Of a stretch of DNA of 64,000 bases, positions 1-64,000 are shown one piece after another. This stretch comes from an uncultured delta proteobacterium. Its GTDB lineage: Bacteria > Desulfobacterota > RBG-13-43-22. How positions within the stretch are numbered: the stretch's first letter is position 1; every line of letters begins with the position of its first letter. Both the position numbers and the translations under genes were made by a program. Below the pieces are notes generated by a model, which saw only the letters and a program-made list of their open reading frames with translations, searched no databases and had not been told where the DNA came from. Where the stretch lies: NCBI GenBank assembly GCA_963802945.1, contig CAWDKY010000017.1, positions 160,001 to 224,000 on the forward strand. Reading direction: 5' to 3'.

Positions 1-1
1 C

Positions 2-94
2 GTGGAAGTTGCGGTCAGGATAGCCGAATGTCTCGGCAGAAGGCCGGCAACCCCGGATGAAGCCCGTGAAATCATGGGAATCAGGAAGAGATAA
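2..94 (+). CDS. 3' end of a beta-keto acid cleavage enzyme (BKACE/DUF849) family gene, truncated by the window edge
   Basis: Frame 2 reads VEVAVRIAECLGRRPATPDEAREIMGIRKR*; ATPDEAREIxG is the typical C-terminus of this family. Confidence 0.6.
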   Translation: MEVAVRIAECLGRRPATPDEAREIMGIRKR

Positions 95-190
95 CGGTCA
101 TCGTCCTGATAGGCAACCCTTGAAAAAAACCTTTGGGACTTCACTATTCACAAACTTGTCAGTCAAAAAAAGTTAACTTTGGAGGAACCT

Positions 191-952
191 ATGCGCATCA
201 TTGATCTTTCAGCCCAAATCGCTCAGACACCGGAGGATACGCCTGAATATTCTGCCGTTGGAATAGCCTACCATACACACGCCGAAGGCGCGGCTGCCGT
301 TGAAAACCTTCTCAATGTTCCCCGGGCTCTTATGAGACAAGCGGAAGGATGGGCCACCGAAACCATCACCAGGCTGGAAACCCACGGCACCACCCATGTG
401 GATGCACCCTGGCATTACAACAGCATCATACAAGGTCAAAAAGCAGAGACTATTGATGAGCTTCCCCTGGAGTGGTTCTTCGGTGACGGGGTCAAACTTG
501 ATTTTCATATTAAAGAGGAAAGAGATTCCATTACGGTCGAAGATATGGAAAACGAGCTTCAGCGGATCGGTTATACTTTGAAACCGATGGACATTGTTTT
601 GATGTTCACTGGAAGGGATGTCTTTATTAATCAAGGGGATTATTTCTTCAAGGGCTGCGGGGTTACCGCTGCTGCTACGATCTGGCTCTATGAAAAAGGG
701 ATACGTGTTATGGGTATCGATGCCTGGGGCTGGGATAGGTCCCTTCACCTGCAGGCCCAGGAGGCGATTGCGGAGGATAAGCCGGATATTTTCTGGGCGG
801 CCCACCAGATCGATGCCCCCTATTCCCATATGGAACGGTTGGTCAATCTCGATTCCCTGCCCTCTTTGGGATTCAAGGTGGCCTGCTTTCCGCTCAAGAT
901 TAAGGGCGCCAGCGCATCCCCAGCACGAGTCGTGGCCATTCTATCGGAATAG
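191..952 (+). CDS. Cyclase family metal-dependent hydrolase (kynurenine formamidase-like)
   Basis: HGTTHVDAPWH motif, GIDAWGWD, C-terminal FPLKIKGASASPARVVA; GGAGG RBS before ATG 191. Confidence 0.9.
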   Translation: MRIIDLSAQIAQTPEDTPEYSAVGIAYHTHAEGAAAVENLLNVPRALMRQAEGWATETITRLETHGTTHVDAPWHYNSIIQGQKAETIDELPLEWFFGDGVKLDFHIKEERDSITVEDMENELQRIGYTLKPMDIVLMFTGRDVFINQGDYFFKGCGVTAAATIWLYEKGIRVMGIDAWGWDRSLHLQAQEAIAEDKPDIFWAAHQIDAPYSHMERLVNLDSLPSLGFKVACFPLKIKGASASPARVVAILSE

Positions 953-1158
953 GTAATCATGGTCAGGCGATCAAATTCCCTTTTGAATAAAAAGCGTATT
1001 AACTAAGTCCAAAGAGGAATTTCAGTTAGGTAAAACCATGGGAAGGATTGTGGATTGGTAAATATTGTTCAATGATAATTAGAAGAGAATTACGGAAGAT
1101 CGGGTGAGTCTAAAGTGATTTCCAATTAAGCAACCACTTATTAAAAAGGAGAAACGCT

Positions 1159-1704
1159 ATGGACCTGTATGAAGCAATCGCCAGGAGAAGGACCATCCGT
1201 GGGTTTACCAAAGCCGTGCCGGAGGAGACGCTGCGCAAGATAATCATGGCCGGTGCTATGGCGGCCTCGCCGATAAACCTGCAACCCTGGGAGTTTATCA
1301 TTGTCGATGACCCCAAGCTCATTGAACAAATTGCCGAGCACAAGTACCGCCAGAACCAGAAAATGTTTCCCGGGCCGACAGCGCTGGCCCAGAAAAACAC
1401 CTATAAAAATTGCAGTGTGGTCGCTGTCTGTTACAAGAAAGGTCATGGCAGCCATTGGTGTGCCTGGATGTGTATTCAGATCATGGCCCTGGCCGCCACC
1501 GCGGAAGGATTAGGCATTGTCCCTTCGGAGTTATGGGCAGAAGGCCAGGTCGCTGTGGAAAAATTGCTCGGGTTGACGAGGGACTACAAACTTGCAGCCG
1601 TGGTGCTCATAGGGAGGCAAAAAGGATATCCCAAGGTCCCCAAGGTGAAACGCCGACCGGAGTGGAGCTGGCTCCACCGAAACCAATTCGGAGTCAAACC
1701 CTAA
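1159..1704 (+). CDS. Nitroreductase family protein
   Basis: MDLYEAIARRRTIRGF, AASPINLQPWEFIIV, MALAATAEGLG. Confidence 0.9.
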   Translation: MDLYEAIARRRTIRGFTKAVPEETLRKIIMAGAMAASPINLQPWEFIIVDDPKLIEQIAEHKYRQNQKMFPGPTALAQKNTYKNCSVVAVCYKKGHGSHWCAWMCIQIMALAATAEGLGIVPSELWAEGQVAVEKLLGLTRDYKLAAVVLIGRQKGYPKVPKVKRRPEWSWLHRNQFGVKP

Positions 1705-1859
1705 AGCAGAAAGATTCTTTTTGGAAGGGTGAAGAATCTATAAATCCTATTTTTCTTATCTAAAAAAGAGTAAAAGTTTAAAGGTCATTAACTCCTTAAA
1801 ACTCTTTCTGATGGCCGGCCTTTCATGACCTTTTAAAATTATCTTTCCAAAAGATTAAT

Positions 1860-2435
1860 TTATTTTGCTGGTAAGAAGTCCTTACCCAGATAAAAAGCTT
1901 TTCCCAGAAACTGTCCTATCCCATAGTAACTCCGACTGTCCGGGGCCCATAGAACCGGCTTTATCTTGGTGATGTCCGGCCCTTTCTCGCCCAGCACCTC
2001 TTCATCTACCTTGATATCCAGGATTTCACCGATGAATTGGGTGTGCAAACCGATTTTGTAATGATGGATCACTTTGCACTCCAAGACAAAAGGGAATTCC
2101 TTGACATAAGGGGCATTCACCAAATCGCTCTTGGCAGGCGTTAGGCCTGAGACAGTGAACTTATCCTCATTTCTTCCCGAGGCCATACCGAAGTAATCCG
2201 CCTGTCTGAGGTGCGACTCGCTGGGTAGGCTGATGGTAAAGGCCTTTTGCTCTATAAGATTACCGTAAGTATAGGTGGCCTCTCGTAGGGCGATGGCCAC
2301 GCAGGGGGGAACAGAGCAGCAAATCCCTCCCCAGGCCGCGGTCATGACATTGGGTTTGCCTTCCCGGTCGTAAGTGCCCACTACAAAGACGGGAGTGGGA
2401 TAGACTATGGTTTTTGCACCTAAGGACTTTTTCAT
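1860..2435 (-). CDS. Flavin reductase-like FMN-binding protein (flavoredoxin type)
   Basis: [43 protein letters not shown]. Confidence 0.9.
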
Positions 2436-2502
2436 GGGATTCCTCCATTGGAAATAAATGCTGTTTTGTTGAAAGAAAGGGGAAATTGATTAGGACTGTC
2501 AC

Positions 2503-2592
2503 CAAGGTTTCAAAAGGTCAAAGAAAGGTTTAAGGTTCACGGCCTAAGGTCCAAGGTCAAACCTTAAACCGTATACCTTGAACCTTATACCT
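2503..2592. repeat. Intergenic heptamer array (AAGGTnn followed by inverted ACCTTnn)
   Basis: aaggtttaaggttcacggcctaaggtccaaggtc then accttaaaccgtataccttgaaccttatacct. Confidence 0.7.
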
Positions 2593-2601
2593 TTTTTCGG
2601 A

Positions 2602-3351
2602 TTATAGCCCCAGATAAGTCTTGCGAATGATTTCGTCTTCCATTAGCTGTTCGCCTGTCCCCTGGGCGATGATCTTCCCGGCGGAAAGGACGTAATTGTT
2701 TTTGGTCATCTTAAAGACCGAACTGACTTCTTGTTCGACCAACAGGATGGTTATTCCCAGCCGGTTGATTTGAAGTATTTTCTCGAAGACTTCCGCCCGC
2801 AGTATGGGGGCCAGACCCGTTGAAGGTTCGTCGATACAAAGGAGTTTCGGTTCGGACATCAAGGCCCGTCCGATAGCCAGCATTTGCTGTTCTCCGCCGG
2901 AAAGGGTCCCGGAGATTTGTTTAGCCCGCTCATTAAGCACCGGGAATAGATCATAAACCTTGTCCAGATTTGCCTGGTTTTTTTGCTTGTCCTTGTATAG
3001 ATAAGCCCCGGCCATTAAGTTTTCCAGAACGGTCAGTTCCCGAAAAGGTCTTCTTCGTTCCGGACAAAGGATAAGGCCCCGTTTGACGATTTCATGGGCC
3101 GGGACATTATCGATCCGCTGGCCGTCGAAGTTCACTGTGCCTTCTATATGGATCTCTGCAGCCGTAGAGCGGCGCTTGATCTCTCTTTCCCAGGCTACCA
3201 GGCCGGTGATGGCCCGAAGGGTGGTGGATTTCCCGGCCCCGTTTGGGCCGACCAGGCTGACTAGCTCCCCGGTATCGACGCTCAAACTCAAGTCATTGAT
3301 GAGCACGGCCTTTTCATAGCGAACGTTTAAATGGATGATTTCTAAGAGCAC
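2602..3351 (-). CDS. livF: LIV-type ABC transporter ATP-binding subunit (LivF-like)
   Basis: GPNGAGKST, LSGGEQQMLAIGRALM, DEPS, LLVEQ, ends YLGL. Confidence 0.9.
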   Translation of the reverse strand: MLLEIIHLNVRYEKAVLINDLSLSVDTGELVSLVGPNGAGKSTTLRAITGLVAWEREIKRRSTAAEIHIEGTVNFDGQRIDNVPAHEIVKRGLILCPERRRPFRELTVLENLMAGAYLYKDKQKNQANLDKVYDLFPVLNERAKQISGTLSGGEQQMLAIGRALMSEPKLLCIDEPSTGLAPILRAEVFEKILQINRLGITILLVEQEVSSVFKMTKNNYVLSAGKIIAQGTGEQLMEDEIIRKTYLGL

Positions 3352-3353
3352 GG

Positions 3354-4124
3354 TTACTGGCCTCCTCCTCCACCCAGATAGGCCTCAATGACCTGTGGGT
3401 TGTTGACGACTTCCTCGGGTTTGCCTTCAGCCAGCAGGTTCCCGAAGTTGAGGACTATGATGCGATCGACGATTTTCATTAGTTGCTGTAATTTGTGTTC
3501 CACAATAATCATGGCCGGACCTTCGCTGTGCAGACGTCCGAAGCGGCCGCCTTTATGAAGTCTTCGGATCGATTTGGCCATCAGGTCGGTTTCGGCCGGG
3601 CTCAAGCCCCCGAAAGGCTCGTCCAGGAGGAGAAGCTCCGGGTCCGTTGCCACGGCTCGGGCCACTTCCAGCCGCTTCAGATCGCCTTGAGACAGGGTCG
3701 AGGCCTTTTCCAAAGCCATATCCGAGATACCGGCGAATTCCAGGGCATCCATGGCCTTGGCCTCCACTCTCTTTACCCACTCCCCGTGTTTCATGGAACG
3801 GGGCGACAGGCAGGAGACCATGACATTGGCAATGATCGGCAGTCGACGGAAAGGTCTCATGTTCTGAAAGGTGCAGGATACCCCCAGGTTGACGATATCC
3901 CAGGTCTTCATCCCCACCAGTTCCTTGCCCTTGAATCGGACGCTCCCGGAATCCGGTTTCAGTATCCCGGTGAACATACGCAGCAAGGTGGTTTTTCCTG
4001 CGCCATTAGGCCCGATCAGGCCGATGACTTCCTTTTCCTCCATGCGAAACCGGATATCATTGACCGCTTTCAATCCCCCGAAACTTTTTGTCAGTCCTTC
4101 AACTTCCATTAATGGTACGGCCAT
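3354..4124 (-). CDS. livG: LIV-type ABC transporter ATP-binding subunit (LivG-like)
   Basis: LTKSFGGLKAV, GPNGAGKTT, LLLLDEP, IVEH, NPQVIEAYLG. Confidence 0.9.
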   Translation of the reverse strand: MAVPLMEVEGLTKSFGGLKAVNDIRFRMEEKEVIGLIGPNGAGKTTLLRMFTGILKPDSGSVRFKGKELVGMKTWDIVNLGVSCTFQNMRPFRRLPIIANVMVSCLSPRSMKHGEWVKRVEAKAMDALEFAGISDMALEKASTLSQGDLKRLEVARAVATDPELLLLDEPFGGLSPAETDLMAKSIRRLHKGGRFGRLHSEGPAMIIVEHKLQQLMKIVDRIIVLNFGNLLAEGKPEEVVNNPQVIEAYLGGGGGQ

Positions 4125-4125
4125 A

Positions 4126-5832
4126 TCAGACTTCCTCACCCTCTTCTCTTAGTTCTCGCCGGGAGACCTTGCCCACATCGGTCTTGGGCAGCTCACCCCG
4201 GAACTCGACGATCTTGGGTACTTTATAATGGGCCAGTTTCTGGCTGCAAAATTCCATGATTTCCTCTTCCGAGATCTTACCCCTGGCCTCACTTTCCAAA
4301 ACGACATAGGCCTTGATCATGTTGCCCACCTTGGGGTCCGGAACCCCGACCACTCCGGCGGCCTTGATCTGGGGATGTTGAAAAAGGACTTCCTCCACGT
4401 GCCTGGCGAAGACGGAATAGCCCTTATATTTGATCAGGTCCCGCTTGCGGTCAAAGAAGTGGAAATACCCTTCTTCGTCCATGCTGACCAGATCTCCGGT
4501 GCGCAGCCAGGTCTCACCATCCAATTCCATCATGGATTCTTTGGTGCTGTCCGGTCTTTTCCAATACCCTTTCATAATATTCGGGCCGTTTAATATCATT
4601 TCCCCCACTTCCCCCACAGGAAGAAAATCCGTTCCTTCGGTTTCGATGATGGCCGCTTTCATATGGGGCATGGGCACGCCGAAAGAGCCTCTCTTGGGCC
4701 GGTTGTAAGGGTGTACCGTGACTTACGGAGGTAGTTTCGGTCATCCCATAACCTTCTAAGATTATGGAATCGGTCCTCTTCTCCCAGGCCTCAACCGTCG
4801 AATCATGCAAGGTATCGGCCCCGCAGACGATCATCTTCAGCTTTTTCCAGTTGACCCGGTCGGTCTTTTCGTATTCCTTGAGATATTCAAACAGGGTGGG
4901 CACACCGAAGAAGCCGGTGGCCTGATAGCGCTCCATGCCCTCTAAAATGTCCTCAATATCCGGGGTGGTGAACAGGACCATGGTCGAACCCTGGACCAGA
5001 CCGGAGAGCATGACCACGACCTGTCCGTAAATATGAAAAAAGGGCAGGAAGGCCATGATCACCTCTTTCCCGTCTTCCAGGATAGGCCAGAAGGCCCGGG
5101 TTTGTTTCTGGACAGCTACCATATTGCGATGGGTTATCATGGCTGCCTTGGGCAGGCCGGTAGTGCCCCCGGTGTAGGGCAGGGCCGCCAGGTCCTCTCC
5201 GGGGATCAATGGTGACCTTGGGGCGGATTGGGCGGATATTTTTTAAGCAGTTCCTGAAAGGAGTAAATCCCTGCCCCTTTAAGGGATTCCACCGAAGGGG
5301 CCTCTTTCCCACTGTCGGTCTTGGTTTTCTTTCCGAACCATTTTTTCATGGCCGGAAGGTACTCTTCGATACTGGTCAAAATCACCTTTTCCGGCTGCAC
5401 GCCGGACTTGGCCAGGTTGTCAAAGAGGATATTCTGACAGATGGCCATCTTGGCCTCGCTGTCCTGAATCTGATGCTTGACCTCGATACTGGTATAGACC
5501 GGGCTGATCGGGGTGACCTTGGCCCCCAACCTGAGCATGGCAAAATAGGCAATGACATATTGAGGGCAGTTTAGAAGATATAAGGCAACCGTATCTCCCT
5601 TTTTGATTCCCAAATCGGCCAGGGCGGTGGCCAGACGGTCCACCGAGTCCTTGATCTCCCGGTAGGTGATCTTCTTGCCGTAAAAGATCAGAGACGGCCG
5701 GTTTCCATATTTTTCAACCGACTGATCAAAGAGGTCCATGACGGATCCCTCCGGAATTTCGACTTCGGCCGGAACACCTTCCGGATAATATTTCAGCCAG
5801 GGTTTGGATAAATAAATTTCTTTTGGGGTCAT
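4126..5832 (-). CDS. Long-chain fatty acid--CoA ligase, split by two frameshifts (about 5210 and 4700)
   Basis: Three ORF pieces carry KPWLKYYP, YTGGTTGLPK, EGYGMTE, TGDL, DRKRDLIK and LPKTDVGK in the correct order. Confidence 0.85.
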
Positions 5833-5944
5833 GTTAACTTCCTTCTTTCAGTTCAATTTATAAATTGGGGTAAGGGTTCCCTGATTTTGATTCCGAGCAT
5901 TTTTCTTGAATCCTAGAATCCTTGACCCTTTGAATCCTTTATTT

Positions 5945-6991
5945 TTAATCCAGATCCGCCGTACAGATCCGGCAGGTCTTCCGGGGTGCTACGTTTCTGA
6001 CTTTGCACCGTGGACATTCTTTTTCAATCTTGTCCCTTACCCAGGGGATCAAACCTTCGGGCATGTACAAGAGGATCAGCAGGACGAAGACGGCAAATAT
6101 CATCATGCGGTACTCGGGCCAGATCCGGACGAATTCCAACAACGGGATAAGGATAAAAACCCCGGCTACGGGGCCGTAGATGGTGGCTATTCCCCCGAAG
6201 ATCGCCCAGATCACAACCTGGAAGGACATGGAGACCGCCAGGGTGGAAGGTCCGGCAATCCGCATATAATGGGCATAGAGTCCGCCGGAAATGCCGGCAA
6301 AAAAGCCGCTGAGGCTAAAGGCCAACAGTTTATATCGGGTGGTGTTGATCCCCGAGGCCTTAACGGCCAGCTCATCCTCCCGGATGGCATGAAAAATAAT
6401 ACCCGTATTGGAGTCGGTTATCTTCCACATGATGAAACACAGTACCAGCATGACTATGACATGAAGATAATAATTGCCCATCAGGGAACTGGTGAATCGC
6501 TGCTACCCCGGACATCCCCAATTCACCGCCCGGTTAAATCCGGCAGGGCAATGATGATCCCCATTAAGATGATCGGAAAGGCAAAGGTGGTCAGGGCCAG
6601 GTAAGTGTGTTTCAATCGCAGGCAGGGGATCCCGATAATAAGGCCGGCCAAAACAGCCACCACGGCCCCCAAAGGCACACTTCCCCAGGGGGGAATATGA
6701 AGATGGGTATTCAAAATGGCCGAGCCGTAGGCCCCCACTCCGAAGAAAAGGGCATGGCCGAAATTCAGTCTGGCCGGTGAATCCCGGACAGGAGGTCCCA
6801 ACTGGCGGCCAGGATGGCAAAGATGACTGGTTAGAATGACAATGCGGACCACATAGGGGTCCTGGGTGACCAGGGGCAGTCCCAGTATAACAATAAGAAA
6901 AAGGCCCACGATGATTCGACTGGGAAGCACCAGCACCTCATTTCGCAGGAGTGTAAACCAGTTTTCTAATATAAAATAAGACAAAACCCAT
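5945..6991 (-). CDS. livM: LIV-type ABC permease (LivM-like) with C-terminal CxxC-x10-CxxC motif; frameshifted, start uncertain
   Basis: NFGHALFFGVGAY, YLALTTFAF, AIREDELAVKASGINT, GGIATIYGP; tail ECPRCKVRNVAPRKTCRIC. Confidence 0.8.
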
Positions 6992-6997
6992 GCCTTT

Positions 6998-7863
6998 TTA
7001 CCTCTCTTCCTCAAAAGCGATACCAAACAGGCCCTCCGGCCGTATCAACAGGACCAGGATCATGATCGATCAAGGCCACAGGCATCTTCAAAAAGGCCCC
7101 TGTGGGGAGAAGGAAAACCACCAGTGCCTCAGCAAACCCCAAAATATAAGCGCCTATAAAACTTCCCTTGATGCTGCCCAGCCCACCCAGGACCACGACG
7201 GCCATCATCATGATCATGGGTTCCATCCCACATGTTGGGAGTTAGGACCATAAGAGGTCCGATCACCGCTCCGGTAATCCCGGCCAGGCAGACCGAAAGA
7301 CCCATCGTGATCATGGCCAGCCGGCTCTCGTTCATCCCCATCAGATTGGACACCTCCCGGTCCTCGGCCGTGGAACGGATGGCCAGGCCCAAGCGGGTCT
7401 TCATCAACAGGAACCAGACGACCAGCAAAATCAACAGGACCACTCCAAAGGTCAGCAACTGTTGATAAAAAATCTTGTTGTCTCCCACAGTAAAGTACCC
7501 TTGAATCAGGAAATCCACACTCCGGTATTCAAAGGTGAAGAGCTGCAGGATGACTTCTTGAAAGAACATGGCCAGGGCTATGGTGGCAATCAGGACCGCC
7601 GCCTCATGCTCGCGTATCGGATCGATGGCAAACTTATAGGTCAGCAAACCGATCAGAGTAACGGTTGCAACAGCGATCAGCATGGACAAGATGACATTAA
7701 ATCCAAGCCTGAAGGACAAGTAATAGATACAGTATGCCGCGACCATATAAAAGGCGGTGTGGGCGAGGTTGATGATTTTGGCCACCCCAAAGATCAGGGA
7801 GAAACCGATGGAAAGTAAGGCCAGCATACTGCCTGTGATTAGACCGGTAATTATTATATTCAT
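6998..7863 (-). CDS. livH: LIV-type ABC permease (LivH-like), frameshifted near the 3' end
   Basis: GFSLIFGVAKIINLAH, TRLGLAIRSTAED, VVLGGLGSIKG, RPEGLFG in a shifted frame. Confidence 0.85.
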
Positions 7864-7916
7864 AAGGCCTCAAGAAAAATAGAATTCAATGGTTCACGTG
7901 GATATAAATCTTTTTT

Positions 7917-7975
7917 TGAGTTCGGAGTTCGGAGTAATTCAGTCTTTACTCCGAACTCCATGCTCCGAACTCGAA
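7917..7975. repeat. Inverted heptamer array (GAGTTCG / CTCCGAA)
   Basis: gagttcggagttcggagt ... actccgaactccatgctccgaactc. Confidence 0.7.
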
Positions 7976-8009
7976 AACTTAATTCACAACCTATTTAATC
8001 AGTTAGTAA

Positions 8010-9309
8010 CTATTTCTTCATCCAGGGGGGCAGTTTAAGAGCGACCATCCCTTTATAAGTGACCTCCGGGGCATCCGCTGTGGCCTTCCACTTATTGGGC
8101 CAGACCCCGACCAGTTTACCGTCCTGCCACTGGCAGCCGACGCCTGTCTCAAAGCCCGGGCCCCAGGTCAAATCATGGGTCGACACCCCTTGAGCATTCT
8201 TTTCATATTTGATGATCCCACTGGGGACCTTATACACCGCGGTTCTCCAGGTGGGCGACTATCTTATCGGCATCCAGACTCCCTACGGCCTCGATGGCTG
8301 GGACCAGGGCATAGAGGATGGCGGAATAGGTATCGGCCGTATAGGTTGGGGTCGTCTTAAACTCCTTAATAAAGCGGTCCAAAAATGGTTTGGTTAATTC
8401 ATTTTGTTCAATCCCTCGGACATAGGTATTCATGGTATAGACATAATTACCCATACCCTTGGTGGCTTCCCAGAAGCCGTCCTTTTGGGACTCGACATTG
8501 ATGCCCACCTGGAGGGCCGGGATCTTGAGTTCCCCGGCCTGCCGGGAAAAGGTAATCCCCACCGATCCGGAGAAAATGGGAAAGATCAAGTTGGCCCCGC
8601 TCTTCTGGATGGCTGAAAGCTCGGCGGTGACATCCGTAGCCAGGGCGGATGGCTGCCAGAGCCCGACTACCTCTATGCCCATCTTAGGCAGCACGGTTTG
8701 GGCAACCTTGACCATACCTTCGGTCCAGGCCAGTTTCTCGGCCACGATAGCGCATTTGACCGGGACCTTTAATTCGCTTCTAATGAGTCCTGCGGCTTGG
8801 CCCACCATGGCAAAACAGGTTTTCACCAGATAAGAGGATTTGAAGGGGGTGCCCCGGAACCAGTATTTATAGCGGTTGTAATTTTGGCCTACCTTATCGC
8901 AGAGCACATCGGTGGCGGCCCCGCAGCCGATAAAGATTTTTTTATAGTCCATGGCTATGTCCTGCATGGGCAAAACGGCCTCGGTCCTGAACCCGCCGAC
9001 AACAAAATCCACTTTGTCCTTGGTCATTAATCGTTCCATGGCATTGGTGGCATCGGTGACGTTTTTATCTTCATTGGAGTCGGCCTTGACCAGCTCGATT
9101 TTCATTTTTTCCTTGCCGACCTGAACGCCCCCCTTGGCATTGACAATTTCCGCAGCCATAGTGGCCCCAGCCCAATGGTCCCTACCTTCCAGACCCTGCA
9201 TATTGCCGATGACGCCGATTTTAATCGTCCGCCCCCAGGCCGGGAAACACATGACCATGACCAGGCAGGCAATAAGCAACATGCTCCATCCAAAGCTGAA
9301 CTTCTTCAT
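8010..9309 (-). CDS. LIV-type ABC substrate-binding protein, frameshifted near 8235
   Basis: Signal peptide, IKIGVIG, NAKGGV, VDFVVGGFRTE; the C-terminal piece (QWQDGKLVGVWP) lies in another frame. Confidence 0.85.
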
Positions 9310-9909
9310 CGTGTTTTCTCCTTTCAAGTTTGTGGGTTATTTTTATTATAGAAATACGCAGGAATACTACCGGGTGAGATGAATTTATTTAGATAAAGGG
9401 AGCCTTTTGATTTATGCATCCCTTCCTCCGATTGATAAGGTTGAATCTAACATAAATTCGACCTTTATTACACCTCCAAAAATGAGGAACGTGCTGTTTT
9501 CAGCAAGACTTAGCAGTTTTTCAAGGTAAGCCGCTTTTTTTTATTGCCATGGTCAAAAAGCCTTTTCTACCAAATCAATTTATGAAAAGTCAACACTTTT
9601 TTAAAAAAATTTCGGAAAAAGGCAAACCCCTCTCCGGGCAAAAACGGAAACGCTTCAGGGGGGGGTAAAAAGTATAGTGTATTTCTCTTGGCTAATAAAG
9701 GCTAATACAGGGCGTTGGCCGCAACAAAATTAGGAATCTGAAATCCGAATTTCGAAACAAATTTAAAATTCAAAATGCTCCAATTTTCGAATCAGAAAAA
9801 AAGGTGAGCAGGGTTTTGGGCAATTACATTTGGACCTTGAATTTTATATTTCGAATTTCCAACCTTTCGGCAAAATTAAGCTACAGGCTAAACTAAGGCT
9901 CTACACCCC

Positions 9910-10668
9910 TTATATAGTACTCCCTCCATCAACGGCCAGGACCTGACCGGTGACATAACTGGAGGCATCCGAAGCCAGATAAATAACAGCCCCCAACATT
10001 TCTTCTGGATCGGCTATCCGGCCCATCGGAGTTCTGCCGGTCACCGCTTTCAGGATGTCCGGATTACTCCAAAGGGGTTGGCTGAAGCCGGTTTTGGTCA
10101 TACCTGGGGCCACGACATTGGCCCGGATATTGTACTGGGCCCATTGTTGGGCCATCACCTTGGTGGCCATGATCACTCCGGCCTTACTAATGGAGTATAT
10201 TGGCAAAATATCCGGGCTGATCCCAGCGATAGAGGCAATATTGATGATTTTGCCGCCTCCCTTTTCCTTCATGATCTTGGCCACTGCCTGACTCAGGAAA
10301 AATAAACCCTTGAGATTCAGGTTCATAATCGAATCCCAAGCCCGGTCGTCAATGTCCATGGCCTGGGCCATGGTGGGATTTGTGGCTGCGTTGTTCACCA
10401 AGATGTCGATTTTCCCGAACTCGTCCACGACCCGCTTAACCAGATTGTTGATTTCCTCTATCCGGCCCACATGGGTAGGTATAGCCAGACATTTCCGTCC
10501 AATTTTTCTGATCTCTTCGGCCACCTTTTCCAAGTCGGGGAGTTTCCGGCTGGCAATGGCTACATCCGCCCCGGCCTGGGCCAGCCCTAGGGCTAAAACC
10601 CGGCCGATTCCCCGACTGGCTCCGGTAATGAGGGCCATTTTACCTTGTAATGAAAAATCCATTTCCAA
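9910..10668 (-). CDS. Short-chain dehydrogenase/reductase (SDR)
   Basis: TGASRGIG, DILVNNA, YSISK. Confidence 0.92.
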   Translation of the reverse strand: MEMDFSLQGKMALITGASRGIGRVLALGLAQAGADVAIASRKLPDLEKVAEEIRKIGRKCLAIPTHVGRIEEINNLVKRVVDEFGKIDILVNNAATNPTMAQAMDIDDRAWDSIMNLNLKGLFFLSQAVAKIMKEKGGGKIINIASIAGISPDILPIYSISKAGVIMATKVMAQQWAQYNIRANVVAPGMTKTGFSQPLWSNPDILKAVTGRTPMGRIADPEEMLGAVIYLASDASSYVTGQVLAVDGGSTI

Positions 10669-10845
10669 TTACCTCCTGTGAAATAATTTCCTTATAGATG
10701 GAACGAGTATAAAATAAGAAGGAACCAGGGGTCAAGGAGAATAACAGTAATGATTTATTATAGTGTTTCAAACTTTCTGCTTGATAAATTTCTTTCAGGA
10801 ATTAATATGGCCGAATGAGTACAATAAATTTATGGAGGTTTAACC

Positions 10846-11655
10846 ATGTTTGATCTGTCGAAGTTTTCATTAAAGGGCAAAACCGCGATTGTGACCGGCG
10901 GCAGTCGCGGTATCGGCAAAGCAATTGCCTTGGGGTTTGCCAAGGCCGGGGCCAGGGCGGTAATCACCAGCCGCAAGATTAACGATTTGGAAGCAACCGC
11001 TGCAGAAATTAAGACCTTTGGCGGAGAGGCCTTCCCTATCCAGGCCCATCTGGGCAAGATGGAAGAAATTAATAAAATGGTCGACACCGTCATTAGTAAG
11101 TTCGGGAAAATCGATATCCTGGTCAATAATGCCGGGGCCAGCCCGGCCATGGGCAACGTGTTGGAAACCGACGAACGCCTCTGGGACACCATTATGAACC
11201 TGAACATGAAGGGGCTTTATTTTACCAGCCAGGCTGTGGCCAAAGTGATGAAAAAGCAAGGAGGTGGGAAAATTATCAACTTCGCTTCCATCGACGGCTT
11301 CAGCCCGGAACGCAATGTAAGCGTTTATAGTATTTCCAAGGCCGGTGTCCGCATGATAACCAAGGCCTTCGCTTTGGAATTGGCCCCTTTTAATATTCAG
11401 GTGAATGCCATCGCACCTGGACCGATAAGCACCAAGATGTTGAATTCCCATTGGTTCCACCTTCCACCAGAAGAGGCTAAAAAGGGACAGGAAGCCATGG
11501 CCAAAATGACCCCTATGGGACGGATCGGCCAACCTGACGATATAGTCGGTGCGGCGATTTATCTGGCTTCCGACGCTTCCAGCTACACCACCGGGGCTGA
11601 AATTGTGATCGACGGCGGGGTTCTACAAGGCAAAGGCCTGGAGCCTACCGGTTGA
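10846..11655 (+). CDS. Short-chain dehydrogenase/reductase (SDR)
   Basis: TGGSRGIG, DILVNNAG, YSISK. Confidence 0.92.
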   Translation: MFDLSKFSLKGKTAIVTGGSRGIGKAIALGFAKAGARAVITSRKINDLEATAAEIKTFGGEAFPIQAHLGKMEEINKMVDTVISKFGKIDILVNNAGASPAMGNVLETDERLWDTIMNLNMKGLYFTSQAVAKVMKKQGGGKIINFASIDGFSPERNVSVYSISKAGVRMITKAFALELAPFNIQVNAIAPGPISTKMLNSHWFHLPPEEAKKGQEAMAKMTPMGRIGQPDDIVGAAIYLASDASSYTTGAEIVIDGGVLQGKGLEPTG

Positions 11656-11673
11656 TTAAATTTATAACTTAAA

Positions 11674-11777
11674 TGACGAACTCGGAAAAAGTCACTATGT
11701 CGGTCACCATGGTCCCGTACTTGATGCGGGACCGGGTGACTTAATCCGGATTTCGGCGACTTTTTTTGCATCCATCA
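11674..11777. mobile_element. MITE-like element with imperfect terminal inverted repeats and a nested palindrome
   Basis: Ends tgacgaactcggaaaaagtc / gactttttttgcatccatca; internal gtcaccatggtcccgtacttgatgcgggaccgggtgac; related ends at 52364-52430 and about 54333-54427. Confidence 0.55.
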
Positions 11778-11883
11778 ACAATGAAAGAGCAACGCTGTGA
11801 AGGATTTGGACAAAAGCTTGATATGTCTCAGACCAAACTGAGGATTAATGAAGTGTTGACCCCGCCGAAGGCGAAATTAATGC

Positions 11884-12330
11884 TCATACTCCAGTTGAAA
11901 GGTTGATTTCCAATAAAGCCTTCCGAATTTCTTCAGGAATCAAAAATTCCATCTCCATTTTCGGTAAGAGAAGGGCCACTTGTTCACTTTGGCCCTTGGC
12001 ACAAACCAATCCATTGGACAGCAGATTTATCTCAAATTTTAAGACCATCTTAATTCTCGCTTCCTTAAGGATGGCGGTGCAGACGAATTCGTCGTCCAGC
12101 CTTAACGGATGAATATGTTTGATCGTGGAGCGGATGACCGGGAAAACATAACCTGTTTTTTTCGCATAGTCCAGCAAATCCAACCCCTGTTTCTTAAAAA
12201 GGGCCTGTCGGGCCACCTCGAAATATTTAAAGTAATTTCCATTCCAGACGAACTGCATGATATCGACATCATAATAAGGCACTTTCATCTGGACACTGGT
12301 CGAAACGGATTGAAGCATTTCCTTTTCCAA
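11884..12330 (-). CDS. Acyl-CoA/acyl-ACP thioesterase (4HBT/YbgC hotdog fold)
   Basis: VPYYDVDIMQFVWNGNYFKYFEVAR. Confidence 0.88.
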   Translation of the reverse strand: MEKEMLQSVSTSVQMKVPYYDVDIMQFVWNGNYFKYFEVARQALFKKQGLDLLDYAKKTGYVFPVIRSTIKHIHPLRLDDEFVCTAILKEARIKMVLKFEINLLSNGLVCAKGQSEQVALLLPKMEMEFLIPEEIRKALLEINLSTGV

Positions 12331-12553
12331 TTATGATTATGAAAGCTTTTTAGTTTGTTTCTTCTCCCAATTAGTTGGTTGAAAGGGGTCGAGGATTCAA
12401 GGGTTCAAGTGACCTAGAGTTTCCAACTTTGCTAATGATAGCCCTTTATTTTTTAATTGAAGGCCGCCACAATGTCAAGGATCATATTCGGATTGACTAG
12501 GATAGTGTCATTTTATATTATTTTGGTAATTTTCTCTAGGAAAGCTGAAGATT

Positions 12554-13252
12554 TTGTCTGCAACAAATTTAGGCTCTAATTCCATAACGGATGGGCCTCC
12601 CGTCTCCTGGTCGGGGATCGAGCAATTTCGATCAGCCTGTCTAGGAATGGTGATCCTCGATAGAGAAACCCTTTTCCCCATGGAAGACCATCTGTTCACT
12701 TCCCGTGAATTGGGCAAGGCCTCAAGGATAGGGCCACGAAGACGGAAAAGTTTCTTTGCCGCCAGGATAGCCCTGAAGAATTTATCCCGCCAACTTGGCC
12801 TTGTTGGGGAAAACAGACCGGACCGGACTATTGAAACCCTGGGTCTAGATGACTTAAGTCCTTGCTTGGCTGAAAGCGATTTATATTGCTCTGTCTCCCA
12901 CAGTTCCAGGTTCGTTGTCGCCGTTGCCCACCGCTATCCGGTTGGTGTGGATATCGAGGCGGTTACCGATAAGATCGTCAGGATTCAGCACCTTTTTCTA
13001 TCGATGGGTGAAAAACAATTGATTTCGCAGTCCGGTCTTGATTTTACGCAAGCCGCAACTCGGGTATGGACTGCCAAGGAGGCGGCGGCCAAAGCCCTGG
13101 GGCTGCACCTTTTTCAGGCCATTCGAGAGATCGAGGTGGTCAAAGTGGGAAAGGAAGCCGGTGTATTGAGATATCAGGGTAAGAAATACCCAGTAGGACA
13201 TGGCGAAGGAAATGGGCAGGTGATTTCATTAATCACCTGTGATGATTCTTGA
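12554..13252 (+). CDS. 4'-phosphopantetheinyl transferase (Sfp type)
   Basis: SVSHS, VGVDIE, RVWTAKEAAAKALG. Confidence 0.88.
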   Translation: MSATNLGSNSITDGPPVSWSGIEQFRSACLGMVILDRETLFPMEDHLFTSRELGKASRIGPRRRKSFFAARIALKNLSRQLGLVGENRPDRTIETLGLDDLSPCLAESDLYCSVSHSSRFVVAVAHRYPVGVDIEAVTDKIVRIQHLFLSMGEKQLISQSGLDFTQAATRVWTAKEAAAKALGLHLFQAIREIEVVKVGKEAGVLRYQGKKYPVGHGEGNGQVISLITCDDS

Positions 13253-13337
13253 AAATTTCCTGCCCATCTTTTCGGCCAGACCCAAGGCCCTTTAGGTTAG
13301 GGCACGAATGATGGTTTCAAGCATTCTGATCGACTTC

Positions 13338-15059
13338 TCATGGGGTTTCGGGAAGAAAGGCCATACCCCAAGCACCCGGCCCCATATGGGCTGCGGAGGT
13401 GAGCGAAAGGAGTTGTAAAAAAACTTCCATTGAAGGAAACCTGCGTTCTATCTCCGGTTTGATCTCTTTTTCCAGCCAGTCCCTGTTGTCCGAGTATTCG
13501 AGAAGCAGGGTGAATTTCTGGTCTTTGGGAATTTCTTGCTCCAAAAAACGGAAGGCAAATTTGACCTGATCCTGAGTGCTTCTCACCACCCCCATCTTTC
13601 GCGCCCCATCCGGAAAGGGGCTGACGATGGGTTTAATGTGAAGGACATCCCCAAAAAAGGCGCCGGTTCTGGACATGCGTCCGCCAGCGGCCAGGAATTG
13701 CAATTTGTCCAGGAATATATATTCCTGCACCTCTTGAACAGCTTTTTCGGCAAAGGCTACGACCTCCGCAGGATTTCTGACTTGAAGGGCCAGTTCGGCC
13801 GAGGCCTTTGCTACCAATCCGAGTTTCCCAGAGGCCACGCCGGTGTCAATGACGATCATTCGGTTTTCTGGGTCATGGTCGGCCTTCCATTTCATAACGG
13901 CCTGATAATTCCCAGTATAGAAAGAGCCGACGCAGAGGTAAAGTACCTGATCATAGGTCTTCATGACCCTATGATAACACTCCAGGCGTTCGGCATCCGA
14001 AGCCTGGCTTGTGGAAACCTTGGCCCCGTTTTTCATGGCCGCAAAGAGTTGGGAGGCGTTTACAAAGGTTTCAGGAAGACAGAGCTGGTCCACGGTGATG
14101 TAACTGTTCAGCAGTGTGATGCCCAGTTCTTGAGCCAGGTCCCGGGTTATAGAACCGGCGCCGTCGGTCATGATATGGATGCACTGGTTTTTTCTGGGCT
14201 CATGGAACCGCAGGGTCTGTTCGGCCAGATCATCTTCGGACCAACTGATGATGGAGCCCAGGGCTGCCAGTTCTTGCCTGGCCCTTATCCGGTCCGGGGC
14301 GTGGAGATGTATCTTCAACCAATCTCCCCCGGGCATGGCCACCAATGATTCACCCATTCCTGACATCTGTTTCATCACCTCTTGCTCATTGCCTTCCACC
14401 TTGAGCACCACATCCAGGCAGTAGCCTTGATAAGTCCGGTCCTGCCAAGCGGAAGAAAGTTGGAGGACTTCCTTAAGTTCGTCGATGAACAGGGACTGCT
14501 CCACCACTTGACCGGCCAGGATGTTCAACAAGGGATCGAGAAAGACCAACATACCCAGAGCCCCCGCATCGACCACCCCGGCTTCCTTGAGTTCGGGCAA
14601 TTGTTCGGTGGTTAGTTTTACCGCCTCTTCCAGATCGTGGATAACCGCTTGCACCCACTTTCCTGAATCTTCAGGATGGGTTTTCTTCAGAGAAATCACC
14701 AGGGCATCAAAGAGAGAAAGCATGGTTCCCTGTTTAGGATTGGAAACGGCCTGGTAAGCCGAATCGCGGCCCGTTTCGGCCGATACGGCCAAGGTGTCAA
14801 GGGTGTGGCACTGGAGAAACCCGGAGAGAAACCGGGCGGCGATGTTGCCGGAGTTTCCCCTGGCCGAGAGCAGGACCTCACGGATTAATGTCTCCGGTGA
14901 CCCAGCATTGTTCTTCAAGGCGCTCAACGTAATGACAAGATTCCGACCCGTATCCCCATCCGGTACTGGATAGACATTGATCTGATCAAGAATATCGGCC
15001 CAGGCCACAATCCTTTCATAGCCAGCGGCCAGGGCCTTCATCATAAGTTCATCATTCAT
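13338..15059 (-). CDS. DAK2 (FakA-like) - DegV (FakB-like) fusion protein
   Basis: N-terminal INVYPVPDGDTGRNL, ARGNSG, GVVDAGA; C-terminal DegV motifs STSQAS, VIDTG, LAAGGR, HMGPGA. Confidence 0.88.
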   Translation of the reverse strand: MNDELMMKALAAGYERIVAWADILDQINVYPVPDGDTGRNLVITLSALKNNAGSPETLIREVLLSARGNSGNIAARFLSGFLQCHTLDTLAVSAETGRDSAYQAVSNPKQGTMLSLFDALVISLKKTHPEDSGKWVQAVIHDLEEAVKLTTEQLPELKEAGVVDAGALGMLVFLDPLLNILAGQVVEQSLFIDELKEVLQLSSAWQDRTYQGYCLDVVLKVEGNEQEVMKQMSGMGESLVAMPGGDWLKIHLHAPDRIRARQELAALGSIISWSEDDLAEQTLRFHEPRKNQCIHIMTDGAGSITRDLAQELGITLLNSYITVDQLCLPETFVNASQLFAAMKNGAKVSTSQASDAERLECYHRVMKTYDQVLYLCVGSFYTGNYQAVMKWKADHDPENRMIVIDTGVASGKLGLVAKASAELALQVRNPAEVVAFAEKAVQEVQEYIFLDKLQFLAAGGRMSRTGAFFGDVLHIKPIVSPFPDGARKMGVVRSTQDQVKFAFRFLEQEIPKDQKFTLLLEYSDNRDWLEKEIKPEIERRFPSMEVFLQLLSLTSAAHMGPGAWGMAFLPETP

Positions 15060-15098
15060 TTTGATTTCGTTAACTCCATTCGTTTTCTGGATTGGACC

Positions 15099-16010
15099 TC
15101 AAAGACCGGCAGATGGTTTTCTTAAGTCGGCCGGAAGAGGTTGGAAAAAAGGTTCAAAGATGTACCACTGAAAAGGATGGCGGCGGACCATCTCCTCTAA
15201 GGCCTCAGCGTAGGCCTGGGCGCTCTCCTGAAGGACTTTGTCCCTTTCAGAATGGGAAGAGGCCTTCACCTGTCTGGGAGGAAGGACAATGACCTGATGC
15301 CTTCCTCGTTTAACCCGAAAGGTGAATAGAATGAAGAGAGGCGCCCCTGAGATCATAGCCAGCAGATAGGGACCTGAGGCCAGGGCTACATCTCGGCCAA
15401 AAAATTTCACCGGGAGAAGTGAGCGCTGTTCGGTCCAGATCAGATCACCGGCCAGGGAAACGAATCCCCCTTCCCTGATAAACTTGATCGCCTCCAGCCC
15501 TCCCATGAGAGAATCTCCCTGTTCCCTAGCCACCTGAATGGTGATCCCCCGGTCCTTTAAGGTCTGGCGCTGATCCCGAGCCACCAGCCTGGCCTCCTTT
15601 TCACCCATGATCAGGAGGAGCTTAAGTCCATATTTCTGAAAGCCTCTGGCCGCAATTTCATAACTGCCCAAATGGGACATGAGGATAATCCCTCCGGTAC
15701 CCCTTTTATTCGCCTCTAATATCCCTTCCTTCCCTTCCGTTGATGTGTAGACCCTTTTTTCGCTCTCAATATCAATCCGGTCCCCGTAAGTGGCGGCAAA
15801 GGAATGAAACTGGCGCCAGGCGCAATAAAGATGATACCATCCCCTTCGATCAGGAAAGATAGCCTGGTAGAGCTGGACACTGAGTTTCCTCCTGGAGGAG
15901 TAAAAGAAAAAGTATCCTGTGGACACCCACCAGGCGAAAAACCGAAGGGGCCGGGAGCCCAGAAGCAAGGCAACTCCGGTGACCGTTTTGAAAAGTAAGG
16001 TCTTTATCAT
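15099..16010 (-). CDS. Lysophospholipid / lipid A (LpxL-like) acyltransferase
   Basis: SHLGSYE, VKFFGR, HPFQWYIF. Confidence 0.85.
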   Translation of the reverse strand: MIKTLLFKTVTGVALLLGSRPLRFFAWWVSTGYFFFYSSRRKLSVQLYQAIFPDRRGWYHLYCAWRQFHSFAATYGDRIDIESEKRVYTSTEGKEGILEANKRGTGGIILMSHLGSYEIAARGFQKYGLKLLLIMGEKEARLVARDQRQTLKDRGITIQVAREQGDSLMGGLEAIKFIREGGFVSLAGDLIWTEQRSLLPVKFFGRDVALASGPYLLAMISGAPLFILFTFRVKRGRHQVIVLPPRQVKASSHSERDKVLQESAQAYAEALEEMVRRHPFQWYIFEPFFQPLPADLRKPSAGL

Positions 16011-16015
16011 TCTCT

Positions 16016-17655
16016 CTAACCGGCCTTAATCTCTTGCCTTAAGATCCTCTTCAAGATCTTTCCTGCCGGATCCCTGGGAATTTCCCGCCGGATAAGGATG
16101 GTCTTAGGCACCCGATAATCAGGCATATTTTCTTTGCAGTACTTTAGAAATTCCTCTTTACCCCCTTCCAGACCTTCTTTCAAGGCGATCACCGCCGCGA
16201 TTGCCTGCCCTTTGATCCGGTCAGGGACTCCGATTACGGCAACGTCCTTGACCTTGGGGTGCTTTTCCAGGACGGCTTCGATCTGACTGGGGTAGATGTT
16301 GAATCCACTGGAGATGATCAAGTCATCTTTCCGGTCCACCAGGTAGAAATATCCCTTTTCATCCATTCGAGCCAAGTCCTTGGTGTACAGCCATCCGTTA
16401 CGCAAAGCCGATGAGGTGAGTTCCTTGTTATTCCAATAGCCCTGCATAATCTGAGGCCCTTTCACCACCAGTTCGCCGATTTCACCCACCGGGCACATTC
16501 TCTCTGACCTGTTTCTATGTCCATGATCCTGACCTCCGTGTCCGGTGAGGGTAACCCAATGGAGCCTCGGGGTCCGCCGCTGGGTGAAGGCGTGAAGTGG
16601 GTGGCCCCGGAGGCCTCCGAGAGCCCATAGGCCTCGATGATCTTCCTGCCGGTGAGTTTTTCATAACGGTCATGGACCCAGGAAGGGAGGGGTGCCCCTC
16701 CGCTGGTAGCCACCTGAACGGAAGAGAGCTGGGGCCCGGCAACTTCCGGAGGAAGGGACAAGATGGCCGCCCATAAACTGGGTACGACCGGGAAGGAAAT
16801 GGGCCGGTAATGCTCATTGGTTTTCATCAAAGAGAGGATGTCCATCGGGTCAATCCTAGGGAGGAGTATCATCCGGTATCCTTTATATACGGAAACGAGG
16901 AGACAAGCCGACATCCCGAAAACGTGGAAGAAAGGAATCACACACAGGACCGCTGCATTCCCGGCTTTCTGTTCTCCCATCCAGGCATCGGACTGGAGTA
17001 CACTGGCAACGATATTGAAGTGGGTCAGGGTAGCCGCCTTGGGCACTCCGGTGGAACCGCTGGAATACTGAAGCACTGCCACATCTTTGGAAGAGACCTG
17101 AACCCCCGGCTCTTCTGCCATATTGACTGAGGACAGGACCTCTTGGAATATCTGAGGTTGAGGGACCCCTTTTTCCAGGGGGATTTTCTTTTCCAGCCCG
17201 AATATGGAGTGAAGAATGATGGTTTTCACCCCGGTTTTAGTAATCACCAGATAAAGATTCTGAGCGAATAGGTCCAGGGTGACGACCATCTTGGCACCGG
17301 AGTCGTTCAAACAGCGGATAAGTTCTTCTCCCTGAATCCCGACACTCATATTGACCACAATAGCCCCCAGCTTTAGGGCGGCAAAAAAGGCGATCACATA
17401 GGTAGGGGAGTTCACTAAAAGAAAGGCGATTCGATCTCCTTTTTCCAACCCGCGCTTCCGGAGGGCCTGGGCCAACTGGTTCACCCTCTCGTTCAGGTCC
17501 CTGTAAGTCATGTCGATCTCGTTGAAAGTGATGGCCGTATAATCAGGATGGTTGGCCACCGTGTCCAGAAGGAATTGTTGGATGGAAATCTCCGGGTAAG
17601 CAATGGAATGGGGGACATGTCTTTCATATTGTTTAAGCCATGGCTTGTCTCTCAT
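16016..17655 (-). CDS. Long-chain fatty acid--CoA/ACP ligase, frameshifted near 16500
   Basis: YSSGSTGVPK, EAYGLSE, GELVVKGPQIMQGYW, DRKDDLI, GKILKR. Confidence 0.85.
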
Positions 17656-17815
17656 TGATGGATCTTCCTCCCGGGGATAGGTTTTATCTAAAAAATTTTT
17701 TTGGTTATTTTTTAACAACAGGCTCATACGGACCCCAGGATGCCAAGTCTGTCTTTGTCTGTGGGGAGTGGTGCTTAACTCTTTTTTCCACCTTATTTAA
17801 GGAATGAATCTTCTA

Positions 17816-18076
17816 TCACTTTTTCCGGTTGGCTTCAATGTATTCAGCTAGGGAGGAAAGGGTAATGAAGACCTTCTCGCCCAAGTCCTTACTGAAGATC
17901 TCAACCCCGTAATCCCTTTCAACCAGGACCACCAGGACCAATAGATCCACGGAAGCCAGCCCCAGACCTCCATCAAAGAAAGGGGTATCATCGACCAGTT
18001 CATCCGGATTCACATCCTCGAGCTGGAGCTCTTCCACGATTTTTTCTTTGAGTTCTTGCAGGAGTTGTTTCCTCAT
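17816..18076 (-). CDS. Acyl carrier protein (aryl-polyene/type II PKS-associated type)
   Basis: Acidic 86 aa, DDTPFFDGGLGLASVDLL with the attachment Ser retained, TLSSLAEYI. Confidence 0.85.
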   Translation of the reverse strand: MRKQLLQELKEKIVEELQLEDVNPDELVDDTPFFDGGLGLASVDLLVLVVLVERDYGVEIFSKDLGEKVFITLSSLAEYIEANRKK

Positions 18077-18099
18077 TTTCCCTTTATAAGTGGACCTCT

Positions 18100-18249
18100 A
18101 TCCGAAAATGTCTTTCTTTGGATTCAAATTCCTCGTTAAGTAGTCTACAACACCCTAGGCGGTTCCGATCGTTCTAAATTCTTTCTCGATAATAGGCAGG
18201 CCGATCTCGGATACCATCGCAGCCAATCCAATGCGTCAATACTGTCCAT
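18100..18249 (-). pseudogene. Degenerate second ACP fragment
   Basis: Minus strand reads MDSIDALD, then after a frameshift SEIGLPIIEKEFRTIGTA*GVVDYL, resembling the ACP helix II-IV region. Confidence 0.5.
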
Positions 18250-18374
18250 GGCACTGCTTTCTTATACTAAAATCAATTTTTTTTATCAAATATTTTTCCA
18301 TGTGAAATAATATATAGGCTGAGGCTCTATCTTCGGAAGGGGAAGAAGGCAGAGTTAACAAAGAGAGTATAATC

Positions 18375-19634
18375 TTATTTTTCAACCCGGCCGAATTTTC
18401 GGGCGCCCTTGCTCTTCCATCGGCGGAAGGTCCCGTCGGCCATTTCCTTGGCAACAACCCGCTTGAACAGTTCGAACATCCGATAGGACTGGGATTTTTC
18501 GCGGTAGAAGATTTCCCAGGACTGGTCATATAATTCCTGAAGGCGCTCCGGACTCATGTGTTTGGGCTGGAAGACGACCTTGTCACAGGTATAGTCGTCC
18601 CAATTAAAGGAAAGAATCCGCCCTTCCTGAAGCAAATCACTAAAGGCCCGCGTGTGGGGGAAAGGGGTCAGGACGGTAAATTCCGCCAAGTCCAATTCGA
18701 TCTCCAGGAGGAAGTCGAACAAACGGCGGATATACTCCTCCGTATGGTGGTCGAGTCCCAGGAGGATGGTTCCTTCAACACCGATACCGAAATCGTGGTA
18801 GTGCTTAATCCGGTTGCGGATGAAGTCCGAGGTATCGAAGATCGCCTGATAGACGTACCAGGCCCCGGCCTGGGCCGCTAGATTGAGGACCTCATCATCG
18901 TCCTCGATGGGGTGGGAACACCATTTCTTTTTTAAAGGAATCATCTCCCGGAAAAGCTGCTTTTCCCAGGCTTTGTCCTGAGCCAGGGAATTATCAACGA
19001 TGAAAAGGCGGTTATTGTCTATGGCGTCCAGTTCCTCCACGACCTTCTCCATGGGGCGGGGCCGAAACTTGCGTCCTCCGAGGAAGCTGACACAGCAGGG
19101 ATAGCAGTTAAACCGGCAACCTCGTGAGGCGTGGAAAAGATCGACCATCTGGAGACCTTTGAAATTGTAAAGCTCCCGCTTCAGGATGTCCCGCCGGGCC
19201 GTGCCGACCGAAGCGATGGGAGGAAAATCCGTCAGAAAATTGTAGACCTTTCGAAGACGGTTATTCCGGAAATCATCAAAGACCTGCTCCATCCGTCCTT
19301 CCGCTTCCCCAAGGAAGACGGCGTCGCTGTGCTGGGAAGTCTCTTCGGCATGAAGCATCGTTGCAATGCCGCCGCAAATGACCGGTACCCCCTTTTTCCG
19401 GTATTCATCGGCGATTTCCCAACCCCGCTTAACCTGGCTGGTCAGCATCAAAGAGATCCCGACCATATCCTCCGAATCGTTAATATCGATAGTCTCCAGA
19501 TTTTCATCGACGAATTCGATTTCCACCTCTTGGGGTATTGTGGCGGCAAAGACCACGGGGCCGTGAGGGGGAAGATGGAATTCGGTCTGGCCCTTAAGCT
19601 TCTTCCATTTAGGATAAATAAGTTTAAATTTCAT
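18375..19634 (-). CDS. Cobalamin-binding radical SAM enzyme
   Basis: N-terminal B12-binding-like region (GGIATM), SRGCRFNCYPC CxxxCxxC, LTPFPHT. Confidence 0.88.
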   Translation of the reverse strand: MKFKLIYPKWKKLKGQTEFHLPPHGPVVFAATIPQEVEIEFVDENLETIDINDSEDMVGISLMLTSQVKRGWEIADEYRKKGVPVICGGIATMLHAEETSQHSDAVFLGEAEGRMEQVFDDFRNNRLRKVYNFLTDFPPIASVGTARRDILKRELYNFKGLQMVDLFHASRGCRFNCYPCCVSFLGGRKFRPRPMEKVVEELDAIDNNRLFIVDNSLAQDKAWEKQLFREMIPLKKKWCSHPIEDDDEVLNLAAQAGAWYVYQAIFDTSDFIRNRIKHYHDFGIGVEGTILLGLDHHTEEYIRRLFDFLLEIELDLAEFTVLTPFPHTRAFSDLLQEGRILSFNWDDYTCDKVVFQPKHMSPERLQELYDQSWEIFYREKSQSYRMFELFKRVVAKEMADGTFRRWKSKGARKFGRVEK

Positions 19635-19754
19635 GAAAAAAAAGTATCATAGCCGAGGGGCCAGGTCAACCCTTTAGCGAATTTTCAAGACTGAACTATG
19701 ACCTGGTCCAAAGGACCAGGGTTTCTATGCCCAACTAAATCATATTTCCATTCT

Positions 19755-19839
19755 TGTCATTCCGTGCAAGCATAGCGCGACACGGAATCCAGTGTCTTCA
19801 TTTAGTTAGTTCTGGATGCCGGCTTTCGCCGGCATGACG
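19755..19839. repeat. REP-like palindromic doublet (GTCATTCC...GGAATCCAG...CTGGATGCCGG...CCGGCATGAC)
   Basis: Two stem-loops with shared termini; related copies at 23447, 36534 and 42155. Confidence 0.75.
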
Positions 19840-19903
19840 GCATAGCTACATTTATCTTCAATAACAATCCAGCCTTTTAATGATGGTGTTCGTAACCAAT
19901 TCA

Positions 19904-20497
19904 TTATTTTTCAAAACCTGTTTCCTTTGCTGCTGGTTTCTTTAAACCCTCAATGTTGGATTTATGGGCCAGGAAGATTAAAACCAGAGTCAAACCAGCA
20001 GCGATAACCACCGGCCATGCCCAAGAGTAATGCATCATGGTTCCCACACCCAAAACCGTAATCATAAAAAACGATCCGATGAAGGTTACACGGAACAACC
20101 CATAAACCAGGACCCAAACTAGGCAAGCAATTCCGGTTGAAACAGGGGAGATCAACGCGGTAAACCCCAGATAGCCGGCCACCCCCTTTCCACCGCGAAA
20201 TCCGTGAAACAAAGGCTTTTGGTTCCCAACCACGAGGGCCAGACCTAGTAAAGGCACTAAGGGAGCAGGCAGAAACCAAACCCCGCATTGGGCGACGGCT
20301 GCAGCGCGGCCGACATCGAGAAGGAGGATCACCAGGCCCCAGGGTTTGCCCAGTAGCCTAGTGACGTTCGTTGTTCCGGCATTGCCGCTGAAATAGCTTC
20401 TTGGGTCACCTTTATCGAGGATCCCAAATAGAAGGATGGAAAAGTTGATCGAGGCGGCCAGATAGGTCAACAGGATCAATAGGATTAAATTCCCCAT
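19904..20497 (-). CDS. plsY: Glycerol-3-phosphate acyltransferase (acyl-phosphate dependent)
   Basis: DPRSYFSGNAGTTNVTR, FRGGKGVA, HKSNI. Confidence 0.88.
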   Translation of the reverse strand: MGNLILLILLTYLAASINFSILLFGILDKGDPRSYFSGNAGTTNVTRLLGKPWGLVILLLDVGRAAAVAQCGVWFLPAPLVPLLGLALVVGNQKPLFHGFRGGKGVAGYLGFTALISPVSTGIACLVWVLVYGLFRVTFIGSFFMITVLGVGTMMHYSWAWPVVIAAGLTLVLIFLAHKSNIEGLKKPAAKETGFEK

Positions 20498-20596
20498 TTA
20501 TTCCTCCGCTCCGGATAACAAAAGATTTTATGCCCCCGGCCTAAGCCGATGTTAGGGCTGTCCCTGGTCAGGTCTCTCTGAACGGCCCGCGGTTCT

Positions 20597-21805
20597 TTAG
20601 GCATTGATAACGGACTTTTCCTTTTTCAGAGAGAAGGTGGCGACATAGATTAGGCTGCCGATTAAGACCCCGAAAAGAGGGCCAAGGACAAGGCTGCCGA
20701 TGATCCACTCAAAGATCCTTTCTAATGCCTGATATCCGAGGGTGTTCAGGGAAATCTCCGTGAGGAACTTCCCGTGACGAATATAATACCCCGCTTCGAT
20801 ACAGAGGGCCGGCACAACAGGGTGATAACACAGTTGGCTGGCAACTAGGGCCACATATTTGTTGAGGCGAAAATAACTGGCTGTAATGAGGATGGTCAGA
20901 GTCCAAAAACCGATCAGTGGGAGAGTACCGAGAAGCACCCCGAAACCGGCCGAAATCGCCAATTGCGACTGTGAGATTTTTCTCCTAAGGAAGATTCTCA
21001 AAGACTGCAAGGGGTAGCGGATGGTTATCTTTTCCGGTTCGTTTTCAAAGGGCATAAATTGTCTCGACGGTATGGGGGCAATGGCCATTATTGTCAGGCG
21101 CATGTTGAGCACTGCCCGGGCCAGGGTATCCCTGAAAAAACGGAAATGAGATATATGCTCACCGGGTGGTGGATAGTATACCGAAACATCCACCTCTTGG
21201 AATTGAATTCCCGCCCAGGCTGCCTTTACTAGGATTTCCTTCTCAAAGGAATATCCTTTATCGTGGAGCTCCAACCAGGCCAGGACGGCAACCGGATAGG
21301 CTCGAAAGCTGCATTGGGTGTCTTTCAGGGAACTGCCGGTCTGAACCCTGAACCAAAAGTTGGAGAAGTGTCTATAGAACCGGGACGAGAAGGGAATCCT
21401 TGTGTTTTTTAAGATCCTTTTCCCCACCACAATCGCCAGGGGATTTTCCTGAATCATAGGAAGGAATTTGGAAAAATCCGCCGGGTCATATTGCCCGTCG
21501 GCATCCAGGGTAATCATATGGGTCATCCCAAGCCTTCCGGCTTCCTTGGCCGCTGTAAGGATCGCCGCCCCTTTGCCTCTATTTTTCTCATGCCGAACCA
21601 GATGGATAGGAAGGCCTTTGATAACTTCTGCGCTGTCGTCGGTGCTGCCGTCATCTAGAACCAGCACATCGCTCCAGACACTGAGCGCCCGGACAACCAC
21701 ATTCCGGAGTGAACCAGCGTGGTTGTAAACGGGGATAACTATCAGGGGCCTTATTTTCTTGCTTTCTGATCCGTTCATCGTATTTTTTCTGATATTGGGG
21801 AGCAA
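20597..21805 (-). CDS. Family 2 glycosyltransferase fused to a DUF2062-like membrane domain
   Basis: IVIPVYNH, DDGSTD, NRGKGAA, DADGQY, DTQCSFRAYP; hydrophobic C-terminus. Confidence 0.85.
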   Translation of the reverse strand: MLPNIRKNTMNGSESKKIRPLIVIPVYNHAGSLRNVVVRALSVWSDVLVLDDGSTDDSAEVIKGLPIHLVRHEKNRGKGAAILTAAKEAGRLGMTHMITLDADGQYDPADFSKFLPMIQENPLAIVVGKRILKNTRIPFSSRFYRHFSNFWFRVQTGSSLKDTQCSFRAYPVAVLAWLELHDKGYSFEKEILVKAAWAGIQFQEVDVSVYYPPPGEHISHFRFFRDTLARAVLNMRLTIMAIAPIPSRQFMPFENEPEKITIRYPLQSLRIFLRRKISQSQLAISAGFGVLLGTLPLIGFWTLTILITASYFRLNKYVALVASQLCYHPVVPALCIEAGYYIRHGKFLTEISLNTLGYQALERIFEWIIGSLVLGPLFGVLIGSLIYVATFSLKKEKSVINA

Positions 21806-21835
21806 GGACGTTTCTTCAGGGAACTAGAACAAAAG

Positions 21836-23346
21836 TTATTTTTCCAATGAAGAAGCAGCCTGATTTTCCGATACTTTCGTCCCCTTTCCCGGACCTGCAA
21901 TCCTGGCATCGGTCCGGACGAACCGGAAAAAACCTCCGAAATCGGTCAGGAACCTCTTCCAACTGTCGGGAGAACGCCAGATCATGGCGATATAACCGAG
22001 GAGCATCTTAGGTCGCATAAAGTGTTTCTGATAGAACCTAATGAAAAGTTTTTCCAGACGCTCTCCGGTCATCCCTTTGGGGATGAAGATGAAATGCATG
22101 CAGTCCATCTTTTCCCAGTCTTCTTCAAAAGTCCCCAGTTCATGGGCCTTTTCATAGAGGGGCGTGCCTGGGAAGGGAGTGAATTTGGACACATTGATAT
22201 CGTCGATGGGTAAGGAAAAAACATAATCCATGCTCTTTTGGATGCTCGACTCGGTTTCGCCGGGCAGACCCAGCATAAGCAGTCCCTTGACCCGGATTCG
22301 GGTTTTATGGATCAGCCGGATCTTTTCCGCCAGCATCTTCAGGTCGGGGTTTTTCCGGTGCTGGGCCAGGAGGTCTTCATCGCCGGTCTCCACACCGAGG
22401 CTGATCATCCAGCATCCGGCCTCTTTCATCATCCTGGCCAGATCGAGATCGATATGCTCGGCCCGCACGGCACAGTTAAAGGTCATTCCCAGAGGCTTAT
22501 CAATCATCATCCGGCAGAAGGCTTCAATCCTTTTGCGGTTGAAGGTGAACTGGTCGTCATAGAAATTGATGTGCCGGATATGAAAACGGTCATGGAGGTA
22601 TTTCAGGTGTTCATAGAGATATTCAGCGGAATTGAAACGGAAACTGCTCCCAAACACCGAACGGTCGCAGTAACTGCAGGCATAAGGGCATCCGCGGCTG
22701 GATATACAGCTGGTATTGGGGACCTTCGGATAGTTGAAAATGGGTAGCTTGTAGGCCTGAGGATAACCGTCCAGTTTTTCATAGGCTGGAAAAGGAAGGG
22801 TGTCGAGATCGATGCCTTTTGCCCGATAGCCGGTAAAGTGCGGGATTCCATCTTTATCGCGATAGACAATACCGGGGATCGAGGGACGTCTCATTGATTT
22901 CTCCATTGCAGGCCAGAAGTTCGGCCAGGGTCTCTTCCCCTTCACCGGCCACGACAAAGTCCACTTCCGGGAAATCGGCCAGGACCTTGGTTTTCAGGGC
23001 GGAGACATGGGGACCCCCAAAAACCGTCTTTATGCCCGGCAGAATTGTTTTTCGCCATTTCTGCAATGCGGACCCCATCGAGAAAGCTCGAGGTGGTGCA
23101 ACTAAGACCAATAAAAGAGGGCTTTTCCTCGGTCAGATAATCCCTGATGAAACGATCGGAAAAGGGCTTGGCAAAACAGTCAACGATATCCGCCTCGATA
23201 TTTTTTTTGTTCAGATAGGCGGCCATGCTGGCCAGGCCCAGCGGGGGCATGATATTGGCTATCCGCGAAACATCCTGTCCCGCCCTTTCCATCTTGTAAC
23301 CCAGGGGATGGACGAGAAGGATTTTATTCTGTTTTAAAATGTCCAT
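21836..23346 (-). CDS. Cobalamin-binding radical SAM enzyme (class B methyltransferase-like), two frameshifts
   Basis: MPPLGLASMAAYL, GGPHVS, GEGEETL, SSRGCPYACSYC, FTPFPGTPLY across three ORF pieces. Confidence 0.85.
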
Positions 23347-23561
23347 AGGTTACAGTTTTGCGCGTCGAATGGAGAGAGTATAAGATAAGGCACAGACGGG
23401 GTCAAGGAGGAAAACGGTTTGGTAATAAATCTAGGTAACCTCCATTCGTCATTTTGGTCCCGCATCAGGTGCGGGATAGACTCCAGCCGAAATCCAATCC
23501 CTCTTGGCAGGACAAATAGGTCTTCTTCATCAGTTCATCAACTTTAAAAAAATCCATATTC

Positions 23562-23575
23562 TTGACTTAAGTCAA
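23562..23575. promoter_or_regulatory. FNR/CRP-family (HcpR-like) operator upstream of hcp
   Basis: Perfect palindrome TTGACTTAAGTCAA about 85 bp upstream of the hcp start. Confidence 0.7.
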
Positions 23576-23658
23576 TGTAGCTCTAAGCTTTAGTGATTAT
23601 GGTAAGGGCAACAAGTTGATCGAATGAAAAGCCTCTTTCATAAGGAAAGGAGAAAATC

Positions 23659-25293
23659 ATGTTTTGTTATCAATGCGAACAAACAGCCAAAGGGGAAGGA
23701 TGTACTAAAATCGGGGTATGCGGCAAGCAGCCGGAAGTGGCAGCTTTGCATGATCTTCTGATTTATGCCTTACGGGGATTATCTCAGGTTGCCCTGGAAG
23801 GAAGAAAATGGGGGGTGAACGACCGGCAGGTCAATGTTTTTATCTGTGAGGCCACCTTTTCAACCCTGACCAATGTGGACTTTGACCCGGACCGGTTTGT
23901 GGAATTCATCAAAAAGACCGTGGAACTTCGAGAAGACCCTGAAAGACAAAGGTCAAGGCCGCCGGCGGCCAGGTGGATTTTCCGGAAGGCCCGGCTGTTC
24001 TCAAACCGAAATTAACGCTGGAAGGGATGATACGCCAGGGGGAAGGGCGTGGGCATCCAGTCCGATCCCACCATAGACAAAGACATTCATGCCCTGCAGT
24101 GGACCTTGACCTTCGGTCTCAAAGGCGTCTGCGCCTATGCCGACCATGCCCAGATCCTGGGCCAGGAAGATGATGCGGTTTATGCCTTTGTTCAGGAAGG
24201 GCTGGCTGCACCGTTAAACAAGGCCCTGAGCCTGAATGATTGGATCGGTCTGGTCTTAAAATGCGGGGAGATCAATCTGAGGACCATGGAACTGCTGGAT
24301 GCCGGCAATACCGGGACCTATGGACACCCGGTCCCGACCAAGGTGCCTCTGGGGGCTAAAAAAGGCAAGGCCATCCTGGTTTCCGGACATGACCTGAAGG
24401 ACCTGGAAGAGGTCTTAAAACAAACGGAAGGCAAAGGGATCTATGTCTATACCCACGGAGAAATGCTCCCCTCCCATGGCTATCCGGGCCTAAAAAAGTA
24501 TCCCCATTTCTACGGCCACTTCGGAACGGCCTGGTTTAACCAGACTAAAGAGTTTGCAGATTTCCCAGGGGCCATTTTGATGACCACGAATTGTATCCAG
24601 AAACCCAAGGAATCCTATCAGGGAAATATCTTCACCACCGGACTGGTCGGCATGCCCGGGGTTGTCCATATCCCAGATAAAAATTTCGGCCCCTTAATTG
24701 AAAAGGCCTTATCCCTGCCCGGATTTCCGGAAGATATCGACCGCGGAGAAGTGACCTGCGGTTTCGGCCGTAATGCCGTTTTGGGTGTGGCCGACAAGGT
24801 GATCGAGGCCGTTAAGAATAAAGACATCCGCCATTTCTTTTTGGTGGCCGGCTGTGATGGGGCCAAGCCGGGCCGAAACTATTATACCAAATTCGTAGAA
24901 ATGGTGCCCAAGGACTGCGTTGTCCTGACCCTGGCCTGCGGAAAATTCCGCTTTTTTGATAAGGACTTGGGAGATATCGGCGGAATTCCCAGATTACTGG
25001 ATATAGGCCAATGCAACGATGCCTATTCGGCCATCCAGATCGCCGTAGCCCTGTCCAAGGCCTTTAATGTGGGGGTAAACGACTTGCCCTTATCCATGAT
25101 CCTGTCCTGGTATGAGCAAAAGGCCGTGGCTATCCTGCTGACCTTGTTTTATCTGGGGATCAAAGATATCCGGCTGGGACCATCCCTGCCGGCCTTCATT
25201 ACCCCCAATGTGCTCGATGTGCTGGTTAAGAACTTCAACATCATGCCCATCAGCACTCCGGAGGAGGATTTGAAGGCGATATTGGGAAAATAA
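23659..25293 (+). CDS. hcp: Hybrid cluster protein (hydroxylamine/NO reductase), frameshifted near 23935 and 24045
   Basis: MFCYQCEQTAKGEGCTKIGVCGK, ILVSGHDL, YTHGEMLP, TTNC, GQCNDAY, SWYEQKA. Confidence 0.95.
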
Positions 25294-25302
25294 ATAAACG
25301 AT

Positions 25303-25380
25303 ATAAGGTATAGGGTGTAAGGTATAAGGAAAGGCTTTATACCCCCTCACCTTGAACCTTGAACCCTGGACCTTGACCCT
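25303..25380. repeat. Inverted heptamer array (AAGGTnn / ACCTTnn)
   Basis: taaggtatagggtgtaaggtataagg ... accttgaaccttgaaccctggaccttgaccc. Confidence 0.7.
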
Positions 25381-25394
25381 TTTTAGGAGTTTTT

Positions 25395-26117
25395 ATGAAA
25401 TGTCCCGGTCAAGACAGCCGCTTTTGGAAACCCGGTTTTATCTTTGAAATCAATTGTCCCCAGTGTGGGCAGGCCATAGAGTTCTTTAAAGACGACACCA
25501 CCCGCCGCTGTAATAAATGCGGTTCCCGTCTCCTGAACCCCAGGATGGATTTCGGGTGTGCCTCCTATTGTCAATATGCCGAACAATGCCTGAGGGATTT
25601 GCCGCCGGAACTGATAGCCCAGAAAGAAGACCTCCTAAAGGACCGGGTAGCTGTTGAAATGAAAAAATATTTCGGAAAAGAGTTTCGCTTGATCGGTCAC
25701 ACTACGAAAGTGGCCCGTTATGCTGAACGGATCGGCAAAGAAGAAAAAGGCAATCTGGCGGTGATCCTGCCGGCGGCTTATTTGCACGACATCGGCATCG
25801 TAGAGGCGATAAGAAAGTACCAGAGTGCGGCCGCCCGTTATCAGGAAGAAGAAGGTCCGCTCATAGCCCGGGATATCCTGATGCGATTGGGCGCCCGGAA
25901 GGATTTGATCGAAGAGGTCTGTGATATTGTCGGTCATCACCATCATCCCAGAGAAGAGGAAACGATCAATTACAGGGTCCTCTATGATGCCGACCTGATC
26001 GTCAACCTGGAAGAAGCCCCGAAAGAAAAACCTTTTCAGTCGGACAGGATGGAACAGATTACCCAAAAATCCTTTCTGACCGAAAGCGGACGAAAATTGG
26101 CGAGAGAGATTTTTTGA
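25395..26117 (+). CDS. HD-domain phosphohydrolase with N-terminal zinc ribbon
   Basis: CPQCG..EFFKDD..RCNKCG; AAYLHDIG; HHHH; YDAD. Confidence 0.85.
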   Translation: MKCPGQDSRFWKPGFIFEINCPQCGQAIEFFKDDTTRRCNKCGSRLLNPRMDFGCASYCQYAEQCLRDLPPELIAQKEDLLKDRVAVEMKKYFGKEFRLIGHTTKVARYAERIGKEEKGNLAVILPAAYLHDIGIVEAIRKYQSAAARYQEEEGPLIARDILMRLGARKDLIEEVCDIVGHHHHPREEETINYRVLYDADLIVNLEEAPKEKPFQSDRMEQITQKSFLTESGRKLAREIF

Positions 26118-26144
26118 TTCCATAGGTTAATAAGTTAAAATATT

Positions 26145-26269
26145 CAGGGTGATCAAAAACGTCCAGATGTAAGGCCCCCGAAGTTCTGAGGAATGAGGCG
26201 TACTCAAATGTACGCTGCAATGACGAAGAACGAGGGAAACGCAACAGATAGGCACTTTTCGTCAACCTG
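26145..26269. mobile_element. MITE, about 125 bp, with CAGG...CCTG ends
   Basis: cagggtgatcaaaaacgtccagatg...gaggcgtactcaaatgtacgc...cacttttcgtcaacctg; homologous inverted copy at about 44145-44302. Confidence 0.7.
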
Positions 26270-26289
26270 CGGTTCATGAGGAGAATGAA

Positions 26290-27024
26290 ATGAAAATTAA
26301 ACGAAAAATCATTGAAATCAATCCGGAGCGCTGTGATGGTTGCGGTTTATGTGTGCCTTCCTGTGCTGAAGGGGCCATTCAAATCATCGACGGCAAGGCG
26401 AGGTTAAGTGCTGAAAAATATTGCGACGGCTTAGGGGCCTGTTTGGGAGAATGTCCCAATGATGCCCTCAAGATCATCGAGCGTGAAGCCGAGGATTTTG
26501 ACGAAGCCGCCGTCGAAAAACATCTCGAAAAACAGGTGAAAGCGGATAATCCAGTGTCAACTGTTCTTCCCTGCGGCTGCCCTTCCACTCAATTGCAGAG
26601 CTTTTCCGGATCCGACCTCTGTCAGGAGGCCAATCGGCCTCGCTCTCAGGAGGGTCAGATTTCAACCCTCGGTCATTGGCCGGTCCAGATCAAACTAGTG
26701 CCTCCCACTGCTCCCTTTCTGAAAGGGGCTGATCTGTTGGTCGTTGCCGACTGCACCCCGCTGGCCTATCCTAATTTCCATCGGGATTTCCTTCCCGGCA
26801 AGGTGGTCATGATGGGTTGTCCCAAGTTCGACGACCTTCAGGAATATATCGCCAAGTTTACCGATATTTTTAGAACAGCCGGGATAAAAAGTGTTTCCAC
26901 CGTGGTTATGGAAGTCCCCTGCTGCTCCGGCCTGCCGTTCATTGTTAAGAAGGCCGTGCAAGCCTCAGGTAAAAAAATTTCCCTGAAAGAAAAGGTCATA
27001 AGCATTAGGGGAGAGCTGATATGA
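26290..27024 (+). CDS. 4Fe-4S dicluster protein of the type commonly linked to hcp
   Basis: CDGCGLCVPSC, CDGLGACLGECP, WPVQIKL, GCPK, MEVPCC. Confidence 0.9.
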   Translation: MKIKRKIIEINPERCDGCGLCVPSCAEGAIQIIDGKARLSAEKYCDGLGACLGECPNDALKIIEREAEDFDEAAVEKHLEKQVKADNPVSTVLPCGCPSTQLQSFSGSDLCQEANRPRSQEGQISTLGHWPVQIKLVPPTAPFLKGADLLVVADCTPLAYPNFHRDFLPGKVVMMGCPKFDDLQEYIAKFTDIFRTAGIKSVSTVVMEVPCCSGLPFIVKKAVQASGKKISLKEKVISIRGELI

Positions 27025-27400
27025 CAGGAATTTATTTTTGGATCATGTCCAACACGTTGGACATGATCCAATTTTCCCGCCGAACGCCAAACAACGATTT
27101 TTTTTGCCCCAATACAAAAAAATCCTTGACTCCCCCCTTTCTCATCTATAAACTGTTCAATACCCAATCTTACCGAGTAAGTTTCTTTATAAATATCCTT
27201 CGTATTTTGTGAAGCTAACATTTTTTTGTTGATATAAGTTCCCGGGCCTAATTGTCGGTTGAATGGACAACTGAGCAGATAAATCCTTTTTTCAAACGAA
27301 AAAGTCTCAAATTATATTTAAATGAAGAAGTGTCCCCATGGTGCATTTAATTTTTATGAAGGCATCAAAAAAATAAACATATTAAAAAGGAGGAAGGGCA

Positions 27401-27913
27401 ATGAGTAAAATTTTAACAGGTTTTTTTGTTTTGGTTGGTCTTGTCATGATGTTGGCGTTTATGCCGGTCCCGAATGCAACAGCAGAGACTTTTGTGAATA
27501 AAGCGCCTGATTTCACTATGACCATCCCTAGCTGGAAAGATGTTGCTTCACGTAATAAAAACTCAGTAGTGAGACGGGCCGAAGATCCCTATGAGCTTAC
27601 CTCATTCGATGTGGCTGTGGCCGACCTCCCCGAGGGTAAGACTAATAAGGATTTGGTGAAAGATGTGGTGGGCTATCTTACGGACCAATATGAGGGTTCA
27701 AATTATAGCACGCTTTATGAAAGAGAGATAAAACTGAAGGACGGCACACCGGCCTATGAGCTGGAGGTGAAATGGAATCATCCACTGGTATTGTTATATA
27801 CTTACGAGTTGGCTGTTTTTAAGGACAAAAAAATGATCACTGTCCAGGTAACCACTGAAAAGCCGGTCAGCGACAAGCTCAAAGAGATTCCTATGTCCCT
27901 GGTATTCAAATAA
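27401..27913 (+). CDS. Exported protein of unknown function
   Basis: AGGAGG RBS, N-terminal signal peptide ending ATA, downstream hairpin. Confidence 0.75.
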   Translation: MSKILTGFFVLVGLVMMLAFMPVPNATAETFVNKAPDFTMTIPSWKDVASRNKNSVVRRAEDPYELTSFDVAVADLPEGKTNKDLVKDVVGYLTDQYEGSNYSTLYEREIKLKDGTPAYELEVKWNHPLVLLYTYELAVFKDKKMITVQVTTEKPVSDKLKEIPMSLVFK

Positions 27914-27942
27914 GGATCTGTTCTGTTTCTCCGGTAGTTATT

Positions 27943-27977
27943 TCGATCTTGCCTCTTTCTTTAAGAGGCAAGATCGA
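27943..27977 (+). terminator. Stem-loop / probable terminator
   Basis: tcgatcttgcctct ... agaggcaagatcga. Confidence 0.6.
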
Positions 27978-28175
27978 TTCTCCCCTTGTCTACGAGGATC
28001 TTGGGGTCACATCGTCATAGGGCATTAATTTATTAAACAGAATTATATCCCGATCCCTAATCATTCTATCTCTTTTATCATCCACCCCAAAACAAAAGAT
28101 GAGCGGATTACTGGAGTCAGTCACTGGTAATACCGAAGAGGGGCGGACCTTTGTTTGGCGGGCGTGCCGGGCACA

Positions 28176-28418
28176 ATGAATTTTCTGAGTGTCTGTGGCA
28201 AAACCTGCCGGGTCGACGTCCGTGGATTTTTGGTGAACCCGGATGAATAAGATGAGCAGTATGCTGTGTACCGGGCCGTGGGTATGAAAATCAACGGCGG
28301 GAAATTGAGTGACAAATACTGGCCGATTATAGGGTTACTCCGCGAGAGTTATAGAAAGACCAATCGAATGCCCGTGCTTTTCGAGACCCGCGAAGCCAAT
28401 GATCTAAAAATTAGTTGA
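28176..28418 (+). pseudogene. TusE/DsrC-family sulfur-carrier relic
   Basis: MNFLSVCGKTCRVDVRGFLVNPDE*DEQYA...KLSDKYWPIIGLLRESY...; TAA at 28248 where the family has Trp; C-terminal arm missing. Confidence 0.65.
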
Positions 28419-28487
28419 CAAAACTATTATTATAATAGATATACCAAATTTTAGTTTTAACCTCACAGGGACTAAAGGAATAGTGCG

Positions 28488-29039
28488 ATGATTGAAGTTC
28501 GATTTCATGGTCGGGGAGGGCAGGGCGCCGTTACCTCAGCCGAATTAATAGCCCTAGCCGTTATTAATGAAGGGCAGTATGCCCAGGCCTTTCCCAGTTT
28601 TGGGCCGGAACGCCGTGGGGCGCCGGTGGTGGCCTTCCTGCGAGTCAGCCCATCTCAGATCCGCATCCGCTCAAAAATTTATCATCCGGATATCGTGGTG
28701 GTTCTTGATCCCACTTTATTGGATATCGTTGATGTTTCCTCCGGGCTGAAACCCAAAGGAACTTTGGTCATCAACACGGCCAAGTCCGTGGAACAGATCC
28801 GGAAAGATCACGGTTTCAAAGGCCGGCTGGCTGTCGTGGATGCCGATAAGATCGCCATGGAAGAAATGAAAGTAGCCATCACCAATACAACCATGTTGGG
28901 GGCCTTGATCCGGACGGCCGGAATCTCCCGTATGGATTCCATGGACGGGCCCTTGGATGCCCGATTCGGCAAGGTGGCCGAAAGAAATAAAAAGGCCATG
29001 CAACGGGCCTTTGATGAGACTATAATCAAGGAGAAATGA
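28488..29039 (+). CDS. porC: Pyruvate/2-oxoacid:ferredoxin oxidoreductase gamma subunit
   Basis: MIEVRFHGRGGQGAVT, FGPERRGAP. Confidence 0.93.
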   Translation: MIEVRFHGRGGQGAVTSAELIALAVINEGQYAQAFPSFGPERRGAPVVAFLRVSPSQIRIRSKIYHPDIVVVLDPTLLDIVDVSSGLKPKGTLVINTAKSVEQIRKDHGFKGRLAVVDADKIAMEEMKVAITNTTMLGALIRTAGISRMDSMDGPLDARFGKVAERNKKAMQRAFDETIIKEK

Positions 29040-29338
29040 ACGTGGCTAAAATAGATGCCCTTCACCCCTGGAAAGAAGTTCCCCTAGGCTGTGCTATTTT
29101 GGAGGCCGGAAATGCCCGGGAGCTCAAAACCGGAGACTGGCGCTCCAAGATACGGCCTTTGACCGACAAGGAAAAATGTATTAAATGCGGGATGTGTTGG
29201 ATCTTTTGCCCGGATATGGCCTATAGCCAGAACACGGACGGCTATTTTGACTGGAACACGTATTACTGTAAAGGGTGTGGTATCTGTGCCCGTGAATGTC
29301 CTAAAAAGGCCATACAAATGATTGCGGAGGAAGAATAG
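29036..29338 (+). CDS. porD: Pyruvate/2-oxoacid:ferredoxin oxidoreductase delta subunit
   Basis: KTGDWRS, CIKCGMCWIFCP, CKGCGICARECP. Confidence 0.93.
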   Translation: MNVAKIDALHPWKEVPLGCAILEAGNARELKTGDWRSKIRPLTDKEKCIKCGMCWIFCPDMAYSQNTDGYFDWNTYYCKGCGICARECPKKAIQMIAEEE

Positions 29339-29340
29339 TT

Positions 29341-30519
29341 ATGCCCATTCGAAAAGGCATGGAAGTTTCCATTGCCGTCAGTGAAGCTGTAAAATTGGCC
29401 AATGTGGATGTGATCTCGGCCTACCCCATAACGCCCCAAACCCATATTGTGGAACACCTTTCCGAATTGGTGGCCGATGGGGACCTTAAGGCGGCCTTTA
29501 TTCCCGTTGAATCGGAACATTCGGCCTTGAGTGCCGCTATAGGGGCGGCAGCGGTGGGGGCCAGGGCTTACACGGCCACCAGTTCCCAGGGTCTGGCCCT
29601 GATGCACGAGCTCATGTTTATCGCCTCCAGCATCCGTATGCCTTTGGTTATGACCGTGACCAACCGGGCCATTTCAGCCCCTATCAATATCTGGAATGAC
29701 TTGAGCGATATTATGCCTCAACGGGATTGCGGCTGGGTACAGCTCTTTGCCATTAATGGCCAAGAGGCCGTAGACCTCACCTTGCAGGCTTTCAGGATCG
29801 CTGAGGACCCAAGGGTATTGCTGCCTGTGGTGGTCAACCTGGACGGCTTTATTTTGAGCCACGTGATTGAACCGGTGGAAATGCCCGATCAGGCGACGGT
29901 TGACCGTTTTCTGCCCGTTTTTAAACCTGTATTGCGTCTCGATCCGGACCAGCCCGTCTCTCTAGGGAATTTCGGCAGTCCGGATGTCTTTATCGAAGTC
30001 AAAAAACAGGTCGAGGAAGCCTTGATCGGCGCTCAAAAGGTGATGGCTGAGGTCTGGAAGGAATACGGGGACATCTTCGGCCGGACTTATAAACCGATTG
30101 AATCCTATAAGACCAAAGGGGCTGAGACCCTGCTGGTGACCATGGGCAGCATTACGGAAACGGCCATGACGGCTGTCGATGCCTTACGTGAAAAAGGGCA
30201 GAAGGTCGGACTGATACATATTCGTCTCTGGCGCCCCTTTCCGTTCAGAGAATTTTTCCAAGCTATTCGGGATGCCAAGTGCCTGGCTGTGGTAGACCGG
30301 GCCTTGGTACCAGGCGGTGCAGGCGGGCCAGTAGGCCTGGAAATCAAATCAGCCCTTTTTGAGAAAAAGGAACGGCCTTATGTGGCCGAGTTTGTTGCCG
30401 GCCTGGGGGGCCGGGATCTGACGGTGGAGGTCTTTGCCGAAATGGCGGCCAAAGCCGAAAAATATGCGAAAATGCAAAAAGATATGCGTTACGAAATGAT
30501 CGGAGTGCGTGAGAAATGA
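29341..30519 (+). CDS. porA: Pyruvate/2-oxoacid:ferredoxin oxidoreductase alpha subunit
   Basis: AYPITPQT, VESEHSA, TATSSQGL, GLGGRD. Confidence 0.93.
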   Translation: MPIRKGMEVSIAVSEAVKLANVDVISAYPITPQTHIVEHLSELVADGDLKAAFIPVESEHSALSAAIGAAAVGARAYTATSSQGLALMHELMFIASSIRMPLVMTVTNRAISAPINIWNDLSDIMPQRDCGWVQLFAINGQEAVDLTLQAFRIAEDPRVLLPVVVNLDGFILSHVIEPVEMPDQATVDRFLPVFKPVLRLDPDQPVSLGNFGSPDVFIEVKKQVEEALIGAQKVMAEVWKEYGDIFGRTYKPIESYKTKGAETLLVTMGSITETAMTAVDALREKGQKVGLIHIRLWRPFPFREFFQAIRDAKCLAVVDRALVPGGAGGPVGLEIKSALFEKKERPYVAEFVAGLGGRDLTVEVFAEMAAKAEKYAKMQKDMRYEMIGVREK

Positions 30520-31490
30520 TTGCCGAAGACTTAAAGGATTTCAAAAGATTTACGCCCAAAACCCTGCCCAAAGAAGAACCTCTAGTATTCGGACATAGGG
30601 CCTGTCAGGGTTGTGGGGAGGTCTTGGCTTTACGAATGGTGGCCAAGGCCATCGGAAGTCCCATGATTGCCGTCAGCGCCACAGGATGCATGGAGATCAT
30701 CTCCTCTCCCTATCCCCAAACTGCCTGGGCCGTACCGTGGATTCATGTAGCCTTTGAAAATTCCGCGGCCGTGGCCTCCGGCGTCGAAGCCGGCCTGAAG
30801 ACCTTGATGGCCAAGGGGCGAATTCCTGAGAAAAAAATTACCGTCGTTACCTTTGCCGGTGACGGAGGGACTGCGGATATCGGGCTCCAGTCTCTTTCCG
30901 GGGCAATGGAACGGGGTCATGATTTTGTCTATGTCTGTCTGGACAATGAAGCCTACATGAATACCGGCATTCAGCGTTCCAGTGAAACTCCTTTCGGGGC
31001 CATGACCACCACTTCCCCGGCTGGAAAAATCACGGCCGGTCAAACCACTTGGAAGAAGAATCTCCCGGCCATTATGGCCGCTCACAACATCCCTTATGTG
31101 GCCACGGCCTCGCCGGCTTATTATCTGGACCTGATGAACAAGGCCAAGAAAGCGGCCTTGATCCAGGGGCCGGCCTATCTCCATGTCTATTCGCCTTGTC
31201 CCACGGGCTGGCGGCATGGAACGGATTTGGCCATTGAGGTCAGTCGTTTAGTTGTAGAAACTAATATTTTCCCATTGTATGAAGTGATTGAAGGAAAATA
31301 TGTGGTCCGGAAAAACACCAGAGTCAAACCGGTGGAAGAATATCTTAAACAACAGCGGCGCTTTAGCCACCTGACCCCGGAATTGATCCAGACCATCCAG
31401 AGCCGGGTGGATGTGGAATATGAAAGACTGCTTAAAATGGAGTCTTTAACAGGATCAGCAGAGACCAAACCGGAAGCCAAAGAAGAATAA
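30516..31490 (+). CDS. porB: Pyruvate/2-oxoacid:ferredoxin oxidoreductase beta subunit (TPP-binding)
   Basis: GHRACQGCGE, GDGGTADIG, DNEAYMNTGIQRS, PCPTGW. Confidence 0.93.
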   Translation: MIAEDLKDFKRFTPKTLPKEEPLVFGHRACQGCGEVLALRMVAKAIGSPMIAVSATGCMEIISSPYPQTAWAVPWIHVAFENSAAVASGVEAGLKTLMAKGRIPEKKITVVTFAGDGGTADIGLQSLSGAMERGHDFVYVCLDNEAYMNTGIQRSSETPFGAMTTTSPAGKITAGQTTWKKNLPAIMAAHNIPYVATASPAYYLDLMNKAKKAALIQGPAYLHVYSPCPTGWRHGTDLAIEVSRLVVETNIFPLYEVIEGKYVVRKNTRVKPVEEYLKQQRRFSHLTPELIQTIQSRVDVEYERLLKMESLTGSAETKPEAKEE

Positions 31491-31491
31491 T

Positions 31492-31520
31492 TTGATTTCA
31501 TTAACGGCTTGAGATATAAT
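31492..31520 (+). promoter_or_regulatory. Sigma70 promoter upstream of the tRNA-Asn/GIY-YIG locus
   Basis: TTGATT-N17-TATAAT. Confidence 0.7.
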
Positions 31521-31559
31521 TTCTATTAATCTTAATCCGAAATCCGCAATTGTCATTCT

Positions 31560-31665
31560 TCCCCGGTAGCTCAGTCCCGCTGTTAGCGGGATTTCGCTTG
31601 AGCTCAATTGGGGGGAGTCCCGCTCGGGGCGGGATTAATTCCGCTGGAAGCGGGATTCGAGTCCG
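31560..31665 (+). pseudogene. tRNA-Asn-derived copy interrupted by three TCCCGC-N5-GCGGGA-type hairpins
   Basis: First 17 nt identical to the tRNA 5' end (TCCCCGGTAGCTCAGTC), a TTAA anticodon-loop remnant and TTCGAGTCCG T-arm; hairpins at 31575, 31618 and 31639. Confidence 0.8.
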
Positions 31666-31706
31666 GAAAAGAATAAAAATATTTTTAGAATTTAATTAGA
31701 CGACAT

Positions 31707-31782
31707 TCCCCGGTAGCTCAGTCGGTAGAGCGGGTGGCTGTTAACCACTTGGTCGGCGGTTCGAGTCCGTCCCGGGGAGCCA
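31707..31782 (+). tRNA. tRNA-Asn (GTT)
   Basis: 76-nt cloverleaf TCCCCGG...CCGGGGA-GCCA, anticodon loop CTGTTAA, T-loop TTCGAGT, encoded CCA. Confidence 0.97.
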
Positions 31783-31834
31783 AAAATTGAGAGGCCCGTT
31801 AATAAAATGGGCCTTTTTAATTAAGAGGGCGACC

Positions 31835-32110
31835 TTGCCTTTTTGGGTTTACATCCTCAGCAGTAAAACCACAGGGAAATATTACTGTGGACAAACCAAC
31901 AACCTCCAACTTCGAATTCAAGAACACAATGACCCGAATTACCAGGGCACAAGAACCACAAAACGATTTTGGGGACCTTGGGAATTGGTTTGGAAATTGG
32001 AATGCCCAGATCGAAGCGAAGCCATGAGCCTGGAACGATCAATTAAGAAAAGAGGAATCAGGCGATACTTAGACGATAAAGGAATTATTAGCGAGGTCGA
32101 AGCAGGGTAG
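31835..32110 (+). CDS. Small stand-alone GIY-YIG nuclease
   Basis: FWVYIL...YYCGQTNNLQLRIQEHN...GPWELV...RSEAMSLERSIKK; probable TTG start after GAGGG; the stop TAG lies within tRNA-derived GGTAGAG. Confidence 0.9.
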   Translation: MPFWVYILSSKTTGKYYCGQTNNLQLRIQEHNDPNYQGTRTTKRFWGPWELVWKLECPDRSEAMSLERSIKKRGIRRYLDDKGIISEVEAG

Positions 32111-32178
32111 AGATCCCGCGAAAGGCGAGACTGTTAATCCCGCTGGAAGCGGGATTAACAGTCCGTCCCGGGGAGCCA
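32106..32178 (+). pseudogene. Second tRNA-Asn-derived copy interrupted by two hairpins
   Basis: GGTAGAG + hairpin + CTGTTAA + hairpin + AGTCCGTCCCGGGGAGCCA (19 nt identical to the tRNA 3' end). Confidence 0.8.
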
Positions 32179-32186
32179 GAAATAAG

Positions 32187-32216
32187 AAAAGGGCCCGTCT
32201 TGTCGGGCCTTTTTTA
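32187..32216 (+). terminator. Rho-independent terminator resembling the one after the intact tRNA (31791-31818)
   Basis: aaaagggcccgtcttgtcgggccttttttt vs gaggcccgttaataaaatgggccttttt. Confidence 0.75.
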
Positions 32217-32393
32217 TAATGGGGACAATTCTGATGAAAATCTTTTCAGGCAGAAAATAATTACAGAGGAATACCAATTCCTATTAATATAACCAAAGAA
32301 TATTGGACCTTACGGTTTTGCTTGACATTTTCCCTTAATGGTTACTATTATTTCATTATCAGCAAGAGACAAAATGAAGGAGGAAGATAAAAA

Positions 32394-33894
32394 ATGAGGA
32401 CAAAGGAACAGTATTTCCAAGGCCTGAGTAAGTTGAAACGAAATATCTATTGCGACGGCGAATTGATCGACCGGTTGGACGAGAAGCAGCAAGACTGCCT
32501 TAATACCCTCGGCACCACCTTTGATGAGACTTTGAAGCCGGAGAACCAGGAATTATTGACTGCCGTCTCCCATCTGACGGGTGAGAGGATCAGCCGATTC
32601 ACTCACATCCATCAGAATACCGACGACCTGCACAAAAAACAGGACATGACCCGCATGCTCTGCGGCAAGGTGGGGGGCTGTATCCAGCGCTGCATGGGCA
32701 TCGATGCCACTAATTCGATTTACAATGTCTCCTATGAAGCGGACAAACAAAATAACGGCGCCACCCAATACCATGAGAATTTTAAAAAATGGTTGACCCG
32801 CTTCCAGTCCGAAGATTTGGTGGGTTGCTGCGCCCAGACCGACGTCAAGGGCGACCGGCTGGCCAGGCCCGCTGATCAGGAGAACAAAGAAGCCTATCTG
32901 CGGATCTTAGAAAAACGCAAAGACGGGATCGTGGTCAGCGGCTGCAAACTGCACATTTCAGAGGCCTCTGTGGCCGATGAAGTGCTGGTGGTTCCCACCC
33001 GGGCTTTGCGCCCTGAAGATAAGGATTATGCCGTCTCCTTTGCCGTTCCGGCTGACTGGGACGGGATGAAGCAAGTGGTCACTGTCCGCAATTTCAGAAA
33101 AAGACCCGCTTTCCCCCGCGGTTTTTCCCAAGGGGCCACCGATTCCTATGTAATTTTCGACAAATGTTTTATACCCTGGGAAAGGGTCTTTCTGGCCGGC
33201 GAATGGCAGCATGGGGGTACGATGGCCTTGCTTTTTGCCTTGTTCCACCGTCACTCCTATTCAGGCTGCAAGCCGGGTCTCGGTGATGTCCTTTTAGGGA
33301 CAGCCGCCCTGGCCGCCGAAGTAAACAACATTCATAAGGCCTCTCATGTTCGGGAGAAACTGGCCGAGATCATCATGGTCACTGAGTTGGGTTACGCGGC
33401 GGGATATACAGCTTCCAGCATGGGAAAAGCCGAAGTCTATATGCCTGGCGTCGGTTTTATCCCCTATGGGCCAGGTTCCTATATCCCTCATTCGATTTAC
33501 TGTAATGTCGGCCGCTGCCTGACGGGTGAAGCGGTCTGGCGTGAAGCGGAAATCATTGTGTGATGTCTCCGGCGGTGTGCCGGCCACTTTTCCTCATGAA
33601 AAGGATTTCATGAATCCCGACATTAAAGACCTGCTTCTTAAATACACCAAACGGAATCCAAAGATGGCTGTGGAAGACCAGGCTCAATTCTGGCGGTATA
33701 TGGGCGATGTCCTGTGTTCCGCGGCCGGGGGTGTGCAAAGGATGGGGGCTTATCATGGCGGCGGCTCCCCAATCATGGAACAGATCGCCATCACCACCCA
33801 GTATGATATCGAGGCCAGGAAGAAGCTGGTCAAGTATATTGCCGGCATGAGCGGCGGGGACCGTGAGGCCTTAAGCAAGCCGGTGAAAAAATAA
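32394..33894 (+). CDS. 4-hydroxybutyryl-CoA dehydratase / HpaB-fold FAD enzyme, frameshifted near 33555
   Basis: VGGCIQRCMGID, AQTDVKGDR, HRHSYSGCK, YHGGGSP. Confidence 0.85.
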
Positions 33895-33941
33895 TTCCAG
33901 GCCGTTGTCTGATCCGTTAAATGAAAGAGAATACCTTTTTG

Positions 33942-33975
33942 TGCCTCTCTCTTTGTTAAAAGGGAGAGGCATTTT
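33942..33975 (+). terminator. Probable terminator
   Basis: tgcctctctcttt ... aaagggagaggca tttt. Confidence 0.6.
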
Positions 33976-34157
33976 GATTTTAGGGGCGGAACCTAATGAC
34001 CGGGAATTATTCGTGACCAAGGGCTGTTTTAATAAAATTATTGTTTTAAAATAGAAAATGTGGTATAAATGAAGTAAAAATTTACCCTGCCTTTAAAGAG
34101 TTCCCGGCCATAATGCTTAAGACCTCTTTAAGGGACTTAAACCTTTAAGGAGGTCTC

Positions 34158-34505
34158 ATGTCCAACAAATTGTATGTAGGTAGTCTCCCTTATTCTGTGA
34201 ACGATGAAATCCTTGCTCAAATTTTCACGCCGTACGGTTCGGTTGAATCGGCTAAAGTGATCACCGATCGGGAAACCGGACTCAGCAAGGGCTTCGGGTT
34301 CGTTGAAATGGCCAACGAACAAGAGGCTAACGAAGCCATCAAAAACCTGAACGGCAGCGCCTATGAAGGACGCACGCTGACGGTTTCCCAGGCTCGTCCT
34401 CAGGTCCCTCGTGAAGGAGGAGGGGGGTTCCGCGGCGGTCAAGGCAAGGGGAAAGGGCGAGGTGGCCGAGGAGGGGGTGGCTCCCAGGGCCGCAACCGCT
34501 GGTAA
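34158..34505 (+). CDS. RRM RNA-binding protein with Gly/Arg-rich tail
   Basis: KLYVGSL (RNP2), KGFGFVEM (RNP1). Confidence 0.93.
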   Translation: MSNKLYVGSLPYSVNDEILAQIFTPYGSVESAKVITDRETGLSKGFGFVEMANEQEANEAIKNLNGSAYEGRTLTVSQARPQVPREGGGGFRGGQGKGKGRGGRGGGGSQGRNRW

Positions 34506-34634
34506 TTCCCCATTTTAATATTACTTATTTCATTTAAAATCTGCTATTAGCCTGCTAACCGGCTAATCCGGTTGCAGGCTTTTTAAATTCTTGTTCTTTT
34601 AACTCATCGGTTATCCGTAAAGGAGCGATAATTA

Positions 34635-34856
34635 TTGTCTAAAGACGAGTTAGCCAAATTTGAAGGAAAAGTCACCAAGGCCACCGGAGGAGGAAACTAC
34701 ACGATAACCTTGGAAAGCGGGGTCACCATCTCAGCCAAATTATGCGGCACGATGAAACGATTTAAAATCCGGGTCATCGAGGGGGATAGAGTGACGGTCG
34801 GGGTTTCTCCGTACGACCTTTCTCATGGACTGATTATCTTTCGTCATAAAACCTGA
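34635..34856 (+). CDS. infA: Translation initiation factor IF-1 (divergent)
   Basis: EGKV, GTMKRFKIRVIEGDRVTVGVSPYDLSHGLIIFR; AAGGAG RBS, TTG start. Confidence 0.85.
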   Translation: MSKDELAKFEGKVTKATGGGNYTITLESGVTISAKLCGTMKRFKIRVIEGDRVTVGVSPYDLSHGLIIFRHKT

Positions 34857-34986
34857 CCCATTGACAGTCGTCATCTAAGACCGGGGTTCAATCCTGCCTA
34901 CCAAAGTACCCAAAGATACTTTCTTAACACATGCATCGATAGGTATAATAGGCATGGGATGATTGTAAAAAGGAGATCAATCACAG

Positions 34987-36504
34987 ATGGTCAATGAATA
35001 TGTTGTTGAAACTTCCAACGGAAAAGTTCGAGGTTACGGTCGAAGAAGCATCATCAAATTTAAAGGCATTCCCTATGCAGCACCTCCTGACGGTATTTCC
35101 CGCTTCAAGCCCCCGGCACCGGTTGAGCCGTGGACCGGCGTGCGGGATGCCCTGGAATACAGTCCGATAGTCCCTCAACCGGCTTCTGAGCTGGAAATGA
35201 TGTTCGGGGGACAGAAGGTACAAAATGAGGCGGAATGCCTAACCTTGAACATATGGACTCCTGCGGTCGACACCTCAAAACGTCCGGTCATGTTTTTTAT
35301 TCACGGCGGGGCATTTGTGACCGGCACAGGGGCTTCTCTGGACGGTTCCCGGTTGGCCTTGAGGGGTGATGTGGTTGTGGTCAGCATTAACTATAGATTA
35401 GGGGTCCTCGGGTTTTTATTTCTGCCCGACGAGACGGATGCGAGCTCCAATGTAGGATTGCTGGATATGGTGGCCGCTCTTCGATTTGTAAAAGAAAATA
35501 TTGCCCGTTTTGGAGGAGACCCGGATAAGGTTACGATTTTTGGGGAATCCGCGGGTGGATTTGCGGTTGCTTCTTTGCTGGCCACGCCTTCGGCCAAGGG
35601 ATTGTTCCACCGGGCCATTCTACAGTCGGGAGCGGCCCATCCTTTGGGGATGAATCCCGAGGCGGCCATGCGTGCCCATGAAAAATTGATCAAAGAATTG
35701 GGGATTCAAAAAGGAGATCTCAAGGCCCTTCGCCGGTTCTCGTCGGAAGAGATTATTAAAGCCCAGATCGCCATCATGCCCGATCAATCGGAAGGTTTTT
35801 CCATTGACCGACCTTTGCGGCTGGGGCCGGTTGTAGATGGAGGGGTCCTGCCCGATCACCCCCTTTCAGCGATAAGAAAGGGTTATGCTAAAGAGATCGA
35901 TATATTTATTGGATCGAATCTCGACGAAACAAAATTATGGAATTTATTAAATCCAAAAGCGGAAAAAATTCGGCAAGAAGGGCTTGAAAAAGGAACAAAG
36001 GCCATCGCTGCTTTAACAAGAAAGAGTGAGGGTCATGTCGATAAGCTATTGAAAATTTACCAGCAGACCAGAAATACACCGAGGGACATCATGGATGCCC
36101 TAACTACGGATTATACGTTTCGAATTCCATCCATACGTCTGGCCGAAGCACAAAGTGTTCATCAAAAAAATACCTACATGTATCTTTTCACTTGGCAAAG
36201 TCCATTTCGGGGAGGTAAATACGGGGCGATGCACGCCCTGGAACTGGGTTTTGTTTTCGGAGTCCTTTTGAAGACCGAGGTTGGTATCTTTCCCAAAAGG
36301 GATGAAGAAACCGAGGCCTTGAGTGGGGCCATGATGGACACCTGGATATCGTTTGCCAGGACCGGAAATCCGAATAATGCCTCCATTCCGCCATTGCCGC
36401 CCTATGATCTTAAGAAAAGATCAACCATTATTTTTGACAAAGAGATCAAGATCGTTGATGATCCCTATGGTCAGGAAAGGGCAGCCTGGGATGAGCTGTT
36501 ATGA
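34987..36504 (+). CDS. Type B carboxylesterase (para-nitrobenzyl esterase-like)
   Basis: FKGIPYAAPP, ECLTLNIWTP, NYRLG, GESAG, GAMHALEL. Confidence 0.93.
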   Translation: MVNEYVVETSNGKVRGYGRRSIIKFKGIPYAAPPDGISRFKPPAPVEPWTGVRDALEYSPIVPQPASELEMMFGGQKVQNEAECLTLNIWTPAVDTSKRPVMFFIHGGAFVTGTGASLDGSRLALRGDVVVVSINYRLGVLGFLFLPDETDASSNVGLLDMVAALRFVKENIARFGGDPDKVTIFGESAGGFAVASLLATPSAKGLFHRAILQSGAAHPLGMNPEAAMRAHEKLIKELGIQKGDLKALRRFSSEEIIKAQIAIMPDQSEGFSIDRPLRLGPVVDGGVLPDHPLSAIRKGYAKEIDIFIGSNLDETKLWNLLNPKAEKIRQEGLEKGTKAIAALTRKSEGHVDKLLKIYQQTRNTPRDIMDALTTDYTFRIPSIRLAEAQSVHQKNTYMYLFTWQSPFRGGKYGAMHALELGFVFGVLLKTEVGIFPKRDEETEALSGAMMDTWISFARTGNPNNASIPPLPPYDLKKRSTIIFDKEIKIVDDPYGQERAAWDELL

Positions 36505-36533
36505 TCAATACATAATGACACAATTACGTGTGA

Positions 36534-36623
36534 CGTCATTCCGGTCCCGCATCAAGTGCAGGATAGACTCCATCCGGAATCCAGTAAGAAAAGTCTGGAT
36601 GCCGGATCAAGTCCGGCATGACA
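36534..36623. repeat. REP-like doublet with a nested TCCCGCATCAAGTGCAGGA hairpin
   Basis: cgtcattccgg[insert]atccggaatccag...ctggatgccggatcaagtccggcatgaca. Confidence 0.75.
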
Positions 36624-36645
36624 GCATAGACTTTGTAGAGAAACT

Positions 36646-37248
36646 ATGGAACTGATATTGATTCGACATGCCCTTCCCCTGAGGGTTCAAAAAGAAGCCG
36701 GCACACCGGCTGATCCGGGTTTGAGCGAAAAAGGGATCGAACAAGCAAGAAGACTAGCCCATTGGATGAAGTCGGAAGAATTGGACGCCATTTATAGCAG
36801 CCCCATGAACCGGGCCCAAATGACCGCGAAACCTTTAGCTGAGATTAAAGGCATCGAGATTAAAATCGAACCGGATGTGGCCGAATTTGACAACCAATCC
36901 TCTACCTATGTTCCTATGGAAGAATTAAGGGCCAAATACTATGACCTATGGCTGGATTTAGTGAACGGCGGTTTTGAAAAGTTATTCAACCTGAAGGATT
37001 TTAGAAAAACCGTCTTGGACAGCCTGGAAAAAATCATCCAGCAAAACAGCGGTAAGCGCGTAGCCGTGGTCTGTCATGGCGGCATCATCAATATCTGGGC
37101 AGCCCATGTTCTGGGGATCGATAAATTTCTTTTCTTTGCCCCGGAATACACCAGTATCAACCGGTTTTTGGCCTCGGGAAAAGGGCAGCGTTCAGTGGCC
37201 AGCCTGAATGAGACGGCCCACCTGCGGGAAGATTTTACGTTGGTTTAA
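36646..37248 (+). CDS. Histidine phosphatase family protein
   Basis: LIRHA, YSSPMNRAQMTA, VVCHGG, LNETAHL. Confidence 0.92.
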   Translation: MELILIRHALPLRVQKEAGTPADPGLSEKGIEQARRLAHWMKSEELDAIYSSPMNRAQMTAKPLAEIKGIEIKIEPDVAEFDNQSSTYVPMEELRAKYYDLWLDLVNGGFEKLFNLKDFRKTVLDSLEKIIQQNSGKRVAVVCHGGIINIWAAHVLGIDKFLFFAPEYTSINRFLASGKGQRSVASLNETAHLREDFTLV

Positions 37249-37287
37249 AGAAAATTAAAGCACCACAGCTCTGCTTTCTCCAGATAT

Positions 37288-37415
37288 AGGCAACGGCTCA
37301 TGCTTCAGCCGCCGCCGTGTTTGGCAAGACTTGCTCCAATAGCCAAAGCGACGGCAGGCAAAACGCTCACGCATACCCGCCGCCGAAGGCGATCGGCTGG
37401 AAGCGCTTGTTAGGC
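37288..37415 (-). mobile_element. Integron attC site 1
   Basis: Minus strand GCCTAAC AAGCGCTTCCAGCCG ... CGGCTGAAGCATGAGCC GTTGCCT; the upstream gene stop lies in the R'' box. Confidence 0.85.
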
Positions 37416-38366
37416 GCCTATATCTTTATTTAGCAACTCGCGATTGCCAAAATCGAATTTGAATGAGGTATCCAATGCGCCTTTCGCGCACACGTTGACG
37501 CACTCTAAGCACAGAATGCACTCGGTCGAAAGCACCCTTTGCTTATCTAAAACGTACTCGGAGACGCGAATATCCATTGGACACATCTTATTGCACGCCC
37601 CACAATCATTGCATTTCTCGGCGTCGCCAACGATTTTGAGTAGTGCAAAGCGACTCGTGATCTTTTGTAGCGTGGGAATAGGGCACACATATTTGCAAAA
37701 TGCGCGATTGTCTTGAAGCGCATACGCCAACGCGATGCCGACCGCATAGTACAGAATGTTGCCGCCGAGAAGCCAATACAACTCGGTCAGACTCTGATCC
37801 TGAACGCGATAGTTCAATCCCCACCACAGTACCGCCACCAATCCCAAACTAAGCGCAAAGTGGATGTAGCGCAGATAACCCCACTTGTCGGAAAGTCTTC
37901 CCTGTTTATTCCGCTTGTAGGGCAACAGATCAAAGACCATAGCGTTCCAACAAGCCCAGCCACACCAACCACGATTGAACACAAGCGGGCCAGCTATCTT
38001 AGCTACCAGGTAGTGAATGACTGACCCAGCAAAGAAACCAGCCAAGAGGTAAAAGAAAAACCCTTCCATCTGCATATTCTCTCGCTGAAACAATCCAAGG
38101 AAAACCAGCATATAGACCCCAACAAGAAATTGAGCCAATCTGCGTCCCCAGAGTTTTTGTCGCTTGGGAAGTGCCGAGTAAACTCCAATGCCGATGCCCA
38201 GTGCAGTACCGATATACCCAAAATTGTAGAGATAGAAGATACGGCCGGTGGTCTGCCACAGAACTACTGCGATGCCCCAGAAGATAATCATCATAATCAG
38301 TGGTATCTTGAAACGAGCAAAGTCGAAAGCGTCTTCAGATTTCATCTTCATTTCCTCGGTTGTCAT
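37410..38366 (-). CDS. Membrane-bound 4Fe-4S protein (NapH/MauN-like), gene cassette
   Basis: TM helices, RGWCGWAC, RAFCKYVCP, CNDCGACNKMCP, CILCLECVNVC. Confidence 0.85.
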   Translation of the reverse strand: MTTEEMKMKSEDAFDFARFKIPLIMMIIFWGIAVVLWQTTGRIFYLYNFGYIGTALGIGIGVYSALPKRQKLWGRRLAQFLVGVYMLVFLGLFQRENMQMEGFFFYLLAGFFAGSVIHYLVAKIAGPLVFNRGWCGWACWNAMVFDLLPYKRNKQGRLSDKWGYLRYIHFALSLGLVAVLWWGLNYRVQDQSLTELYWLLGGNILYYAVGIALAYALQDNRAFCKYVCPIPTLQKITSRFALLKIVGDAEKCNDCGACNKMCPMDIRVSEYVLDKQRVLSTECILCLECVNVCAKGALDTSFKFDFGNRELLNKDIGA

Positions 38367-38406
38367 GATTTACCAAGGCTACCCGAGTTATGGAGTAGCA
38401 TGCCGC

Positions 38407-38461
38407 GCCTAATGGAGATCGGTGGCGCGGTTCCCCGCGTTCGCTGCATCGATTGTTAGGC
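38407..38461 (-). mobile_element. Integron attC site 2 (R' reads ATT)
   Basis: Minus strand GCCTAAC AATCGATGCAGCGAACGCGG...CCGCGCCACCGATCTCC ATTAGGC. Confidence 0.75.
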
Positions 38462-38492
38462 GATAGTACCCAGTAGTTTCACCAACTCCGAT

Positions 38493-38774
38493 CTACTTTA
38501 GGAGCTCCTCTGCCTTTGATGGGGTTGCCAAAGGGTAGGTATCGAAGCTTATGGGGACAATGTTTGACCATTGTGTCAGAAGTTCATGAAGCTCGTCATT
38601 TGACGATAAATCGAAAATGACAACAGAACCTCTGCCTACTCTAGGGTAAAAGCAAACAACATTATTCTTTGATTTCAAATCATTGATCCAGGACCTGAAT
38701 TCTAATCTTGCGTTTTTTACATCTTCGGGCTTGGAAGGACGTGGGGTACTTATCACTAAATATAACATTCTCAA
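38493..38774 (-). CDS. Small dimeric alpha/beta barrel protein (DUF3303/muconolactone isomerase-like), gene cassette
   Basis: GRGSVVIFDLSSNDELHELLTQWS...FDTYPL; AAGGAGG RBS just after the R' box. Confidence 0.7.
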   Translation of the reverse strand: MRMLYLVISTPRPSKPEDVKNARLEFRSWINDLKSKNNVVCFYPRVGRGSVVIFDLSSNDELHELLTQWSNIVPISFDTYPLATPSKAEELLK

Positions 38775-38793
38775 ACACCTCCTTATCTATGGT

Positions 38794-38910
38794 GCCTAAC
38801 ATAGAGTTAAGCTGCGCACCCGAATCAGCCCGCACTCGCAGTTGTTGGCTGGCTGAAGTTGGCACTCTAAGAGCAAAACGCAGGGCGTCAGCTTCAACGA
38901 TTTGTTGGAG
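38794..38910 (-). mobile_element. Integron attC site 3 (canonical R')
   Basis: Minus strand CTCCAAC AAATCGTTGAAGCTGACGCCC ... GGGTGCGCAGCTTAACTCTAT GTTAGGC. Confidence 0.9.
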
Positions 38911-38937
38911 CGACACCCTCCGGGCTTCCCGCTCCTA

Positions 38938-39512
38938 TTACCAGATTCCTGGGATCAGTTTCTTCGTCTTCCCTTGATATGCTGCGTATTCTGCCCCGAG
39001 GCCTTCCGCCAAAGCTACTTCCTCAATCCGTATTCGGTAAATGAGCGAGAACGTTGGTAGACAAACTGCAGCCAACAGAGAAAGCCAATTCTTGGAGAGG
39101 AGGCCATATCCTACAAAGAAAAGAAGAATCCCAGCGTACGATGGGTGCCTTACGTACTTGTAAGGACCCTTCTGAATTACCTTCTGACCCTTCTCAAGTT
39201 CTATGGTCGTTGAAAGTACCTTCCGAGAACGATGATCGACCAGTGCCGTAGAAATAGCCCAAGAAACATTACTACGATCCCGAGGTAGAACATCACTGTA
39301 GCTCTGGGAACGTCGAACCGAAGTACTGGAACCCAGTTCGCTATCGGGGCCAATGCCAACGCCACCATGGTTGCGATGGTGTTGTAGTTCCTTGTTCTTC
39401 GATCTATCTCCCTCTTTCCCTTTCCATGTGCACGGTCCCTTAGGATCAGGTACGCTTCCGCCGCAAGCCACAGAACCATCGCGGCGACCTGGACAATCAA
39501 GTCAAAGTACAT
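38938..39512 (-). CDS. Isoprenylcysteine carboxyl methyltransferase (ICMT/PEMT) family membrane protein, frameshifted, gene cassette
   Basis: LRHWSIIVLGRYF then, in a shifted frame, KGPYKYVRHPSYAG, RIRIEE, KKLIPGIW. Confidence 0.85.
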
Positions 39513-39566
39513 GACGCTTCTACCTCTTAGAGAAAATAGAAAATAGGGAAATCTGCCCCTATTTTC

Positions 39567-39742
39567 ATCGATAAATTTCTCTTCTTCGCCCCGGAATACA
39601 CCAGCATCAACCGCTTTTTAGCTTCCGGCAAAGGGCAACGTTCGGTGGCCAGCCTGAACGAGACGGCTCACCTGCGAAAAGATTTTACCTTGGTTTAAGA
39701 AAAATTAACGCAACAGCTCTGCTCCATCCCAATATGGGCAAC
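39567..39742 (+). repeat. Diverged second copy of the histidine phosphatase 3' end plus downstream DNA (copy 1 at 37117-37294)
   Basis: Encodes IDKFLFFAPEYTSINRFLASGKGQRSVASLNETAHLRKDFTLV*; differences are almost all synonymous; both copies end at GGCAAC. Confidence 0.92.
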
Positions 39743-39816
39743 GAAGCACATGAGCCGCGGCTTACCCTACCACTACGCTCCAGGGTAAGCCGTCGGACTC
39801 GATGTAGGTGTTAGGC
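39736..39816 (-). mobile_element. Integron attC site 4
   Basis: Minus strand GCCTAAC ACCTACATCGAGTCCGACGGCTTACCCT ... AGGGTAAGCCGCGGCTCATGTGCTTC GTTGCCC. Confidence 0.85.
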
Positions 39817-39842
39817 AACCAGCTGATGTCGCGGCGCTTAGC

Positions 39843-40010
39843 TTACGGGTTCTTTAGGAATCTCAAATAGAAGGCTGCAAACACCAAGACAATACCGATG
39901 TTCACTATCAGCCGTTCCCAGAATCGATTCTTAAAGAACAGTAAATCTACACTAACGACAACTGCTATCAACACCAGAATGTAAAGCACGACAGATATGC
40001 TTTTTGTCAT
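39843..40010 (-). CDS. 55-aa two-helix membrane protein, gene cassette (below the ORF-track cut-off)
   Basis: MTKSISVVLYILVLIAVVVSVDLLFFKNRFWERLIVNIGIVLVFAAFYLRFLKNP*, just upstream of attC4. Confidence 0.75.
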   Translation of the reverse strand: MTKSISVVLYILVLIAVVVSVDLLFFKNRFWERLIVNIGIVLVFAAFYLRFLKNP

Positions 40011-40061
40011 TTCAATCACCAGTTCAAATATATCAACAGCCGCTTACCTATGAATAGCAAA

Positions 40062-40320
40062 GAGGGTCAGGTCTATTTTTTCAACATTGCTTTTTTGCCT
40101 GCGTCCGAACAATACGGCTTATCGAAGAAAAATGTAACCCTAAATATTCAGAGATTTATTTCAGGGTGTAATCATATCTCTCCACCGCCTTTAGTATCCG
40201 TTTATTTCGTATCCTCTTTTTACGCATCACTTCTGCGGTGAATATTTTTTCCAGTGGACGAGACATATCTTGTTTGTATCCCTATTTATCTTCAATGTCA
40301 AGAAAATAGACCTGACCCCT
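40062..40320 (-). mobile_element. Non-autonomous element: about 26-bp TIRs around an internally deleted Y1/RAYT-like transposase
   Basis: TIRs gggtcaggtctattttttcaacattg / caatgtcaagaaaatagacctgaccc; minus strand from 40266 reads MSRPLEKIF...VERYDYTLK*ISEYLGLHFSSISRIV. Confidence 0.7.
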
Positions 40321-40332
40321 TTCCCCATTTTA

Positions 40333-40388
40333 AGCTAAAGAAAAAATCAGCCGGAGCGTTGTGATCGGCTGTATTGATTTTGTTAACC
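40333..40388 (-). mobile_element. Integron attC site 5 (R' reads TTT)
   Basis: Minus strand GGTTAAC AAAATCAATACAGCCGATCACAACGCTCCGGCTGATTTTTTC TTTAGCT; the TIR gene stop lies in R''. Confidence 0.75.
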
Positions 40389-41240
40389 GCCTATATTTTC
40401 AACAATCTTTTTTATACGCTCAGGTACACTCCAAGATTCTCTGACCTGCGCGTTACCCCTAGGTGCTGCTTTAAGCCTTTCAAGTGCATCATCCGAAAAT
40501 TGACGGCATTTTTCAATTAAATCCATAATCCTCTTCGCTTCTGCCCAAGATGATGAGGATTCAAGGCAACCAACGAGTGCATTTGAAATCTTAAACGCAA
40601 TCTGTGGCTTGGCAGCTAATAGCTCTATTATTTCCTTTGCAATATCCTTTGGTATGCGATCCTTAGCTTGAAGAGCTTGATATTTCCCTATGAAACCATA
40701 AGGATCAATTCCAACTTTTAAAGGGACAATAGGAACCTTACGCCCAATGGCCACACCAATTTCTTGATCCGTCCACTTACTTTCGTTAAATCCCGGAGTC
40801 AAGAAAGCCACAAGCGCGTCCATAGTCGTAAGAGCTATTTCAATTTCCTTCTGCCAATCCTTTGTTGGCTCAATATCTTCATGTGCAATAAAACATGCAA
40901 ACCCATACTTAACCAATTCAATTTTAATGTTTTTGACAGCAATTTTCTCTGAAGCAAGATGACTTAAAAATATGCGTGGTTGCTCAGGTGACCAGAAAGC
41001 TGGTTGTTCAGAGGATTCAAGTTCTGTCACAACACCAAGATGCTTTGCTAACTCCACTAAAGATTGATCACTGGCGTTATTAATCATATCCATGACATAA
41101 TCATCTCTATTATCTCCCCGCCATTCATCAGTCCATGGCAATTTAAATTGTTTTAGAGTTAAATCAATGATTGACCAGTTTTCTTTACCAAGTGCTGCAG
41201 ATGTTTCTTTAATGAGATGAATTCGCTCAGACGGTTTCAT
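40383..41240 (-). CDS. TIR-domain protein, gene cassette
   Basis: RIFLSH, FIAHEDIEPTKDWQKEI, SKWTDQEIGVAIGR (catalytic-type Glu); lower GC than the flanks. Confidence 0.9.
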   Translation of the reverse strand: MKPSERIHLIKETSAALGKENWSIIDLTLKQFKLPWTDEWRGDNRDDYVMDMINNASDQSLVELAKHLGVVTELESSEQPAFWSPEQPRIFLSHLASEKIAVKNIKIELVKYGFACFIAHEDIEPTKDWQKEIEIALTTMDALVAFLTPGFNESKWTDQEIGVAIGRKVPIVPLKVGIDPYGFIGKYQALQAKDRIPKDIAKEIIELLAAKPQIAFKISNALVGCLESSSSWAEAKRIMDLIEKCRQFSDDALERLKAAPRGNAQVRESWSVPERIKKIVENIGG

Positions 41241-41261
41241 CTAAAGACCTCTTTTATCATT

Positions 41262-41352
41262 AGTTAATGCGGCGTTGACCCGTGGCACGCCGCTTGCGGG
41301 GCCGTAAGGCCCAGGCAAGCAAGTGACATGGTGTCCAATGGCCTGGTTGGGG
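41262..41352 (-). mobile_element. Integron attC site 6 (R' reads ATT; no cassette ORF upstream)
   Basis: Minus strand CCCCAAC CAGGCCATTGGACACCATGTCAC ... GTGCCACGGGTCAACGCCGC ATTAACT. Confidence 0.7.
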
Positions 41353-41634
41353 CCGCCGTCGGTGCCTGTCTGAAAATCTAATTTTTTTTTATAACTTCAC
41401 TTTCCAAGAAGGAGCACTTGGGAAGAATTTATTTTTTGGTGCTATTTAGGTGTGACAAAATGCAGAAACTTGGTAACATATTATAAATGATAAGCAAAAT
41501 CTTAACAATTATTTTTTTGGGGGCAAAAAGCTATAAATAAATTCTTCCGTTTTTCTTTCATTCGTAGTATCTTATTTCTTAGGATGTCGACCAGAGGAGT
41601 CTTGTAACCATTTGATTTTTGGGGGATTATATCT

Positions 41635-42078
41635 ATGAAATATTCCGAAGCCAGGCAGGGACGCATTTTCATTATCCGATTGGAAGACGGGGAGATACTT
41701 CACGAAACGATCGAACAATTTACAGCCGAACAGAGGATCAAGGCCGCTTATATGATTGCTCTCGGCGGGGCTGACAGCCAAAGCCGTTTGGTGGTCGGCC
41801 CGGAAGACGGGCGGGCCACTCCGGTTAATCCCCTGACACATGAATTGGGAAATGTCCATGAAATCGTCGGGACCGGCACTCTGTTTCCGGATGAAGAAGG
41901 AAAGCCGATGCTGCATATGCATGTGGCCGCAGGGCGCATGAATTCCACCATAACCGGTTGTGTGAGAAACGGCGTTAAGGTATGGCAGGTGGCTGAGGTG
42001 GTTATGATAGAGTTACTGGATACTTCAGCCTCGAGAAAATTGGAAGCCTCTTTGGGCTTTAAATTGTTACAACCATAA
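41635..42078 (+). CDS. PPC/DUF296 domain protein
   Basis: IFIIRLEDGE, HEIVGTGTL, PMLHMHVAAGR, AEVVMIEL. Confidence 0.88.
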   Translation: MKYSEARQGRIFIIRLEDGEILHETIEQFTAEQRIKAAYMIALGGADSQSRLVVGPEDGRATPVNPLTHELGNVHEIVGTGTLFPDEEGKPMLHMHVAAGRMNSTITGCVRNGVKVWQVAEVVMIELLDTSASRKLEASLGFKLLQP

Positions 42079-42154
42079 CAACACGGTCCACGGTTCAAGG
42101 TATATAGTTTAAGGAAAAACTTTGAAACGTTGATCTTAATGTATCCCTAAAAAG

Positions 42155-42232
42155 TGTCACCCCAGCGAAAGCCGGGGTCCAGGACATCTTAATTAAATAA
42201 AATACCTGGATTCCGGCTTCCGCCGGAATGAC
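42155..42232. repeat. REP-like doublet
   Basis: tgtcaccccagcgaaagccggggtccagg ... cctggattccggcttccgccggaatgac. Confidence 0.75.
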
Positions 42233-42295
42233 TTGTTTCGGAATTTAGCCACTTTTTACAGGCATATTAAACTAACCCTTTTCACAATTTTTTCT

Positions 42296-44092
42296 ATGAA
42301 ACAGATACGCAATTTCAGCATTATCGCCCATATTGATCACGGCAAATCCACCCTGGCCGATCGGTTGATTCAATACGCCGGGCTGGTGGACCAGCGGCAA
42401 TTCCGGGATCAGATCCTGGATACCATGGACATCGAACGGGAACGGGGCATCACCATCAAGAGCAACACCGTTACCCTTCCCTATACCAATAAAAAAGGGG
42501 AAGAATTCGATCTGAACCTGATCGACACACCCGGTCATGTGGATTTTTCCTATGAAGTCTCCCGTGCCCTGGCCTCCTGCGAAGGGGTCTTGCTTTTGAT
42601 CGATGCCGCTCAGGGTGTGCAGGCTCAGACCCTGGCCAATATGTACGCCGCCGTGGAACAGGATCTGACCCTCATCCCGGTCATTAACAAAATCGATCTC
42701 CCTTCGGCCGATATTGAACGGGTCAAGGAAGAGATTGAAAACGATCTGGGCCTGGATTCCGAATCGGCCCTGCTGTGTTCGGCCAAGGAAGGGATCGGGA
42801 TTGAGGAAATTCTGGAGGCCATTACCGAACGGATTCCTTCGCCCAAAGGGAGCCGGGATGCCCCCTTGACCGCCCTGATCTTTGACGCCCATTATGATCC
42901 TTTTCGCGGGACCATTATCAGTTGCCGGGTCTTCAACGGATCGGTTCGTGCCGGGGATACGATTCGTCTCATGTCCAACGGGGCTACCTACCTGGTGGAA
43001 GAGGTGGGATTTTTTCGGTTGACGCGCGAGCCTCGAAAGGAACTTTCTGCCGGCGAAGTGGGGTATATTATCGCCGGCATCAAAACCGTCAGCGACACCC
43101 GCATCGGAGACACGATAACCCTTGATACCAATCCGGCCCCGGCGCCGTTACATGGTTTCAAAGAAGTCAAGCCCGTGGTCTTTTCCTCCATCTATCCCAT
43201 TTCATCCGAGGATTATCAGTCTCTGTCCGAAGCCCTGGAAAAATACAAGCTCAATGATGCCGCCCTGATCTATCAAAAGGATTCTTCCGCAGCCCTGGGG
43301 CAGGGGTTTCGCTGCGGCTTCCTGGGGTTGTTGCATCTGGAAATCGTTCAGGAGCGCCTGGAGCGGGAATATAACCAGTCTATCATTATGACCGTGCCCA
43401 GCGTCCAGTACCGCTATCATCTCAAGGACGGGGAGACGGTCATTGTCGATAACCCCCAATATTATCCCGATCCCATGACCATAGATTACTCCGAAGAACC
43501 CTTTATCCGGGCCACGATTTTGATCCCCGATACTTATTTAGGCAATATCATGAACCTCTGCCGGGAACGCCGCGGATTGAATCCCCAGATGCATTACCCC
43601 ACACCGGGCCGGGTGGAACTTAAATATGACCTGCCTTTGGCCGAGGTGATTTATGATTTTTACGACAAGCTGAAAAGCCTGACCCGCGGATACGGTTCTT
43701 TTGATTACGAGTTGATCGGCTATCGAGAAGCCGATCTGGTGAAACTGGATATCTTAGTCAACAGCGAGAAAGTGGATGCCCTTTCCCTGATGGTTCATCG
43801 GGATCGCGCCCGGGCCCGGGCGGTCCAGATCTGTGACCGGCTGAAAGATGAAATCCCCAGGCAGATGTTCAAGATCCCTATCCAGGGGGCCATCGGCGGT
43901 ACCATCATCGCCCGTTCGACCATCTCGGCCTTTCGGAAAGACGTCACCGCCAAATGTTACGGCGGGGACATCACCCGGAAACGAAAACTCCTTGAAAAGC
44001 AGAAAAAAGGCAAGCAGCGGATGAAGATGGTCGGCGCGGTTGAAATCCCCCAGGGCGCCTTTGTAGCCGTATTAAAGTCAGATACGGATTAA
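42296..44092 (+). CDS. lepA: Translation elongation factor 4
   Basis: [53 protein letters not shown]. Confidence 0.97.
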
Positions 44093-44330
44093 CAGGTTGC
44101 TGAAACCGGGTACCGCCCTGAAGGGGTGGGTGTGAGACGAGATGTGGGGCGAACAAAAAGGCCCATCTATCCCGCCTTCGGCGGGATTGCCCTCATTCCT
44201 CCCCGCCTTTCGGCGGGGCAGGCTTATTGCGACGTACTTTTATGTACGACTCATTCCTCGGGATTTTGAGCGCCTTGTATCTGAACCTTTTTGAGCAACC
44301 TGTAAAATATGTGTTTTTCCGCAAACTGTT
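44091..44330. mobile_element. Composite MITE; the inner part is an inverted homolog of 26145-26269 carrying two extra hairpins
   Basis: Ends aacaggttgctgaaa / tttgagcaacctgt and tttccgcaaactgtt; inserts tcccgccttcggcggga (44170) and ccccgcctttcggcgggg (44201). Confidence 0.7.
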
Positions 44331-44577
44331 AATTAGAAAAAGTCACAAGCATCTGCCAATTTCTTTCCTTACTTTTTCCTGAAAAAGTGATTTATTATTT
44401 TGGGAAATCATGCAGATTTTCTACTGATAACCGTTGACCAGACGGTGGGAGATTCGGGTTCTTAACTTCCATCTTACAAGGCTGTTGAGAATAATCAACA
44501 AAGGGAGAAATGGTAAAAAAAATCGAAAGTATTAATGGTTAGCTATGGGAAAATTTAAGGCAGCAGAAAACCGATTT

Positions 44578-44648
44578 CCACAAGATATTGCGGTAAAAAA
44601 ATAATTAGCATACAATATATTGACAAATTCCATAAAGTAGGATATAAA
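44578..44648 (+). promoter_or_regulatory. Tandem NrdR-like boxes overlapping a sigma70 promoter
   Basis: ccaCaAgATaTtGcgg (44578) and ataCaAtATaTtGaca (44610), 32 bp apart; TTGACA-N17-TATAAA at 44620-44648. Confidence 0.6.
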
Positions 44649-45054
44649 TTATAAGGATTATTGTAAAGATTCATGGTTAATGATTGAATTTATTAGAAAA
44701 TGTGGACTACAGATAAGTCGTCATCTCTTTGTTAAAGCTTTCTAAGAAGGAGATTAAATTCAAATAGTAAAAATTTCACTTTATGAAAAAGTGCACCGAA
44801 TACTCCAAGCGGGAGTAGAGGGAATTTTAGGAATAGGATTCGGATTAGTATTCTTATTTTTATGGGGTCGGCTAATTAGGTGAGGGATATGTCCTTGGTG
44901 TATGGGGATCATTCCCGTTACAAGAATAATTTGTGTCCCTGAGGTTGGAAGGCGGAGTTGTCTGGAATGGTCCAGGTTTAGTTTTTGAAAGTTTGAAAGA
45001 AAGTTGTGCGCCCGAATTCTCGATCTGCCGGTATGATGAAAGGAGGACACTGTA

Positions 45055-46710
45055 GTGAGCCAACGTTCTAAAGATCTCTCAACGCCTTGGTTAGGCAGTA
45101 AAGAGGAAAGCAGCCCAGACAGGCGCAGGACCATTGCGCCTGTTCCTTTTTTTAAAGACTCACCGATTGAAGGTTCTGCGACCGCTGAAATGAACACGTC
45201 TCCCTCCAACGAATTTATTATTATGGATAAATTGTTTGACAGAAGAAGTTATAGAGAAAGACGCATGTTTGCGCATAACGACATTGGAGAAAATTTTAGA
45301 AAAAACTCTATGGATCGAAGGATAATAAATAGAAGAAATACGCCTAGAGTTTTTGGCAATTTTAATGCGCAAATAAAAAGTTTCGGCAAACATAAAGTTG
45401 AAGCAGAAGTACTTAATATGGGTAACCGTGGAATATATATTGAAAGTAATAATTTTTTAGGATCAAAAGGAGCAGTGCTTGATATTTTGTTTAATATTGA
45501 CGGAGATAAATTAAAAATACAATCAACTGTAGTGTGGCAAAAAAAGGATGATTTGACAAACACGTATCGTTGCGGGTTAATGATAAACACCGAAAGGGAT
45601 AAAATAATTGCGCTAGAAAAAATGCTTTGGATGAGCAAAGAATATATAAGACAAATTGTAAGACCGCAGATTGAAAAAATGAATCTCAATGAAATTTTAA
45701 AACAAAAAATAATCGATTTTTTTAGAAATGACGTTAATACCTTTGCAAGACAATATTCAAAAAATGAGAAAGCGATTTTGAAGGGATTTTTAAAAAAGGA
45801 AGAAGCAAAGGATGTTGTTAGAGAATTGATAAACCAAATTGTGGAAAAAGGCGATTTGCTTTTTAATGATATAGAAGAAAGCAAGATTCTGTCAAAAATT
45901 AAAGAGATTTTCAGGCAGACCATAGGATGTTGGATATATCAGAGTGAATTGACGAGTCATGCTCTCAAGAAGCCAAGAGGGTATCCGGGTGATTACAAAA
46001 TGATAGAACTTGTTTATGACAATAAACTAATATCTAAGAAAATTGGACAATGTATGGATAGAATTTTTTTAGATAATGCATTTGCTGTAGCAATACGAAA
46101 TAGGAAAAAATGGATGGGAAACATATTAAAAGAGCAGATTAAAAAAGTAAAAATCAATGAAACGCTAAAAGTCATGAATGCTGCCTGCGGTTCTAGCAGA
46201 GAAATTAAAGAATTGTTTGAAAAAAAGATGCCGTGCCAAGGGAAAGTCATATTTTCTTTGATTGACCATGACCAAGAAGCTTTGGATTATACGAGGACCA
46301 GTTTGATGAAAGTGAAACCTAAGTGGGCAGAATTGGATTTGATAGAAGAAAATATTTTGAGATTAAGACCCGGCAATGCAAAGTATGTGAATAAATTTAG
46401 TGGATATAACCTTATCTATAGCATTGGATTAGCCGATTATCTGCCCGATAAAATACTGCTCATTTTTTATGAATTCTGTAAAAAGGTACTGGCTGATAAT
46501 GGATTTTTGGTGATTGCTCATAAGGATAAAGATAGATATGAACCTATACTCCATAGCTGGTATGTCGACTGGAATTTTATCCCTAGAAATAATCCGGAGT
46601 TTAGGGAATTGACGAGAAAAGTATTTGGCGATGATTACAGAATAGAAACAATATGGGAGCCTTCGGAGATCATATTTTTTTTAAAAATATCAAAAAAGCA
46701 GCGAGAATAG
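45055..46710 (+). CDS. PilZ domain fused to a class I SAM methyltransferase (PhcB-like)
   Basis: RRNTPR...NMGNRG PilZ-like motifs; KPRGYPGDYKMIE, AVAIRNRK, NAACGSSRE, YSIGLADYL; AAGGAGG RBS; AT-rich. Confidence 0.75.
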   Translation: MSQRSKDLSTPWLGSKEESSPDRRRTIAPVPFFKDSPIEGSATAEMNTSPSNEFIIMDKLFDRRSYRERRMFAHNDIGENFRKNSMDRRIINRRNTPRVFGNFNAQIKSFGKHKVEAEVLNMGNRGIYIESNNFLGSKGAVLDILFNIDGDKLKIQSTVVWQKKDDLTNTYRCGLMINTERDKIIALEKMLWMSKEYIRQIVRPQIEKMNLNEILKQKIIDFFRNDVNTFARQYSKNEKAILKGFLKKEEAKDVVRELINQIVEKGDLLFNDIEESKILSKIKEIFRQTIGCWIYQSELTSHALKKPRGYPGDYKMIELVYDNKLISKKIGQCMDRIFLDNAFAVAIRNRKKWMGNILKEQIKKVKINETLKVMNAACGSSREIKELFEKKMPCQGKVIFSLIDHDQEALDYTRTSLMKVKPKWAELDLIEENILRLRPGNAKYVNKFSGYNLIYSIGLADYLPDKILLIFYEFCKKVLADNGFLVIAHKDKDRYEPILHSWYVDWNFIPRNNPEFRELTRKVFGDDYRIETIWEPSEIIFFLKISKKQRE

Positions 46711-46810
46711 GATGCGAAAATCTCTGCTGTCGGAATTTTATTAATACCAAAGTTAAAGAATCTCTTGGCAATACTCCCCTATAATAATTATTATTGCCGA
46801 GAAAAAAGGT

Positions 46811-49441
46811 ATGAAGGCTATAGACAGTAAAAAAATCGAACAGGACCCAATCTTCCTGGAGCGTTTAAAAAAAGAAGGGCGCGAGAGACTCCAGTCAGAA
46901 TTTCGTTACATCTTGATCCTGAGTTGTTTTATTTGGACGAGCTTCTACGGTCTTGATATCATCACCTCACCTGAACACCACCTGACTTTTCTGGGGCTGA
47001 GGCTGTTGGTGGTTCTCAACTATGTTATAGGGATCGTAGTACTTTCCTCCAAACTCGGGTCAAAAATTGGGGGACCTCTCTTAGTGTGGGAGTATTATAT
47101 TACCACCCTGTCGATCTCCATCATGACCACTTATATCGGCGGGTTCGACAGCAGCTATTATATCGGGATCGTGATGATTATTTTCATTTCAGGTCTATTT
47201 ATTCCTTTGGGCCTCCCTGAAACCGTTACCGGCGGACTGATGACATTGGTGAGTTATTTCGCGATAAACGCATTTTTCGGCCCACCCGAATCGGTCAAGA
47301 TCAACAAGGTCATTTTCCCGTTCTTTTTTATTTCGGGGGCGTTGGTCTGTACAATGTTCGGAATAAGAAGGAGTGAAAGGAACAGGCGCAGTGATCTCAA
47401 ATTGCGAATGCAGATCGAGAGGGCCAACGATGAACTCAAGGAGCTTGACCAGGCTAAAATGCGATTCTTCTCCAACGTCAGCCACGAGCTTAGAAGTCCT
47501 CTGACCCTTATTCTCGGACCTCTTGAGATGCTCCTTAAGGGCAAACAAGACCATCAGGAAATGCGCCCACTCCTCCAGGCGATGGAGGGCAATGCCCGCC
47601 GGCTGTTGCGACAGGTCAACACATTGCTTGATTTTGCCAAAATGGACGCCGGAAAGCTCGAATGTAATTATGAATACAGCAACCTGGCAAGGATCATTCG
47701 GGGATTAGCCGATGCGGCCAGACCTCATCTGATGAACCGGAAAATTGACCTGGTTATTGAAGGATTCGAAAATTTCCCAGATACGATCTTTGATCCGGAC
47801 AAAGTTGAGACGATGGCGGCTAACCTGCTGTCCAACGCAATCAAGTTTACTCCTGAAGGCGGCCGGATTACGATCAGGACCGCAGAAGAGGATGAAATAA
47901 TCTGGTTTGAAGTCGAAGACACCGGCATCGGTATCCCGGGGGACAAGCTTGAGGCTGTTTTTGAGCGGTTCATTCAAGTTGATGACAAGATGGACAGACG
48001 TCAAGAGGGAACCGGCCTCGGTTTGGCCATGGTCAAACAGTTGGCCAAGATCCATGCCGGCAGAGTGACGGTCCGTTCAAAGCTTGGCGAGGGGACGACC
48101 TGTCGTGTTGAACTCCCTAAACGACCCGATTCCAAAGTATTGGAGCGACGTCGGGTCGTCGGTCGCCGGCGCGAGGATCAGATATCCTATGCCAGGACCG
48201 TCGCTATGATCAGTACTCCCGCCGAGGAAAAATCAGAGAGCCACAAGGAAACGCTCCTGGCCGATGTCTTGAGAGCCCGGTTCGGGGAAAATGAGGATAT
48301 CGCTGAAAGCATTCGGCATAGGGCCCCATCGGATGCACAAAAAGTGCTGGTTGTTGATGACAACCCGGATTTGCGACTCTTTATTGCCAGTAATCTCGCC
48401 GATGATTACCAGGTTAAGGTTGCCAAGGATGGTATGGAAGGTCTTGAATTAGCGAGGCGTTGGTTGCCCGACCTGATCGTGTCGGATATCATGATGCCCC
48501 GGATGGATGGTTACGAGCTTACACGTCAGGTTCGAAAAGATCCATCCCTATCCCAGGTTCCGGTGATTCTGGCCACCGCCAAGTCCGGCGGGGAGGCCGT
48601 CGCGGAAGGCTTGGGTATAGGCGCTAATGATTACCTGGCTAAACCTTTTGAAATCAGGGAACTGAGGGCCAGAGTTTCGGCACAACTGCGTACGCATCGT
48701 TTGGAACGGAATTTGAGTGAACGAGATAGCCGATTAGCCGCCATTGGCCAGATGACCAGTGCTATCGTTCACGATTTGAAAAACCCACTTTCAGCGATCA
48801 TCGGGTTTGCTGAGATCTCCAGGCAGGATGTCCTAAGCGGTAAAGGGACTGATATGGTGATTCATGACCTGGAACCTGTAGTTAGCGAAGCCAATCGACT
48901 GGATCGGATGATCGCGGAGGTGCTCGATTTTGCCCGCGGCAGCTCCTCGGACCTGAATCTCGTGCCCACCGAGTTGGCGGTTTACCTGGAGATGGTTTGT
49001 CCGCCTTTGCAAAAAAAATTAGCGGCCATGGGAATCGAATTGATTTTAAAACATGAATCAGGCACGAACCTGCTTGTCCAGATCGATAATGACCGGATGT
49101 TGCGAGTGATCGAAAATCTGATTCGAAACGCCCAGGAGGCGATTTGGTCAGGTGATCAGAATCCAAAGGGTAAACACATCTGGATCACGACCAGTTGCGA
49201 TGAACGCTCGGTCGCCGTGCGGATTGCGGACGATGGTCCCGGGATTGCGAAGGAAATGGTGACGGATTTATTTAAGACCTTTGTCACCGGGAAAAAGAGA
49301 ACAGGAACGGGGTTGGGACTGGCCACCGTCCGCAACCTGGTAATCGCCCATGGGGGGGAGATCACGGTGGAACCTAAGGGTGCGGAGGGAGGGGCCGCTT
49401 TTCTGCTAAAGTTTCCGCGAATTACTAATGGTCAGCCGTAA
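46811..49441 (+). CDS. Membrane hybrid sensor kinase: TM-HisKA-HATPase-REC-HisKA-HATPase
   Basis: SHELRSPL, NAIKFT, GTGLGL; VVDDN/DIMMP/KPF; HDLKNPL, NAQEA, GTGLGL. Confidence 0.92.
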   Translation: MKAIDSKKIEQDPIFLERLKKEGRERLQSEFRYILILSCFIWTSFYGLDIITSPEHHLTFLGLRLLVVLNYVIGIVVLSSKLGSKIGGPLLVWEYYITTLSISIMTTYIGGFDSSYYIGIVMIIFISGLFIPLGLPETVTGGLMTLVSYFAINAFFGPPESVKINKVIFPFFFISGALVCTMFGIRRSERNRRSDLKLRMQIERANDELKELDQAKMRFFSNVSHELRSPLTLILGPLEMLLKGKQDHQEMRPLLQAMEGNARRLLRQVNTLLDFAKMDAGKLECNYEYSNLARIIRGLADAARPHLMNRKIDLVIEGFENFPDTIFDPDKVETMAANLLSNAIKFTPEGGRITIRTAEEDEIIWFEVEDTGIGIPGDKLEAVFERFIQVDDKMDRRQEGTGLGLAMVKQLAKIHAGRVTVRSKLGEGTTCRVELPKRPDSKVLERRRVVGRRREDQISYARTVAMISTPAEEKSESHKETLLADVLRARFGENEDIAESIRHRAPSDAQKVLVVDDNPDLRLFIASNLADDYQVKVAKDGMEGLELARRWLPDLIVSDIMMPRMDGYELTRQVRKDPSLSQVPVILATAKSGGEAVAEGLGIGANDYLAKPFEIRELRARVSAQLRTHRLERNLSERDSRLAAIGQMTSAIVHDLKNPLSAIIGFAEISRQDVLSGKGTDMVIHDLEPVVSEANRLDRMIAEVLDFARGSSSDLNLVPTELAVYLEMVCPPLQKKLAAMGIELILKHESGTNLLVQIDNDRMLRVIENLIRNAQEAIWSGDQNPKGKHIWITTSCDERSVAVRIADDGPGIAKEMVTDLFKTFVTGKKRTGTGLGLATVRNLVIAHGGEITVEPKGAEGGAAFLLKFPRITNGQP

Positions 49442-49494
49442 CCGTCCGCCTCGTTATCTTTTTTAATTCGATCATCCATAGTGAGAGTGAAGAT

Positions 49495-50613
49495 ATGGAA
49501 ACAGCCAGTCAGATTCTTGTCGTTGAAGACGATCCGATGACCAGCCGTTTGCTGGCCACGATCCTTACCCGGCTGGGATACAACGTAGAAACCGCCTTTG
49601 ACGGGATTGATGGTTTGGAGAAAGTCGAATCTTCTTCTCCAGACCTGATATTACTCGACCTCAAGCTACCCAGAATGAATGGGTATGAAGTTGCCCGCCG
49701 ATTGAAACAGGCGGATCAAACGAAAATTATTCCAATCGTCGTGATCTCATCCTTTGCCGAGGTGGAAAACCGGATCGCGGCCTTTGAGGCGGGAGCGGAT
49801 GATTTTTTATCAAAGCCAATCGATCAGGTCGAGCTTCGGGCCAGGGTTCAGTCGCTTTTGAAGGTCAAGAGGTTCAATGATTACATGATCAGCCATCAGA
49901 AAATCCTCGAGGCCGAAGTTGACAGAAGGACCCAGCAACTGCGCCAGGCTTTTGAGGAGTTAAAAAATGCATCAGAAAAGATCAAACAGGCCTCACTCGA
50001 TACCACATTCCGCCTTGCACAGGCGGTCGAAAGCAAAGATGAAGAAACGGGAGGCCATATTAAGAGGATCGGATACTATTCCACCGCCGTTGCCAGGGTC
50101 ATGGCCCTTCTGCCCCAAGACATCGAGAGCATTCTCTATGCCGCACCGATGCATGATATCGGCAAGATCGGTATTCCGGACCGGATTCTGCTCAAATCGA
50201 GATCACTAAATGACGAGGAATGGAAAATCATGAAGATGCATACCGTCATCGGGGGAAGAATCCTTTCTAGTTCGGACTCGTCCGTCATTCAGATGGCCGA
50301 ACAGATCGCCCTGACTCATCATGAAAAATGGGATGGATCCGGATATCCCAATGGATTAAAGGGTTCCAATATTCCTCTCTGGGGACGAATCTCCGCGATC
50401 GTCGATGTTTTTGATGCCCTGACTACCAATCGGCCTTATAAAAAAGCCTTTTCAATCGATCAGTCATTGGAAATTTTGAATGAGGGGAAGGGGACCCATT
50501 TTGATCCGGAGGTTTCCGATGCTTTCTTCTCAATCCAAGAAGAGATACTATCGATCCGCAGGGAGTACGAAGATCCAGTTTCCGAAAAGAATAGGGTAGC
50601 TTGGTTGGATTAA
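49495..50613 (+). CDS. Response regulator with HD-GYP phosphodiesterase domain (RpfG-like)
   Basis: VVEDD, DLKLP; MHDIGKIG, HHEKWDGSGYP, DVFDAL, RPYK. Confidence 0.93.
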   Translation: METASQILVVEDDPMTSRLLATILTRLGYNVETAFDGIDGLEKVESSSPDLILLDLKLPRMNGYEVARRLKQADQTKIIPIVVISSFAEVENRIAAFEAGADDFLSKPIDQVELRARVQSLLKVKRFNDYMISHQKILEAEVDRRTQQLRQAFEELKNASEKIKQASLDTTFRLAQAVESKDEETGGHIKRIGYYSTAVARVMALLPQDIESILYAAPMHDIGKIGIPDRILLKSRSLNDEEWKIMKMHTVIGGRILSSSDSSVIQMAEQIALTHHEKWDGSGYPNGLKGSNIPLWGRISAIVDVFDALTTNRPYKKAFSIDQSLEILNEGKGTHFDPEVSDAFFSIQEEILSIRREYEDPVSEKNRVAWLD

Positions 50614-50920
50614 AGGCAACTTTAAAAAAAGGATAAGATTTCTAAAACCTAACACGGAAAACGGGAATTCTATAAGATTCCTGTCAATAGAAAAAAACCT
50701 GATCGGCTTATATATCCGCCGGCCTTTCCTTTAGGGTAAGGGACGGCCCTTCTTTTTGAGCACACTTCAAAGCCTACTCGCTATTGCAAACTCACATTCA
50801 ATGATGACCATTTAGGAAGTCGTCACCCATGAGATATCTTGACATTCTCTGGAGGATCAAATATTTTTGAAATAAGAAATTAACCTTGACGAATCGAGCC
50901 ATTCTTTTTGTAAGTCCAAA

Positions 50921-52037
50921 ATGAGCAATAACACATTAGCTGGGCTTTATATCCATGTTCCCTTCTGTCTGAGTAAATGCCCCTATTGTGATTTTTATTC
51001 CACCATGGACAACAAACTGATTCCCTTGTGGTTGAAGGCCCTGGAGAAAGAACTGGCGTTTTATCAAGGACATTCTCCTCCTTTGATACGCTCTATTTGG
51101 GGGAGGAAGTCCATCGAGGCTATCCGAACAACAAATAGAAAAAATATTTGAGCTGATTCACGGCTGCTTTCATTTTGAAGCGGATCCGGAGATTACCATC
51201 GAAGCCAATCCCAATGATTTGAATCCCTCTAAGTTAAGAAGGTATCGCAATTTGGGCGTCAATCGGATCAGCCTGGGGGTTCAATCCTTTGACGATCGGG
51301 AGTTATCATTTTTAAGAAGACGGCATACAGCCAAGGAATCGGAAAAAACCCTCAACTGGATTCGCGAAGACGGTTTTAAGAATCTTGGCATTGACCTTAT
51401 CTACGGTCTTCCTGAGCAAACGAAGGAGCAATGGCTGGCCAGTCTGAATAAGGCCCTGGCTTTCCAGCCCGAACATCTGTCTTGTTATCAATTGACCATT
51501 GCCAAGGGGACCTTATTCTGGGGAATGAAAGAAAAAGGCCGCCTTCAGTCGATAAGCGAGGCGGACGAAGAAACATTTTTTCTGACTACCTCCCAATTTT
51601 TAGAAGATCGCGGTTATATTCACTACGAAATTTCCAATTTTGCCAGACAAGAAAACTATTTTTCAAGGCACAATCAAAAATACTGGCAGAGACGGCCTTA
51701 TCTGGGATTGGGACCTTCGGCCCATTCCTTTCAGGAAAACCGCCGTTGGTGGAACCTCCGGTCCCTTAACCGCTATTGCCGGGCATTGGAAGAAGGAAGA
51801 CTCCCGATAGAGGAGCAGGAAGTCTTAACTCAAGACCAGGTGCAAATGGAAGTCATCAGTCTGGGATTACGGACAAAGGCCGGGTTGGATCTCAATTGTT
51901 TGGGGGAAAAAAAGGAGGTAAAAAAAATGCTGCCAAGACTTGTTGAAAACGGATGGATATCCATCTCAGCTAATCACCTAATTCCCACCCTAAAGGGATT
52001 TCTGGTGGCCGACCGTCTGCCTTTATTCTTTGATTGA
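50921..52037 (+). CDS. hemW: Radical SAM heme chaperone HemW (HemN-like), frameshifted near 51070-51120
   Basis: GLYIHVPFCLSKCPYCDF, EITIEANP, NRISLGVQSF, HYEISNF, HNQKYW. Confidence 0.85.
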
Positions 52038-52357
52038 TCATGGACCACAACGCTCCGATGGAATATCCTGTTGACGGCATCCTGGACCTTCACACCTTTC
52101 GACCCAACGAACTCAAGGATCTTATTCCTGAATATTTATTGCTCTGCCGCCGGCGAAGGATCCTTCAGGTGCGTATTATCCACGGGAAAGGCAACGGAAC
52201 CTTGAGACGAACCGTCCAGTCCATTCTTCAACGAATTCCCGAAGTGAGTTCTTTTCAGCAGGCCGGTGAAGATGCTGGCGGCTGGGGTGCCACCATCGTC
52301 ACACTAAGACCTGATGAGGATTATCTCGGCAAGGAGTATGGAAAGAACGGAAGTTAA
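52034..52357 (+). CDS. Smr/MutS2 C-terminal domain protein
   Basis: LDLHTF, RIIHGKGNGTLR, GGWGATIV. Confidence 0.9.
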   Translation: MIMDHNAPMEYPVDGILDLHTFRPNELKDLIPEYLLLCRRRRILQVRIIHGKGNGTLRRTVQSILQRIPEVSSFQQAGEDAGGWGATIVTLRPDEDYLGKEYGKNGS

Positions 52358-52449
52358 AACCAAGGATCTCGCAAAAAGTTGGGACCTCTCAGTCCCTGGA
52401 CACTGTATACTATCTTTTACGAGTCCATCAAAACTATGGAGGCTTAATT

Positions 52450-52980
52450 ATGAAGGAACTCATCAAAATCATGTTGATTGTTTCAGGCGTCTTTCTAATA
52501 AACCAAGCAGCCCAAGCCATAGAAGTCGGTGAAGTCCCACCAAAAGTGGAATTGAAGGAAAAATTAGGGGGGCGTTTGGACGGAAAACTATGGAGCAGTG
52601 AAGAGTTGCAGGGAAAGGTCCATGTCCTTTTTTATGTCGACCCTGATGAAAAGGATACCAACAATCCGGCCAGCGATGCTTTGGACAAAGAGAATTTTCC
52701 TGACGATAAGTGTCATTTCTTTGGGATCATCAACATGGCGGCAACCTTGATGCCCAATTTCGCTATTAATATCGCCTTGAAAAAAAAACAGGAACGGTAT
52801 CCCAAGACCACTTATGTGCGGGATTACAAAAAGGTGCTGGTTAACGCCTGGAAGATTGCGGATAACAACAGTGATGTACTTGCCTTTGACAAAAAAGGGA
52901 AGTTGATCTTTAAAAAAGAAGGGCAATTAAGCCCAGCGGAAACCCGAAGGCTGATTCAGGTCATTCGAGATCATCTGTGA
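52450..52980 (+). CDS. YtfJ-like exported thioredoxin-fold protein
   Basis: Signal peptide, WSSEELQGKVHVLFY, GIIN, AW, DKKGK. Confidence 0.75.
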   Translation: MKELIKIMLIVSGVFLINQAAQAIEVGEVPPKVELKEKLGGRLDGKLWSSEELQGKVHVLFYVDPDEKDTNNPASDALDKENFPDDKCHFFGIINMAATLMPNFAINIALKKKQERYPKTTYVRDYKKVLVNAWKIADNNSDVLAFDKKGKLIFKKEGQLSPAETRRLIQVIRDHL

Positions 52981-52991
52981 TTTTACTCAAA

Positions 52992-53023
52992 AAGGCCCCC
53001 TGCACTCCAGGAACAGGGGGCCT
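52992..53023. terminator. Hairpin between convergent genes
   Basis: aggccccctg ... cagggggcct. Confidence 0.65.
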
Positions 53024-53036
53024 CCAAATTCAGCTT

Positions 53037-53720
53037 TTAAGCGGTTAAGACGATCAAGGCGTCAACAGCAACGGGTCTGGCTCCCGATATGATCAGCGGA
53101 TTAATATCGATTTCTTTAATTTTTTCCTGCTCTAATCCGATTTGTCCGAGTTGGACGAGGATGTCGGCCAAACTATTTTTATCCACGGCCTCCATGCCCC
53201 GGATACCTTCTAATAGTTTGTGGGCCTTAGTTTCTTCCATCATTTCCAGGGCCTCTCTCCGGTCGAATGGAGCAACCCGAAAAGAAACATCTTTAAGGAC
53301 TTCGGTAAATATCCCTCCAAGACCAAATAGAACACAAGGTCCGAATTGAGGATCCCGTGTCAGACCGGCCAAAAATTCGCGTTTTCCCTTGACCATTTCC
53401 TGGACCAAAACCGTTTTTGAACTCCCGTTCATTCGTCCCATGATTTCAGTAAAGGCCTGCCCGGCTTCCGCTTCATTTCGGATATCCAGCCGGATAAGGT
53501 CTTTTTCGGTTTTGTGGGTAATATCCGGAGCATTCCCTTTTAGGACCAGGGGAAATCCGATTTCCCGGGCAGCTTCCTTGAGATCTTTGGCGTCCTTACA
53601 TAGTTTCTCTTTGGCAATTGGGATCTGGTAATGGGTAAGCACAAGTTTAGATTCATACTCCGATAGAGTCGTTCTGCCTTCCTTTAAAGCCGATTCGATG
53701 ATTTTTTTAGGTTCCTGCAT
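53037..53720 (-). CDS. ADP-forming acyl-CoA synthetase beta subunit (ATP-grasp)
   Basis: LSEYESK, IGFPLVLK, HKTE, DPQFGPCVLFGLGGIFTE, EIDINPL. Confidence 0.9.
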   Translation of the reverse strand: MQEPKKIIESALKEGRTTLSEYESKLVLTHYQIPIAKEKLCKDAKDLKEAAREIGFPLVLKGNAPDITHKTEKDLIRLDIRNEAEAGQAFTEIMGRMNGSSKTVLVQEMVKGKREFLAGLTRDPQFGPCVLFGLGGIFTEVLKDVSFRVAPFDRREALEMMEETKAHKLLEGIRGMEAVDKNSLADILVQLGQIGLEQEKIKEIDINPLIISGARPVAVDALIVLTA

Positions 53721-53868
53721 GGCTTGTTTTCCTTTTGATTTTTAATTTTAATTTTTCCTGCTCAAAGGGGTACTAAACTATTGAATGATACATAGGGCTA
53801 AAATAGTACCGAAATTGTTTTATCCAGTCAATCAGAAATTATTGGCCGGGAAAAAGTATTTGGGTTGG

Positions 53869-54294
53869 TTAAGGTTCAAGAAAAGGCAACGGCTTCCCTT
53901 TGCGGTAAGCCAGGGCCTGACAGGAAGCGATCAAATTCCCTTGTTCATCTTTCACCTTGATGTCGTAATTAGCCGTTTTTGCAGTCCGGCTGAATTCTTT
54001 GGCTATGGCCGTCAGTTGATTCCCGGGAGCAGGGGAAGCAATAAACGTGATATTCACATTTAAGGCTAAGGCCACCGTACCATAAGTGTTGCAGGCCGTT
54101 TGAAAGGCCTCGTCTATCAAAGCGAAAACGGCCCCGCCGTGAGCCATACCGAAGATGTTTTCCATATCCGGCGTAAAGACCATCGTTACCTTGGAATATC
54201 CTTCCTCAAGATCGACTAGTTTCAATCCGAATTTTTCAGCAAATGGTTCCCGGCCAACTTGCCGGAATAATAATTCTCTCACCCGATCGTCCAT
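53869..54294 (-). CDS. PaaI-family thioesterase
   Basis: NIFGMAHGGAVFALIDEAF. Confidence 0.9.
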   Translation of the reverse strand: MDDRVRELLFRQVGREPFAEKFGLKLVDLEEGYSKVTMVFTPDMENIFGMAHGGAVFALIDEAFQTACNTYGTVALALNVNITFIASPAPGNQLTAIAKEFSRTAKTANYDIKVKDEQGNLIASCQALAYRKGKPLPFLEP

Positions 54295-54579
54295 TTTCTC
54301 CTTTGGCCTATACCATCGTCAAGAAACAACGATTTGATGCACCCTGCGCTTTTTTTTACAGGTTTCTCCGTTCAGACCGGAACCTGATCACCCTCGGCCG
54401 GCTGACGGACTTTCTATAGATCCATCATGATTTGATTTTCAAAAAAGCCGACTTGTTAGCGATATTATTATTTATTGAAGATGTTGTCCAAACAATTTTT
54501 TTGAAATTATTTAACCTTTATAAATCATTTAAAATTTCTCCAGGAGCGATGGGATGTTCTTCACCACATTTGAAGAGAA

Positions 54580-54980
54580 TCAAGCTGATTCAGCGGCTGT
54601 ATTCAATAAAAAAACCCTTGCTATCAGAAGAAGAATTCCAATAATCCGGGATGGGGAAATGTGCTCTTGGAATGAAAGGAAGGAACTTATCAGGACGATG
54701 ATGAAGCCCAGACCGGAAAGAGGATAAGCAAATTGACCTCCTCCTTGGCCAGAACAGTCAAACACAAAACAGCCCCGGCCCCAAAAGACAAAAATCCGAG
54801 GAAGACATAATCATTGCCAATGACATAGCCCGTCAACTTCCCCAGGGAAACTTGTTGATGTTGATGATCAAAAATCATCATACCTTTTTAAAAAACAATT
54901 GTCCGATGGAAGTCAAGGCCACCGAGACTAAAGTCAAAGATAAATGGAACAGGGGGGTTTTAACAAAAAGAGATGTTCAT
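54580..54980 (-). pseudogene. Fragmented ArnE/ArnF-like SMR/EamA membrane protein
   Basis: Pieces SVALTSIGQLF, YVFLGFLSFGAGAVLCLTVLAK and FAYPLSGLGFIIVL...QEHISPSRIIGILL in different frames. Confidence 0.6.
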
Positions 54981-55215
54981 GTTTCTTTTAGCCCTACTGC
55001 TTTATTTTTAAATAATTATAGTCAATTAGGCACCGATCAACTTTAAAAAAATGAGAGTTGCCTGTCATGGGATATTTTAGTTCTTGGGGTGCCCAATAAT
55101 TATTAACAAAAAATTGAGAACCAGTTGTATTAGTCGATAGAATATGATAAAGACAGTCGGTAAGGCTTGGTAAAATGGTTAGGAAAAATGTCAGTTTTGG
55201 CCCAAGGGCGCTTTT

Positions 55216-56532
55216 ATGAAAATCAGTGTTTTCGGCTTGGGGTATGTAGGGACCATCAGCGCGGCCTGCTTAGCCCAATTGGGCCATGAGGTGATTGGGG
55301 TGGATGTCAATCCCAATAAGGTCCGGATGATTGAGCAAGGTCAATCCCCGGTTATGGAAGCAGAAGTCGGTCGGATTATTGCTGAACAAACCAAAGCACA
55401 AAGGTTAAAGGCCACTGATAAGGGCGCTTGGGCTTTTGCCCGGACGAATCTGAGTCTGGTTTGCGTGGGAACTCCAGGAAAAGATAATGGAGCCATTGAC
55501 TTAACGTATGTTCGTCGGGTTTTTGAGGAGATGGGTGACTACTTATCTTCCAAGCCCCATTTCCATTGGATTGTCTTAAGAAGCACCGTCTTGCCGGGAA
55601 CAACCGAACAGACCCTGATCCCAATCCTGGAAGAAAAATCCGGGAAATCGGCAGGAAAAGATTTTGGGGTCTGTTTTAATCCGGAATTTTTACGCGAAGG
55701 AAGTTCGGTTTGGGATTTTTTTAATCCCCCTAAGACCGTAATCGGGCTTTTAACCTCTCATGATAATCCCCCAATGCTTTCTCTTTATGAATCTCTTTCT
55801 GCTCCGGTGATCAAGACCTCGATCCGGGAGGCTGAACTGGTCAAATATTTAGACAATGTCTTCCATGCCTTAAAAATCTGTTTTGCCAACGAGATTGGGA
55901 AGGTCTGTCAGGCTTTAAAGGTTGACAGTCATGCGCTCATGAATATTTTTATACAAGACACCAAATTGAATATTTCTCCTATGTATTTAAAACCCGGTTT
56001 TGCCTTTGGCGGCTCCTGTCTGCCGAAGGATACACGGGCCTTGCTTTATATGGCCAAGAGCCTTGATCTCGAATTACCGGTGCTTCAGGCCATCCTGCCC
56101 AGTAATGAAGCTCAACTTCGAGAAGGACTTCGCCTCATCCTTAAAACAAAAAAGAAGAAGGTGGGTCTGTTGGGCTTGAGCTTCAAAGAAGGAACGGATG
56201 ACCTAAGGGAAAGCCCTTTAGTCCTTTTGGCCGAGACCCTCCTGGGAAAGGGTTTTGATCTCAGAATTTATGATCCTCAGGTATTCCTTGGCAATCTTTT
56301 CGGAACCAATAAAGATTTTATTGAGCGCATCATCCCCCATCTGGGTCAGTTGCTTACCCAGGACTTAGAAGGGCTGCTGACCCATGCCGAGGTCATCGTC
56401 ATCGGTTCAAAAATTCAAGGGGTTTCGTCATTGAGAGATTCCCTTCGGGACGATCAGGAAATTATCGATTTAGTTCGGGCCTTTCCGGAAAATAGAGGCT
56501 TTAAAGGAAGGTACCAAGGAATAAGCTGGTAA
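55216..56532 (+). CDS. UDP-glucose/GDP-mannose 6-dehydrogenase (AlgD-like)
   Basis: MKISVFGLGYVG, CVGTP, FNPEFLREG, FGGSCLPKD, DDLRESP. Confidence 0.93.
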   Translation: MKISVFGLGYVGTISAACLAQLGHEVIGVDVNPNKVRMIEQGQSPVMEAEVGRIIAEQTKAQRLKATDKGAWAFARTNLSLVCVGTPGKDNGAIDLTYVRRVFEEMGDYLSSKPHFHWIVLRSTVLPGTTEQTLIPILEEKSGKSAGKDFGVCFNPEFLREGSSVWDFFNPPKTVIGLLTSHDNPPMLSLYESLSAPVIKTSIREAELVKYLDNVFHALKICFANEIGKVCQALKVDSHALMNIFIQDTKLNISPMYLKPGFAFGGSCLPKDTRALLYMAKSLDLELPVLQAILPSNEAQLREGLRLILKTKKKKVGLLGLSFKEGTDDLRESPLVLLAETLLGKGFDLRIYDPQVFLGNLFGTNKDFIERIIPHLGQLLTQDLEGLLTHAEVIVIGSKIQGVSSLRDSLRDDQEIIDLVRAFPENRGFKGRYQGISW

Positions 56533-56562
56533 ATAAGAATGAGAAAAAAAGGCAGCTGAATT

Positions 56563-57996
56563 ATGGCTGAATTGTCTCAAAACATACCCTATCGGGTTAG
56601 TGATCTGCTGATCACCATCCTGAGCTTATTTTTGGGATATCTCCTGGCTAGCGCTCTGGCCGGATATTCGATTCCCTTTTTTAGTTTAAAGATCACCATC
56701 GGAAATCCGCATTCTTTCCCTGAGTTTGTATTGATCTTGGTTGCCATCCCTTTTATTTGGTGGGTGGCCTTAAACTGGGCATCTATCTATGATCCCCTCA
56801 TAATAAGAAATCCCAGATTGCTGTTATGGTCTCTGATCAAGGCCCATTTAAGTGGCGGAATATTTCTGTTCGGCCTTTTCTTTTTGGCTAAATTATATTT
56901 TCCGAGCCGGGCCCAGATGATTTTCTTTCTGGGCATTAATGTCTTGTTGCTCTATGGCGAAAAAAGAATACTGGTTTCTTTCTGGAATGTGAAAAAAAGG
57001 GAGACTGCTTTTCAAAGACTTCTCCTGATTGGAATGGATCTGGAAGCGAGGAGATTTGCCAGGCATGTCGAAAATTATCCTGAACTAGGTTATAAAATTA
57101 TCGGCTGTTTGGCCGATCAAACGGAAGATTTGAATGGATTCGATGATCATCTTAAAGTTTTGGGAAACATTGCTCAGGTTGAAAAAATCGTCAGGGAAAA
57201 CCCCGTTGACGAAGTCATTGTCTTTTCTCTCCAGAAGTTATGGGAAACGATGGACCTGGTAGCCGCCGTTTGTGAAGATATGGGCATTCGTCTGACGATG
57301 GTGCCCCAATGGCCGACTCTCAAGATAACCCAGCTTCATTTCCGGAAACTGGGTGGTACTCCTTTGCTAAGTTTTGTTTTCAGCCCAACTGAAAGCTGGC
57401 CTCTTTTCATTAAGAGGATGATAGATTTCAGTTTATCGCTCCTGGCCCTGATCTTTTTATCGCCGCTTTTTATTTTAATTGCTGTAATAATTAAATGGGA
57501 TTCCAAAGGCCCTGTCTTTTTTATCCAAAAGCGGTGCGGCCTTAACGGGAGGATGTTTTCCCTGATTAAATTTCGATCCATGGTTCAAGAAGCCGAAACC
57601 ATGCAGGAACAGTTGAGAAACCTAAATGAAATGTCCGGTCCGGTTTTTAAAATAACCAACGATCCCCGAATCACCCGAGTCGGCTCCTGGCTCCGGAAGA
57701 CCAGTTTGGATGAATTGCCCCAACTTATCAATGTCTTCAAAGGAGACATCAGTCTGGTTGGCCCGAGACCTCCAGTTCCCGGTGAAGTGGCTCTTTATGA
57801 ACGGTGGCAAAGGAGAAGATTGAGTGTTAAGCCGGGGATCACCTGTATTTGGCAAATCAGTGGTCGAAACAATATCAATTTTGACGAATGGATGAAGCTG
57901 GATTTAAATTATATTGATCATTGGTCTTTAACGTTGGACCTGAAGATTTTAACCCGCACCATCCCGGCAGTGCTTTTAGGCCGAGGTGCGAGATAA
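56563..57996 (+). CDS. Polyprenyl-phosphate priming sugar transferase (WcaJ-like)
   Basis: N-terminal TMs; KRMID, KFRSM, DPRITRVG, SLDELPQ, VGPRP, KPGITC. Confidence 0.93.
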   Translation: MAELSQNIPYRVSDLLITILSLFLGYLLASALAGYSIPFFSLKITIGNPHSFPEFVLILVAIPFIWWVALNWASIYDPLIIRNPRLLLWSLIKAHLSGGIFLFGLFFLAKLYFPSRAQMIFFLGINVLLLYGEKRILVSFWNVKKRETAFQRLLLIGMDLEARRFARHVENYPELGYKIIGCLADQTEDLNGFDDHLKVLGNIAQVEKIVRENPVDEVIVFSLQKLWETMDLVAAVCEDMGIRLTMVPQWPTLKITQLHFRKLGGTPLLSFVFSPTESWPLFIKRMIDFSLSLLALIFLSPLFILIAVIIKWDSKGPVFFIQKRCGLNGRMFSLIKFRSMVQEAETMQEQLRNLNEMSGPVFKITNDPRITRVGSWLRKTSLDELPQLINVFKGDISLVGPRPPVPGEVALYERWQRRRLSVKPGITCIWQISGRNNINFDEWMKLDLNYIDHWSLTLDLKILTRTIPAVLLGRGAR

Positions 57997-59644
57997 TGGA
58001 CAACCGAGGTCATTTATGGAATTAAAGAAAACATTAAAGAAAATTGTTACCCTGGGAAAGCATCCCCTGTATGAAGAAGGGATCCAGCTCTACAATGAGG
58101 GATTTTTCCCTGAAGCTCTGGAAATATTTAAAAAAATCGTCACTCGTGGTCAGAATGAAGCCAGCTTGCATTTTAACCTAGCCTCTTTTTACAGCGGATT
58201 AATTCACCGGAACCTTGGGTTGCTCTTTCTGCATAAAGGGGATTTCTCAGAGGCCATTGCCCACTTTAACCGGGCCCTGGAATTTAATCCGACCCATTAT
58301 GAAATTTATAATTATTTGGGCATTGCCTACAACAACTGGAAGAAATATCCAAAGGCCATGTCCGCTTTTTCCAGGGTCCTGAAGTTAGCCCCTGAACTCC
58401 TTTCCTTGCGTTATAAAGTGGCTATTGTTTTGTATAATTTAAAAAAATATGATCAGGCCCTGGAAGAAATTCGGCGCTTGATTGGCTTGAATCCAAAATT
58501 TGCTGATTTGCATTATCATCTGGGAGTGATTTATGCCCATCAGAGACAATTTAAGGAGGCCCAAAAGGCTTTTTCGCATGCTGTTGATTTAAATCCTTAT
58601 TATCTTCAAGCCAAGATAGAGTTGTCGTTAATTGAGGCCGCCCAGGGTAACCATGAATTAGCTATGGAGAAACTCAAGGCAATCATCAAGCTGCGACCCA
58701 ATTACCCTGATCTTTATTATAATATTGGGGTGATCCAGGCGGCTCAAAAAGATTGGAAAGGGGCCCGGGACAGTATTATGAAGGCCCTGGAAATAAATAA
58801 AAATTATTCTAATGCTCATTTTATTTTGGGGATTTTATCCTTAAGGAATAATGAGCCTGAGGCGGCGGAGCAAGCCATTCAAAGGGCCCTGGAGCTTGAT
58901 TTGGAAGAGCCGAAACGGTCGTTAGCTAAAAATATTTTAGACTACTTAAACAAAAGAAAGGAAATAAAACCAAACGAGGATAACGCGGCCATCCTGGCAC
59001 AACTCAATCCCCTGCAAGAGGGTTATTTGGAAGAAATGTTACAGGTTTATCCCCAACACCTGCCTATTGTCCCGGATTATTTCGAAATCATGGAGAAGTT
59101 TGGGTCCAAATGGGATCGCCCCTTACTGACTACCCTAGTCAAGCTTTATGAAGATGCTGTCGCTGAAACACCGCATTATGCTGATTTACATTTTCAATTG
59201 GGAAAGATTTACGACCAAATGGAGGCTTGGGATAAGGCTATTTTGGCCTTGACTAAGGCCCTGGAAATCAACCCTCTGTTTTCCAAGGCTCGAATCCATC
59301 TTTATCAAATTTTCCTGAAGGTTCAGATGCCGGAGAGGGCCAAGAACGAGTTGGAGTTCTTAATGCAACAAGGCATCCAGTTCCCTGATCTGTCCGTGAG
59401 TTTGGCTGAGATCTATCTTGGGGAGAAAGATTGGGACGCGGCCATGTCTTGTCTATATTCCGCCATGGAAAAAAATCCAGGGTTTGAAAAGGCCTTTTTG
59501 TTGGCCTCAGTTCTCCTTGAAAAAAAGGAGGCCATCGATCAGGCCATCAGAATCTTAGAGGAATTTAAAGATAAAAACAGAGGTTGTTCCAATGAAGTGG
59601 CTTTGAGAATCCATGAATTGGAAAAGAAAAGGGATGGGGCTTAG
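57986..59644 (+). CDS. TPR-repeat protein
   Basis: Many TPR units (ADLHYHLG, PDLYYNIG, ADLHFQLG). Confidence 0.88.
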   Translation: MRDNGQPRSFMELKKTLKKIVTLGKHPLYEEGIQLYNEGFFPEALEIFKKIVTRGQNEASLHFNLASFYSGLIHRNLGLLFLHKGDFSEAIAHFNRALEFNPTHYEIYNYLGIAYNNWKKYPKAMSAFSRVLKLAPELLSLRYKVAIVLYNLKKYDQALEEIRRLIGLNPKFADLHYHLGVIYAHQRQFKEAQKAFSHAVDLNPYYLQAKIELSLIEAAQGNHELAMEKLKAIIKLRPNYPDLYYNIGVIQAAQKDWKGARDSIMKALEINKNYSNAHFILGILSLRNNEPEAAEQAIQRALELDLEEPKRSLAKNILDYLNKRKEIKPNEDNAAILAQLNPLQEGYLEEMLQVYPQHLPIVPDYFEIMEKFGSKWDRPLLTTLVKLYEDAVAETPHYADLHFQLGKIYDQMEAWDKAILALTKALEINPLFSKARIHLYQIFLKVQMPERAKNELEFLMQQGIQFPDLSVSLAEIYLGEKDWDAAMSCLYSAMEKNPGFEKAFLLASVLLEKKEAIDQAIRILEEFKDKNRGCSNEVALRIHELEKKRDGA

Positions 59645-59647
59645 CCG

Positions 59648-61360
59648 TTGAAAATAGAAGAGAGGCCTTTTATTAATCGTCATTCCGAGCTTGCCCATCT
59701 TAAACAACAGGCTGAGGAAATCGCCCAGGGTGGGGGAGAGGATTTGTTTTTATTTTCCCCTTGGGGAAGAGGGAAATCAGCCCTGTTAAAGGAGCTGAAG
59801 GAAATTCTCTTTTGGAGTCAGCAGGGAGTCATTCCTGTTTATTTCTCTTTTTCCCGGGACTATGTTGATCTGTTGGATTTTTCCGAAGAATATCTGGTTT
59901 CCGTACTCAGTCAAGTACTTTTATTCGGTCAAAAAGAGGGAATCTTAGCCCGGAAACAGGTGCCGTTTTCATTCTCCGATCTTCAAAGCGAAGCAGAGAG
60001 ACAGGGGGAAGGCATTATTGAAGAAGTTATTTTAAGTCACAAGAGGGCTGTCAAACTCAAAGATGATCGAAAAGGATTGTTAAATGCTTTGACCGCCCCT
60101 AGACGTATCGCCCAGGCCGGCAACAAGCCCATCTGGATGATGATTGATCATGTTCAAGCCGTTGAGACCCTCACGATAACCGGAAAGGGTATCGCCGGTT
60201 TGTGGAGGGAAGCGATTGCTTCTTCCTGGGCCCCACATCTTTTTTCAGGAGAGCCCCCTGCCTATTTGCTGAAAAACCTTCTTCCCTCTTTGGGACCTCC
60301 GAATATCCCGGTCATGGAATTAGGCCCTTTTCCGGTTGAGGCAGAAGAGGAACTGACCCGTCTTCTGGAAAAAATCTATAAAGTTAAGATAGCCCGAGAC
60401 TTGAGCAAAACCTGGTTTCTCTATTTGGAGTCCAATCCGGGATTTTTGACATCCTTGTTACGGGATGCTCGTTTGGAAAATAGCGGGTTGGAAAGCCATC
60501 AAAGATTTGTTAACTTATACCTGAAATCCTTCTGGCAAGGGGAATTGGGACGGTTATTTGAGGACCGACTTTATGGTTTTAATAAAATAAACCTCCTAAA
60601 TGGGCGTTTCCTGATTAAGATTTTGAATCAACTTTTGAAATTAGAGGGGCCCATGCTTCCTTCGACCGATTTGCAAAAAACCTTAAACTTGCCTTCCGGG
60701 ATGGTTCAGCCCTCGATTCGATTATTGGAACGGTCCGGCCTTGTTTGGGAACGGTTTGGAAATATCGGGTTGGAGAACAATAGGGTCATCCGGGATTGGG
60801 CGGAAGTGCTGGTGCATAAATACCTCTATCAGGAGAATCTGGACCAGATCATTAACCTGTTGGGAAAAAGGATAGAAAAAACTCTTTCCAAGTTTCAAGA
60901 AGAAGAATCGCCTTCCCCTGCGGACGGAAATGCTTTGCATTTTAATTTGGTCTTGCCGATAAACTCGGAATCCGAACTGGTGGCCGTTCGTGCCTTGGAG
61001 CAGATAGCGACTTATTCCGATTTGGATGAGGCGAGTATCGAGAAAGTCAAGATGGCCCTTATCGAAGCCTGTATCAATGCCGGGGAACACAGCCAAAGCT
61101 TTGAAAAAAAGATCCGGGTTTATTTTACGGTTCGCCCGGAAACTATTGAAGTGGTGGTTGAAGATCGAGGCCAGGCCTTTGATCCGGTTGAAGTTCAGGC
61201 CAGGCTCGTTCGAGAAGCGGATCCTCTTTCCCGGAAAAGAGGCCGGGGCTTGGCTTTAATCAAAGAGCTGATGGATGAAGTCCGATTTGAAAAAGCCGAT
61301 ATCGGAACCAGGCTTTATATGGTTAAAAAAAATCCGACAAGAGAGTGTGAGAAAAGATGA
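59648..61360 (+). CDS. P-loop ATPase fused to an RsbW-like anti-sigma Ser/Thr kinase domain
   Basis: FINRHSEL...SPWGRGKS, MMID; C-terminal EACINAGEH, EDRGQAFD, GRGLALIKELMDEV. Confidence 0.8.
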   Translation: MKIEERPFINRHSELAHLKQQAEEIAQGGGEDLFLFSPWGRGKSALLKELKEILFWSQQGVIPVYFSFSRDYVDLLDFSEEYLVSVLSQVLLFGQKEGILARKQVPFSFSDLQSEAERQGEGIIEEVILSHKRAVKLKDDRKGLLNALTAPRRIAQAGNKPIWMMIDHVQAVETLTITGKGIAGLWREAIASSWAPHLFSGEPPAYLLKNLLPSLGPPNIPVMELGPFPVEAEEELTRLLEKIYKVKIARDLSKTWFLYLESNPGFLTSLLRDARLENSGLESHQRFVNLYLKSFWQGELGRLFEDRLYGFNKINLLNGRFLIKILNQLLKLEGPMLPSTDLQKTLNLPSGMVQPSIRLLERSGLVWERFGNIGLENNRVIRDWAEVLVHKYLYQENLDQIINLLGKRIEKTLSKFQEEESPSPADGNALHFNLVLPINSESELVAVRALEQIATYSDLDEASIEKVKMALIEACINAGEHSQSFEKKIRVYFTVRPETIEVVVEDRGQAFDPVEVQARLVREADPLSRKRGRGLALIKELMDEVRFEKADIGTRLYMVKKNPTRECEKR

Positions 61361-61707
61361 AAAATTTCAAGGTAACTCAAGAACGCCGGGGGGATGTGGT
61401 CATTTTTAAACTGCAAGGCTATCTGAACGATTTAGGTGGAGAGGAAGTTGAAAAGCAGTTTAAATTATCGGTCAAAGAGGGCCTCAAAAAATTTATAATC
61501 GATTTTGGAAAAATCGCTTATATTAATAGTATTGGAGTCTCTTTTTTGGTGGGGATTATGGATGCTACCCGGGAAAAGGCCCTTAAGGTCTGTTTCACCT
61601 CGTTATCCAAGATCAACGAGGAACTTTTCGAGATGGTGGGTATTAAAAAATATGCGGCTTCCTTTGCCTCCAATACAGAGGCCTTAGCCTATTTAAAGAA
61701 GACCTAA
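61357..61707 (+). CDS. STAS-domain anti-anti-sigma factor
   Basis: LQGYLN, IIDF, YINSIG (phosphoacceptor Ser). Confidence 0.9.
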   Translation: MKNFKVTQERRGDVVIFKLQGYLNDLGGEEVEKQFKLSVKEGLKKFIIDFGKIAYINSIGVSFLVGIMDATREKALKVCFTSLSKINEELFEMVGIKKYAASFASNTEALAYLKKT

Positions 61708-62932
61708 ATGGATTACCAAAAACTCTTTTATATTTTTTCAACCCTCTCTGAATTAGGGGAAGAAGTTACCTCGATCCGGAATTTTCAGCTTACTATCCAG
61801 ACTTCCCTGCATATGATTTTAGGAACCCTTTCCGTGGCCCGGGGGGGAATTTTTGCCCTCCAGGAAACCAAGGATCGACTTAGTCTATTGGCCGCCAAAG
61901 GTCTGAAGAAAGACGACCCTTCCTATTTGCTCCTTCCCCCTGAAACCAAGGCCTATCTAACCGGGAATCCGGGTATTTTTCTCTTTTCGAAAACGGGAAA
62001 AGGAGATTCATAACTTTTACGAAGCCAACCTGCCACTCTTTTCCCGTTTAAAGGTGAACCTGGGTGTTCCTTTACAGGTCAAGGGAGAATGGATAGGCCT
62101 GATTTGTCTAGGGCCCAAATTGGATGAGGCCCCTTATTCATCCATGGATAAAAACGTCCTTACCTTGCTCGGACACCACATTGCCAACGCCCTTTACAGC
62201 CAGCGTTTGATCGAAGCCTTGAATGTCAAGGTAAAAGAAAATCAAAAAATGGTGGAGAACCTACGTTTTATTTGGGATGATACCATCAGGGCCTTTGCCG
62301 CGGCGATCGATGCCAAGGATTCTTATACCCGGGGTCATTCCAACCGGGTGGCCCAGTATGCGGTGGCTATCGGGAAAGAAATGGGTTTGAAGGGTAAAGT
62401 CCTGGAAGGGTTTTATGTGGCCGGACTGCTTCATGATGTCGGCAAGATTATTGTTGACCGGGATATCATCAATAAGAAAAAACACCTTACGACTAAAGAA
62501 TTCGCAGCCATAATGGAACATACCAGGGCGGGGTATCAGATATTATCGACGATCCGCTTCCCCTGGTCCGACGTGCCCCTCATGGCCAAATCGCACCATG
62601 AAAAATTAGACGGCCAAGGGTATCCCGATGGTTTGAAAGGGGATCAAATTTCCCTAGGGGCCAAGATTATCAGCTTGGCCGATGCCTTTGATGCCATGAC
62701 CAGCCAGCGTCCTTATCGTCATCGCCTCAGTTTCGAGGGGACGTTAAAAGAAATAAGAAAAAACGTTAATATCCAATTTGAGAAACGTATTGTCTCGGCT
62801 TTTTTTAATGTCCTCAAAAAAGAAATTGAGGGGAAACTGTATAAACAGAAGATCATCCCTAATTTGGATGAGCATTTTAATCCTCAGGTGATTCATTCCC
62901 TTTTAGAAATGACCATTTTAGAACTCTCCTAA
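61708..62932 (+). CDS. GAF + HD-GYP protein, frameshifted near 62000-62050
   Basis: GAF-like N-terminus (VPLQVKGEWIGLICLG); DAKDSYTRGHS, LHDVGK, HHEKLDGQGYP, DAFDAM, RPYR. Confidence 0.85.
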
Positions 62933-62935
62933 AAA

Positions 62936-63628
62936 TTACTTATTTTCAAAAAGAGGCAGATATTGATAAGTTAGGGTAAGTTCGATTTCCCCTCCCCGGC
63001 CTTTTAGGGAAAGCAATATCTTCATGTCATCTACGTTTTCCCAATAATCAAAAAAATAGGCGTTTCCCGTCTCTAAAGCGATTAATTGATAGTGGAAATT
63101 AGGATGAACATAGCTGGTGGTATTGGTCGATTGGCCGTAGGTTTGGTTCAGGTTTTTACGAAGTTCGTTATAAAAATCAAAGAGGGGCTCTCCAGCCGTT
63201 GTTTTGGAATCGATGGGGACATCAAAAATAATATTGAGCTTGCTCAAACGATCCTTAGTGTAAAATAGATTAGCTTTTTTAATAAAGGATATTTCCCCTA
63301 TAAGTCGTGGGAAGGTATCCATTGGAGCCGTCTGTTGTTGAGGCTGAATATTTTTTTCTGAAAAAATCCTGGATATTTCGGATCGGTAAGCCCCTAGCGG
63401 AATTCCGGCAACCACAGGTGTTTTTTTGTTTTGTCCGGTTATGTCGGCGGATTTTATATAACTTGTTGGAACCTCGGTTTCCGATGTCTGAGGTATTTTT
63501 TTATTTTTTGTCTCTTGCCCCATAACCGGAAAGGTGGTTGAGACCAAAATAACCCCCATAACAAAAACAATAAAGCCAGGCCATTTAACTTTAACCCTTT
63601 TACTGTTCATTTTTCCCTCCTTTAACAA
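62936..63628 (-). CDS. Exported hypothetical protein
   Basis: 230-aa ORF with a hydrophobic signal-like N-terminus. Confidence 0.7.
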   Translation of the reverse strand: MLKEGKMNSKRVKVKWPGFIVFVMGVILVSTTFPVMGQETKNKKIPQTSETEVPTSYIKSADITGQNKKTPVVAGIPLGAYRSEISRIFSEKNIQPQQQTAPMDTFPRLIGEISFIKKANLFYTKDRLSKLNIIFDVPIDSKTTAGEPLFDFYNELRKNLNQTYGQSTNTTSYVHPNFHYQLIALETGNAYFFDYWENVDDMKILLSLKGRGGEIELTLTYQYLPLFENK

Positions 63629-63722
63629 CCTTAAATAATGGAATAACTTTCCTACACGCCGGTATTTTTATGGAATATAGATAATATTTTTATAAGTTGC
63701 CAGTAAAAAACAAAACAAAGTA

Positions 63723-64000
63723 ATTTAATTTCATTTAATATAACATTATAAAAATAAATATCAAGAAAAAAAAATAAATGACATTAATTTTTTTCTTGAC
63801 ATCAGATAATTTCTTTGATATATTTACAAATAATATTAAAAAAATATGAAATATCAATGTATTGAACAAGTTATCTTTTAAACAGTTGCAAATGTTATTT
63901 AATTTCATTTAGTATAACATAATAAAAATAAATATCAAGAAAAAAAAATAAATGACATTAATTTTTTTCTTGACATCGGATAATTTCTTTGATATATTTA
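63723..64000. repeat. AT-rich direct repeat with 174-bp period, each copy holding a palindrome and a sigma70 promoter
   Basis: 63723-63826 recurs at 63897-64000 with 3 mismatches; TCAAGAAAAAAA...TTTTTTTCTTGA; TTGACA-N17-TATATT. Confidence 0.85.

What the first reader, a model, noticed from the sequence alone, without database searches (positions are those of the whole stretch)
31492..32216. tRNA-Asn / GIY-YIG locus: tRNA copies rewritten with a 17-nt hairpin, a candidate undescribed repeat-nuclease system
Seen: behind one sigma70 promoter lie (a) a tRNA-Asn-derived copy (31560-31665), (b) the intact tRNA-Asn plus terminator, (c) a 91-aa GIY-YIG gene whose stop codon is supplied by tRNA-derived GGTAGAG, and (d) a second derived copy (32106-32178) with a similar terminator. 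In both derived copies tRNA pieces survive in order (5' acceptor/D arm, GGTAGAG, (C)TGTTAA or TTAA, TTCGAGTCCG, 3' CCA end). The DNA between them is replaced by five TCCCGC-N5-GCGGGA hairpins with variable loops (TGTTA, TCGGG, TGGAA, GAAAG, TGGAA). The same segment after the anticodon loop (CCACTTGGTCGGCGG) is replaced by the TGGAA hairpin in both copies. Known: small GIY-YIG proteins are nicking or structure-specific nucleases; no integrase or HUH transposase is present. Inference: a selfish module in which the nuclease recognises or propagates the hairpin and uses tRNA genes as landing sites, analogous to REP/RAYT but with a GIY-YIG enzyme. Alternatively the derived copies are transcribed tRNA mimics or guide RNAs.
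Basis: partly seen in the sequence, partly recalled or inferred. Interest (0 to 1): 0.85.

Follow-up and report, generated by a model that had tools for sequence, protein, structure and literature searches.

The report
Hairpin-marked tRNA-Asn nuclease cassette
A tiny nuclease gene sits beside the cell's only detected asparagine tRNA gene, flanked by dead tRNA copies in which short stretches are replaced by one conserved DNA hairpin, an arrangement that recurs across several bacterial phyla and appears to be undescribed.

Summary
One promoter is followed by a 3'-truncated tRNA-Asn copy with three hairpins, the intact tRNA-Asn, a terminator, a 91-aa GIY-YIG gene, a 5'-truncated tRNA copy with two hairpins, and a second terminator. 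A sister genome has the empty site: the same flanks and only the tRNA, 543 nt shorter.

Eighty relatives of the nuclease were examined, labelled as at least seven phyla. In 49 of 68 the gene lies just downstream of tRNA-Asn. In 70 of 80 the T-CCCGC-loop-GCGGG-A hairpin lies within 1 kb, about 30 times its density farther away. It usually replaces tRNA positions 25-34. Eight loci hold tandem arrays. The stem's seventh pair covaries, loop length varies, and two symmetric stem variants recur.

The same hairpin is the commonest 6-bp stem in this genome (67 sites, mostly in MITE/REP-like repeats). Its abundance tracks the nuclease within families (p=0.014), but not strictly.

Best reading: a selfish cassette of an SLX1/UPF0213-type nuclease resident at tRNA-Asn, akin to phage SegB, with the hairpin as its cis element. 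Nuclease-hairpin recognition is inferred, not shown.

The parts
31492..31520 (+). sigma-70-type promoter-like site (TTGATT-17-TATAAT) that heads the whole unit
   Evidence: 10 of 12 positions match. The same promoter precedes the lone tRNA at the empty site of G005.
31560..31666 (+). copy A: a 3'-truncated, rewritten tRNA-Asn copy. It holds nt 1-16, a second D-arm-like piece, TTAA, and the T-loop TTCGAGTCCGG, and has no 3' acceptor strand.
   Evidence: Not called as a tRNA. Folds with z=-5.55. Homologous A copies occur in G010, G008, G002, G016 and G014.
31575..31591 (.). hairpin 1, TCCCGC-TGTTA-GCGGGA (perfect)
31618..31634 (.). hairpin 2, TCCCGC-TCGGG-GCGGGA (perfect). It occupies the canonical place, replacing tRNA nt 25-34.
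   Evidence: The homologous A copy of G010 still has the native CGGGTGGCTG here.
31639..31655 (.). hairpin 3, TTCCGC-TGGAA-GCGGGA (one mismatch). It replaces tRNA nt 39-53.
   Evidence: A contig of run X1 reads C at 31640, which makes the stem perfect.
31707..31782 (+). intact tRNA-Asn (GTT), the only tRNA-Asn gene found in the genome
   Evidence: It is 100% identical in 10 other genomes of the genus.
31791..31818 (+). terminator-like hairpin with a U-run between the tRNA and the nuclease gene
   Evidence: fold of 31707-31825. Not listed by the simple scan.
31835..32110 (+). 91-aa GIY-YIG nuclease gene. It has a TTG start preceded by AGAGGG and a TAG stop inside the tRNA-like GGTAGAG.
   Evidence: single copy in the genome; residues Y6, Y17, R27, H31, N32 and E67 conserved in 76 homologues
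32096..32178 (+). copy D: a 5'-truncated, rewritten tRNA-Asn copy running from the D-loop to CCA. It overlaps the end of the ORF.
   Evidence: Its last 19 nt and the downstream flank are identical to the tRNA end and flank of the empty site in G005. D copies occur in L017-L021.
32114..32130 (.). hairpin 4, TCCCGC-GAAAG-GCGAGA (one mismatch). It replaces tRNA nt 25-31.
32138..32154 (.). hairpin 5, TCCCGC-TGGAA-GCGGGA (perfect). The flanks CTGTTAA and TTAACAG extend it to a 13-bp stem (32131-32161).
   Evidence: fold z=-6.83
32191..32215 (+). terminator-like hairpin with a U-run. It is the original terminator of the tRNA locus.
   Evidence: same stem reported on the other strand; shared with the empty site of G005

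Best explanation
The locus is an occupied site of a widespread, apparently undescribed selfish cassette that lives at the tRNA-Asn gene.

Its core is a minimal nuclease of 80-91 aa, consisting of the catalytic domain only and belonging to the SLX1/UPF0213 branch of the GIY-YIG superfamily. The gene lies about 20-110 nt downstream of the tRNA. It is presumably read from the tRNA promoter by read-through of the intervening terminator.

Nuclease-provoked breaks and homologous or unequal recombination, as shown experimentally for phage SegB, would create truncated tRNA copies on both sides. These are 5' copies upstream and 3' copies downstream. They sometimes expand into arrays, while one intact tRNA is always kept. 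The element can therefore occupy an essential gene without splicing.

In the dead copies only, short stretches are replaced by a conserved palindrome, T-CCCGC-N..N'-GCGGG-A, with a 7-bp stem and 3-nt loop. The stretch replaced most often is nt 25-34, which covers the 5' strand of the anticodon stem through G34. I take this hairpin to be the cassette's cis element: most likely the DNA structure (extruded or single-stranded hairpin) that the structure-specific nuclease binds or cuts, which would promote recombination, amplification and homing. In some lineages the same hairpin has spread genome-wide inside MITE/REP-like repeats.

Shown: the anatomy, the empty site, cross-phylum conservation, arrays, hairpin covariation and enrichment, and a partial genome-wide correlation. 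Inferred: nuclease activity, hairpin recognition, how the hairpin is installed, and the route of mobility.
For: 1. Insertion polymorphism. G005 has identical flanks with only the tRNA, and the window has 543 extra nt (147 + 396). G009 and G001 are also empty. G004 keeps a 24-aa remnant of the gene, and G010 keeps copy A only.

2. Conserved linkage. There are 157 confirmed relatives, of which the best 80 were kept.
- tRNA-Asn lies on the same strand within 450 nt upstream in 49 of the 68 loci that have enough upstream DNA.
- A TCCCGC-arm hairpin (loop 3-8) lies within -1000..+700 in 70 of 80 loci.
- Hairpin density is 1.38/kb near the gene against 0.042/kb farther away. Hairpins lie downstream in 61 of 79 loci, upstream in 34 of 65, and on both sides in 23 of 64.

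3. Placement. Of 147 exact hairpins, 143 are flanked T..A and 63 replace nt 25-34. The others recur at nt 39-46, 11-15, 39-53 and 59-61. The signature AGAG-hairpin-TTAA occurs in 6 of 301 phylum genomes. Four of these are among the 16 nuclease carriers and lie within about 450 nt of the gene; two are among the 285 non-carriers.

4. Selection on a stem-loop.
- The seventh pair is complementary in 94 of 106 distinct hairpins while its letters vary.
- The same arms occur with loops of 3, 4, 6 and 8 nt.
- Two symmetric arm variants recur and are found only near the gene: TCACGC..GCGTGA in 12 of 80 loci and TTCCGC..GCGGAA in 7 of 80.

5. Ongoing change. Close pairs differ by extra hairpins in otherwise identical dead copies (L128 vs L140, L141 vs L148). 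The same holds for G000 vs G010 in copy A.

6. Arrays. Regular hairpin spacing occurs in 8 of 80 loci. Tandem nuclease genes occur in 15 of 80. Examples are L081 (9 x 75 nt) and L096 (4 x 332 nt).

7. Protein.
- Pfam GIY-YIG matches, and the conserved residues are invariant.
- The model has pLDDT 85.
- The nearest structures are UPF0213 BH0048 and the structure-specific endonuclease Slx1.

8. Precedent. Phage T6 SegB, a GIY-YIG enzyme next to tRNA genes, cuts inside tRNA genes. It drives tandem [tRNA + segB] amplification through microhomology between the tRNA 5' end and the segB 3' end (PMC13096335, abstract and sections 7, 9, 10, 12 read).

9. Genome-wide link.
- TCCCGC is the commonest of 1073 6-bp stems in G000, with 67 sites.
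- Ten of 16 carriers against 14 of 285 non-carriers have at least 10 sites.
- The within-family permutation gives p=0.014.
- The repeat families that carry the hairpin differ between G000, G044, G169 and G193.
Against: - No experiment or RNA/DNA-end data bear on cleavage or binding.
- The protein has no DNA-binding domain, and its specificity is unknown.
- Dispersal is not tied strictly to the gene. G005 (43 sites, empty site), G010 (40) and G018 (41) lack the clade. In the class sample drawn around G044 (titled Nitrospiraceae), only 1 of 5 carriers is hairpin-rich, and those carriers have 36, 6, 3, 1 and 0 sites (Fisher p=0.15).
- Ten of 80 loci have no such hairpin nearby. L022 has the gene and tRNA but no dead copy.
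- If the nuclease cut the hairpins and repair used the intact tRNA as template, the hairpins should be erased rather than kept.
- The intact tRNA is identical in carriers and non-carriers, so self-protection is unexplained.
- In G000, most dispersed copies could stem from one acquisition by a MITE followed by transposition.
- Kin are not independent, and MAG titles and bins may be wrong.
- The protein tree is unresolved, so transfer between phyla is not shown.
Confidence: 0.5

Rival explanations
1. Immunity scar. The nuclease recognises the tRNA-Asn gene itself, in the region of the anticodon arm. The dead copies left by its recombination are tolerated only if that target is destroyed. On this reading the hairpin is a convenient, stable filler taken from palindromes already circulating in the host. 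The nuclease does not recognise it.
For: - The stretch replaced most often is the same tRNA segment, nt 25-34, in 63 of 147 hairpins.
- A related clade at tRNA-Ala has its anticodon arm replaced by a different short motif that is not dispersed.
- SegB cuts inside tRNA genes (PMC13096335, section 9).
- Hairpin-rich genomes exist without the gene.
- G000 MITEs carry several kinds of GC hairpin modules.
Against: - The intact tRNA next to the gene keeps the supposed target and is identical in carriers and non-carriers.
- A filler would not keep the same 12 arm letters across phyla, nor recur as only two symmetric variants.
- Carriers with almost no dispersed hairpins still have the hairpin at the locus.
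- Hairpins also replace nt 11-15, 39-46 and 59-61.
Confidence: 0.2
2. RNA-level elements. The dead copies and their hairpins act in the transcript (leader, tRNA-Asn, nuclease mRNA). They could be processing or stability signals, a decoy for tRNA-directed enzymes, or an autoregulatory site bound by the protein.
For: - Everything lies in one transcription unit behind the tRNA promoter, and arrays sit between promoter and tRNA.
- The stem covaries, and both copies fold far better than shuffles.
- An RNA-library contig covers 32131-32178 with 3 changes (weak, and DNA carry-over is possible).
- A 2006 survey noted a prokaryotic Slx1-like domain fused to a tRNA methyltransferase homologue (PMC1564403, passages only).
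Against: - The copies lack one acceptor strand each and are not called as tRNAs.
- No Rfam family reaches threshold.
- A 3-nt loop and invariant arms fit DNA or protein recognition at least as well.
- The same hairpin lies in MITE/REP-like repeats in both orientations.
- GIY-YIG enzymes are DNA nucleases as far as I recall.
- Loops are not enriched for GGA (12 of 106).
Confidence: 0.1
3. Resident, not mobile. The gene is an old, vertically inherited neighbour of tRNA-Asn with a cellular role in repair or recombination. The partial copies and arrays are ordinary recombination debris at a highly transcribed repeat-prone locus, with frequent loss.
For: - The linkage to one tRNA isotype holds across phyla.
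- Phylum labels cluster partly on the tree (18 changes against 25 in shuffles).
- D copies track the local tRNA. They are identical to it in 11 of 27 loci, and the own tRNA is the best or tied match in 19 of 27.
Against: - Distribution is patchy. The clade is in 16 of 301 phylum genomes. Close orthologues (E<=1e-29) are in 4 of the 14 genus genomes (G000 plus 13 relatives).
- An empty site with intact flanks exists in the closest relative.
- Different GIY-YIG clades are stacked at the same tRNA.
- This reading does not explain the conserved hairpin.
Confidence: 0.1
4. Ordinary tRNA-targeting island remnant (integrase att repeats), or an assembly artefact.
For: - tRNA 3'-end duplications are typical of integrase-borne islands.
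- G000 has such 3'-half repeats of tRNA-Thr and tRNA-Arg about 7 kb from their genes.
- G003 has a plain 3'-half repeat at tRNA-Asn.
Against: - The 543 extra nt hold no recombinase.
- One copy is a 5' copy, which att duplication does not give.
- The architecture recurs in 80 independent assemblies and in contigs of other runs.
Confidence: 0.02

Closest known systems
SegB, the free-standing GIY-YIG homing endonuclease in the tRNA gene cluster of T-even phages
   Same: Both are GIY-YIG nuclease genes next to tRNA genes. In both, tandem units of [tRNA + nuclease gene] have their junction between the 3' end of the nuclease gene and the 5' part of the tRNA. In the window the ORF ends inside tRNA-like nt 16-24. 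Both genes are present or absent between relatives. (PMC13096335; L096 and L144.)
   Different: - SegB is a phage enzyme with a C-terminal region beyond the catalytic domain. It acts on several isotypes, and no conserved palindrome is reported in the sections I read.
- Here the gene is chromosomal, encodes the catalytic domain only (80-91 aa), and is tied to tRNA-Asn.
- It is closer to SLX1/UPF0213 than to I-TevI.
- Its dead tRNA copies carry a conserved hairpin.
REP elements and their RAYT transposases
   Same: A single nuclease gene is flanked by copies of a short GC-rich palindrome that is also dispersed through the genome. The palindrome comes in a few discrete sequence families, and its copy number varies widely and correlates with presence of the gene.
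   Different: - The enzyme is GIY-YIG, not an HUH/Y1 transposase. None of the genome's 10 Y1 genes has the hairpin within 2 kb.
- The hairpins replace parts of tRNA copies.
- Dispersal is absent in several carriers.
Bacterial UPF0213 proteins (BH0048, EF2693) and eukaryotic SLX1
   Same: These are the best sequence and fold matches: 1zg2 at E=3e-8 by profile and 2e-5 by Foldseek, and Slx1 with TM-score 0.6-0.7. SLX1 cuts branched and stem-loop DNA (recalled, and stated in the abstract of PMC9071465 seen in the listing).
   Different: There is no RING domain and no SLX4 partner. No function is known for the bacterial proteins. The clade has its own conserved TTKRFxGPW and IKKRGIxRFL motifs.
Integrase-borne genomic islands at tRNA genes
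   Same: The target is a tRNA gene, the tRNA 3' part is duplicated, and one functional tRNA is restored.
   Different: There is no recombinase. 5' copies occur as well. The cassette is only about 0.5 kb, and the duplicated parts are rewritten with a hairpin.
Group I intron homing endonucleases in tRNA anticodon loops
   Same: Both are GIY-YIG enzymes, and the anticodon region of a tRNA gene is the place disrupted. There is a weak match to TIGR01453, group I intron endonuclease (E=1.7e-4, below the cut-off).
   Different: There is no intron or ribozyme (no Rfam hit). Function is saved by keeping a duplicate tRNA, not by splicing.
Small mobile palindromes (Rickettsia palindromic elements, yeast mitochondrial GC clusters).
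   Same: Short GC-rich palindromes are found inserted into otherwise homologous sequences, including RNA genes.
   Different: Those are longer and have no known dedicated enzyme. Here the unit is 15-20 nt and is tied to one nuclease locus.

Membership tests
GIY-YIG nuclease superfamily | GIY-YIG catalytic domain detected by profile | tested here: met
   Pfam PF01541, E=5.5e-19, 68.7 bits against a cut-off of 22.6. The AF2 model shows the beta-beta-alpha-beta-alpha-alpha order.
GIY-YIG nuclease superfamily | Conserved Tyr, Tyr, Arg, Glu residues of the active site | tested here: met
   Y17, R27, H31, N32 and E67 are invariant, and Y6 is at least 90% conserved, in 76 homologues. Their catalytic roles are recalled from the literature, not tested.
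SLX1 / UPF0213 lineage | Closest to UPF0213/SLX1 rather than to UvrC or I-TevI | tested here: met
   Profile against PDB gives 1zg2 at 3e-8, 1ywl at 1e-5 and SLX1 at 1e-4. Foldseek gives 1zg2 at 2e-5 and Slx1 at 6e-4..3e-3, while UvrC and I-TevI score E 0.09-0.7.
SLX1 / UPF0213 lineage | C-terminal RING/PHD domain and SLX4 partner (eukaryotic SLX1) | tested here: not met
   The protein is 91 aa and consists of the catalytic domain only.
Free-standing homing endonuclease (SegB type) | Gene present or absent at one conserved site between close relatives | tested here: met
   G000 is occupied and G005 empty, with flanks 90-100% identical. There are further empty or decayed sites.
Free-standing homing endonuclease (SegB type) | Cleaves the allele that lacks it; transmission by repair | not testable with these tools
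   Needs enzyme assays and crosses.
Free-standing homing endonuclease (SegB type) | DNA-binding domain joined to the catalytic domain | tested here: not met
   No residues beyond the catalytic domain are conserved except the short basic IKKRGIxRFL tail.
Free-standing homing endonuclease (SegB type) | Tandem amplification of [tRNA part + nuclease gene] | tested here: met
   L096 has 4 units of 332 nt, and L144 has 5 gene copies. This is not seen in the window itself.
REP/RAYT system | HUH (Y1) transposase as the associated enzyme | tested here: not met
   The enzyme is GIY-YIG. G000 has 10 PF01797 matches, and none has the hairpin within 2 kb (one lies at -2095).
REP/RAYT system | Enzyme gene flanked by the palindromes | tested here: met
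   Five hairpins lie within 300 nt of the ORF in the window. Hairpins lie on both sides in 23 of 64 loci.
REP/RAYT system | Palindrome dispersed genome-wide and co-varying with the gene | tested here: inconclusive
   G000 has 67 sites and the stem ranks first. The within-family permutation gives p=0.014. But there are carriers with 0-6 sites and non-carriers with 40-58.
Functional tRNA (copies A and D) | Cloverleaf with both acceptor strands and an anticodon arm | tested here: not met
   ARAGORN and Rfam call only 31707-31782. Copy A lacks the 3' acceptor strand, and copy D lacks nt 1-15.
Integrase-type tRNA island | Tyrosine or serine recombinase within the inserted DNA | tested here: not met
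   The 543 extra nt hold only the 91-aa ORF. The flanking genes are oxidoreductase subunits and a 4-hydroxyphenylacetate-hydroxylase-family gene.

The most novel reading that the evidence does not exclude
The 15-20-nt palindrome is itself a mobile mini-element. An SLX1-like GIY-YIG nuclease would recognise the extruded hairpin and, by break and templated repair, install it in place of a few bases in dead tRNA copies, MITEs and REP-like repeats. That would be a second, non-HUH solution to the REP/RAYT way of life. It would be coupled to a new way of occupying an essential gene: duplicating the target tRNA instead of splicing out of it.
Probability: 0.3. Interest if true: 0.9.

Novelty: new variant of a known kind. 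Interest (0 to 1): 0.8.

Why it matters
- Small stand-alone GIY-YIG (UPF0213) proteins are common in bacteria and have no known role. This locus gives them a testable substrate (one defined hairpin, with two natural variants) and a testable phenotype (recombination and amplification at a tRNA gene).
- It extends the newly described SegB behaviour, nuclease-driven amplification of tRNA regions, from phages to bacterial chromosomes of several phyla.
- It shows how a selfish gene can sit in an essential single-copy tRNA locus by keeping one intact duplicate.
- If the hairpin proves to be installed by the nuclease, it would explain where some short bacterial palindromic repeats come from. It would also offer a compact structure-specific nuclease with a defined cognate site.
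- tRNA-Asn annotation in such genomes needs care: one dead copy was called tRNA-Phe(AAA) by ARAGORN (L128).

Tried and rejected
- **Homodimer prediction.** The verdict was "no answer" (score 0.00), so it counts neither for nor against. My idea that the motif is a duplex site for a dimer is weakened instead by the variable loop length of 3-8 nt.
- **RAYT as partner.** G000 has 10 Y1 transposase matches, and none has the hairpin within 2 kb.
- **CsrA-sponge idea.** This was prompted by a weak PrrB/RsmZ hit (E=0.077, 20.4 bits against a cut-off of 44). GGA occurs in only 12 of 106 loops, so I rejected it.
- **Hairpin derived from the tRNA's own GCGGG (nt 24-28).** Rejected, because L096 has a different anticodon stem and the same hairpin.
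- **Dispersal of the tRNA-Ala motif.** There are only 2 exact copies, both at the locus.
- **Other isotypes in G000.** Four further tRNA fragments (Thr, Arg x2, Ala) are not near hairpins.
- **Public runs.** No run holds the stretch; the best share of words is 0.11. The laid contigs cover mainly the tRNA, so they say nothing about expression or habitat.
- **Tree for transfer between phyla.** The tree is unresolved: 4 of 74 branches are well supported, and the titles are unreliable.
- **Defence and phage libraries.** PADLOC gave only E=0.0025, and PHROGs gave nothing.
- **NCBIfam.** Only a sub-threshold group I intron endonuclease match.
- **Literature.** Seven searches found no description of a bacterial tRNA-Asn/GIY-YIG/hairpin module. 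Subscription journals and supplements were not searchable, so the claim "not described" rests on these searches only.
- **Tree of MITE copies.** I planned this to ask whether the hairpin entered the MITE once or several times, but did not run it. All four combinations of two hairpin modules exist, which recombination could also explain.
- **Failed alignment.** One search aligned G005 on the wrong strand and is void. I redid it.
Full report
**What is in the window.** The stretch 31492-32215 reads as one transcription unit on the + strand. In order it holds:
- a promoter-like site TTGATT-17-TATAAT at 31492-31520;
- copy A at 31560-31666;
- a 40-nt spacer;
- the intact tRNA-Asn(GTT) at 31707-31782;
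- a terminator-like hairpin with a U-run at 31791-31818;
- a 91-aa ORF at 31835-32110 with a GIY-YIG domain (Pfam E=5.5e-19);
- copy D at 32096-32178, which overlaps the end of the ORF;
- a second terminator-like hairpin at 32191-32215.

Copy A keeps tRNA nt 1-16, a second D-arm-like piece, TTAA and the T-loop, but has no 3' acceptor strand. Copy D runs from the D-loop to CCA and lacks the 5' end. Five T-CCCGC-N5-GCGGG-A palindromes sit in the two copies; three are perfect and two have one mismatch. In the window such a motif is found 8 times against 2.14 expected, and 0 of 100 shuffles reach 8. ARAGORN and Rfam call neither copy as a tRNA. The nuclease gene is single-copy in the genome. So is tRNA-Asn, among the 50 tRNAs found in 72 contigs.

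**Empty, occupied and decayed sites.** The tRNA lies between an oxidoreductase beta-subunit gene and a 4-hydroxyphenylacetate-hydroxylase-family gene. This neighbourhood is kept in the genus.
- In G005 the same promoter, leader and downstream terminator flank the tRNA alone.
- A global alignment puts window 31238-31558 on the G005 upstream flank (about 90% identity).
- Window 31706-31763 aligns with tRNA nt 1-58 (100%).
- Window 32160-32198 aligns with tRNA nt 59-76 plus flank (100%).
- This leaves 147 + 396 = 543 extra nt in the window.
- So the upstream flank of the ancestral tRNA now heads copy A, and its 3' end and terminator now close copy D.
- G009 (two contigs) and G001 are empty as well.
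- G004 keeps the tRNA and only the first 24 codons of the gene.
- G010 keeps a copy A with two hairpins and no gene.
- G007, G016 and G014 have orthologues (59-70% identity) next to an intact tRNA-Asn, each followed by a D copy. G013 (69%) has a D copy but only a 5'-truncated tRNA upstream. G002's orthologue (72%) has a D copy but lies on a contig without the tRNA.
- G015 has gene and tRNA without dead copies.
- G006 and G002 carry a different small GIY-YIG clade between the tRNA and the first one, each unit closed by a tRNA 3' remnant and a terminator.
- The tRNA itself is 100% identical in 10 other genomes of the genus, carriers or not.

**The same module in many lineages.** A scan of one genome per species found 157 relatives of the protein, and the best 80 loci were kept (49-71% identity). 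Their titles name Thermodesulfobacteriota or 'delta', Hydrogenedentota, Nitrospirota, Acidobacteriota, Verrucomicrobiota, Methylomirabilota and Zixiibacteriota MAGs. Titles and bins may err.
- tRNA-Asn lies on the same strand within 450 nt upstream in 49 of the 68 loci that hold at least 230 nt upstream. In four more it lies just downstream.
- A hairpin with TCCCGC arms and a 3-8-nt loop lies within -1000..+700 of the gene in 70 of 80 loci. Only 7 loci have one farther out.
- Counting the three arm variants, hairpins lie downstream in 61 of 79 loci, upstream in 34 of 65, and on both sides in 23 of 64. Density is 1.38 per kb near the gene against 0.042 per kb far from it.
- Of 147 exact 17-mers, 143 are flanked T..A. 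Sixty-three replace tRNA nt 25-34: the left flank ends ..AGAG and the right flank starts TTAA... Other recurrent places are nt 39-46, 11-15, 39-53 (the window's choice) and 59-61.
- Eight loci have regular arrays. Examples are nine 75-nt units of [tRNA 1-24 + hairpin + remnant] ahead of the live tRNA in L081, and four 332-nt units of [gene + D copy] in L096.
- Fifteen of 80 loci hold two or more nuclease genes in tandem.
- The direct repeat between the tRNA and the post-gene region reaches the tRNA 3' end in 40 of 50 loci. It runs at least 10 nt into the spacer in 24.
- D copies follow the local tRNA. They are identical over nt 35-76 in 11 of 27 loci, and the own tRNA is the best or tied match in 19 of 27, among 38 distinct tRNA versions.
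- The strict signature AGAG-hairpin-TTAA occurs in 6 of 301 genomes of the phylum sample. Four are among the 16 carriers, each within about 450 nt of the gene. Two are among the 285 others.

**The hairpin is under selection as a stem-loop.**
- The first and last 'loop' letters are complementary in 94 of 106 distinct hairpins while their identity varies. The element is therefore a 7-bp stem with a 3-nt loop and one covarying pair.
- At the canonical place the same arms occur with loops of 3, 4, 6 and 8 nt. This speaks for a folded strand rather than a fixed-spacing duplex site.
- Two symmetric double variants recur and are found only near the gene: TCACGC..GCGTGA in 12 of 80 loci and TTCCGC..GCGGAA in 7 of 80. 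About seven one-arm variants also exist.
- Loops are otherwise free, and GGA is not enriched.
- Close relatives differ by extra hairpins in otherwise identical dead copies. L140 has three where L128 has one, and they share the first loop. L148 has one more than L141. The window's hairpin 2 replaces CGGGTGGCTG, which the homologous copy A of G010 still has.
- Gains seem more likely than losses, but erasure by conversion from the live tRNA cannot be excluded.

**Genome-wide copies.**
- G000 holds 67 exact sites, against 0 for the reversed control. TCCCGC is the commonest of 1073 6-bp stems with 5-nt loops, and the next has 28.
- Thirty-nine sites lie in a MITE-like family with terminal inverted repeats, 18 lie in short REP-like palindromes built of 9-nt units, and only 3 exact ones lie at the tRNA locus.
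- In the MITE, the hairpin replaces 5 nt in a subset of otherwise homologous copies (about 26 with it and at least 25 without). A second GC hairpin module is likewise optional, and all four combinations occur.
- Carriers from other phyla also have dispersed copies: G044 has 36 and G045 has 21. G041 has 14 (10 at the locus) and G043 has 12 (5 at the locus). Their repeat contexts are unrelated to those of G000.
- In 301 genomes of the phylum, 10 of 16 carriers and 14 of 285 non-carriers have at least 10 sites (Fisher p=8e-9, not corrected for kinship). Permuting labels within the eight families that hold carriers gives p=0.014.
- There is evidence against a strict link. G005 (43 sites, empty site), G010 (40) and G018 (41) lack the clade. 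In the class sample drawn around G044 (titled Nitrospiraceae), the five carriers have 36, 6, 3, 1 and 0 sites.
- The hairpin is therefore intrinsic to the cassette, and its spread through a genome is an optional, lineage-specific sequel.

**The protein.**
- In 76 homologues Y17, R27, H31, N32, T41, T42, G47, P48, W49, E67 and K71 are invariant, and Y6 is nearly so.
- The AF2 model is confident (pLDDT 85) and has the GIY-YIG fold.
- The nearest solved relatives are the bacterial UPF0213 proteins and the structure-specific endonuclease Slx1. UvrC and I-TevI are far weaker.
- A 2006 survey placed 1ywl in the Slx-1 cluster. In the passages I saw it says nothing of tRNA genes as neighbours (PMC1564403).

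**Mechanism.** The best precedent is phage T6 SegB (PMC13096335; abstract and sections 7, 9, 10, 12 read). SegB is a GIY-YIG enzyme beside tRNA genes that cuts within them. It drives tandem amplification of a [tRNA-Tyr + segB] unit by homologous recombination through microhomology between the tRNA 5' end and the segB 3' end.

The window's ORF likewise ends inside tRNA-like sequence, and relatives show the corresponding arrays. I therefore read the partial copies and arrays as products of nuclease-provoked recombination.

I read the hairpin as the cassette's cis element, probably the structure the nuclease recognises. This last step is inference. The main rival is that the hairpin merely destroys a target in the dead copies. 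A related clade at tRNA-Ala shows the same A-tRNA-gene-D layout, with a different, non-dispersed motif replacing the anticodon arm. That fits either view.

Three things remain unexplained. It is unclear how the live tRNA escapes, how a hairpin replaces 3-15 nt at several places, and why the arms are so constant.

Noticed in passing
window about 44093-44300 (hairpin at 44170-44186); 58 copies with both ends in G000: A MITE-like family of 120-280 nt has terminal inverted repeats CAGGTTGCTSAAAAAGG. It is built from optional GC-hairpin modules. The TCCCGC hairpin replaces 5 nt in some copies, and a second module and a roughly 55-nt third module are also optional.
   Followed up: partly
G000 C17:116460, C17:287582 and 16 other places (outside the window): Short REP-like palindromes are made of 9-nt GGATTCRAG-like units around the same hairpin core, mostly in intergenic DNA.
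   Followed up: partly
L052 (G006), L057 + L017 (G002), L036 (G008): Other small GIY-YIG clades occupy the same tRNA-Asn site. They are sometimes stacked ahead of the window's clade, each closed by a tRNA 3' remnant and a terminator, in a cassette-array-like order.
   Followed up: partly
L023 (G031) and L038 (G025): A related GIY-YIG clade sits at tRNA-Ala(GGC) with the same layout. In L023 both dead copies have the anticodon arm replaced by GTCGCATCGACA. In L038 the ORF starts inside the anticodon region of an upstream dead copy.
   Followed up: partly
80 relatives' loci: A second and a third hairpin type with symmetric arm changes occur only near the nuclease gene: TCACGC..GCGTGA in 12 loci and TTCCGC..GCGGAA in 7 loci. 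I did not test whether they track protein subclades.
   Followed up: no
window 31640: A contig of run X1 reads C instead of T here, which turns the imperfect hairpin 3 into a perfect one.
   Followed up: no
G000 C17:419362-419407 and C17:503028-503072 (outside the window): 3' halves of tRNA-Thr and tRNA-Arg are repeated about 7 kb from their genes. They look like ordinary att repeats of integrated islands.
   Followed up: no
L056 (G003): The tRNA-Asn is followed by a plain direct repeat of its 3' half plus terminator, without nuclease gene or hairpin. The motif GCAGCACTATTGCAGC beside it also flanks the cassette of L019.
   Followed up: no
L128: ARAGORN calls a hairpin-bearing dead tRNA-Asn copy as tRNA-Phe(AAA). 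Such copies can be mis-annotated as tRNA genes.
   Followed up: no
G000, ten places (e.g. C31:1791-2150, C16:246271-246591): There are ten Y1-transposase (IS200/IS605-type) matches, some in open frames of 240-340 aa. None is next to the hairpin.
   Followed up: partly
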